47,184 bases of DNA from Minisyncoccota bacterium (GCA_041665985.1 JBAYHV010000002.1:1-47184); one strand, 5' to 3'. Counted from the stretch's first letter, positions 1 to 47,184 are shown. The notes: a model not told the origin generated them from the sequence alone. A program made the numbers and translations.

Positions 1-3000
1 CATTGAAAGAAACAGTGGAACCGTTCACGAAATTTGTTCCATATACATGCATGGTGAATCCGAGGTCACCGACATTCTTTGAAGTTGGTGAAATACTTGT
101 TGTAGTTGGAAGTGGGTTGGTGATACTTGCAGTAGTCGTCGGTTGAATCAAATTATAATTTAAATAATCAGCACCAGTAATATAAAGACCAGAAATTGTA
201 ACAGTTTTTCCTGTGCCAACATTTGGATCATCAAAAGTTCCAACTGCAAGCGAGGTATTTAAATTTACAGAATCTCCGCTAATTACTCCAACTAAATTTG
301 CACCGCCTAAATTTAAAGTAGATGATGCTGTTCCGTCATAAACTTTATCGTTGGCAGTAATTCCGTTAACAGTAAGATTGATAGCGTTAATATTTGCAGT
401 AGTTGTTGGTTCTATAAGTGCATAATTTGAAGCTGAGGTTCCTGCGAGCGACTGTCCGCTAACATTTACTGTTTTATTGTTCCCAACATTTTTATCTAAA
501 AAATTTCCTACTGCAGTACCGGTCAAAGAAACATCATCGGAATTAACAATCCCAACTAGTGATCCTGGAGTTCCAGAAAGAGTTGCAGAAGTTCCTTGAT
601 CATATGGTTTGTTTGATGCAGTAATTCCTGAAACTGTTAAATTTTTTGCAGTAATAGTTTGTGATACAGGAGTTGATGTACTTTCAGAGTGTGTAGTATC
701 ACCAACATAAACTGCAGTAATAGAATGAGGAGAACCTATTACAGAAAGTGTTGAAGTTGAAAGGGTCGCTACTCCAGGATTTGCTCCGTTAAGAACTCCT
801 GTTCCAATAGTTGATCCTCCGTCTTTAAAAGTAACAGTTCCTGATGGTGCACCGCCGCTTGCAGGAGTTACAGTTGCACTAAAAATTACAGATGTTCCAT
901 ACTGTGAAGTGCTACTAGAGGTTGTAAGACCTGTCGTTGTGTTAATCGCATTAACTGTAAACATTTGACTGTTAGAAAGTCCTCCTCCTGGAGTTGGATT
1001 AAATACTGTTATTGAAGAAGTTCCAACTGTATTTAAATCAGTATTTAATATATCTCCAGATAATTCTGTAGGGCTTACATAATAAGTTGTTCTAGGCGAA
1101 CCATTAAAATTTACAATGGAATTAGAAACAAAATTTGTTCCATTAACAGTTAATGAAAATCCTGCATCACCTACCGTTTTTGAAGTTGGAGAAATCGATG
1201 TGGTTGTTGGAAGTGGATTTGAATAAAAATTCCAATTAATATTATTTCCACCATCAACATTTGTAATACTAGTTGCATTAACCGCTGTTCCACTACTTGC
1301 ATCAGAATACGATGGAGAAACATACATCACACTTTGTGTTAAAGGTGCACTAATTTGCCATTTTATTGGAATTGCTGATGGAACGAGGGTCAAAAGTTGT
1401 CCCGAAGCCCCGCTCAATGTCAAACTATTTGAAACGGTCTGAAGAACCCCACTCTGCAGAGTAACTGTTCTTGCAGAAGTTCCTGTTATTGAAAGATCGT
1501 ACCAAGTGTTCGCATTATTTATTGATTGATTGGCACCATTAAAATTAATAGTACTTGTGTTTGCTGTAAATATTCCAGAATTAGACCAGTTACCTGCTAC
1601 ATTATGAGTAAGTGCAGTACCTCCGTTAAAAGTTGTTCCGCTTCCAATTGAAATATTTCCACCAATTGTTAAACCAGAAGCGGCTGTAGCTGAAACCGTT
1701 CCATTTAAAGAAAAATCTCCTGCAATTGTCGTCACTCCTGTCATTGTTTTTGTATTACTACCACTTAAAGCAAGATCATAATAAGGTACAGATCTTATCG
1801 TTTGAGCTCCGCCAGTGTAATTTACAACGTTACCAGTAGCACTAGCTGAAAATGTTGCAATAGCAATTGTTGACCCGCCAAAATTTAATACCCCTGTAGA
1901 TCCTTGAGTAAATACCCCGCTACTTCCAGACAGTGCTGTAGAAACAGTTGTTGTTCCATTATTTGTATAAGTTGCACCAGCAATAAGAGCATTTAAGGTT
2001 GAAGCAGAAAATGTTCCATTGTTTGTATATGCTCCTCCGGCAAAGATTGCAGTTCCAGGAATTACAATTGCCGTTGTGCCGCTAAAAGTTTTATTTGATC
2101 CGCTAAAAGTATGACTTCCAGTATTTGCGGTAAAAGTTGTAGCATTGTTTACGATATTTCCATTAATTGTAATAGCTGAAACAGATGTCTCATTCCAAAC
2201 TCCACCAGAATTTATTGTAAGATCGCCGGAAAAAGTTTTATTACCTGTATTAGCAAGAGTTATTGTTCCTGAAACTGTCGTTGTTCCAGTCACATTAAGC
2301 GTCCAAGAATTTGTAACACCTGTAGCAAAAGTTGTTCCAGAATTCACTGTCAAATTTCCTCCAACAGCTAGAATCGCTCCTGTAGTTTTTGTTCCAGAAC
2401 CAGAGGTCGTTAAATTATAAAATGTATATGTAAATGGATTAACAGTTTGATTACCAAGAGCATTAAAATTTACTGTACCAGTAGATGGAGTAAATGTTCC
2501 CCTCGTCCCACTCATAAAAGTTCCGCCAGCATTTATAGTACCCGCACTAGAAAAAATAATTTGAGATGCAATGCCTGCTGAAGTTATGTTTCCTGAAATA
2601 GTTGCAGTTCCTGTAGAAATTAAAATACGACTAACTCTAGTAGTACCTGTACTACTAAGTAAAGCAACTGAAGGTGCCGAAAATGTTCCCCCATCCACAT
2701 TAATAGTATTAGAAACCCCTCCACTTCTCGGTCTTTGAATACTAACAGCTCCACTCGCTGTAAGTGATGATGCCGCATCAGCGAGATTGATTGCAGCCAC
2801 TCCGACTGTTCCTGTTGTAAAATTAATTGTTGTACAAAAGGCTGAATAACCAGAAGGAACGGTGACTATAATTCCAGAATTAATAGTTACTGAATCAGCT
2901 ACTCCTGGCACAGATGATCCTCCCCAAGTAACAGTACTATTCCAATCACCAGTCACAGAAGCTGTTCTTGCGGCAGCAAAAGTATTTTGAGGCAAAACAA

Positions 3001-3094
3001 TTAACGCCAAAATAATACTTAAAATTCCTGCAATAAAATATTTTAAGATCTTGGGTATTTTGTTTTCGGCTTTAAAGAGATTTTTAATTCGCAT
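1..3094 (-). CDS. Large secreted repeat-rich surface protein, C-terminus beyond the left edge
   Basis: Missing from the ORF track only because it has no stop inside the window. ATG at 3094 gives MRIKNLFKAENKIPKILKYFIAGILSIILALIVLPQNTFAAARTASVTGDW (signal peptide). The frame was checked open by hand at 3094-2940, 1261-1220 and 58-2 (...FTMHVYGTNFVNGSTVSFN). No complete minus ORF is listed here, consistent with one open frame. It has G/T/S/N-rich beta-strand repeats, an Ig-like stretch (GTVTFKDGGSTIGTG...HSITAVYVGD) and YDG-type repeats (NKPYDQGTSATL, NDKVYDGTASSTL). Confidence 0.75.
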   Translation of the reverse strand, partial: MRIKNLFKAENKIPKILKYFIAGILSIILALIVLPQNTFAAARTASVTGDWNSTVTWGGSSVPGVADSVTINSGIIVTVPSGYSAFCTTINFTTGTVGVAAINLADAASSLTASGAVSIQRPRSGGVSNTINVDGGTFSAPSVALLSSTGTTRVSRILISTGTATISGNITSAGIASQIIFSSAGTINAGGTFMSGTRGTFTPSTGTVNFNALGNQTVNPFTYTFYNLTTSGSGTKTTGAILAVGGNLTVNSGTTFATGVTNSWTLNVTGTTTVSGTITLANTGNKTFSGDLTINSGGVWNETSVSAITINGNIVNNATTFTANTGSHTFSGSNKTFSGTTAIVIPGTAIFAGGAYTNNGTFSASTLNALIAGATYTNNGTTTVSTALSGSSGVFTQGSTGVLNFGGSTIAIATFSASATGNVVNYTGGAQTIRSVPYYDLALSGSNTKTMTGVTTIAGDFSLNGTVSATAASGLTIGGNISIGSGTTFNGGTALTHNVAGNWSNSGIFTANTSTINFNGANQSINNANTWYDLSITGTSARTVTLQSGVLQTVSNSLTLSGASGQLLTLVPSAIPIKWQISAPLTQSVMYVSPSYSDASSGTAVNATSITNVDGGNNINWNFYSNPLPTTTSISPTSKTVGDAGFSLTVNGTNFVSNSIVNFNGSPRTTYYVSPTELSGDILNTDLNTVGTSSITVFNPTPGGGLSNSQMFTVNAINTTTGLTTSSSTSQYGTSVIFSATVTPASGGAPSGTVTFKDGGSTIGTGVLNGANPGVATLSTSTLSVIGSPHSITAVYVGDTTHSESTSTPVSQTITAKNLTVSGITASNKPYDQGTSATLSGTPGSLVGIVNSDDVSLTGTAVGNFLDKNVGNNKTVNVSGQSLAGTSASNYALIEPTTTANINAINLTVNGITANDKVYDGTASSTLNLGGANLVGVISGDSVNLNTSLAVGTFDDPNVGTGKTVTISGLYITGADYLNYNLIQPTTTASITNPLPTTTSISPTSKNVGDLGFTMHVYGTNFVNGSTVSFN

Positions 3095-3183
3095 TTAACT
3101 TATTTAGTTAACAAGAAACGAAACTTAAAGGCCCTGCACTATCAACTTACATTAAGAGACTATATAAAAGAGCGAAACTTTTT

Positions 3184-3576
3184 TTAAAGATTAGTCTTTG
3201 TTTTCTTTCTTCCCTCAAGACTATCTTTAACTTTTTCTACAACTTCTTCGATAGGATGTTGCGATTTTACGAAATAATCATCTGCGCCCATTTCGAGTGC
3301 TTTTTTAATTTCTGTATCGCCTCCGATATTTGAAAGCACTATTATAGGAATATGCTTCCATTCAGTATTTTTTTTCACTTCTTCGATCACAAAAAATCCA
3401 TCTCTCTTTGGCATAAGAAGATCAAGAAGAATAAGATCTGGCTGATCTTTTTTAATACTTTCGATCGCTTCATCTCCGTTCATTGCAACAGAGATCTTGT
3501 AACCTTCTACTTCTAGATTGTCTTTAAGAGCTTGCACTAGAAATCCTTCGTCTTCAACTATTAATATTTTGCTCAT
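3184..3576 (-). CDS. Single-domain response regulator (CheY-like receiver)
   Basis: 130 aa with receiver signature ILIVEDE, DLILLDLLMPKRDG, IPIIVLS and a conserved Lys region. No output domain. Confidence 0.9.
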   Translation of the reverse strand: MSKILIVEDEGFLVQALKDNLEVEGYKISVAMNGDEAIESIKKDQPDLILLDLLMPKRDGFFVIEEVKKNTEWKHIPIIVLSNIGGDTEIKKALEMGADDYFVKSQHPIEEVVEKVKDSLEGRKKTKTNL

Positions 3577-3648
3577 AATTTATATTTGATTATTTTTTAA
3601 ATTAATTAACGATACTCAGATCGACCGTTCTTAGATTGTTTTAACAAA

Positions 3649-6600
3649 TTATACCACAGGTTTTTTAGGAATATGCAAGTAAAATGTCGTACCTTTATTC
3701 TCTTCCGATTCAAATGTTATTTTTGCTCCAATCCTTTTAGCAAGCAAAGATGAGGTATAAAGACCAAGTCCTGAGCCTCCTGGTTTAACTATTTTGGCGT
3801 TTGAACCACGATAAAATCTTTCAAAGATCCTACCTTTATCATCTTTTGGGATTCCAATACCGCTATCTTTTACAGAAAATACAGTTTCCTCTGGACTCTC
3901 ACTCATATCAAAAACTATTTCTTGTCCACTTTCAGAATAACAAATTGCGTTAGAGATAAAATTTTCCAGAATGGTCCTTAGCACTATAAAATCTGATTGA
4001 ATGAAAAATTCTTCACCATTTTTTAATGCACTACGAAGTAGTATGCTTTTACTTTTAGCTGCAGGATCCATTATTAAGGATAGATCCTCATACAGTTTAG
4101 GAACTAATACTTTTTCTTTTTTCATCTTTATGCTTCCACTCTCCAATGTTAGTACATTCAAAATATCAGAAACCAAATTTATCATTCTTTCATTTATCTG
4201 GTAAAGAGTTTCGAGATATTCTTTTTGTTTAGGATTAGATTCCCCAGTTACACCTCTTTGAATTGTCTCGATCAACCACTTGGTTCCAGAAAGAGGAGTT
4301 CGTAATTGATGAGAAACCAAAGACAAAAAATCTACTCGCAATTTTTCAATTTCTTTTTCCCTTGTAACATCATGAAATGTTGCTACCGATGCGTACGGTT
4401 CAGAATCATTATTTGAAAAAAGCGGTTCTGCATTGATAGAGATCCAAATAACAGAACCTCTATTATTATCAATTCCAAACAATATATCGTTTTGTGATCT
4501 TCCAGTCTTCAATGAAACCATAGCGGGATGATCTTTTTCCAAAAAAACAGTTCCATCTTCGTGAATAAATTTAACATTAGGATTGTGCTGCTCTAAAGTC
4601 TTTCCTATTACTTCTTTCGAATCTAATGAAAGAATTTTTTCTGCAGCAGGATTGATCATTGTCACTTCTCCTTTTTTATTATGAAAGATTATTCCTTCAT
4701 CCATTGTTGTAACAATTGAATGGAAAAGTTCTTCACTTTCCTTCAACTTTTGCTCTATTGATTTGCGCTCAGTGATATCTTCAACCATTCCTAGGAAATA
4801 TCTAAATGATCCGTCAGAATTCCTAATAATAGAAACAAGTAAATTTACCCAAATTTCCTGGCCATTCTTTTTTATATATCTCTTCTCTGTATGATAATAA
4901 GGGATCTCACCGCTGATCATTTTTGGTACGCTTTCAGTATCAGTCTTTATATTTTCTGCATGTGTAATTTCTGAAAACTTTTTTCCGATCAATTCTTCCT
5001 CAGTGTAACCAAGCATTTTACAAAAAGCCGGATTAACCTTAAAAAACTTAGAATCAGAACCTGTCAAAATAACTCCGTACATACCATTTTCAAAAATTTT
5101 TCGGAATTGCTCTTCACTCTCTCTAATTTTTTCTTCAGAGTTTCTACGCTCAGTAGTATCTCTAAAAATACCTATGAGATATTTTTTACCATTCATAGTT
5201 ACAGGAGAAGAGTTAATATCGCAGTAAAAAACCGTACCATCTTTTCTCTTAACTCGAAGATCTTTTGCCACCTTTAATTCTTTTCGGGCTTGCTTTTCGA
5301 ATTGTTCAAAGACATTTGGCAGATCCTCATTAGGATGAATATCTGTAACGCCTAATTTTAGGATCTCATCAGAATTATATCCAAGCATTTCACAGAATGC
5401 GGTATTGCCAAGAATAAATTTCTTAGTTTCCAGATCCGCCAAAATAATTCCGTCATTTGTATTATCAAAAATAGCTTTAAACCTTTCTTCGGCATATTCT
5501 TTCAGTTTTTCATCGAGTTTTTTTCGTTCGGTAATATCTCTAACCAAGGCATGCAAGAATGTTTTTCCGTCTTGTTCTACTCTTGATAACAACACTTCCG
5601 CAGGAAATTCTTCGCCATTTAATCTCTTATGTGTCCATTCAAAAAAATTTGATCCTTCCTCCATCGCTTTATCTATCATCTTTCTTGCTTTTTCCATAGA
5701 ATCCTGTCCATCTGATTGAAATTTTGGAGATAGATTCCAAGGCTCGTGGAACAAGAAATCCCCTTCATTTTTTGCTCCAAACATTTTTATCGCAGTAGGG
5801 TTCCCTGAAGAAAATTTCCAAGAAGGACCTTCAAGTGTCATGATCGCATCTCGTGATGATACAAAAAGCGCTTTATATCTGTCGGTACTTGCTTTCAATA
5901 GTTCTTCCTCGAGTAATTTACTTTTAATATTTATGCGCAGAGAAGTAATACCGAAGGCAAGGTCATTCGCCAATTCCTCTAATATTTTTATTTCATCCTC
6001 AGAAAATGCATTAATATCTTCTGCAAAGATACTGAATGCTCCAAAAGTTTGTTCGCCATCGCTTAATGGCAGTGATATGACAGATTGATAACCGCGCTTC
6101 AAAGCCCTTGCGCGCCAATCATCATTCAACTCTGCTAAAGAAATATTTTGAGCGATATATGTTTTTCCTGTGCGTATCGCTATGCCAATTGGAATTCGTC
6201 CCTTATCAGTGTCAGACCATGTTGGTTGAATGGATTCAAAAAATCCTGATTCAAATCCTTCAAAAACAACTGGGCGTATAGTTTTTTCTTTATCATCCTC
6301 CCTAAAGCCTATCCACAACATTTTGTATCCTCCAAACGCATTTACAATATTACAAATTTTATTCAATAATAATTTCTCGTCAGTCGAATGAATAAGCGCC
6401 TGATTAACATCGCTCAACATGCGCAAATTGCGATTCTTCCGTACAAGTTCTTCTTCTGCCAACTTTAGACTGGTTACGTCTCGAGCAGCTGCAAAAACTC
6501 CTTCAATATCTCCGGCTTCATTTTTATACACCGTAGCGTTATACAAAACATCGGTCGTCCTTCCAGAAGTATGTTTTATTGTAAGAGGATAATCTTTTAC

Positions 6601-8529
6601 AAAACCATTTTTCAAAACTTCCTTGTAACCTTCATCTGCTTTTTTTGGTTCTGTAAAATAATTAGAAAAATCATCTCCGACAAGCTGTTCGCGCGGAACT
6701 CCAGTTACGGTCTCAGTTGCTTCATTGACGTCAGTGATCTTGCCATCTTTTCCAATAGTTACTAAAGGATCAAGACTTATCTCTATAAGTCGTCGGTTAT
6801 ACGCACTAGCGATTCGCAACATTTCATCTTTTTTCTTTCGTTCAGTTACATCCCGTCCAATTGTTGAAGCTCCGATCAATTTTCCTTCGGCGTTCACAAC
6901 AGGCGAAACAGTAAGAGACACCGGAATTTCAGTACCATCTTTTTTAAGTCGTACTGTTTCATAGTGCACAACACTTTCTCCTTTTTTTATTTTTTCAAGA
7001 AGTTCAGGAATATCATTTTTATGACTTGTTGGCGCTAAAATTGAAATTGGCTTTCCAACCACTTCACTTTCAATATAACCATAAATTTTTTGAGCTCCTT
7101 TATTCCAACTTGTAATAATTCCGTCCAATGTCTTACCGATAATAGCATCATCTGATGATTGAACGATCTCAGCAAGTTGATTTATTTTTTCTTCGAGTAA
7201 TTTATGCTCAGCGTTTGTGCGCTCTGCCGTAATACCAAACGCAAGATCTTTTGACATTTCATCCAATATTTTTACTTCCTCATCATTGAATGCATTCAAT
7301 TCACCTGAATAGATTGAGATCACTCCGAATACTTTTTCATCATTAATGATAGGCAAAGCAATACTTGATCTATATCCTCTCTTCAAAGCCTCTTCTCTCC
7401 AAGGAACCATTGATGGGTTTGTCGCAATATCGCTCGCAATATTTATTTTTCCCGTCCTTACAGCAACTCCTGTTGGTCCACGACCTCGTTCAGAGTCTTC
7501 CCAAGTAAGATCGAGAGTTTCTAAATATCCAGCCTCAAACCCTGCACTTGCAACAGGGCGTATAGTTTTAGTCTGATCATTTTCTGCAAATCCAACCCAT
7601 GCTAATTTGTAGCTACCCTCTTTTACAATAATTTTGCAAACTTCATCTAACAGTGATCTTTCGTCTATAGTATGAATAAGGGCCTGATTGACATTACTCA
7701 ACATACGCAATGCACGATTCTTTTGCTGGATCTCTTTCTCAGATTCTACATGCATTTGGTCAAACTTTTTCAAACTATCAGACATATGATTAAATGTGTC
7801 TGCTAATTCTCCTACCTCGTCATTGGTATACGTATCTATATGAACACCTAGATTTCCTTTTTCAAGTTTTTCGGCAGATCTTTTCAGATCAAATATTGGT
7901 TTTGCAATTTTACCAGAGATCAAAATTGATACTAAAATACATATAATTAGAAATATAATTAGAAATATAATATTTATTTCAATTGACTTATTTTGCTGAA
8001 CCAACAAAGCGTTATTGGAATAATTGAAAACCAAATAGCCAGCAACATCGTTCTCAATTTTTACTGGTATCAAAATAATAAAATGTCCATTTTCTTCCAA
8101 TGTTGCTACCTTTTTTTTCGCAATTAAATTTTTGATAGATGGTTGGATATAATCCTGCCCCGAATCTACCATTTGAGTAATACGGCTTTCTATTAAAATA
8201 ATCTTTCCGTCGTTATTTAAAAATTCAATTTTTTCTAATTCGTTGATATTATTCAGTATCTTATCCAGAATATTTTTTCCTTCTAACTTAACATAAACAT
8301 CTACGAAATTTAATTTCTCCGCCTGAGTACCCAATACCGATAACCTTTTATTTAATGCATTAACAAATTCCAGAGAATAATTTCCTGCCTTATCCACCAT
8401 ATTGCTAAATAACACTAACCTAACTTGATTTATTTGAATTATAGTGGAAATACCTTGCAGACAAAAAACCAAAATAAAAGTAAACAGAATGATTTTATTA
8501 CGAAGTGACCAAAATTTTATTTTAAACAT
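3649..8529 (-). CDS. Giant multi-sensor histidine kinase (TM sensor, HAMP, 2 GAF, about 7 PAS/PAC, HisKA, HATPase_c)
   Basis: 1626 aa. Two TM segments bracket an N-terminal sensor region, followed by a HAMP-like DEVGELADTFNHM. There are two GAF-like blocks (LAWVGFAENDQ..., MLWIGFREDDK...) and recurrent PAS units ending in D(I/V)TERK. H-box FLSLVSHQLRTPLSG; G-boxes DSGIGIP and GGSGLGLY. Confidence 0.9.
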   Translation of the reverse strand: MFKIKFWSLRNKIILFTFILVFCLQGISTIIQINQVRLVLFSNMVDKAGNYSLEFVNALNKRLSVLGTQAEKLNFVDVYVKLEGKNILDKILNNINELEKIEFLNNDGKIILIESRITQMVDSGQDYIQPSIKNLIAKKKVATLEENGHFIILIPVKIENDVAGYLVFNYSNNALLVQQNKSIEINIIFLIIFLIICILVSILISGKIAKPIFDLKRSAEKLEKGNLGVHIDTYTNDEVGELADTFNHMSDSLKKFDQMHVESEKEIQQKNRALRMLSNVNQALIHTIDERSLLDEVCKIIVKEGSYKLAWVGFAENDQTKTIRPVASAGFEAGYLETLDLTWEDSERGRGPTGVAVRTGKINIASDIATNPSMVPWREEALKRGYRSSIALPIINDEKVFGVISIYSGELNAFNDEEVKILDEMSKDLAFGITAERTNAEHKLLEEKINQLAEIVQSSDDAIIGKTLDGIITSWNKGAQKIYGYIESEVVGKPISILAPTSHKNDIPELLEKIKKGESVVHYETVRLKKDGTEIPVSLTVSPVVNAEGKLIGASTIGRDVTERKKKDEMLRIASAYNRRLIEISLDPLVTIGKDGKITDVNEATETVTGVPREQLVGDDFSNYFTEPKKADEGYKEVLKNGFVKDYPLTIKHTSGRTTDVLYNATVYKNEAGDIEGVFAAARDVTSLKLAEEELVRKNRNLRMLSDVNQALIHSTDEKLLLNKICNIVNAFGGYKMLWIGFREDDKEKTIRPVVFEGFESGFFESIQPTWSDTDKGRIPIGIAIRTGKTYIAQNISLAELNDDWRARALKRGYQSVISLPLSDGEQTFGAFSIFAEDINAFSEDEIKILEELANDLAFGITSLRINIKSKLLEEELLKASTDRYKALFVSSRDAIMTLEGPSWKFSSGNPTAIKMFGAKNEGDFLFHEPWNLSPKFQSDGQDSMEKARKMIDKAMEEGSNFFEWTHKRLNGEEFPAEVLLSRVEQDGKTFLHALVRDITERKKLDEKLKEYAEERFKAIFDNTNDGIILADLETKKFILGNTAFCEMLGYNSDEILKLGVTDIHPNEDLPNVFEQFEKQARKELKVAKDLRVKRKDGTVFYCDINSSPVTMNGKKYLIGIFRDTTERRNSEEKIRESEEQFRKIFENGMYGVILTGSDSKFFKVNPAFCKMLGYTEEELIGKKFSEITHAENIKTDTESVPKMISGEIPYYHTEKRYIKKNGQEIWVNLLVSIIRNSDGSFRYFLGMVEDITERKSIEQKLKESEELFHSIVTTMDEGIIFHNKKGEVTMINPAAEKILSLDSKEVIGKTLEQHNPNVKFIHEDGTVFLEKDHPAMVSLKTGRSQNDILFGIDNNRGSVIWISINAEPLFSNNDSEPYASVATFHDVTREKEIEKLRVDFLSLVSHQLRTPLSGTKWLIETIQRGVTGESNPKQKEYLETLYQINERMINLVSDILNVLTLESGSIKMKKEKVLVPKLYEDLSLIMDPAAKSKSILLRSALKNGEEFFIQSDFIVLRTILENFISNAICYSESGQEIVFDMSESPEETVFSVKDSGIGIPKDDKGRIFERFYRGSNAKIVKPGGSGLGLYTSSLLAKRIGAKITFESEENKGTTFYLHIPKKPVV

Positions 8530-8530
8530 T

Positions 8531-9577
8531 TTAATCTAGAAAATAACCCACATTTGTCTTATTAACTAAAATTCCTGGGATTAACTTTATTTTTTCAACT
8601 GTTTTTTTATTAAGATAATCCATAATGGTCTCTACCCCTGCTATCGCCTCTTGTTTTATAGGTTGAGCAACGACTGCTAAAATTTTTCCAGCTTGTATAT
8701 CCTTAAAGGCTTCTTGCAATCCATCAAAGCCAATTAGAATAATTTTTCCTTGTAATCCTTTGTCCTCTACAGCCTTCTCTGCGCTAATTATTCCAGGATC
8801 CCAACAACCAAAGATAGCTGTAATATTATTTGGTTTAGATAATTCTTCATTCGCATACTGATAAGCCTTTTCTATCTGCCAATCAGCATAGCGAGAAATT
8901 ACATTCATTCCTGCTTTTTCTGCCTTTTCTCTTACTCCTTTTTCCGATGCAATACTATTCGGATGAGTCTTTTCTCCACAAAGTATTAATACTGTTCCTT
9001 TTGCTTTTGTAGCATTAACAATAAAATCTCCAGCGACCCTCGCATTTTCAAGATTATCAGTTGCAATAAAACTCACAATAGCCGGGCTATCTACAGCTGT
9101 ATCAATTGCCACTACTGGAATATTCGCTTTATACGCTCGGTCTAATACAGTAAGAAGGGTTGACGGAAGATTGGCACCAAGAATAATTCCGTCCACATGT
9201 TGATCTATCGCTAGATTTAGAGAAGCTATTTGTGCATCTGGAGAAGCAATCTCTGAAGTTAGATCCATAAAAATTATTTTTCTTGCCAAAGCGGCCTCTT
9301 CAGAAAATTTACCCATCGCTACCCAGAATGGCTGTCCGCTTGTTCCAAATCCAACATATGCAATTTTTTTATAAGCTTCTGTATTATTTGTAATAGCATT
9401 ATTATTTTCTTTTACTACATTATCTAAGTTAAAAGAATTTTGAAAATAAAAATATGTTCCAACAAATAATATAGCTATTATTAAGGCAAAAGAAACCATT
9501 ATATATCGTTTTTTGGACCCGCTACCTTTTTCACCACCAACTATTGAAATATTTTTTTTGTTTTCGATCTGATCCAT
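8531..9577 (-). CDS. Membrane-anchored periplasmic-binding-protein fold, ribose/galactose type (RbsB/LacI-like, Peripla_BP_4-like)
   Basis: 348 aa with an N-terminal TM anchor, then motifs VDGIILGA, PVVAIDT, GCWDPG and LIGFDG typical of sugar-type binding proteins. Its stop lies 1 nt from the kinase start (8529/8531). Confidence 0.75.
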   Translation of the reverse strand: MDQIENKKNISIVGGEKGSGSKKRYIMVSFALIIAILFVGTYFYFQNSFNLDNVVKENNNAITNNTEAYKKIAYVGFGTSGQPFWVAMGKFSEEAALARKIIFMDLTSEIASPDAQIASLNLAIDQHVDGIILGANLPSTLLTVLDRAYKANIPVVAIDTAVDSPAIVSFIATDNLENARVAGDFIVNATKAKGTVLILCGEKTHPNSIASEKGVREKAEKAGMNVISRYADWQIEKAYQYANEELSKPNNITAIFGCWDPGIISAEKAVEDKGLQGKIILIGFDGLQEAFKDIQAGKILAVVAQPIKQEAIAGVETIMDYLNKKTVEKIKLIPGILVNKTNVGYFLD

Positions 9578-9856
9578 ATTTTTAATTTAAACTAATAATG
9601 CCAAATTCAAAAAATAATTCGTGCAATTTTTAATTTAGTTATATGTGTTAGTAAGAACATTAAAATAGACGAGTGAATTACACACTTGATCTGTCTCTTT
9701 AATTGTACGCCTAGTAGAATATATTTAAAACAACAAAAAGTGCATATCTTTTAGAAAAATCCTTCACTTTACTTTTGCACCGTCCTCATTTGTTGTCATA
9801 AAAAAAGTAGTATAATTAAGACCTAGTTTAAAAGCTTAATTAAATAAAGAATATAT

Positions 9857-10597
9857 ATGAAATATAAATATTTATTGGCAAGTTTCGTAGTCGTAGCAGG
9901 AGCTTTTGCTTTTTCTGCTGTGCAAGCAGAAGATTCTGAAGGTCTATCTGTAAGTGCTAGTATCAAAGTAGAAAACGATAGCAATCGTGATAACGACAAA
10001 AAAGTCTCTTTAGAAAATTCTGACAGAGTTGAAGTAAATTCAACCAGCACAGATTCTAAGGATGAAGACCGCAATTCAACATCTACTGAAAGAAGTGACA
10101 AAAATAAAGAAAATGGAACAAGTACAAGAGACAAGGAAGATGATAATGCTACATCAACTGAATCTAGAGGTGAATTCGAATCTGAATCACATCGTAGTGT
10201 AGTAGCAACATTTGTTAAATCACTTCTAAAAGTAGCCGACAGAGAAGGTGGTATTGGAGAACAAGTTCGAGAAATTGCTCGAAAACAAAACGAGTCTGCA
10301 ACAACAACAGTAGAAGCTGCTGTGAAAGTTGAAAAAGTTAATCCTATCAAAAAATTCTTTTTTGGAAGCGATTACAAAAATCTTGGAATTTTAAAAAGTG
10401 AATTAGCAACAACAACTAGCAACATTGATCAGCTTAAGTCTCTTCTTGCTAGCACAACAAATGCAACCGATCGTGCTTCAATAAGTGCACAGATACAAGC
10501 TCTAGAAACAGAACAAGTAAAAATAAATGCTTTTATAGATGCAAACGAAAATATCTTTAGTCTTTTCGGTTGGTTTGTAAAAATGTTTAATAGATAA
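9857..10597 (+). CDS. Secreted hypothetical protein with an acidic S/T/D/E-rich region and a coiled C-terminal part
   Basis: 246 aa with signal peptide MKYKYLLASFVVVAGAFAFSAVQAED. A strong terminator follows. Confidence 0.7.
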   Translation: MKYKYLLASFVVVAGAFAFSAVQAEDSEGLSVSASIKVENDSNRDNDKKVSLENSDRVEVNSTSTDSKDEDRNSTSTERSDKNKENGTSTRDKEDDNATSTESRGEFESESHRSVVATFVKSLLKVADREGGIGEQVREIARKQNESATTTVEAAVKVEKVNPIKKFFFGSDYKNLGILKSELATTTSNIDQLKSLLASTTNATDRASISAQIQALETEQVKINAFIDANENIFSLFGWFVKMFNR

Positions 10598-10620
10598 TTA
10601 AATCTAACAATCGATCTCAA

Positions 10621-10653
10621 AAAACCGTTCGCCTAAGGCGAACGGTTTTTTTT
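10621..10653 (+). terminator. Rho-independent terminator
   Basis: CCGTTCGCC TAA GGCGAACGG followed by T8, directly after the 9857..10597 stop. Confidence 0.85.
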
Positions 10654-10673
10654 GTCTTTCGCTTTCTAAAAAA

Positions 10674-10713
10674 AAGAGGCTAAGCCTTAAGGATTTTAAA
10701 AGGCTTAGCCTCT
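10674..10713. repeat. Pair of inverted REP-like units with core GAGGCT(A/T)AGCCT
   Basis: AAGAGGCTAAGCCTT (10674-10688) and AAGGCTTAGCCTCTT (10699-10713). Same core as the hairpins flanking the RAYT gene at 41858, 42546 and 42722. Confidence 0.6.
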
Positions 10714-10736
10714 TTTTTGAAAAAAATGTTATTATT

Positions 10737-11381
10737 TTGTTTATTATGAATTTTGGAATCGCACTTACACTTGTAGTAATTTTTGGATACATCAGCAACG
10801 CTCTTAATTGGCGTTTTTTAAATTACAAAATAACTCATTTTTTATATTATGTTGGAGCCGTTGTTCACGAAAGTTCTCACGCAATTCTTTGCATTCTAAC
10901 TGGAGCAGAAATTTCTGAATTTAAAGTATTTTCAAATGAACCGCACGTCACGCACAGCAAATCAAAGATCCCTGTAATTGGAATGTTTTTGATCGCTTCT
11001 GCTCCTATATATGGAGGATTATTTTTTCTTTATGTGATCAATCATTATTGGCTTGGAAATTATTTCACTATCTCCCCCATTAAGAACAACTGGCAAAACA
11101 CTCTTCTAGAACCTATTAGGATCCTAAAGCAAATAAATATTTTACAATGGCAAAGCTGGGTAATGATCTTTCTTTTTTTAAATATTGGAGCAATGATCGG
11201 ACCATCCTTTCAAGATCTAAAAAATATTTGGCCAGTAGTCCTCTTAATGTTTTTAGTGAAGTCTTATTACATTGCAGATATCTGCATAATTGCCTTGAGT
11301 TTGATCTTAGTAAACATTGCTATTCAGCTCTGTCTCATTCTCCTTTTATCAATTTTTTCTTGGATAAAAAAACTTTTTTAA
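10737..11381 (+). CDS. Polytopic membrane protein with HExxH motif (possible M50B-like metalloprotease)
   Basis: 214 aa with several TM segments and VVHESSHAILCILTG (H-E-x-x-H). The start may be the ATG at 10746. Confidence 0.55.
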   Translation: MFIMNFGIALTLVVIFGYISNALNWRFLNYKITHFLYYVGAVVHESSHAILCILTGAEISEFKVFSNEPHVTHSKSKIPVIGMFLIASAPIYGGLFFLYVINHYWLGNYFTISPIKNNWQNTLLEPIRILKQINILQWQSWVMIFLFLNIGAMIGPSFQDLKNIWPVVLLMFLVKSYYIADICIIALSLILVNIAIQLCLILLLSIFSWIKKLF

Positions 11382-11437
11382 ATTAAATATTTAATTTAGA
11401 TCAAATATTTAAGAATCAAACATTGATCATTTTTACA

Positions 11438-11475
11438 ATTCATCATTATTACGCGACCGCGTAATAATGATGAAT
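11438..11475. repeat. Perfect 18-bp-arm palindrome
   Basis: ATTCATCATTATTACGCG ac CGCGTAATAATGATGAAT, between convergent genes. Confidence 0.8.
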
Positions 11476-11562
11476 CACAAAAAAACTTTTTTAAATAATG
11501 AGCTTAATATTAAATGAAACAATTAATTATCTTTATCTCTCTGTCATTTCCGCTATCTTTTT

Positions 11563-11632
11563 GTCATTCCCGCGCAGGCGGGAATCCAGTGTTTCAAATT
11601 TAATCCTAGATTCCCGCCTGCGCGGGAATGAC
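11563..11632. repeat. Two inverted copies of a 24-nt GC-rich hairpin unit (ATTCCC-N8-GGGAAT type)
   Basis: GTCATTCCCGCGCAGGCGGGAATC (11563-11586) and its exact reverse complement (11609-11632). Each unit is itself a hairpin (ATTCCCGC GCAG GCGGGAAT). There is a degenerate partial copy at about 11542. Confidence 0.85.
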
Positions 11633-11655
11633 AACAAAAAAATCAGAAAACTTTT

Positions 11656-11979
11656 TTAATCATCCCTGCCAAAGAAGCCTCCATCTTCATCATCTCCTCC
11701 TTTTCTTACTTGAGTATGCGTCGCAGAAAATATTACAGGACTAGGAATAGTATTTTTTATACTAGGGGTATTTTCTGTTGGTGCTGAAACTGCACTAGGC
11801 TCTACGGGTGTTTGAACAGATGCTTGATTTGCATCCACTGTATTTACAACAGGAGTTTGTTGTATCGTTCCCAAATTTAAACTATCTGGTTTCTTCACTC
11901 CAGAAGAAATAGCAATAAGTCCTATTACAGCAAGAGAACTCAAAACAAATATAATATTTTCTCTTAAAAAATTCATCAT
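11656..11979 (-). CDS. Small membrane-anchored or secreted hypothetical protein
   Basis: 107 aa with an N-terminal hydrophobic segment, a P/T/S/V-rich region and an acidic tail. Confidence 0.5.
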   Translation of the reverse strand: MMNFLRENIIFVLSSLAVIGLIAISSGVKKPDSLNLGTIQQTPVVNTVDANQASVQTPVEPSAVSAPTENTPSIKNTIPSPVIFSATHTQVRKGGDDEDGGFFGRDD

Positions 11980-11982
11980 AGT

Positions 11983-13488
11983 TTATTTAATTGTATTACA
12001 AGAAGAAAGAATAAGCAGAGCTGCTTGGCCATTGGTAAAAAATTGATCTCCTGAAAAATTACTTCCCAATACAGGAGAAACAAATGGAATAATTTTTCCT
12101 TCAGAAACAACTCCAGTATTCGTCATATCAGAAACAAAGATATCTCGTTCTGTATCAATGTCTGGAGCAATTGTATGCGTAATTCCCCATTTAAGCCCAG
12201 TATCCAAAGAGATCGTTCCCACAAACACCGTACCCAAAGGAGTCTCGTAATTTGTTTTCCAAAAACGGGCGTGATGGCGGGCTCTGACCGAATTTCTATC
12301 AGTCTGTTTTTCAAAACCGTAATCATTTGGTTCTGCATTATAAAATGACGGAGTCATCGGTGCTGTTGGATATGGCTGATTTAATATTGCTGTTTTTGCC
12401 AAACGTTCTGTTGAACTCAAAGATATTCCTTCAGCCAGGTCCCAATTAGCATGAGCCATACTTTGTACAAAACATGATTCAGGAGAAATAACTATCAAAT
12501 TTATTGGTTCCTGCGTTGTACCAGTAATTGTTTCTGTAAAACGAGGAAGTTTTTTATTATCGAACAAAGACAAAACATCTTCTGTATTTATTTTAGTGAC
12601 TGTTAGCGGTTTATTTTTATTAAGAGGAGGATTAGCAACATGATAAAGGATCGAGACCAAAACTATAGTTACAAATAATACAGTCAATATCTGATAGATC
12701 TTAACTTTATTTGGATGCAACTCACGCCTGCTTGAAATTAACCATTCTGTAATTCCAATTGATAAGATCAAAACAGAAAAACCCAAAAGATTGCCCGCAA
12801 ACACATCGCTCAAATAATGCACGCCAAGATAAAGACGGCTCAGATCAATTAAAGAAATAATTAATACCAAAGCAGAAATTGTTACAATTCTTATTTTTAA
12901 AGATCTATAATTTCTAATAATAAGATAAGCCAAAAAACCATAAAAAAGAACTACTGCAACAGCGTGTCCGCTTGGAAATGAAAAAGAGTCTTCTGTTATT
13001 GCTCTAAGAAAAAGATCAGGTCGCTGTCTTTGAAAAATATTTTTACCGAATAAAGCCAAACCCTCTCCAAGCACAAGTGCAAATCCTAAAGTAAATATAT
13101 AGACTCTCTGTCTATTAATTAGCAAAAGAATGCCGATGACTACAGTGAGAGCAATAATGATCACCGGCTCTGCAAACAAAGTTACATAATAAAAAAAACG
13201 AAGAAGAGTGGCGCTGCGAATTACATACAAAAGATTAGCAATTCTGGCATCAAGTAATATAAGAGGATCATGCTCTAAATAATCTTCAATTATTCCAAAT
13301 AAAAAATAAATAACAAAAAGAAACGCGGCCGAAAAAATAGTTACCGTTAAGCCCGTAAACTTTTTTGTAGATAACCTTTCTATAAGCTGACGGTGTATTT
13401 TTGGGTGTTTTCCAAGCCACTTTTTTACAGCAGGCAGGCCAAGAATTTTTTTACTCAAATAATTAAATATCTTTATTAGATTTTCCAC
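11983..13488 (-). CDS. PAP2-family phosphatase fused to a C-terminal LssY-like domain
   Basis: 501 aa and polytopic. PAP2 motifs are KNIFQRQRP, PSGHA and SRLYLGVHYLSDV. The C-terminal 200 aa form a soluble domain resembling LssY_C. Confidence 0.75.
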   Translation of the reverse strand: MENLIKIFNYLSKKILGLPAVKKWLGKHPKIHRQLIERLSTKKFTGLTVTIFSAAFLFVIYFLFGIIEDYLEHDPLILLDARIANLLYVIRSATLLRFFYYVTLFAEPVIIIALTVVIGILLLINRQRVYIFTLGFALVLGEGLALFGKNIFQRQRPDLFLRAITEDSFSFPSGHAVAVVLFYGFLAYLIIRNYRSLKIRIVTISALVLIISLIDLSRLYLGVHYLSDVFAGNLLGFSVLILSIGITEWLISSRRELHPNKVKIYQILTVLFVTIVLVSILYHVANPPLNKNKPLTVTKINTEDVLSLFDNKKLPRFTETITGTTQEPINLIVISPESCFVQSMAHANWDLAEGISLSSTERLAKTAILNQPYPTAPMTPSFYNAEPNDYGFEKQTDRNSVRARHHARFWKTNYETPLGTVFVGTISLDTGLKWGITHTIAPDIDTERDIFVSDMTNTGVVSEGKIIPFVSPVLGSNFSGDQFFTNGQAALLILSSCNTIK

Positions 13489-13528
13489 ACTCTAAGTTTA
13501 TCAAATGACCCCAATCGAAGCTATCGAT

Positions 13529-14194
13529 CTAATACCCTTTGTTTTTAGAAATATTATCTGCAACACTTTTGTTAACCACTGTTACTTTGTCAGTAAACAC
13601 TACAAGTCTTTTGGGATAACTCCTTGCTATTTTATTCCAAGTACCATTACAAGTAATAAGATTTAAATGGGATTTTCCATCACTTGAAGCAAAAATATCT
13701 GAAGCATCTGCTTTTGAATCATAAGCCTTTGAACCAGTCACTATAAAAGTAGTGACTGTACCTTTTCCATCATCAACATATATTTTATCCCCTTTCTTTA
13801 GCTTATTTATATTATCAAACACTGAAACCTCTCCGCTCTTCCAAGGACCAAAATGCCCTACTATAACAGCACTTCCTTCTTCTCCTGGGATTGGTCCAAG
13901 ATTGAACCATGCTGCATCAGATGGATTTTTTGGCACATCAACCGCCCCTTGAGAAGTAAGCCCGACTGACTCTAGTGAACTATTAACATTTATTTTTGGA
14001 ATTTTTAGTCGTGAAGAAAGAACAGGAATTGATTGATATTTTTTTACTAAGGAAACTCTATTTTGAGCGAGTACAGCGCCTTCTACTTCTGATGGATCCT
14101 TTAGAACAAATTGAAAAAGAAGACCAAAGGAAAGTAAAAGACCTGTGAATGTTGCAACTAATATTTTTTGCTTTGCTGAAATTTTTAATTGCAT
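13529..14194 (-). CDS. Sortase family transpeptidase
   Basis: 221 aa with a TM anchor, catalytic His context AVIVGH and Cys context LNLITCNG (TLxTC-like). Confidence 0.85.
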   Translation of the reverse strand: MQLKISAKQKILVATFTGLLLSFGLLFQFVLKDPSEVEGAVLAQNRVSLVKKYQSIPVLSSRLKIPKINVNSSLESVGLTSQGAVDVPKNPSDAAWFNLGPIPGEEGSAVIVGHFGPWKSGEVSVFDNINKLKKGDKIYVDDGKGTVTTFIVTGSKAYDSKADASDIFASSDGKSHLNLITCNGTWNKIARSYPKRLVVFTDKVTVVNKSVADNISKNKGY

Positions 14195-14234
14195 TTTTTA
14201 TTTTTTGTAATTTATAATAAGATCAAAAAAATAA

Positions 14235-14642
14235 TTACGCTTTACAAACAGGAGCACTTTCACCAACTGCTTCATCTAGTGTATCTAGATCAGCATCTGC
14301 CTTTGTTTTGTGAATTCGTCCATCAATGTGATTAGGAGGAGCGTAAACAGTATAAATTTTTAGATCTTGTTTACCTGTGTTTATAAAGTTATGTTTCGTT
14401 CCAGGTACCACGACTACAACATCTCCAGGACCAACTGGAAATTTCTCATCATTCAGAGTACCAACACCTGTTCCCGAAAGAAAGAAAAGTGTTTGTTCTG
14501 TATATTTATGAATTTCTTCTCCAACTTCTCCTCCTGGTGGAATACTCATTACAACAAGCTGACTCTTCAAACCTGTAAATAAAACTTTTCGAAAATTTGT
14601 ATTTTCCGCAGTATCCTTGATTATGTTTGTGTGATAACTCAT
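14235..14642 (-). CDS. Cupin-domain protein (paralog of 20375..20782)
   Basis: The track ORF runs to 14834 and overlaps the upstream gene by 77 nt. ATG at 14642 gives 135 aa, the same length as the paralog. Shared motifs: NTNFRKVLFTG/NTDFRKVLYTG and GDVVVVVPGTKHNFINTG/GDAVVVPSGAQHNVINTS. Confidence 0.8.
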   Translation of the reverse strand: MSYHTNIIKDTAENTNFRKVLFTGLKSQLVVMSIPPGGEVGEEIHKYTEQTLFFLSGTGVGTLNDEKFPVGPGDVVVVVPGTKHNFINTGKQDLKIYTVYAPPNHIDGRIHKTKADADLDTLDEAVGESAPVCKA

Positions 14643-14757
14643 TTTATTTTTTGTTAGATCAAAAGTAAGCTCTGGAGTGAATTTCAAATATAAAATACAC
14701 ATAGTTAAGGCAATAACTAAGCCTGAGAGAACAACAATTACCAACTTCGTAGATCTA

Positions 14758-16329
14758 CTAGACAATTTTATTTTTTTTAACAAAGTAAAAATAAGAAAGA
14801 AATAAAACTGACAAACCACCAACAATTGCAGCAAAAGATCCTAAAATATTTTGCTCTTCCTCTGGTGCAAATCCTGTATTAGGAAGACCAGGAACTGTTA
14901 CGCGAACTGTTGCAACGGCAGATGAAGTGGCAACTTGGTGATAAGAATCATCACTATAACCAGTTGCAACTGCAGTATTTGTTGTAGTTTTTGAAAGTTT
15001 AGTTGTACAACTAAATTTCCAGTTTTCGTTTATATCAAGTTTTCCATCATTGTTTAGGTCACCAGAAAGATATTTAATTGTTGCGCATTTATCATCAGTT
15101 ACAGTTACGTTAGCTAAAGCCTGTTGTTTCCCAACATTCCAAACAGTGTAATTGTAAACAACTGAATTATTTCCAACAGGCAATGTTTGTGGAGTTGGAA
15201 CCTTAGTAATACCTATTTGAGGCAGAGTTCTGCTAACAAAACTTGGTGAACCTCCAACATAACCATGACCGCTTGCAACATAAGGTGGAGTATAAGTGTT
15301 TGTAACCGTACAAATTACGCTACCTCCTGAAGGAATAGATAAATTACCGACACTATCACAATCTGTGCCATAACTTGCTTTATAAGAAGAAACGGGGTCT
15401 TCACTAACTACATAATTACCGGCAGAAAGAAAATAAAATGTTCCAGGAGTTGTAGTTCCGGCTGCAGGACTTCCTGCAACATCAGTACCAGAAAGTTTTA
15501 GGTGAATAGAAAAATTAGAAGGAACAGCAGTTCCTCCAACGACATTTTTAATAATGTGAACTGAACCAGGAGCAGGTACACCGCAAGAAGGTACTGCAAT
15601 GGTGTTTGTATCAGCTGTAACAGTTGAACCAAATGCCAATAATTTTCCTAAAATATTTGCAAAATGTCCTAATGTAATACTTAATCCCGCTGCATCACCA
15701 CGGAAAATATTTCCCACAAAAGTTGGAGTTGTTGTTGCAATAGGGTTAGATCCAATTGTTGTTGCTCCTACAGGGATCCAAAATACATCACATGCTGATG
15801 CTCCGTTTATCAATATAACAGAAGTACTAGCTTGTGTTGTAAGTGCACCGTTCGCTTTAAAAATATAAGTTCCAGCTCCATCAAGAGTCACAACTGTATT
15901 TGTAGTTATATTCATTGCACCTCCACTGCTGTAACAACCTGGATTGTAAACTCCAGTCACGTGTCCTGGTGCATTATCTAGATTAACAGCGCCTCCACCG
16001 AGAGAATTACAACTAGCAATAACTTGAGCATTAAGATTTGCTAAAGCAGAATTTTGATCTAATCCAGTTTGAGGTGGAGCAGGAGTAAAGGTTGTACCAG
16101 TAACAGTATCCGATCCAGAGCCAGACAATGTTGTATATCCAACATTTCCTGTAATACCAGTTACCCCAACATTACGAGTAAAAGTATCAGAGAGAATCGC
16201 AAACGGATCTGCAGTTCCAAGAGAAGGTGATGTTGCAGCAAGAGCACCAAGAGGTAAGGTTAAGGCTACAACAAAAGCAACGACGAGCGTAATTCCTATA
16301 AAATTTCTATTAAATATGTTTTTTCTCAT
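14758..16329 (-). CDS. Sortase-anchored surface protein: DUF3494 (ice-binding-like) domain, Ig/prealbumin-like domains, LPNTG sorting signal
   Basis: 523 aa with a signal peptide and a DUF3494-type N-terminus (LGTADPFAILSDTFTRNVGVTGITGNVGY). The C-terminus is LPNTG, then a hydrophobic stretch and a KKNK tail. Confidence 0.85.
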   Translation of the reverse strand: MRKNIFNRNFIGITLVVAFVVALTLPLGALAATSPSLGTADPFAILSDTFTRNVGVTGITGNVGYTTLSGSGSDTVTGTTFTPAPPQTGLDQNSALANLNAQVIASCNSLGGGAVNLDNAPGHVTGVYNPGCYSSGGAMNITTNTVVTLDGAGTYIFKANGALTTQASTSVILINGASACDVFWIPVGATTIGSNPIATTTPTFVGNIFRGDAAGLSITLGHFANILGKLLAFGSTVTADTNTIAVPSCGVPAPGSVHIIKNVVGGTAVPSNFSIHLKLSGTDVAGSPAAGTTTPGTFYFLSAGNYVVSEDPVSSYKASYGTDCDSVGNLSIPSGGSVICTVTNTYTPPYVASGHGYVGGSPSFVSRTLPQIGITKVPTPQTLPVGNNSVVYNYTVWNVGKQQALANVTVTDDKCATIKYLSGDLNNDGKLDINENWKFSCTTKLSKTTTNTAVATGYSDDSYHQVATSSAVATVRVTVPGLPNTGFAPEEEQNILGSFAAIVGGLSVLFLSYFYFVKKNKIV

Positions 16330-16347
16330 AATATTTTCTATTAATTA

Positions 16348-17436
16348 TTAATAATTTGATCTAAAATAATTTCGAGTGATCGGTCCAAAACTTCCAGCAG
16401 GAGTAATTCCTACACTTGCTTGAAATTCAGCCAATGCTTTTTTAGTTAATTCTCCAAAGAAAAGTGTTGTACCATTTTTACCGAGAGCCAATGCTGCAGG
16501 ACCTTTATTTTGTGAAATTAAAAACTCTTGAAGAATTTTTACATTATTTCCTCGACTGCCTTTTACAAGACCAACAACGATCGCTTTTACTTTCTGGCCA
16601 AAATTGTTAGAAGGAATGTTTGCTTGTGCATTATTTGAGTTTGCAGAAACTGAAGAGCTAGGATTATTTCCACTATTTGAAGATGAATTTGTTGATACAG
16701 GAGTTACAATCGGTGTCACAACTACTGGAGCAGAATAAGAAACTGAAGGAAAATTAACAGAACTTGCATCTAATGTAACTGCAGTTTGAGCCAATGCTCT
16801 ACCGTTCAAAACTGCACCAGTGTTCAAAACAATAGCAGTTTGATCCAAAATATTTCCATTAAAAGTAGCTGTCGTACCGATAGTTGTTTTTCCTCCTACT
16901 ACCCAAAAAACATTGCCTGCTTGAGCTCCTCCACTAAGAATAATTTTTGTAGCAGAACTAATATCAAGATTTTGCGCGATTTGAAAGATCCAAACATCAT
17001 TAGCTCCACCAGACAAAGTAACGTCTGTTGGGATAGTTACATTAGTTCCCCATTTATATAATCCCGGAGCTAAAGTTAATCCGCCAATATTTCCTGCTCC
17101 AAGTTCTGTTGCTGTAGGATTTGTTCTTCCTTGAGCATTAGTGTAAGCAGTTTCCATATCACTAACTGCAGTTGTTATATTTGAGGGAGTTGGGTCAGCA
17201 TATCCTGGTGCATAAACCTTTCCTGTTACTAATGCTGATGTTGAAAATGCACTTCCAGCAGAAAGATTCAGTGCAAATCCAGTAATATAAGTTGCTGAAG
17301 CAGGACTAACTCCAATATCTCCTACAACATTCGTTGTTCCAGTAGTTGAAATTCCCGATTTTGCTAAAATTGTAAAATTACCTGCGGATCCAAGATCAAC
17401 AGGTGCCGGACCGGCTGCAAGTGCAGTAATGGGCAA
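16348..17436 (-). CDS. DUF3494 (ice-binding-like) protein with C-terminal peptidoglycan-binding-like domain; 5' end disrupted by a frameshift
   Basis: 362 aa from a TTG start. N-terminus is DLGSAGNFTILAKSGISTTGTTNVVGDIGVSP. The C-terminus (ILQEFLISQNKG...LTKKALAEFQASVGITPAG) is PG_binding_1-like. A signal peptide is obtained only if the ATG at 17503 is joined by removing one base from the G9 tract. Confidence 0.8.
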   Translation of the reverse strand: MPITALAAGPAPVDLGSAGNFTILAKSGISTTGTTNVVGDIGVSPASATYITGFALNLSAGSAFSTSALVTGKVYAPGYADPTPSNITTAVSDMETAYTNAQGRTNPTATELGAGNIGGLTLAPGLYKWGTNVTIPTDVTLSGGANDVWIFQIAQNLDISSATKIILSGGAQAGNVFWVVGGKTTIGTTATFNGNILDQTAIVLNTGAVLNGRALAQTAVTLDASSVNFPSVSYSAPVVVTPIVTPVSTNSSSNSGNNPSSSVSANSNNAQANIPSNNFGQKVKAIVVGLVKGSRGNNVKILQEFLISQNKGPAALALGKNGTTLFFGELTKKALAEFQASVGITPAGSFGPITRNYFRSNY

Positions 17437-17478
17437 AGCAAGACTAAGTATAAAAAAAGAAAATACTTTAGCTAATAC

Positions 17479-17487
17479 GGGGGGGGG
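17479..17487. repeat. Homopolymeric G9 (C9 on the coding strand) inside the 5' end of the DUF3494 gene
   Basis: acGGGGGGGGGtttt read directly. ATG 17503 and the ORF 16348..17436 differ by one frame across this tract. Confidence 0.85.
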
Positions 17488-17638
17488 TTTTATTATTTTT
17501 CATTATATTTTTTTTAGTAATCTATTAATGAACTAGTAATTTAATCGGCATAATAAATTTTAAAATGAATTACCCGAGAGTTTTTACAGAGAACTTATCG
17601 CTCTATCTGCATTACCATTACATAGCTACATTATATCA

Positions 17639-18073
17639 CTAAAAAATGAAAATTTTGTAAATAAAGTTATAAACACCCTCTTTTGCCGTATTTTCAACTT
17701 TAGTTCTGATCTCTTTGTAATCAAATTTATACTCATATTTTTTTCCAAAAAGACTTGAGGATTCCTCAATAGTTCCAACGCGAGCGCCACTCGTTGTATT
17801 GTATGTTTCAGCCTTAAAACCAAACCCAGTGGACATTTCGTCGCCGAATCCTCCAACTCCAGAAGAAAATCCAGAACCTAATTCTTTAAGCATTTCTGAA
17901 AAAATCAGCGTTTTAGAATTTTCTTCTATTTTTATTAAAGCCTTGTACGTTAACTTCCTTTTTGCAAGAAAAAATTTTCTCTCGGCAATGGTCAAAGAAA
18001 ATTCAAAGATATCATTTTTCTCTTTCCATTCCCCTTTATAACTTTCTAAAGCTTTTTTTATTTCTTCGATCAT
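17639..18073 (-). CDS. Hypothetical protein
   Basis: 144-aa ORF in an operon-like series with the next two genes. No family recognised. Confidence 0.5.
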   Translation of the reverse strand: MIEEIKKALESYKGEWKEKNDIFEFSLTIAERKFFLAKRKLTYKALIKIEENSKTLIFSEMLKELGSGFSSGVGGFGDEMSTGFGFKAETYNTTSGARVGTIEESSSLFGKKYEYKFDYKEIRTKVENTAKEGVYNFIYKIFIF

Positions 18074-18078
18074 TTTAA

Positions 18079-18528
18079 TTACTTACCCAAATTAGCCACT
18101 TTGATCTTCTTCGCAAAAGTACTGTCGTTATTTTTTTTGCTTCTCCAATCAGAAATGTCTTGGGCTGAAGCTTCATACAAAGTAGTGTCTGCATCATTTA
18201 CTGTATAAATTACTCTTACTTTTTCTACACCTTTATTTAAATTAAGGTCTAAATAACCAAAGATATAAGCTGCTCCGTTTGAAAGCTTTTCTTTTGTTAC
18301 ATTATCTGGAGTTTTTACTCTTACTTCTAAAACATTGCCCGAAACTTCAGAAACCCTCACATTTTGCAAACCAAGTTCATTTTCCATTTTCATAGACAGA
18401 TCCACCAATGAAAGTTGGTCATTTTTGACTTCCTCTTTTTTTGAAAAAAACCCAAAACTAATTCCAACTAACACAACAGCTAAAACTGAAAGGATAATTC
18501 TTTTATTCTTCTGCCAAATCGTTTTCAT
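18079..18528 (-). CDS. Membrane-anchored hypothetical protein
   Basis: 149 aa with an N-terminal TM segment (ILSVLAVVLVGISFGFF). Confidence 0.55.
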   Translation of the reverse strand: MKTIWQKNKRIILSVLAVVLVGISFGFFSKKEEVKNDQLSLVDLSMKMENELGLQNVRVSEVSGNVLEVRVKTPDNVTKEKLSNGAAYIFGYLDLNLNKGVEKVRVIYTVNDADTTLYEASAQDISDWRSKKNNDSTFAKKIKVANLGK

Positions 18529-18538
18529 AGATTTTATT

Positions 18539-19396
18539 TTAATTAAAGATATTAATAGTTCCTGCTCCTTGTTCCCTAACTGGTTTTTCTGGCACAGCCA
18601 AATATTTTGCTTTCCAATCAGTTGGATAATTATCCTGAAGTTTTTTCTTTAAATCTCTTATCTGGGCAGTAAAACCTGAAACGTTAGCTGTAGCTGCATT
18701 AAAAGCGGTGGCACCAGTAGTATCATCAAAGGCATTGTTATCAACAGGTTGTTTCCAGTAAGCTTTGTATTCGGCCGATTGATTTTCAAATTTAAAAGTT
18801 TTAGTAGATTCCAAAACTCTCACATGAGTAAAACCAAGTAATTTTTCCGCTTCTACGATTTGTAATTTAATATTTTTATCTTCTTGAATTTTGATCTTAA
18901 ACTCATCTTTATTTGCTCCGTCTTTAAATAAACTTTTTACTTCAGCTTCCTTGAGGCTTTGCTCCCAAGCTTTTAATTTTTCTTGAAAAACAGCTTCAGT
19001 CGCACCAACTTTTATATTATTAAATAATGTTGGATTACTTAGAGTAACTTCTCCATCACTACTTATATTTTTATAGTTATCAACTGAAGGTTCAAAACTT
19101 TCTTTTAGAGTTGAAGTACTTGAAACGGGCTCTAGAATTGCTTTTGTTTCAGCTGGTTTTTCAGGAGTATTTGAAACTGATGCATCAGCTGGTTTTCGGT
19201 CTTTACACAAACCATTGTAATCTCTGACAAATGGCTCAACACATCTACACGAACCACCACCCTTAACTGGATCCCAATATTCATTAGGCGCAATGTGTTT
19301 TTCACACTCCTCTTTTTGCCCAGCAAAAACTAAAGTTGGTAAATATAAAATAGAAACTAACAAGACCATTACTCCCAAAATTTTTTTCATACTCAT
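18539..19396 (-). CDS. Secreted hypothetical protein with a Cys-rich N-terminal module
   Basis: 285 aa with a signal peptide (ILGVMVLLVSILYLPTLVFAG) and six Cys in the first 70 residues. Confidence 0.6.
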   Translation of the reverse strand: MSMKKILGVMVLLVSILYLPTLVFAGQKEECEKHIAPNEYWDPVKGGGSCRCVEPFVRDYNGLCKDRKPADASVSNTPEKPAETKAILEPVSSTSTLKESFEPSVDNYKNISSDGEVTLSNPTLFNNIKVGATEAVFQEKLKAWEQSLKEAEVKSLFKDGANKDEFKIKIQEDKNIKLQIVEAEKLLGFTHVRVLESTKTFKFENQSAEYKAYWKQPVDNNAFDDTTGATAFNAATANVSGFTAQIRDLKKKLQDNYPTDWKAKYLAVPEKPVREQGAGTINIFN

Positions 19397-19485
19397 AGAT
19401 TTAGAATATTCTTCTAATATTAACTATTTAAGAGTACAACTTTTTTAAATGTATGCAAACAGAGAACTTAACCAATAACCATCCT

Positions 19486-19926
19486 CTACTTTTGATTCTG
19501 AAGATAATTTACAATTATTTTTCTTGCACCAGAATTGAAACCGCTATATTCTCCGTTATTTATATATTCATCTTTTGACACCCATCGCCACTCTGAAAAT
19601 TTTTCAGGCTCCATAAGAATATAATCTTGTTTTGTAGTACAAAAAAACATCGGGACAATATCCCCTTCCTTTGCTCCAGCCACTTCTCCAATAAAATCCA
19701 CAATTTCAAATTCGGTAATTCCAACTTCTTCTTGAACTTCTCTTTTAAGAGTATCGTAAAGTGTTTCTCCAAGATCAGACCTACCGCCAGGAGTAGTCCA
19801 AACAGAAATTTTTTTCCATTTATCAGGCGTGTAATGCCTATATCCAGTCAATATTTTTCCATCTCGCATCATTACTGCGATCGGACATTTTTTCTCATCT
19901 CCCATTTCTTTGAGTTTTGTTTCCAT
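19486..19926 (-). CDS. NUDIX hydrolase
   Basis: 146 aa with Nudix box GGRSDLGETLYDTLKREVQEEVGI (G-x5-E-x7-REUxEExGU). Confidence 0.9.
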   Translation of the reverse strand: METKLKEMGDEKKCPIAVMMRDGKILTGYRHYTPDKWKKISVWTTPGGRSDLGETLYDTLKREVQEEVGITEFEIVDFIGEVAGAKEGDIVPMFFCTTKQDYILMEPEKFSEWRWVSKDEYINNGEYSGFNSGARKIIVNYLQNQK

Positions 19927-19992
19927 TTCTTAATTGTAACAAAATTTTTTCCGTCATGTATAGTTTAGGATTAAATTAAAAAATTATTTAGC

Positions 19993-20024
19993 AAAAAAAA
20001 CGCGACTTAGTAAACTAAGTCGCG
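19993..20024 (-). terminator. Rho-independent terminator
   Basis: CGCGACTTAG TAAA CTAAGTCGCG with an A8 run on the plus strand (U-run on the minus transcript), at the 3' end of 20015..20287. Confidence 0.75.
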
Positions 20025-20287
20025 TTATTCAATTCAATTGAGCTGTAAGCCTCAAGTAGGTCATCCAGAGATGAACATTTGAGGACATTACTCCCTCCTT
20101 TAAAACTGTCGTCTCTGTGGATCGAAATACTATGGATTATCCTACTCCGTCCACCAATCCCTTTCCTGTGCAATTTCGCACCGATAAGGGCATTAAGATC
20201 AGCAAGGAGGCCTGGCTGATATTGAAACACGATTGATTTAGCAATTTCAGCAGCATCTACCCCAGAAGCTTCAAGAACAATTTTCAT
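20015..20287 (-). CDS. Hypothetical protein in a locally GC-richer segment
   Basis: 90-aa ORF with its own terminator. GC is visibly above the surroundings. No family recognised. Confidence 0.45.
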   Translation of the reverse strand: MKIVLEASGVDAAEIAKSIVFQYQPGLLADLNALIGAKLHRKGIGGRSRIIHSISIHRDDSFKGGSNVLKCSSLDDLLEAYSSIELNNAT

Positions 20288-20374
20288 ACATCATCACTAA
20301 ATCATGTTTTAAGAGATATGTAAATAGCACGTAATATCCCAATAGCTTGGAATCGCAAATATACCTATTTATAT

Positions 20375-20782
20375 CTATTCAGTAGTAATGCCATCAAACT
20401 CCGGTCCATCTGCCTCTGCTTCTGCTTTGGTTGTTCGAACAATTCCATCTTTATGATGCGCTGGAGAATAAATTGTATACATTTTAAGAGCCTCAGTTTC
20501 AGAAGTATTTATTACATTATGTTGGGCTCCAGATGGAACTACTACAGCATCGCCGTTTGCCACATCATATTCATTACCGTCTATGATTACCTTCCCTGTT
20601 CCAGATTCAAATCTAAAAAATTGATCATTTTCAGTATGTACTTCTAAACCAATTTCCTCTTTAGGATTCAGACTCATAAGTACTAGTTGAGAGTGATGAC
20701 CTGTATAAAGTACTTTACGAAAATCTGTATTTTCTACAGTCAACTTTTCAATATTTTGTTTAAATCCTTTCATTTTGATCAT
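20375..20782 (-). CDS. Cupin-domain protein (paralog of 14235..14642)
   Basis: 135 aa, colinear with the other cupin over the full length. Confidence 0.85.
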   Translation of the reverse strand: MIKMKGFKQNIEKLTVENTDFRKVLYTGHHSQLVLMSLNPKEEIGLEVHTENDQFFRFESGTGKVIIDGNEYDVANGDAVVVPSGAQHNVINTSETEALKMYTIYSPAHHKDGIVRTTKAEAEADGPEFDGITTE

Positions 20783-20892
20783 GAGTTAGTTAATAATTAT
20801 TTGTTTCATTATAATACTTCGTTCATTTCTTCACTAACACCACTTTTTATGCAGAATTTCATACTGATCAAAAAATAGAGTATAATGCGAAT

Positions 20893-21138
20893 ATGAATAC
20901 AGAAAACGAAGAAGATGAAGAAATAATCGTCGTAAAAGACGCACACGGAAACACTCTTTCAAATGGAGACAGTGTCACTGTAATAAAAGACCTAAAAGTA
21001 AAAGGTTCATCCTCTACTCTCAAAAAAGGCACAAAGATCAAAAACATTCGTCTAACAGACGATGAAGACCTCGTTGAATGCAACGCCGAAGGAATAAAAG
21101 GTCTTGTTTTAAGAACAGAGTTTTTGAAGAAGAGTTAG
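20893..21138 (+). CDS. phnA: PhnA/YjdM C-terminal domain protein lacking the N-terminal zinc ribbon
   Basis: 81 aa. [42 protein letters not shown]...EFLKKS closely matches the remembered E. coli YjdM C-terminal half ([28 protein letters not shown]...EFVKKN). Confidence 0.85.
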   Translation: [81 protein letters not shown]

Positions 21139-21139
21139 A
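21107..21139 (+). repeat. 33-bp direct repeat, copy 1 (last codons and stop of the phnA-like gene)
   Basis: TTTTAAGAACAGAGTTTTTGAAGAAGAGTTAGA; the second copy at 21761..21793 has one mismatch. Confidence 0.9.
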
Positions 21140-21173
21140 CTACTAGCTGTATATTTCAATAAAATATTTCTCT

Positions 21174-21734
21174 ATGAAACTTATTCTTATATTTGGACCG
21201 CAAGCTGTTGGCAAAATGACAGTGGGTCATGAATTAGAAAAAATAACTAATTTAAAACTTTTTCATAATCATATGCCGATTGAAATGGTAGCACCATTTT
21301 TTAGTTATGGTACTGAAACTGGAAAAAGACTAGTAAATCTTTTTCGCGAAGAAATATTTAAAGCAGTAGTCTCTAGTGATTTGGAGGGATTAATTTTTAC
21401 ATTTCTGTGGTATTTTGATTCTCAAGAAGATTGGGACTACACAGAAGAAGTAGTGAAGATCTTTAAAGACAAAGGAGCAGAGGTATATTTTATAGAACTA
21501 GAAGCAAACGAAGAAGAAAGATTAAGGAGAAACAAAACTGAGCATAGATTAGAGCACAAGCCGACAAAAAGAAACATTGAATGGTCAGAAAATAATCTCA
21601 AAAAAAGTAGCCTAGAACATAGATTGAACTCAAAAGAAGGCGAAATAGAAGAAAAGAATTATATAAGAATAGACAATACAAACTTAAGCCCTCAAGATGT
21701 TGCAAAAAAAATTAAAGAAAAATTTAATCTATAG
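21174..21734 (+). CDS. P-loop NTPase, small kinase-like (AAA_33-like)
   Basis: 186 aa with Walker A LIFGPQAVGKMT at the N-terminus. Confidence 0.65.
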   Translation: MKLILIFGPQAVGKMTVGHELEKITNLKLFHNHMPIEMVAPFFSYGTETGKRLVNLFREEIFKAVVSSDLEGLIFTFLWYFDSQEDWDYTEEVVKIFKDKGAEVYFIELEANEEERLRRNKTEHRLEHKPTKRNIEWSENNLKKSSLEHRLNSKEGEIEEKNYIRIDNTNLSPQDVAKKIKEKFNL

Positions 21735-21760
21735 TTAATATATAAAAAAATTTAAACAGT

Positions 21761-21793
21761 TTTTAAGAACAGAGTTTTTGAAAAAGAGTTAGA
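21761..21793 (+). repeat. 33-bp direct repeat, copy 2
   Basis: TTTTAAGAACAGAGTTTTTGAAAAAGAGTTAGA, downstream of the kinase-like gene. Confidence 0.9.
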
Positions 21794-21824
21794 AATACTT
21801 AGATTTAAATAGATAATGTTACAT

Positions 21825-21857
21825 AAAAAAACAGCAAGGTTAACTTGCTGTTTTTTT
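21825..21857. terminator. Bidirectional terminator between convergent genes
   Basis: A7 CAGCAAG GTTAA CTTGCTG T7. Confidence 0.8.
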
Positions 21858-21878
21858 ATACACTAAAATTTTAAAAAA

Positions 21879-22577
21879 TTATTTAATTGAAATAGATTTA
21901 ATCACTACAGCTTCCACTGGACGGTCGTTTGCTCCTGTCTTGGTATTATTTATTGCCATTACTACATCCATACCATCAATAACTTGACCAAAAACAGTAT
22001 GCTTAGTATTTAAGAAAGAGTTATCTGCGACATTGATGAAGAACTGGCTTTCATTTGTATTTGGACCAGAATTCGCCATCGCAAGACTTCCAATACTATT
22101 ATTGTTACTTGCTGTTATTTCATCTGCAAATTGATATTCAGGACCTCCCGTACCCCAACGAGCCATTTGAGAGTCATCTTTACTAAGTGGGTCCCCTGCT
22201 TGGTTCATAAAATCTTTAATTACTCTATGAAATTTTGTACCGTCATAAAAATTACTTTCTGAGAGCTTCACAAAATTTACTACTGTATTTGGAGTAGTTT
22301 CTGGATTAAGTTTTATTGTTATATCCCCCATACTTGTGTGTAGAATTGCTGTCATGGTTTTTTTATTATTTATTTCTTTATTACTAATTACTTGCTCTTC
22401 TATTTTCCCATTTGTAGTTGTATCAGTTGTAGCACTGGTTGTAGTAGCAATTATTTCTTGATTTGCAATTGCATTAATTTTTAATTCCGACTCGTTTGTT
22501 TTTTCATTATTTATAAAGTACCAAATACCTAAACCTGTTAAAAAAACTACGATAATTGATAAAACAATATTTTTCAT
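21879..22577 (-). CDS. Membrane-anchored cyclophilin-type peptidyl-prolyl isomerase
   Basis: 232 aa with a TM anchor, then HTSMGDITIKL, FYDGTKFHRVIKDFMNQAGDP and SLAMANSGPNTNESQFFI. Confidence 0.9.
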   Translation of the reverse strand: MKNIVLSIIVVFLTGLGIWYFINNEKTNESELKINAIANQEIIATTTSATTDTTTNGKIEEQVISNKEINNKKTMTAILHTSMGDITIKLNPETTPNTVVNFVKLSESNFYDGTKFHRVIKDFMNQAGDPLSKDDSQMARWGTGGPEYQFADEITASNNNSIGSLAMANSGPNTNESQFFINVADNSFLNTKHTVFGQVIDGMDVVMAINNTKTGANDRPVEAVVIKSISIK

Positions 22578-22691
22578 TGATCTATTTTAATCGAAAGGAC
22601 GCAAAAACAAAAGGATTGATATTGAGCATTTGAAGATTTTATTTATATAGCTCTCGGCAAGGTGAGTCCTTGCTGAAGGTGGATATAAGCT

Positions 22692-23348
22692 TTATTTTTT
22701 TACTGAACTTTTGTGGAATTCATTTTCTTTTCCTCTCAAAAGATCCTCGAATATCTCTTCTACTCCAGATTGAGCTAATTTTTCGTTATATTTTAGGTCA
22801 ATAGTCTTGCAATTTTTTAGATGTGGTTGTAAGACTTTTATTTTTGAAATAACGCCATTCAACCATTCATATAAGTTTTCAACTCCGGCTTCAATTATTT
22901 TATTTGAATAATTTAAATCATTATGAGCATGCGAATTATTTCGATGATCTTTAATAGATTTTAAAAACACTTCATGTAAAACCTGTTCTTTTTTTATTGA
23001 AATTTTAAATTCTTCATCATCGAGATTTTCGAGAATAAAATCTAATGATAGGCGTGGATTTTTTCTCCCTTTATCTCTCGAATTATATGCTGGGTCAAAA
23101 AGCCTTGCTGTGCCCAACATCCATCCATGTTGCAAAGAAGCTATTACATAGATCCAAAAATTTTTATATCTGCCGCCATGTTTTTTGGTAAATTCTTCAG
23201 TAGAGAAAAAAGTATCTTTCAAATCAAGCTCGTTCCATTCATCTTGATGTTTTGCGAATTCATTATTAGAAAAAAACCATATACAAAATTGTTGATAAGA
23301 TTGGCTTGCTTTGTCTATGAAACGATTAAATGTTTTAACATCTAGCAT
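22692..23348 (-). CDS. Hypothetical protein with a HEPN-type RNxxxAH motif (AbiU2-like, tentative)
   Basis: 218 aa, predicted all-helical. The motif is KDHRNNSHAHND in the C-terminal third. The gene is directly downstream of tRNA-Gln. Confidence 0.4.
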   Translation of the reverse strand: MLDVKTFNRFIDKASQSYQQFCIWFFSNNEFAKHQDEWNELDLKDTFFSTEEFTKKHGGRYKNFWIYVIASLQHGWMLGTARLFDPAYNSRDKGRKNPRLSLDFILENLDDEEFKISIKKEQVLHEVFLKSIKDHRNNSHAHNDLNYSNKIIEAGVENLYEWLNGVISKIKVLQPHLKNCKTIDLKYNEKLAQSGVEEIFEDLLRGKENEFHKSSVKK

Positions 23349-23523
23349 GGTTATTTAAGAAAGCTGAGAGTCAGAGAATCTCTCTCCTTACAGGAGCTGT
23401 ACAGGTTTCCTATTTTTTCAGATTAGTAAATCTTCAAAAATATAGGATAACCTTTTCGAGTCCCTACGAAAGTGCGTTCAGCACTTTCTACCCGAAGAAA
23501 AAAATTCCTTCAGAATTTTTTTG

Positions 23524-23594
23524 CTGCGGGTCAGGGACTCGAACCCCAATAGCCTCCTCCAGAGGGAGATGTCCTACCATTAGACGAACCCGCA
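23524..23594 (-). tRNA. tRNA-Gln (CUG)
   Basis: TGCGGGT TC GTCT AATGGTA GGAC A TCTCC CTCTGGA GGAGG CTAT TGGGG TTCGAGT CCCTG ACCCGCA G. It has the U1-A72 pair typical of bacterial tRNA-Gln. CCA is not encoded. Confidence 0.85.
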
Positions 23595-23598
23595 AAAT

Positions 23599-23840
23599 TT
23601 ATAAAAAGATTTTTTTCTTAAGAAAATTTCTTCCTGAAGCGGATTTGAAATATTTTTCTCTTATCCTAGCTTCTTGCTCGTATTATACACTTCTGTATAA
23701 ATAATTTTCCAAGGTAAAAATCTTTTTGTATATACATGCCTACCAGAGTTATGTTCACCAATCCTTCTCTCAATATCATTGGTCATTCCAACATAACTTT
23801 TATCATAGACTATACTTTTTAAAATATAAACTACATACAT
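23599..23840 (-). pseudogene. Small GIY-YIG nuclease (UPF0213/YhbQ-like), frameshifted
   Basis: ATG 23840 gives MYVVYILKSIVYDKSYVGMTNDIERRIGEHNSGRHVYTKRFLPWKIIYTEVYNTSKKLG then a stop at 23661 (59 aa, below the track cutoff). The family C-terminus ARIREKYFKSASGRNFLKKKIFL continues in another frame to the stop at 23599. One extra base near 23664-23678 would restore an 80-aa protein. Confidence 0.75.
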
Positions 23841-23881
23841 TATTTTAATGTTCTATCTAGACTCAGCCTGCTACGAGAAGG

Positions 23882-23940
23882 ACCATTAGACCCGCCTCGA
23901 CTCGCAGAAGCTCATCTTCGGCGAGGCGGGCGATCCCGCA
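23882..23940 (-). other. Duplicated 5' fragment of tRNA-Gln carrying a 40-nt GC-rich hairpin
   Basis: TGCGGGATCG [CCCGCCTCGCCGAAGATGAGCTTCTGCGAGTCGAGGCGGG] TCTAATGGT, compared with the intact gene TGCGGGTTCG TCTAATGGT. The 5' flank AAAAT is also shared. No anticodon arm or T arm follows. Confidence 0.7.
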
Positions 23941-24010
23941 AAATATTAGTTTAAGAGAAAAACTCAAAAGCTAAAGTTCCATTACTTTAGCCTTTTTTGG
24001 GCAAAAAATC

Positions 24011-24059
24011 AAAAAAACTTAGAGGAAAGACCTCTCAAGAGGAGGACTTACCTCTAAGT
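24011..24059 (-). terminator. pyrG terminator
   Basis: ACTTAGAGG ... CCTCTAAGT followed by a U-run on the minus transcript. A second hairpin (GCTAAAGT/ACTTTAGC) lies at 23970-23991. Confidence 0.7.
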
Positions 24060-24068
24060 TCACTTAAA

Positions 24069-25724
24069 TTATTTTTTAAGAGCGGCTTTGATGAAAGCGG
24101 AAAATAAAGGGTGTGGAGAAAGAGGACGAGCTTTAAATTCTGGATGAAATTGAGTTCCTAAGAAAAATGGATGTTTTGATCTTGGAAGTTCTGCGATCTC
24201 CATCAATTTTCCGTCTGGAGAAGTTCCAGAAAAAACCAATCCTGCTTTTTCAATATCTTTTACAAATTCTTGATTTACTTCGTATCGGTGCCTGTGTCTT
24301 TCAGAAATAGTCTCGCTCTCGTAACTTGAAAATGCAATAGTTCCCTTCTTTAAAATTGCAGGATAAGCTCCTAGTCTCATTGATCCTCCAAAATCTTTAC
24401 TCAAAAGTTTTTTCTCTTGGTCGGGCATGATGTCAATTACCAAATGTTCAGATTTTTTTGTGATCTCTGCTGTGTTTGCATCTTTCCAACCCAAAACATT
24501 TCGAGCGTATTCAATGACCATAAGTTGCATGCCGTAACAAAGACCAAAATATGGAATTTTATTTTCTCTAACAAATTTGATAGCAGAAAGTTTTCCTTCA
24601 ATTCCTGATTCTCCAAATCCTCCAGGAACAATTACTCCGTCAAAACTTCTTAACTCTTTTAGCTTGCTTGCATCTTTCTCGTAGTCTTTTGAATTTAACC
24701 AAGTTAGTTTTGCTTTTGCCCCGTTGTGATAAGCAGAGAATTTAACAGCTTCGATCACAGAAAGATAAGCATCAGAAAGAGTAAAATCTCCTGTATCAAA
24801 ATATTTTCCTACAACGGCAATTTTTACTTCTCGCCTTGGATTTTTTACTTTTGAAATAAAATCTTTCCAGTGGGACAAGTCCACGGCTTTTTTTGGAAGA
24901 CTTATAAGATCTAAAAGAATTTTACTCAAATTTCCTTTTTCAAAATTTCCAGCTACTTCGTAAATTACATCAACATCAGGCGCAGAAATGACATAGTCAG
25001 GTCTGATACTGCAAGAAGTTGCAATTTTTTCTCTTCTCTTTTCGTCCATTCCTGCTTCACTTCGGGCGATCAAAACATCAGCTTGTACTCCGTAGGAATT
25101 AAGCATTCGCATTGCATTTTGCGTAGGCTTTGATTTCATCTCTCCTAATTTTCCAGGAACAGGAAGATAAGAGACCATTATGAAAATAACATCTTTAGGA
25201 TTATGAATTTTCATTACGCGAGCCGCTTCGATGAACATTATATTTTGGTAGTCTCCAACTGTTCCTCCAATTTCAATTATAGAAATATCAGAATGAGCGC
25301 TCTCACTGGCAAAATTAAATCGATTGATGATCTCGTCTCGAATGTCAGGAATAGCTTCAACGCATTTTCCTTTGTATCCCAAAGCTCTTTCTCTTTCAAT
25401 AACTGTTTTATAGACCATTCCGCTGGTCATATAACAATTTGAAGAAATGTCTCTATTTAAAAATCTTTCATAGTTCCCCATGTCTTGATCGGTCTCGAGT
25501 CCTGAATCCAAAACAAAAACTTCTCCGTGCTCTGTAGGATTCATTGTGCCAGCATCAACGTTTAGATAAGGATCTACTTTTACAATATTTATTTTATAGC
25601 CACATGACTGAAGAAGCATTCCGATAGAAGAAGTTGTGACACCTTTTCCAACTCCGGACATCACTCCTCCAACTACGAAAATATATTTATGGTTTTTCTT
25701 CATCCAGTTAGTGATAAAAGGCAA
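24069..25724 (-). CDS. pyrG: CTP synthase
   Basis: 551 aa with an N-terminal synthetase domain (FVVGGVMSGVGKG) and a C-terminal class I glutamine amidotransferase (GLCYGMQ, HRHRYE). Confidence 0.95.
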   Translation of the reverse strand: MPFITNWMKKNHKYIFVVGGVMSGVGKGVTTSSIGMLLQSCGYKINIVKVDPYLNVDAGTMNPTEHGEVFVLDSGLETDQDMGNYERFLNRDISSNCYMTSGMVYKTVIERERALGYKGKCVEAIPDIRDEIINRFNFASESAHSDISIIEIGGTVGDYQNIMFIEAARVMKIHNPKDVIFIMVSYLPVPGKLGEMKSKPTQNAMRMLNSYGVQADVLIARSEAGMDEKRREKIATSCSIRPDYVISAPDVDVIYEVAGNFEKGNLSKILLDLISLPKKAVDLSHWKDFISKVKNPRREVKIAVVGKYFDTGDFTLSDAYLSVIEAVKFSAYHNGAKAKLTWLNSKDYEKDASKLKELRSFDGVIVPGGFGESGIEGKLSAIKFVRENKIPYFGLCYGMQLMVIEYARNVLGWKDANTAEITKKSEHLVIDIMPDQEKKLLSKDFGGSMRLGAYPAILKKGTIAFSSYESETISERHRHRYEVNQEFVKDIEKAGLVFSGTSPDGKLMEIAELPRSKHPFFLGTQFHPEFKARPLSPHPLFSAFIKAALKK

Positions 25725-26070
25725 ACTATCTCTGCCAATTCTTTATATTATTTCTCATTTCGACTACTGTGTAATAATTCATTTTTTATGATTACGAAAA
25801 TGTTTTTCAATTGGCATTTGCCTTTTTCTACTACAGGATCATTGCTCCCTATTAGCGACGTAGAGCGAGTGAAATACAAAAGTAATCTTTTGTATTTCCG
25901 AGCCGAGGAAGCTGACAAAGGTCCATGATTTTTAAACTTTATTCTGAAAGACTAATGTCTCTCATGTGACCTTTATTGTATCGAAAATTGAAGGTATTAC
26001 AACCTTTTTTCTATAACTATGTAAACAACGAAACGGAATTAAAACACGTGTCAATGACGAAACTTACCTA

Positions 26071-26991
26071 TTAGACCCTAAGATATTTTCTAACTGCCAA
26101 ATAACTAGAAAGTGCTCCAATTCCCAAACCTGAAGCTGTAATTAACCCAATGAATTTAAGTATATTTGAAAGATAATAAGTGAATATATTTATTCCTGTT
26201 CCTAGATCGAATATCTTTGGACCGATCCAATATGTGATAGGCAGAATAATTATCAAAGAAAGTATCGCTGCGCAAAGGCCATAGATCAAACCGCTGACGA
26301 CAAATGGCCACCTAATATAGTGCGTACTTGCCCCCACAAGCCTCATCACAGAGATCTCTTCTCTTGCCATATATATTGCAAGACTAATTGTGTTGAAAGT
26401 TATAAGAAGTGAAATTAAGGAGAAAAAGATTATTCCAATGATCCCAAGTTTTTTGGAAGATGCGATCATTTTGTTTATAACATTAATTGCATCTTTATTT
26501 CTAGCATAATTTACGCGGTCGATAATACTGCTTTGTGCTTGGTTTTGTTCTGCATCTAAAAAAGATGCAATCCCTGAATATTGAGAAATGTCTTTTGCTT
26601 TAATACTCATAGCTGATCCGAAAGGATTTGTTCCAACTTCTTGAATTGCCTGAAGCGTTAGTTGGTCGTTTTGATGCCTTGCCGTAAAATCAGACAACTC
26701 CTGATCGCTTGATGCCAAAGTAATTTTATCAACCTCTGGCAAAGCTTGAATTCTTTTTTGAAGTATTGCGATCTCCTCCTCACTTGCAGAATTTGAAAGA
26801 TAAACTCTTATATCAACCGCGCTTTCTATTTGCGCCAAAGTTGAAGTAAGAATTGCTTTTGTAAAAAAAAGTGAAGCAATTACCAAAAGTGCGACAGTTG
26901 TGATCAAAACCGCTGCAACAGATACAGAAATATTTCTAGCAAAATTTATGAAACCGAGTCTAACTATTCTTTTTGTATTTATCCAGAACAT
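26071..26991 (-). CDS. ftsX: Cell division permease-like protein FtsX
   Basis: 306 aa with a TM segment, an extracytoplasmic domain and three C-terminal TM segments. It follows ftsE. Confidence 0.85.
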   Translation of the reverse strand: MFWINTKRIVRLGFINFARNISVSVAAVLITTVALLVIASLFFTKAILTSTLAQIESAVDIRVYLSNSASEEEIAILQKRIQALPEVDKITLASSDQELSDFTARHQNDQLTLQAIQEVGTNPFGSAMSIKAKDISQYSGIASFLDAEQNQAQSSIIDRVNYARNKDAINVINKMIASSKKLGIIGIIFFSLISLLITFNTISLAIYMAREEISVMRLVGASTHYIRWPFVVSGLIYGLCAAILSLIIILPITYWIGPKIFDLGTGINIFTYYLSNILKFIGLITASGLGIGALSSYLAVRKYLRV

Positions 26992-27010
26992 AATATTTTA
27001 ATTCAAAATT

Positions 27011-27110
27011 TAAAATGCAAAAGTTAAAATTATAATTGAAAATTCAAAATTGAAATCCTTATTTTCTTTTTTTAAACTTTTTAATTTTGACTTGTAATTT
27101 TGCATTTTGA
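27011..27110. repeat. AT-rich imperfect-palindrome intergenic element, copy A
   Basis: Shares the blocks AAAATGCAAAA, TTCAAAATT, AACTTTTTAATTTT, ACTTGTAATTTTG and GCATTTT, in the same order, with 46334..46428. Confidence 0.65.
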
Positions 27111-27187
27111 TTTTTGAGCTTTGACTTATTTTTAAAAGTTAGTGCTTGGGTGACCAAAAACATAGTCACTTTGTTCCTTGTTTTTGG

Positions 27188-27868
27188 TCACATCACAAAC
27201 TTACCTTTTTTGTTGTCTCTAATAATTTTTCCTTTTTCCATAGTAATTACTCTTTTTCCAAGCAGATCAACGATCTCTTTATTGTGCGTTGCAAGAATAA
27301 CCACTGTTCCTAGGTCATTTATTTTTTTTAGGATATCAATAATTTCTCTGCTTGCAACTGGATCTAAGTTTCCTGTTGGTTCGTCTGCAATAATAATATC
27401 AGGCTGGTTAACGATCGCTCGTGCAATTGCTACTCTTTGTTTTTCTCCTCCAGAAAGCTGTCCAGGAAAACTTCTGATCTTGTCCGAAAGATTTACGAGC
27501 TCAAGAACGTGAGGCACATCTGAGGCAATATCTTCCTCGCTTCTTCCTGAAGCTTCCATAGCAAAAGCAATATTCTCAAAAACAGTAAGGTGAGGCAAAA
27601 GTCTAAAATCTTGAAAAACAGTACCGATTCGTCTGCGATATTTGTTTATTTCATTTTTTCCTAATTTATGAATATTTACAGACTCAAAATAGACAATACC
27701 TTGTGATGGAGATTCTTCGCCTAAGATCATTTTAAGCAATGTGGTCTTGCCTGCTCCAGAGTGTCCCACTATAGAAACAAACTCTTTTGGTTCCACAGAA
27801 ATGGTTATGTCCTCAAGGGCGGCGGTAGAATTAAAATATTTTTTTGAAACTTTATCAAAGTAAATCAT
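27188..27868 (-). CDS. ftsE: Cell division ABC ATPase FtsE
   Basis: 226 aa with Walker A GHSGAGKTT, signature LSGGEKQR and Walker B IIIADEP. It ends with TGA. Confidence 0.95.
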   Translation of the reverse strand: MIYFDKVSKKYFNSTAALEDITISVEPKEFVSIVGHSGAGKTTLLKMILGEESPSQGIVYFESVNIHKLGKNEINKYRRRIGTVFQDFRLLPHLTVFENIAFAMEASGRSEEDIASDVPHVLELVNLSDKIRSFPGQLSGGEKQRVAIARAIVNQPDIIIADEPTGNLDPVASREIIDILKKINDLGTVVILATHNKEIVDLLGKRVITMEKGKIIRDNKKGKFVM

Positions 27869-28032
27869 ATAATTTTTTAATGAATGAAATGAGTTTTAAA
27901 ATTAATGCCCAGCACATAGTTTTTTTGCTGGAGAAAAATTGAACTCAATTATCTTTGTATTGTACCAAAAATAATGAAAGATGGCACTAAATCTTAAAAA
28001 CTTTGTGCTGGGCACTGAAATCTATTTGTAAA

Positions 28033-33843: not shown

Positions 33844-35304
33844 TTACTTCGAATCTCTAGCATGTTCAAAATCTTTTCCTATTTCAAAAAGAATTTCATC
33901 TTGCATGTAAGGAGCTATCAATTGTATTCCCAAAGGAAGAGGTAAATCATTTGAAGTATTTCCTGAAGGAATAGAAATTGCGGGCGCTCCAATCAAGTTT
34001 GCAGTCACAGTAAAAATATCCTCCAAATACATTTCAATAGGATCAGCTGTTTTCTCACCTATTTTAAAGGCTGAATTTGGAGTAGTTGGCATCAAAATAA
34101 CGTCAACTTTTTCAAAAGCTATTTCAAAATCTTTCTTAATTAAAGATCTAACCTTTTGAGCTTTTCCGTAGTACGCATCATAATATCCAGCAGAAAGGAC
34201 ATAAGTTCCGAGTAAAATTCTTCTTCTAACTTCTTTTCCTAAAAGCTCTCCTCTGGTTTTCATATAATCTTCTGTCAAAGAATCACCTTCTTTTAATGAA
34301 CCGAATTTCACACCATCAAAACGCGCCATATTTGAAGAAACTTCTGCTGGCATAAGAATGTAATAAACTGGCAGAGAATATGAAATACGAGGAAGCTCAA
34401 TATCTACGATCTCATATCCGGTAGATCTGAATTTCTCAATTGATTCATTAAAATTTTTTAATACTTCTTCTGAAATTCCTTTCGTCTCTAAAATTTTTCT
34501 TGGTACGCCGATTATTTTTTTACCTGCCCGCCCTGCTCTCGCTTGCGAAGCCTGCGGGTTTTTCAAATTTTCTTCCTTTGAGTCTTTTGAAGTTGAATCA
34601 AAATCATCTTTACCTTCAATGACCTTAAAAAGAATTTCTGCATCTTCAATTGTTTTTGCAACTGGACCAATTTGATCAAAAGAAGAACCCATAGCAATGG
34701 CGCCATAACGAGAAACTCTTCCGTAAGAAGGCTTCATTCCAACCACCCCGCAGAATGCTGCAGGTTGTCTAATTGAACCTCCTGTATCAGTACCTAGGGC
34801 TCCAAGAGCCATATCTGAAGCAACTGAGGCGATTGAACCTCCTGATGACCCTCCAGCAACGCGAGATGAGTCATAAGGATTTTTTGTTGGTCCAAATGCA
34901 GAATTTTCTGTTGAACCACCCATCGCAAATTCATCCATGTTGCACCTTCCCATGAAGATCGCTCCGCTTTTTTTAAGTTTTTCAATAACAGTTGCATCAT
35001 ATGTAGCAATATAATTTTCTAAAATTTTAGAAGCCGCCGTTGCAATTTTTCCTTTTATTAAAATATTATCTTTTATAGCTAGTGGAATTCCCAACAACTC
35101 ACCTTTTTCACCATTCGCTATTTTTTTATCAGCTTCCTCCGCTTGAGCAATTACATCATCATAAATTTCCAGGTATGCATTTAGGTCAGAATTTTTTTCT
35201 TTAATTATTTCAAGGTAAGCAGAAGCTAAGTCTACAGCAGAAAATTCTTTCGCTTCAAGGCTTCTTCTAGCTTCTTTAATTGTTAATTCTTTTAGATTTA
35301 TCAT
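33844..35304 (-). CDS. gatA: Glu/Asp-tRNA amidotransferase subunit A
   Basis: 486 aa with the amidase signature GGSSGGSIASVA and GTDTGGSIRQPA. Confidence 0.95.
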   Translation of the reverse strand: MINLKELTIKEARRSLEAKEFSAVDLASAYLEIIKEKNSDLNAYLEIYDDVIAQAEEADKKIANGEKGELLGIPLAIKDNILIKGKIATAASKILENYIATYDATVIEKLKKSGAIFMGRCNMDEFAMGGSTENSAFGPTKNPYDSSRVAGGSSGGSIASVASDMALGALGTDTGGSIRQPAAFCGVVGMKPSYGRVSRYGAIAMGSSFDQIGPVAKTIEDAEILFKVIEGKDDFDSTSKDSKEENLKNPQASQARAGRAGKKIIGVPRKILETKGISEEVLKNFNESIEKFRSTGYEIVDIELPRISYSLPVYYILMPAEVSSNMARFDGVKFGSLKEGDSLTEDYMKTRGELLGKEVRRRILLGTYVLSAGYYDAYYGKAQKVRSLIKKDFEIAFEKVDVILMPTTPNSAFKIGEKTADPIEMYLEDIFTVTANLIGAPAISIPSGNTSNDLPLPLGIQLIAPYMQDEILFEIGKDFEHARDSK

Positions 35305-35353
35305 TTATTTTAAATTTTCTTATCTCCTATCTCTTGCTTCTTACTTCTTAGCT

Positions 35354-35635
35354 TTACATTACTTTTTTTACTTTTACAAAATCACCTTCTCTCTTTGGTG
35401 CAGAGGCCAAAAGAGTTTCAGTCTGAAGACATGTTTCATTTGAATTATCATCCTCTCGAAGATTATTATAAAATTCAGGAGCATCAATTTTTTCTTCTCC
35501 AGCTATTGCAGAATCAATAGTTCCAACATATTCAAGGATGGAACCTATTTCTTTTGCGACACTTTCAAGCTCAGAATCAGAAATTTCTAATCGAGAAAGG
35601 ATAGCTAGTTTTTTTACGTCTTCTTTTGAGATCAT
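35354..35635 (-). CDS. gatC: Glu/Asp-tRNA amidotransferase subunit C
   Basis: The track ORF starts at TTG 35701. The family-like start is MISKEDVKKLAILSRLEISDSELE at 35635 (93 aa). Confidence 0.85.
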   Translation of the reverse strand: MISKEDVKKLAILSRLEISDSELESVAKEIGSILEYVGTIDSAIAGEEKIDAPEFYNNLREDDNSNETCLQTETLLASAPKREGDFVKVKKVM

Positions 35636-35738
35636 ATTAACAGTATATAGCGACTGGTGTTTGGTGGCTAGTGGAATGCAAAAAACACTACAAATTTGCA
35701 AATATTGTCAAAAATGACAACAAAACTCAATTTAAAAA

Positions 35739-37805
<2,067 letters not shown>

Positions 37806-38462
37806 TTAAAAATCAACTTCAATTGCTCTTTCAAATCTGTTTACAGAAGAACAAGTATTATATCCCTTAGAAATAATAGCTGTTGAAGTAGGAGTTCTTC
37901 TATCAACGATCACATCAAAACATATATTATTTGGAGTTGTGGAAGCTATACTAAAACTATAAAGTCCTGTGCCTGGAGAAAAGTTTGTATTAGTTATAAA
38001 TACTCCAAGACACGTTGCTGTTGTATACGCATTAGAACATGACGCATCGCTATTTGAAGTATTTCCAACTTCAGGAAAAAAACCAGCCGGACAAATATCT
38101 GATTTTGAGGATCGATATAAATAAAGAGCACATTCTGTTCCTGTATCTGCATTATAAAATGCAAATTGTGATTCTCTTCCAGCAGCAGAAAGTGAAACTT
38201 GTTTAATAGTAATACTAAGAATTGCAGCTCCAATAGCAAGAAGAAGACCTGCGATCATTGAGGCATAAAGAAGAGTAAACCCGCACACTAACTTTGGTCT
38301 TGCTTCTGTTTTGCTATTATTTTTAATCTTAAATTTAAAGATTTTACTAACTGTATTGGGATACATTTTTTTTAAATTAATCGCGCAAAACGAAACCAAA
38401 GTTAGTCGTCGGGTAAATCCGTTATTTTTTCTGTTAATATTTTTCATTATTTTGTTTGCCAA
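37806..38462 (-). CDS. Minor pilin-like (pseudopilin) protein with element-extended leader
   Basis: 218 aa. The sequence is ...NRKNNGFT, then a 46-aa insert, then LLYASMIAGLLLAIG (hydrophobic alpha1 helix, no Glu5). Confidence 0.7.
   Translation of the reverse strand: MANKIMKNINRKNNGFTRRLTLVSFCAINLKKMYPNTVSKIFKFKIKNNSKTEARPKLVCGFTLLYASMIAGLLLAIGAAILSITIKQVSLSAAGRESQFAFYNADTGTECALYLYRSSKSDICPAGFFPEVGNTSNSDASCSNAYTTATCLGVFITNTNFSPGTGLYSFSIASTTPNNICFDVIVDRRTPTSTAIISKGYNTCSSVNRFERAIEVDF
38280..38413 (-). mobile_element. 134-bp TIR element (MITE-like), copy 3, in frame in the prepilin leader
   Basis: Flanked by TAAA at 38276-38279 and 38414-38417 (TTTA in gene orientation). TIRs are CCCGACGACTAACTTTGGTTTCG and CAAGACCAAAGTTAGTGTGCGGG. 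Confidence 0.8.
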
Positions 38463-39130
38463 TTACTGAACACTTCTTTTATAGTAAAAGATTTTGTACC
38501 TCCAGCAAGATAACTCCCTGTCCATGACATTGTTGAAGTAACAAGTATGGTATCAGATGAAATTGGACTCATAGTAACTACTCTAGAATATTTCGAAGCT
38601 GTACCAGTATCATATGAATATAAACCTGATGTACTATTATAATTTAATTTACCGCAACCCGATGCACCATTACCACACTGAGTTATTGTTTGATTAGAAA
38701 CATCAACTCTGCAACCAATATTATTTGCAGTTACTAAACAATTTGAAAAATCAGCTGGCCAATCAATTGGAGTTGGGACCTGTAAATAATATACATCTCT
38801 TTCATGTCTCAAATACTCAACACCCTCTTGAGCAAGATAATATGCTGTTATTTGGTCTCTTGCGTAAAAAGAAGAAAACAAAGCCTTTGAGGCAATTTCC
38901 ATTGGACCGACAATGGTCGTCAAAAGAATAGTAATAGCAACCATAGTCTCGACCAATGTAAACCCGCACACTAACTTTGGTCTTGCTTCTGTTTTGTTAT
39001 TATTTTTAATCTTAAATTTAAGGATTTTAATAACCATATTTGAATACATTTTTTTTAAATTAATCGCGCAAAACGAGACTAAAGTTAGTCGTCGGGTAAA
39101 TCCTTTTTTATATAAATTTTTGAATTTCAT
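38447..39130 (-). CDS. Minor pilin-like (pseudopilin) protein with element-extended leader
   Basis: 227 aa. The sequence is MKFKNLYKKGFT, then a 46-aa insert, then LVETMVAITILL. Confidence 0.75.
   Translation of the reverse strand: MKFKNLYKKGFTRRLTLVSFCAINLKKMYSNMVIKILKFKIKNNNKTEARPKLVCGFTLVETMVAITILLTTIVGPMEIASKALFSSFYARDQITAYYLAQEGVEYLRHERDVYYLQVPTPIDWPADFSNCLVTANNIGCRVDVSNQTITQCGNGASGCGKLNYNSTSGLYSYDTGTASKYSRVVTMSPISSDTILVTSTMSWTGSYLAGGTKSFTIKEVFSNWQTK
38963..39096 (-). mobile_element. 134-bp TIR element (MITE-like), copy 2
   Basis: Flanked by TAAA at 38959-38962 and 39097-39100. Three differences from copy 1. Confidence 0.8.
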
Positions 39131-39131
39131 A

Positions 39132-39872
39132 TTATTGGATATTTAATCTTCTTTGAGAAATTAAAGTTTGCAGATCAAATTCTGTTGATTGTTTTCCTAC
39201 TTTCCCTGTTGCTTTAAGGATCATAAGTATAAGAGGTTGTTGACGTGATGCCGCAGAAGTATTTGTAATAAATAGATCAAACTTACCTACAGTTATATTT
39301 TTTGAAGTGAGAGCTTGATTACCGCCCCCTCCTACACAAGTGCTCTCATCTTTGGAAATGGTTTTTCCATCCCATGAATAAGTTATGTCACAATTTGAAA
39401 TACTTGAATAAAAAGTTACAGACGAAACAGCTGTGGGAGGACAACCACTTATAGGATTCGAAGCAACAGTTGATCCACAAGTATAGTTGTACCCCGTTCT
39501 CAGATCTCTTACCATACTTTCTATTGAAAAATTCATATTGTTTATAACATCATTTAAAGCCTGAGCTTTTTTGTTTGCATCAATGATCGAAAGAATAGCT
39601 GTCATAGAAATTAAAACCACAATAGCAAAAAGACCAACTGAGACCATCACTTCAATAAGAGTAAATCCGCACACTAACTTTGGTCTTGCTTCTGTTTTGT
39701 TATTATTTTTAATCTTAAATTTAAGGATTTTAATAACCATATTTGAATACATTTTTTTTAAATTAATCGCGCAAAACGAAACCAAAGTTAGTCGTCGGGT
39801 AAACCCCTCAATTTTCTTATTCAACTTTTTTTTTGTTATTTTTTTATTCATTATGGAGTTACGTTTGTACAT
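39132..39872 (-). CDS. Minor pilin-like (pseudopilin) protein with element-extended leader
   Basis: 246 aa. The sequence is ...KKLNKKIEGFT, then a 46-aa insert, then LIEVMVSVGLFAIVV. Confidence 0.75.
   Translation of the reverse strand: MYKRNSIMNKKITKKKLNKKIEGFTRRLTLVSFCAINLKKMYSNMVIKILKFKIKNNNKTEARPKLVCGFTLIEVMVSVGLFAIVVLISMTAILSIIDANKKAQALNDVINNMNFSIESMVRDLRTGYNYTCGSTVASNPISGCPPTAVSSVTFYSSISNCDITYSWDGKTISKDESTCVGGGGNQALTSKNITVGKFDLFITNTSAASRQQPLILMILKATGKVGKQSTEFDLQTLISQRRLNIQ
39666..39799 (-). mobile_element. 134-bp TIR element (MITE-like), copy 1
   Basis: Flanked by TAAA at 39662-39665 and 39800-39803. Confidence 0.8.
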
Positions 39873-40525
39873 TCATCTGCTTCTGGACGAGGAGTATCAA
39901 CAGAGATCTGACCAATCGATGTTATTCTCACTATTCTACATTTATCTCCTAGGGCAGATACAACAACAATAGTAGCGTTCCCAGATCTAATATTGGAATT
40001 ATTTGCATATATTAAAGCGGAAGGATTGGGTTTGATAAAACCGATATCCAAGTTGTTTAATTGAGTAGCTGTCCCTGACGAACAAACGCCATCTGCGCAA
40101 AATCTTAATATTGTTTGACCCTGCGTAAGTCTAGGACTATCAACGGAAGTATATTCAGTCTCTGTTGGATTTTGAATATGAGTATTAAAATTAAAAGGAT
40201 ATACAACTGGATTTCCTCCATAACCGGCATCAGAATAAATAATAAAAGAGTTCGAAACAGGTGAACTTAAGTATATTCCATATCCAACATTGAGATTTGT
40301 TCCTGTTGACGCTTGTTTTGAACTAATTCCGTAAACTTGAGCCTGTCTAATCGCAAGCGCAACCTCATAAGCAGCGTTTGTCACCAAAATATCACTAGAA
40401 AATTTTGATTGTTTAAAAAGTAAAATAGAAGTAATAACAATAACAATTGTTACAACAACCATCATTTCTACAAGAGAAAAACCTTTAACCAACCTTGTTT
40501 TTGTTTTATTAATATTATTGGACAT
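39851..40525 (-). CDS. Minor pilin-like protein (GspH/FimT-like size), uninterrupted leader
   Basis: 224 aa with N-terminus MSNNINKTKTRLVKGFSLVEMMVVVTIVIV. Confidence 0.75.
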   Translation of the reverse strand: MSNNINKTKTRLVKGFSLVEMMVVVTIVIVITSILLFKQSKFSSDILVTNAAYEVALAIRQAQVYGISSKQASTGTNLNVGYGIYLSSPVSNSFIIYSDAGYGGNPVVYPFNFNTHIQNPTETEYTSVDSPRLTQGQTILRFCADGVCSSGTATQLNNLDIGFIKPNPSALIYANNSNIRSGNATIVVVSALGDKCRIVRITSIGQISVDTPRPEADECTNVTP

Positions 40526-41333
40526 TTGAAAATATTAACGCATTTAAACTAAAAACATCTGCGCCTAAAATAAATGCTAAGAAAAATCCAGCGATCATGA
40601 AGGGGGCAAATGGGACAGCACTTCTAAAATTAAATCTGCTTCGAGCAATTCCAAGCTTTTGAAAAAGCAATATAAAAATACTCCAAAGAGCTCCGATCCA
40701 AAAAGCAAAAGCAATTGCTGAAAGTGATTGTGAAAGCCCAAGAGCAAAACCCATACCCAAAGCTAGTTTTCCGTCACCAAAACCGATCCATCTTCCCTTT
40801 GAAACAAACCAGATAGCAGAAAAAACAACAAAGATCATCGGTCCTGCTAAAAGATTTAAGATCTCAGGATAAGAAAAAATACTTGCTAGATTTTTGTTTC
40901 CTACAAAATATATTAAAGATAAAAATGTAAAAGTATAAGAAAGAATATCTGGAATTATTTGATGTCTTATATCGTAAATTGTTAAAACGATCAAAATACA
41001 AAAAGCTAAATACCAAAAAGTTGAAACCAACATTGGCACATAATCCAGATTATAAAACTTTAGGAAAATCGAAAGAAAAACAATTCCTGTAATAAATTCT
41101 ACTAAAGGATATTGTGCTGAAATTTTTGTTTTACAACAACGAGACCTTCCACCTAGACATAAAAAACTCAAAATTGGAAAAAGATCATAAGACTTTATTG
41201 TCCTACCGCAAGACATACAAAAAGATCTTCCCATAAGGCCTTTACCTGTATTGAGTCGTAAGGCTACAACATTAAGAAAACTTCCAATAATGGTCCCTAC
41301 AACAAAAATTACTGTGGCAAGATAATAAAACAT
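40515..41333 (-). CDS. pilD: Prepilin peptidase (A24 family)
   Basis: 272 aa and polytopic. It has an N-terminal Cys cluster CMSCG...CCKTKI and the catalytic Asp context IGFGDGKL. Confidence 0.9.
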   Translation of the reverse strand: MFYYLATVIFVVGTIIGSFLNVVALRLNTGKGLMGRSFCMSCGRTIKSYDLFPILSFLCLGGRSRCCKTKISAQYPLVEFITGIVFLSIFLKFYNLDYVPMLVSTFWYLAFCILIVLTIYDIRHQIIPDILSYTFTFLSLIYFVGNKNLASIFSYPEILNLLAGPMIFVVFSAIWFVSKGRWIGFGDGKLALGMGFALGLSQSLSAIAFAFWIGALWSIFILLFQKLGIARSRFNFRSAVPFAPFMIAGFFLAFILGADVFSLNALIFSNVQ

Positions 41334-41375
41334 TTGTTAATTATACTATCTTTCAACTAATTAAAAAAATCAAAA

Positions 41376-41825
41376 TTATGGTCCTACATAAGTATAATTG
41401 TAACCAATTGGAAATGTTTTTCCAAAAGTATACGCGTCTTTCATATTGCAGGTCGTTGTAGACATTGATGGAGTTTCTAGTTTTGTTGCAAGACAAAAAT
41501 CTTTTTTTCCTGTTCCTGTATCATCACCATACGGAGTGTATAAATAATCATTACCTTGTGGATCTTTTGGAACAGTATTATTTGAAAAATATGAAGAAAT
41601 TTCACTCAAATTTTGTGGCCAAGTCTTATAACCACTTTCCTGCCAAGAATTTTGAATTGCTAAAGAAATATTTTTTAAATCCCCTAAGCGAATAGAGTCG
41701 CGCGATTTTGCTTTGGATGATAAATACGAAGGAATAGCTACAGCAGAAAAAATACCAATAATCGCAATGACAACCATAAGTTCAATAAGGGTAAAACCAG
41801 CATTTTGTTTTTTATTTACCTTCAT
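41376..41825 (-). CDS. Type IV pilin-like protein
   Basis: 149 aa with N-terminus [26 protein letters not shown]. Confidence 0.85.
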   Translation of the reverse strand: MKVNKKQNAGFTLIELMVVIAIIGIFSAVAIPSYLSSKAKSRDSIRLGDLKNISLAIQNSWQESGYKTWPQNLSEISSYFSNNTVPKDPQGNDYLYTPYGDDTGTGKKDFCLATKLETPSMSTTTCNMKDAYTFGKTFPIGYNYTYVGP

Positions 41826-41857
41826 ACAAATATTTTAGCATAATATATACACTATGT

Positions 41858-41880
41858 TGTGCGAGGCTAAGCCTCGCACA
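41858..41880. repeat. REP hairpin at the 3' end of the RAYT gene
   Basis: TGTGCGAGGC TAA GCCTCGCACA; it overlaps the RAYT stop codon. Confidence 0.8.
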
Positions 41881-42535
41881 ATGAGTAATCTAGCCACTCT
41901 ATGATCATATTTTCAAATGAAAAATCATATTGAGGAAAAGATTCCCTATATAAAATGACAGATTCTTCTCTTTGTTCATTAAGATAATCTTTTAAACTTG
42001 AATATTTGTAAGTATTTAAAAATTCAAGTGCCAATTTTCTATCTGTTATTTCTTTCTTTTTCCACCCACAATCAATGATTCCAATAGGATTTAGGTGAAT
42101 GTAACTAAAAAGATACTTTAAATATCGATCTTCATTTACGTGTTGTGATTTAAAAGTTCCTTCAAAAAGTGAACCAGTGCGATGATATTTTTTATTAAAA
42201 TACATTGTATAACCAGTAGCTAACTTATGCATAAATTGACTAGCTCCCTCTTGGGATTTTACTTTAATGAGAATATGAAAATGATTCGTCATCAAACAAT
42301 AAGCACCAATTTGTACAATTTTTTCACCATCATATATTTCTATTGCTTTAGTAAAAGACCACTTTTCTCTTTCTCCTAATTTATTAAATTCAAATTTTTT
42401 ATCTGAGTTAGATAGAAATAACAAAGAAAGAAATCTTTCATAATCACGTTCATCTTGAAAAATTATTCTTTTATCAACTCCACGATTGTAAAAGTGATAA
42501 TACTCATCTTCCGCAAAAATCATATTTCTAGACAT
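41867..42535 (-). CDS. REP-associated tyrosine transposase (RAYT, IS200/IS605 Y1 HUH family)
   Basis: 222 aa with HUH motif MTNHFHILI and catalytic Tyr context FSYIHLNPI. It is flanked by inverted REP hairpins. Confidence 0.8.
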   Translation of the reverse strand: MSRNMIFAEDEYYHFYNRGVDKRIIFQDERDYERFLSLLFLSNSDKKFEFNKLGEREKWSFTKAIEIYDGEKIVQIGAYCLMTNHFHILIKVKSQEGASQFMHKLATGYTMYFNKKYHRTGSLFEGTFKSQHVNEDRYLKYLFSYIHLNPIGIIDCGWKKKEITDRKLALEFLNTYKYSSLKDYLNEQREESVILYRESFPQYDFSFENMIIEWLDYSLCEA

Positions 42536-42545
42536 AATATTATTT

Positions 42546-42565
42546 GTGGGAGGCTTAGCCTCCCC
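42546..42565. repeat. REP hairpin upstream of the RAYT gene
   Basis: GTGGGAGGC TTA GCCTCCCC, in the opposite orientation to the 41858 copy. Confidence 0.75.
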
Positions 42566-42670
42566 CTAAAATTCCGATCTTAAGGTTCTTTATTTTTAAA
42601 TCCAGCACTTAGTTTTTTTTAAAATAAATCCTGGATATATTTAAGTAAATTTTATCATAAAGTAAATAAT

Positions 42671-42699
42671 AAAAAACAACGTCCCGGTTAAGGGACGTT
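42671..42699 (-). terminator. Terminator of pilin gene 42751..43110
   Basis: AACGTCCC GGTTA AGGGACGTT with an A-run on the plus strand (U-run on the transcript). Confidence 0.75.
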
Positions 42700-42721
42700 G
42701 GGAAGTTGTAAAATAAGAGTT

Positions 42722-42741
42722 GTGGGAGGCTTAGCCTCGCA
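42722..42741. repeat. REP hairpin, third copy
   Basis: GTGGGAGGC TTA GCCTCGCA. Confidence 0.7.
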
Positions 42742-42750
42742 TAGTCTAGA

Positions 42751-43110
42751 TTAACAACCAGATGCAAAAGCTACTCCTGCTTCCGTTAATATAGTATCAG
42801 CAGTATTGCAAGTTCCAGAACCAGTATCAGTAGATCTTACTGTAACTGAAAAAGTTCCATCCCCTATACAAGTAGACCCCCCCGCAGTAACTGTTGTTTT
42901 AGAAAAAGTAGGAATAACAAGTGCAGTAGATCCAGTTCCCCCATCACATTGAGTTATTAGAGATGGAAAAAGACCAGAAGCTTCTGCTTTGAACGCTGCT
43001 TTATTTGCTTTTGTTCTTGCACTTGTTAGAGAAGTAAGAACAACAGCAGAAAGAATACCGATGATCGCGATAACGACCAAAAGTTCGATCAATGTAAAAC
43101 CTTTTTTCAT
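42751..43110 (-). CDS. Type IV pilin (major-pilin-like, short)
   Basis: 119 aa with N-terminus [28 protein letters not shown], two Cys pairs and its own terminator. Confidence 0.9.
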   Translation of the reverse strand: MKKGFTLIELLVVIAIIGILSAVVLTSLTSARTKANKAAFKAEASGLFPSLITQCDGGTGSTALVIPTFSKTTVTAGGSTCIGDGTFSVTVRSTDTGSGTCNTADTILTEAGVAFASGC

Positions 43111-43189
43111 ATTTTTGAGTTAGAAAATAATTAATAACTAATTTATTACACTTCATTATATAACTATATAAAATTTCAATCAACTATTT

Positions 43190-43220
43190 AAAAAACAAAA
43201 CCCCTATCAAGGGGTTTTGT
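43190..43220 (-). terminator. Terminator of pilin gene 43257..43631
   Basis: CAAAACCCC TATCA AGGGGTTTTG with a U-run on the minus transcript. Confidence 0.8.
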
Positions 43221-43256
43221 AAAATTTCATCAAAAGATCAAGAAATTTTATGTTTA

Positions 43257-43631
43257 TTATTTACAAGTAGCAGGAAAAACAGCATTATCCTGAGTAATAC
43301 TCGTACTTACAGTAGGACATCTTGCTAAAACTGTAGAATTAGCTGCAGTTACAGGATATGTAAATGTACTACCTCCAGACAAACAAGTTTCATCACTTGC
43401 AACTCCAAGTGAAAATGTAGGATGTGTACTAAGTCCTGAAGTTGCAACTGTACCACTATCACAAGCACTGATCATAGCAGGAAGAGCTGAAGAAAGTTCT
43501 GCTTTAAAAGCAGCAACATTTGCCTTATCTCTCGCTCCTGTTAGAGAAGTAAGAACAACGGCAGAAAGAATACCGATGATCGCGATAACGACCAAAAGTT
43601 CGATCAATGTAAAACCTTTTTGTTTATTCAT
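43257..43631 (-). CDS. Type IV pilin (major-pilin-like, short)
   Basis: 124 aa with N-terminus [30 protein letters not shown]. Confidence 0.9.
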
Positions 43632-43868
43632 TTTATTTAAAATAATTCTTTTAATAATTTCTAATTAATTTCTGCTCGATTCGACCCGAGCGATTTTTTG
43701 TTTTAATTGTCCCGTAATTATACCTCAAATACTTCTTTTTAAAAAATAGGATGTGTGGATAATTCAAAAACAGTTTCGAGTTGTTAGATATAAGTTGCGA
43801 GGAAACAAAAGGCTATATGGTTAATACTTTTATGTTCTTGCTCAAAACTCATACCCCGCAACTTTAAC

Positions 43869-45068
43869 CTAAATTGATGAAGACAGGTTATAGATAGGAA
43901 TAAGTACAGATGCCAAAAGAAAGGCTACTCCTAATCCTAAGGCTACGATCATTATAGGTTCGATCAGATCAACGAGAGTGTCCACAGCATTGACCACCTC
44001 TCTCTCGTAAAATTTTGCCAGAGTATCAAGAATTCTTCCAAGTTCTCCTGTTTCTTCTCCTACCTTTGCCATCTGAACAATAATTCCAGGAATTTGTTCA
44101 AATTTGGAAAAAGAATCAGAAAGAGTTGCTCCCCCTTTTACAGATTCAAGAGAAGAAAGAAGAATGGTTTGATAAACTTTGTTATCAACAACATCAGCCG
44201 TTAATTCAAGAGCTCTAAGCATTGGTACTCCAGAAGTAAGCAAAGTATTCATGTTGTCCGCAATTCTTGAAAGATAAAGTTTTTTATACAAAGTCCCAAT
44301 ATAAGGAACGCGTAATTGGAATTCAGATAAAGCGTAAGAACCTTTTTCTGTTTTGCTATATTTAATAATAAAGAAAACTCCAATAGCAGTTGCTATAACC
44401 AAAAATATTCCGTAATCCCGAAGAAAATTACTGATATTAATAACTATCTGCGTGTATATTGGAACAGCTTGTCCTGAATCAGTAATGATTGAAGTAATTT
44501 TTGGAATCACAACAGTAAACATAACGGCCATAACGGAAATGAAAGTAAAGACCACAAAGGCTGGGTAGATCAAAGCATTTTTTGCTTTTGATGATACTGC
44601 AAAACTTCTATCCAAATAATCTGCCAAATATGTAAAAGTTAGATCAAGTTTTCCAGATTCTTCTCCAGCTTTGACCATGTTCACATAAAAGTTTGAAAAA
44701 ACTTTTGGATGCTTTGATAAAGCTTTTGAGATCGCAGTTCCTCCTTGCAAGTCACTTGAAATTTCCACTAGCACCAAACCTAGCGCTGGATTATCCGCTT
44801 GATCAGAAAGCATTCTAAAAACTCTAAGAGCAGAAACTTGGGCACTAAAAAGAGTTGCAATTTGACGCGATAAAATAACAACATCTTTGTTCTTAACTCG
44901 ATTAAAAAAACTAAATGTTTGATTGAATCCTTTTTTTTCTTCATTAATACTTACGATCACAAGTCCTCTCTTTTGAATTGAGGCAATAGCACTGTCAGTA
45001 GAAACTGCATCTACAGATCCGCTTATTTGTCCGCCTTTTGGGTCTATTGCTTTGTAGTTGAAGAGCAT
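43869..45068 (-). CDS. pilC: Type IV pilus platform protein PilC (T2SS F family)
   Basis: 399 aa with two T2SSF repeats, three TM segments and the motif MVKAGEESGKL / MAKVGEETGEL. Confidence 0.9.
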   Translation of the reverse strand: MLFNYKAIDPKGGQISGSVDAVSTDSAIASIQKRGLVIVSINEEKKGFNQTFSFFNRVKNKDVVILSRQIATLFSAQVSALRVFRMLSDQADNPALGLVLVEISSDLQGGTAISKALSKHPKVFSNFYVNMVKAGEESGKLDLTFTYLADYLDRSFAVSSKAKNALIYPAFVVFTFISVMAVMFTVVIPKITSIITDSGQAVPIYTQIVINISNFLRDYGIFLVIATAIGVFFIIKYSKTEKGSYALSEFQLRVPYIGTLYKKLYLSRIADNMNTLLTSGVPMLRALELTADVVDNKVYQTILLSSLESVKGGATLSDSFSKFEQIPGIIVQMAKVGEETGELGRILDTLAKFYEREVVNAVDTLVDLIEPIMIVALGLGVAFLLASVLIPIYNLSSSI

Positions 45069-45245
45069 GAAAGTAAGTTAAAAGTTTATAAAGTTTGTAA
45101 AGTCAAAAATTCAAAAAAATTCTTTTGTCATCCCTGTGCAAACTACTTCAACACTGTAACTATGTGTATATAATACATCTTATCTTTAAAAATTTGAAAT
45201 GATTTAACGGGGCGTGATTTTTACACTCGTAAAAACTCCTTATTT

Positions 45246-46307
45246 TTATAACATCTTCTCGAGTGACTTTGGTTTGAACGCATACTTGTAAGCATTCTCA
45301 ATTGTAATCTCTCCTGCCCGCACTAAATCAGCCAAGCACCTATTCATATCAACCATTCCTTGTTCTGAACTTGTTTCAATAACGGTATTGATCTCATGAA
45401 CTCTTTTTTCGCGAATTAGGTTCGCTACAGCATCGTTGGCGATCAATAATTCATAAGCTGGAATTCTTCCACCTGAGATCCTAGGAATAAGTCTTTGTGA
45501 AAAAACTCCGATCAAAGATCCAGCAAGTTGAATTCTAATTTGCTCTTGCTGACCTGGCGGAAATGAATCGATAATTCTATCGATAGTTTGCGCTGCATTA
45601 TTTGTATGAAGTGTAGAAAAAACCAAATGTCCAGTTTCGGCAGCAGTTACAGCAGCAGACATTGTTTCAGCATCACGCATCTCACCTACCATGATAACAT
45701 TCATGTCTTCTCTAAGAGTTGAAACAAGAGCTGAATGAAAATCTTTTGTATCTATTTTTACTTCCCGTTGATCAATAACCGATTTTTTTTGATCATATGC
45801 ATATTCAATTGGATCTTCAATAGTTACAATGTGCTCTGCCCTTTCTTGATTTATTGTTTCGATCATTGAAGCAAGAGTTGTAGTTTTTCCTTGCCCTACT
45901 GGTCCTACAACTAAGAAAAAACCTTGTTTTCTTCTTGCAAAATCAGATAAGATCGAAGGTAATTTTAATTCTTCAATTGATTTAATTACTTTTGGAATTA
46001 ATCGGAGCGCAATAGAAATATGCCCTTGTTGAAAAAAAGCATTTCCTCTAAAACGTGCTTTACCCTCGAATTCATACGAAAAATCTATTTCCTTATTTAT
46101 TTCAAAAATATCTTCGAGCTCTGGCTTTACAAGTTTTCGAAGTATACCTCTAGTATCTTCAGTTGAAAGCTGTTCTTTTTTTACAAGCGGAATTAAACTA
46201 CCAGAAACTCTAATAGTTGGGTGTCTTTTTTCTGAGATATGCAAATCGGATGCACCTTCCCTGATAACTGTTTCGAGTAGATCTTTAATTTCTTTTTCGT
46301 AATCCAT
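45246..46307 (-). CDS. pilT: Type IV pilus retraction ATPase PilT
   Basis: 353 aa with ASDLHIS, Walker A GPVGQGKTTT, the Asp box and GHLVFSTLHTNNAAQTIDRIID. The size fits PilT, not PilB. Confidence 0.9.
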   Translation of the reverse strand: MDYEKEIKDLLETVIREGASDLHISEKRHPTIRVSGSLIPLVKKEQLSTEDTRGILRKLVKPELEDIFEINKEIDFSYEFEGKARFRGNAFFQQGHISIALRLIPKVIKSIEELKLPSILSDFARRKQGFFLVVGPVGQGKTTTLASMIETINQERAEHIVTIEDPIEYAYDQKKSVIDQREVKIDTKDFHSALVSTLREDMNVIMVGEMRDAETMSAAVTAAETGHLVFSTLHTNNAAQTIDRIIDSFPPGQQEQIRIQLAGSLIGVFSQRLIPRISGGRIPAYELLIANDAVANLIREKRVHEINTVIETSSEQGMVDMNRCLADLVRAGEITIENAYKYAFKPKSLEKML

Positions 46308-46333
46308 ATATTTGAAGTCAAAATTTAGAAGTC

Positions 46334-46428
46334 AAAATGCAAAATTGCAATTCAAAATTCAAAATTTCTCTTATTTAACTTTTTAATTTTTACTTGTAAT
46401 TTTGACCTTTGCATTTTAACTTTTAAAT
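46334..46428. repeat. AT-rich imperfect-palindrome intergenic element, copy B
   Basis: Same ordered blocks as 27011..27110. Arms are GTCAAAATGCAAAATTGCAA and TTGTAATTTTGACCTTTGCATTTT. Confidence 0.65.
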
Positions 46429-46432
46429 TATC

Positions 46433-46846
46433 TTAAAGATTATTAGCTCTTTTTTCTTCTACAATTCTTGAAACCTCTCTTAAAACTTCTGATGGAATGG
46501 TAGTAGCTTTTACAATGTATCCGTCAATTCTAAATACTTTTGCTTTATCAATATCACTTTGCGCACCCTGATTTGAAAGTAAAATTACAGCTGAATTATC
46601 TATAAGTTTTTCGTCACGCAAAATTTTTAATAACTCAAGTCCATCCATTCCAGGCATCACTACATCCAAAAGCACTACATCTGGATGAAGTCCTTGTCTA
46701 AATTTTTCTAAGGCTTCTTCTGAAGATTGAAAAGCTGTAATACCAACACCTTCTTTAGAAAATTTCATTGAATACATATTCAAAAGAAATTTATCATCAT
46801 CAACTAGTACCACAGTGTATTTTTTTGGATTTTTATCTTCTTCCAT
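46433..46846 (-). CDS. Single-domain response regulator (CheY/PilH-like receiver)
   Basis: 137 aa with VVLVDDD, DVVLLDVVMPGMDG, AVILLSN and the K of IVKAT. Confidence 0.9.
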   Translation of the reverse strand: MEEDKNPKKYTVVLVDDDKFLLNMYSMKFSKEGVGITAFQSSEEALEKFRQGLHPDVVLLDVVMPGMDGLELLKILRDEKLIDNSAVILLSNQGAQSDIDKAKVFRIDGYIVKATTIPSEVLREVSRIVEEKRANNL

Positions 46847-47184
46847 CCCGTTACTAGAATTTTAATTTATTAAATCTTTCGACTATTTTTTATATTTGAT
46901 ATTTTAAAGTATGTTTTGCAATATTAAACCTTATTTATTTGATTCATGTATCCCAAAGAAAAATTTAACTTTCTTGATTATGTTCAAATCATTTTCTTTA
47001 TAATTATACAACATATCTTGAAAAACTTTCCTCTAATAAAGTTCCTCGCAGCAAGCAGACAGAGGTATTAAATACCAGAACTCGCTTTTACCACAAGAGT
47101 ATTTCCAATTTCTACACGAGCAGAGCTCGTAAGAAATTTAGGTCGCTCGTACTTAATCCGCCCCAAGGGGCGGGGTATTTACCC

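Follow-up and report, generated by a model that had tools for sequence, protein, structure and literature searches.

Small palindromic repeats that persist in-frame and stop-free inside functional genes have been described as Rickettsia palindromic elements (RPEs) and as intragenic ERIC, BOX and QMITE1 copies (PMC10969869). Correia elements are MITEs of 100-200 bp with terminal inverted repeats of ~25 bp and long mRNA hairpins; they mostly sit just in front of genes, are able to interrupt or alter coding sequence, and undergo RNase III cleavage at their repeats (PMC10969869). The element family reported here shares with RPEs and other intragenic MITEs a size of about 100-150 bp, and it too lies in-frame and stop-free inside genes in six of nine large pilin-site copies. 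RPEs, however, are scattered over many unrelated genes, at surface-exposed positions, and are kept in the mature protein, whereas the intragenic copies here are confined to one processing motif of one protein family, the motif being regenerated and the insert predicted to be removed. The phylum also differs, being Patescibacteria in this case, and the element has no Rfam match. To our knowledge, clear terminal inverted repeats and a 4-bp duplication are not typical of RPEs.

Correia elements of Neisseria duplicate TA. They contain promoters as well as an IHF site and show no link to a cleavage motif, whereas the present family has a 4-bp duplication and no promoter consensus; a near-start position is common to both, with 13 of 25 non-pilin copies here lying 1-15 nt from a start codon. 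Prepilin peptidases cut after a Gly that precedes a hydrophobic N-terminus, and the leaders of natural type IVb pilins can be as long as about 25-30 aa. Type IVb (class III) prepilins, with a basic leader of 20-30 aa that ends in Gly and is cut by an A24 peptidase, resemble the internal-ATG versions found here (22-29 aa), but the long leader is in this case supplied by a mobile element to a short-leader (type IVa-like) gene rather than inherited. The read-through leaders of 55-62 aa are longer than any known to us. Translational-bypass inserts occur in phage T4 gene 60 and as the 'byp' elements of Magnusiomyces mitochondria. These are likewise hairpin inserts in coding sequence, and matching codons (GGN UUU ... 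GGR UUU) are present here as possible take-off and landing sites; in contrast, the window copies have no stop codon after their first GGN UUU. Bypassing is not needed, since six of the large copies keep an open frame and the rest have starts of their own inside the element, and no sign of hopping was seen.

The window, i.e. the whole 47,184-nt stretch analyzed (Minisyncoccota bacterium, GCA_041665985.1 JBAYHV010000002.1:1-47184), contains a pilus locus in which all pilin genes are on the minus strand. The prepilin peptidase PilD (A24 family; 40515..41333, minus strand; PF06750 1e-27, PF01478 1e-11) is the enzyme expected to cut off extended leaders. The first minor pilin gene after it, the fourth of the locus (39851..40525), is uninterrupted; its motif reads GGT TTT TCT and thus lacks TTTA, and its L035 and L039 orthologues carry an element. 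Next come minor pilins A (39132..39851), B (38447..39130) and C (37806..38447), with mature parts beginning FTLIEVMVSV, FTLVETMVAIT and FTLLYASMIAG, respectively. In A and C the original start codon shares bases with the stop of the preceding gene (TAATG); in B it lies 2 nt past that stop. Upstream of PilD are a pilin gene (41376..41825) with an empty GGN TTT ACN site, the L035 orthologue of which carries an element, a Y1 transposase gene (41867-42535; Y1_Tnp, PF01797, 1e-8; weakly RAYT-like), and a pair of pilin genes of major type, at 42751-43110 and 43257-43631, in which GGT TTT AC is likewise empty. N_methyl (PF07963) matches the second Gly-Phe-Thr of pilin A above the curated cutoff and that of pilin B just below it, both with Glu+5. 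Pilin C reads GFTLLY, without Glu+5 and without a Pfam match, as do its orthologues. Pilin genes that bear the element retain their full length and match element-free orthologues in conservation, the mature part of pilin A being 70-81 % identical to these.

Each of the three minor pilin genes contains a 134-bp element copy on the minus strand, inserted at the same nucleotide of GGN TTT A/CN (a slash here marks the insertion or cleavage point). Copy A (39666..39799) reads CCCGACGACTAACTTTGGTTTCG...CAAGACCAAAGTTAGTGTGCGGA in gene sense. Its upstream TTTA (39800..39803) forms with the preceding GGG the old Gly-Phe-Thr codons, GGG TTT A/, and its downstream TTTA (39662..39665) forms with the terminal GGA of the element the codons GGA TTT ACT, the G/FT of FTLIEVMVSV. 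Copy B (38963..39096) is flanked by TTTA at 39097-39100 and 38959-38962, and copy C (38280..38413) by TTTA at 38414-38417 and 38276-38279. The terminal inverted repeats comprise 23 nt with 5-6 mismatches, and a search with the 23-nt arm (at most 3 mismatches) returned exactly these 3 sites in 47 kb against 0 expected. The copies are 93-98 % identical, with 3 (A-B), 8 (A-C) and 9 (B-C) differences. A derived left arm, CGACGAC where the family consensus is CGCACAC, is common to all three and points to a single progenitor. Similarity breaks off abruptly at the TTTA repeats on both sides: the flanks beyond them agree at 7-18 of 30 positions, which is background, upstream homology extends over at most 8 nt, and the mature proteins of A, B and C are only 21-22 % identical to one another. 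Element plus TTTA adds 134 + 4 = 138 nt, or 46 codons, without a stop in the gene frame. In silico removal of the element and one TTTA leaves MNKKITKKKLNKKIEG/FTLIE, MKFKNLYKKG/FTLVE and MKNINRKNNG/FTLLY. A sequence-only reading of the window had described this arrangement, and re-measurement bore it out in the positions, size and gene-orientation TTTA flanks of the copies, their roughly 23-bp imperfect inverted termini, the 3 to about 10 differences counted by hand, the non-alignable surrounding pilin sequence, the stop-free 46 codons, the canonical short leaders that return on removal, and the three further pilin genes with an uninterrupted GGT TTT AC.

A census of further copies was among the checks that the sequence-only reading had proposed. 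In total, 33 distinct family copies were found in public Paceibacterota MAGs and in groundwater and sediment metagenomes. Members measure 129-140 bp and have no transposase coding capacity, the sole ORF across them being the frame of the host gene. Their termini are complementary over 21 nt, (T/C)CCGCACACTAACTTTGGTAT...ATACCAAAGTTAGTGTGCGG(A/G), and the two arms co-vary at positions 1, 4, 5 and 18-20, while interiors resemble one another only at background level. Every member ends ...TGC GGR. The target duplication is a perfect 4-bp repeat in 16 of 32 copies and has one mismatch in 6 more; it is most often TTTA/TAAA and is perfect in all pilin-site copies. Other perfect 4-bp repeats are TAAA, TAGA, TATG, CTTG and TATA, and two repeats are of 5 bp (GATAG, CTTCA). 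Such perfect direct repeats of unrelated sequence indicate a staggered-cut duplication. Ten of 24 non-pilin copies have at least 2 mismatches in the 4 nt despite perfect termini, which makes a simple cut-and-paste DDE model awkward. The flanks of family copies fit neither a TA duplication of the IS630/mariner type nor an inverted repeat that extends into TTTA. One MAG, SMAG_U8111, holds at least 5 copies over 4 contigs. All non-pilin copies are intergenic, including the L028 copy, which falls within a 6.7-kb open stretch and has the real start (MKRFRK...) 12 nt downstream. A search of roughly 350 kb revealed neither an autonomous element bounded by these termini nor a cognate transposase. Rfam (E <= 1, over 36-45 kb) matched no family, and neither a viral-contig scan nor plasmid blastn gave matches to the element. 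The family thus combines small size, terminal inverted repeats, target duplication, dispersal and presence/absence polymorphism, the traits by which MITEs are recognized. Judged against PMC10969869 and general knowledge, this MITE-like hairpin family of Paceibacterota (Patescibacteria/CPR) was previously unnoticed.

Empty sites, which had been proposed as a check, occur among orthologous pilins. Among ~45 orthologues of pilin A, nearly all have leaders of 9-17 aa; no element is present in the syntenic loci L032-L034, L038 and L041, and orthologous pilin sites are empty in L031, L032, L035, L038, L039 and L041. These empty orthologues refute an ordinary conserved long leader. Three odd or long leaders (P0004, P0034, P0038), examined as excision footprints, contained no arm remnants and represent ordinary variation or start miscalls. 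Across 6 genomes, 11 pilin-gene insertions lie at the same nucleotide of the Gly-Phe-Thr codons and in a single shared orientation. In L031 the pilin C orthologue carries a 137-bp copy with a different interior, and the A and B orthologues are empty. L006 has a tandem pair, the second element having entered the GGN-TTTA junction beside the first. L035 has two copies, in two other pilin genes; the single copy of L039 is 91 % identical to an L035 copy located in a different gene. L040 has a 41-nt mini-hairpin in its B and C orthologues, plus one intergenic copy. Because non-homologous members (that of L031, the two L006 copies and the L040 mini-hairpin) share the site, independent insertions are required. 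The earlier proposal of a MITE within the prepilin cleavage codons is therefore upheld by a dispersed family with conserved termini, duplications, empty sites and repeated insertion elsewhere.

The in-frame, stop-free pilin-site copies are the three window copies, L035_min1, L006_p1 and L031; the frame is broken in the other three large ones (L035_pre, L039 and L006_p2), each of which has an internal ATG. Shuffled interiors stay stop-free with P = 0.02-0.2 each, and only 6 of 48 element-orientations among non-pilin copies are stop-free. L035_pre has gained a stop in the old leader while its pilin body is intact. Since the ...TGC GGR end is followed by the duplicated TTTA, each insertion rebuilds Gly/Phe-Thr in front of an unchanged mature pilin. 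Leaders from internal ATGs (in copy A at 39752-39750 and 39740-39738) are basic and end ...PKLVCG/F, whereas read-through leaders contain the degenerate first GFT and a short hydrophobic stretch, LTLVSFCAINL. A Shine-Dalgarno-like motif precedes 0 of 29 ORFs, and the element-internal ATGs sit in a native-like A-rich context; internal initiation is plausible on both counts. The suggestion that such ATGs could serve as starts gained weight from their presence in every frame-broken copy.

Taken together, these results make it likely that the window sequence is a non-autonomous hairpin element of MITE type, the insertion of which rebuilds the cleavage site and adds a leader that PilD would remove. 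Three recent copies would have landed in the TTTA of the GGN-TTT-ACN codons of three minor pilin genes, so that the old leader, the old Gly-Phe-Thr and 43 element-encoded residues form an unusually long basic leader. PilD of the same locus would then cut this leader off, leaving the assembled pilin unaltered. Stop-free in-frame copies could be read through from the original start codon, which is translationally coupled to the gene before it, whereas translation could begin at an element-internal ATG where the frame is broken (L035_pre, L039, L006_p2). The idea that insertion is tolerated because everything upstream of the regenerated G/F is removable agrees with the intact, normally conserved host genes, the cleavage itself being predicted.

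Why the Gly-Phe-Thr codons are occupied can be explained by a survival filter: the target is TTTA, the frame stays open only with the phase TTT/A and a single orientation, and of the two sides of the cleavage site the leader alone is dispensable. Active site preference, local hopping within the pilin cluster or some advantage conferred by the hairpin may act in addition. Window elements are open in just one of the three forward phases, and phase-matched TTT-A sites number only 2 in 8 leaders. A pure neutral filter does not obviously predict the excess at pilin sites over other TTTA sites. Of the 6 pilin sites in the window, 3 are occupied, compared with 0 of about 1,060 other TTTA sites, and the pilus loci examined contain more copies at pilin sites than between genes. 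It is conceivable, if rather unlikely, that the WIN/L035/L039 subfamily is instead specialized for pilin genes through a preference of its transposition machinery for GGN-TTTA-C or the pilin 5' region, contributing its own start codon, basic leader and terminal Gly codon such that any insertion yields a functional prepilin, with a hairpin that may tune minor-pilin expression (by cleavage of RNase III type, by pausing, or by breaking the coupling to upstream translation). That occupancy is consistent with such targeting, as are the 11 same-nucleotide insertions in 6 genomes, the entry of the second L006 element next to the first, and the location of all five known copies of the subfamily in pilin genes in one orientation. 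Furthermore, a conserved peptide that resembles a leader, (M)xIKxFKFKxxNNxKTxARPKLVCG, is encoded in the 3' half, the RNA folds into a stable hairpin (-28 to -38 kcal/mol, z -2.6 to -5.2), and RNase III cleavage at MITE termini is known in Correia elements (PMC10969869).

Set against this, GGNTTTA alone is not the target, since 0 of 23 non-pilin GGNTTTA sites in the window are occupied and no intergenic family copy lies at one. The filter of phase and orientation already accounts for intragenic exclusivity, and the element peptide has diverged roughly neutrally (61 % aa identity at 76 % nt identity). Against a role of the hairpin, sense and antisense strands fold equally well, and a search within the elements for a promoter (sigma-70-like consensus) or terminator found none. 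Of the proposal of a MITE that targets the prepilin motif, the MITE at the motif therefore stands, while targeting is not established, a TTTA target combined with the filter being sufficient. A further step along this line, which we consider unlikely, is that the subfamily is a mobile prepilin-leader cassette co-adapted with PilD, homing to the Gly-Phe-Thr codons and bringing start codon, basic leader and Gly(-1) codon, the host using the mRNA hairpins for minor-pilin stoichiometry or timing; in a more exotic variant, ribosomes would bypass the hairpin in the manner of T4 gene 60, taking off at the first GGN-UUU and landing at the second.

Spread by recombination would require one ancestral insertion copied among pilin genes by gene conversion or template switching through GGNTTTAC / FTL(I/V)E homology, with the window copies kept alike by concerted evolution. 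The derived left arm common to these copies is in keeping with this, conversion at GGNTTTAC would mimic a TTTA duplication, and L035_pre and L039, although in different genes, share 15 identical nt after the element (TTTACATTGGTAGAA). Yet similarity among the window genes stops exactly at TTTA on both sides, non-homologous members occupy the same site elsewhere, and many intergenic copies have varied duplications, so that we regard this route as improbable. Gene conversion among 5' ends as the origin, one of the ideas raised from the sequence, is not supported, given the same abrupt end of homology at the duplication and the different subfamilies at the same site in different genomes.

Mobilization of a REPIN- or IS200/IS605-PATE-like kind by a Y1/HUH enzyme, perhaps the Y1 transposase of the locus, would place insertions 3' of TTTA without a true duplication. 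The closest relative has this transposase gene at the corresponding position, TTTA flanks many TCCG-type copies on just one side, and IS200/IS605 elements typically target T-rich 4-5-mers, for example TTAC or TTGAT. The explanation is nevertheless highly improbable given the perfect direct repeats of unrelated sequence elsewhere in the family (TAGA, TATG, CTTG, TATA, GATAG, CTTCA) and the long terminal inverted repeats in place of two subterminal hairpins. The hairpins flanking the Y1 gene, GAGGCTTAGCCTC, are unrelated to the element arms, and element-bearing L035 and L040 lack a Y1 gene in the stretch examined. The Y1 protein scores 38.7 bits relative to a RAYT cutoff of 80. Assignment to REP/REPIN-RAYT or to IS200/IS605-derived PATEs was rejected on the varied direct repeats, the unrelated Y1 hairpins and the sub-cutoff RAYT score.

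An invertible or excisable phase-variation switch, with its palindromic element, 8-nt direct repeats (GGNTTTAC) that could mediate precise excision, and an inversion that would indeed put stops in frame as had been noted (5-6 in the opposite orientation of the window copies), is hardly credible beside 11 of 11 gene copies in the productive orientation, no recombinase associated with or adjacent to the element and no inverted allele among related contigs; an ordinary conserved leader is refuted by the empty orthologues.

Insertion of a non-autonomous MITE on the disposable side of a processing site would offer a selfish element a safe harbor inside an essential-type gene without cost to the protein. 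The site is rebuilt from the terminal bases of the element and the target duplication, and the same logic could apply to Sec, Tat and lipoprotein signal peptides. In the episymbiotic Patescibacteria, attachment to the host and uptake of DNA are thought to depend centrally on type IV pili. Pilins that are otherwise type IVa-like but have leaders of 22-62 aa represent a natural experiment that probes the substrate tolerance of prepilin peptidases. The family also adds a MITE-like repeat to an under-studied phylum, Patescibacteria/CPR receiving no mention in a 2024 review of prokaryotic MITEs (PMC10969869). Classification of pilins by leader length would be misled by element insertions, and annotation is affected as well: gene callers begin P0001, P0049 and P0050 at element-internal ATGs, the database start of P0001 (pilin A) being the second internal ATG of its element.

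Three consecutive minus-strand genes at window positions 37700-40000, the minor pilins A, B and C (39132-39851, 38447-39130 and 37806-38447), each read GGN TTT A, a 134-bp block (39666-39799, 38963-39096 and 38280-38413, respectively), and then TTT ACN with a typical pilin N-terminus (FTLIEVMVSV..., FTLVETMVAIT... and FTLLYASMIAG...). The blocks are nearly identical internally, with 3 (A-B), 8 (A-C) and 9 (B-C) differences, and alignment with 40-nt flanks revealed an abrupt loss of similarity beyond the duplicated TTTA. The flanking 30-mers match at 7-18 of 30 positions, and identity between the mature proteins is no more than 21-22%. A search of 47 kb for the arm sequence gave three sites, with none expected. 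Block plus one TTTA spans 138 nt, or 46 codons, free of stops in the gene frame, and the reversed orientation contains 5-6 stops. On both strands the block folds into a long predicted hairpin (-28 to -38 kcal/mol, z -2.6 to -5.2). The sequence-only reading had described 3 to about 10 differences, 46 open codons, unalignable flanks and a stop brought into frame by inversion, and its description of the three copies was correct in all particulars.

In gene order, all on the minus strand, the locus comprises PilC (43869-45068), two major-type pilins, a Y1/HUH transposase gene (IS200-like, weakly RAYT-like; 41867-42535), a further pilin (41376-41825), the A24 prepilin peptidase PilD (40515-41333), an uninterrupted minor pilin (39851-40525), the three interrupted minor pilins and, finally, LigA. 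Each interrupted gene has its original ATG overlapping or directly next to the stop codon of the gene before it (TAATG), as in element-free relatives. None of the 29 window ORFs of at least 150 aa has a Shine-Dalgarno-like tetramer at -22 to -5, and start codons are preceded by A/T-rich sequence; the organism apparently does without Shine-Dalgarno sites.

A two-arm pattern (ACTAACTTTRGT, approximately 96 nt, ACCAAAGTTAGT) was searched in GTDB genomes and metagenomes, collections exclusive of the window's own genome. The search yielded 9 GTDB loci in six MAGs, mostly Candidatus Paceibacterota/Patescibacteria, and 22 metagenomic loci; pattern matches and later loci (given L numbers below) together gave 33 distinct copies of 129-140 bp. 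The termini, (T/C)CCGCACACTAACTTTGGTAT ... ATACCAAAGTTAGTGTGCGG(A/G), are complementary over 21 nt with paired changes at position 1 (C·G in 18, T·A in 13) and at positions 4, 5 and 18-20, and most interiors share only background similarity (50-60%). Both flanks were available for 32 copies. In 16 of these the 4-bp direct repeats are perfect and vary in sequence (TAAA/TTTA, TAGA, TATG, CTTG); 6 have one mismatch and 10 have no clean repeat. Boundaries read again added TATA in L004 and the 5-bp repeats GATAG and CTTCA in L019. Tandem dimers occur in L006 and L026, the latter (1280-1553) comprised of near-identical head-to-tail elements with TCTA between them and outer flanks TAGA, and a ~66-bp internally deleted derivative (L017, 1516-1581) lies beside a full copy. 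No element above 140 bp bounded by family arms was present in the DNA examined, and no match to the element was found in Rfam families, plasmid records or viral contigs. The copies are small, numerous and scattered, end in inverted repeats, are flanked by variable target duplications and have no coding capacity, features that together define a MITE-like non-autonomous element. Locus L009 (DATDTO010000070.1, from an 'archaeon' bin) is identical around its element to L005 (DATDWN010000002.1, Paceibacterota) in reverse orientation; from this identity, the archaeal label is probably a binning error.

A protein search returned approximately 45 pilin A orthologues, nearly all of which, including the closest (73-75% identity), have leaders of 9-17 aa running straight into GFTLIEVMVSV. 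Six syntenic or related loci were then compared. The A, B and C sites are all empty in L032-L034 (pilin A 73% identical) and in L035 (62%), as is the A site of the closest relative, L039 (75%). In L031, from a higher-GC lineage, the A and B sites are empty (MSSG|FTLIE, RSRG|FTLIE) and the C orthologue carries, at the same nucleotide, a 137-bp family member whose interior is unrelated and which is in frame and stop-free. In L006/L016, two distinct family members arranged in tandem occupy GGG TTT A| of the first minor pilin after PilD; the first (134+4) is open and the second (135+4) breaks the frame, with the pilin body beginning at its internal ATG (MKLNFF...PKLVSG|FSVVE). The window's subfamily occupies two other pilin genes of L035, where one copy is open from the upstream ATG (...KKNKGF|ILTLTLLSFC...AKLVCG|FTLVE) and the other, of 132 bp, is frame-breaking; the old leader of that gene now has a TAA, and the leader from the internal ATG is MIFKFRKQNNSKTIARPKLVCG|FTLVEL. 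A different pilin gene of L039 holds an element that shares 91% identity with this frame-breaking copy. The B and C orthologues of L040 (67%) carry, at GGA TTT A|, a 41-nt perfect hairpin with related ends (CCCAGCAC...GTGCTGGG) that is in frame (41+4 = 45 nt) and gives GFT-QHLLFLKKKEGA-GFTLIE. This mini-element (CCCAGCACCTTCTTTTTT tga AGAAAAAAGAAGGTGCTGGG) is found at 6603-6643 and 7228-7268 in the pilin genes and at 2453-2492 in an intergenic position after PilC, where a following T-run lends it a terminator-like look. Pilin sites of L038 and L041 contain no insertion. In total, 11 insertions with at least five unrelated interiors occupy the same nucleotide in six genomes; together with the empty sites, they refute an ordinary conserved leader and rule out recent tandem duplicates. 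The pilin B orthologues of L035 (5593-6318) and L032 (2971-3642) have leaders of 40-50 aa with no recognisable element, either naturally long or decayed older insertions.

Every family member ends ...GTG TGC GGR. Insertion in the TTTA of GGN TTT ACN duplicates TTTA, and because the element ends in GGR the right junction always reads GGR TTT ACN, regenerating Gly-Phe-Thr in phase with an untouched mature pilin. The arms are stop-free in the pilin phase (T-R-x-L-T-L-V and P-K-L-V-C-G), and six of the nine large pilin-site copies are stop-free with (length+4) divisible by 3; the ninth, in L039, breaks the frame. Shuffling the interiors of four independent in-frame copies gave P = 0.02, 0.02, 0.05 and 0.20, and non-pilin copies are open in 6/48 element-orientations and of in-frame length in 8/24. 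Each frame-breaking pilin-site copy has an internal ATG in A-rich, native-like context. Furthermore, genes with an insertion retain their full length and equal the element-free orthologues in conservation (62-81% across the mature part), including those with the older L035 copies, whose interiors are 69% identical to each other. This conservation suggests that the genes remain functional, with PilD, which cuts after Gly, presumably removing everything upstream of the second G|F. The window copies are most likely read through from the original, translationally coupled ATGs, which would produce leaders of 55-62 aa that are predicted to be cleaved; the database gene caller used the internal ATGs (protein entries P0001, P0049 and P0050). 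The family, the empty sites and the conserved hosts thus support the earlier proposal of a MITE in the prepilin cleavage codons, tolerated through putative leader removal, and we regard this explanation as probable.

All non-pilin copies are intergenic, and in 13 of 25 an ORF of 80 aa or more begins with an ATG 1-15 nt from an element end (L001, L003, L004, L006:500-634, L007, two in L008, L010:5816-5950, L014, L018, L020, L021:12948-13081 and L028). Surviving copies therefore sit just 5' of the beginning of a functional protein; in L014, L018 and L020 the start codon is itself part of the duplicated TATG and is thus regenerated with it. Of the three forward phases, just one leaves the window elements open. 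TTTA/TAAA is present at 13 other places in the eight leaders as they stood before insertion, but no more than 2 of these share the matching TTT|A phase, and pilin genes lacking TTTA in the motif are empty (e.g. GGT TTT TCT at 39851-40525 and GGG TTC ACT in L035 A). A TTTA target, combined with phase, orientation and the dispensability of the leader, is consequently enough to account for the site. Of the suggestion that the MITE targets the prepilin motif, the location at the cleavage codons was upheld and active targeting is unproven. GGNTTTA as the target was rejected, as 0/23 other GGNTTTA sites in the window are occupied and no intergenic copy lies at GGNTTTA. TTTA occupancy in the window is 3/6 for pilin sites versus 0/~1,060 elsewhere, and of six loci from relatives, selected purely on protein homology, three contain at least one pilin-site insertion. 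Such a frequency is not obviously explained by the survival filter; local hopping within the pilin cluster, a genuine preference for the site or an advantage conferred by the hairpin are possible.

The hairpin may plausibly have a regulatory role, as Correia and ERIC elements would suggest by analogy (PMC10969869); neither a promoter nor a terminator consensus was found in the element. The three window copies have a derived left arm in common and hence come from one progenitor, as would be expected had a single inherited insertion spread between pilin genes by gene conversion only. This alternative, also raised in the sequence-only reading, is unlikely, since homology ends exactly at TTTA and different family members occupy the same site in other genomes. 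Mobilisation by the Y1/RAYT transposase is suggested by the Y1 gene in the window locus and at the same place in L039 (697-1350), but appears very improbable: the gene is flanked by its own GAGGCTTAGCCTC palindromes (hairpins at ~41863, 42550, 42726 and 10676-10712), which are unrelated to the element arms, the variety of the direct repeats points to staggered-cut duplication, and the examined stretches of L035 and L040 contain no Y1 gene. The proposed invertible switch finds no support, with zero inverted copies and no recombinase associated with the element.

In-frame intragenic MITEs are established for RPEs in Rickettsia, intragenic ERIC, BOX and QMITE1 (PMC10969869), which resemble the pilin-site elements in their in-frame tolerance inside genes. 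That review makes no mention of pilins, leader or signal peptides, or Patescibacteria. The MITE-like repeat as a kind and in-frame tolerance are thus already known; what is new is the family, the phylum in which it occurs, the geometry by which the motif is regenerated, the repeated occurrence at one processing site and the capacity to supply a start codon and leader. As far as that review shows, insertion of such an element into pilin leaders is not known to have been described before.

Other repeats were also observed in the window. Fragments resembling tRNA 3' halves (28912-28964, 31237-31286, 31366-31415 and 31503-31552) adjoin the tRNA-Thr and tRNA-Met genes (29098-29169 and 31521-31594) and may be integration-site remnants. 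AT-rich repeats of 50-60 nt (AAAATTCAAAATT-type) at 26999-27127 and 46315-46430 are inverted and 83% complementary at a distance of 19 kb, with a local inverted pair at 27003-27117. Two more unrelated palindromes lie at 11558-11637 and 11430-11483, one with 32-nt arms that are 94% complementary (TTTTTGTCATTCCCGCGCAGGCGGGAATCCAG) and the other with 26-nt arms.
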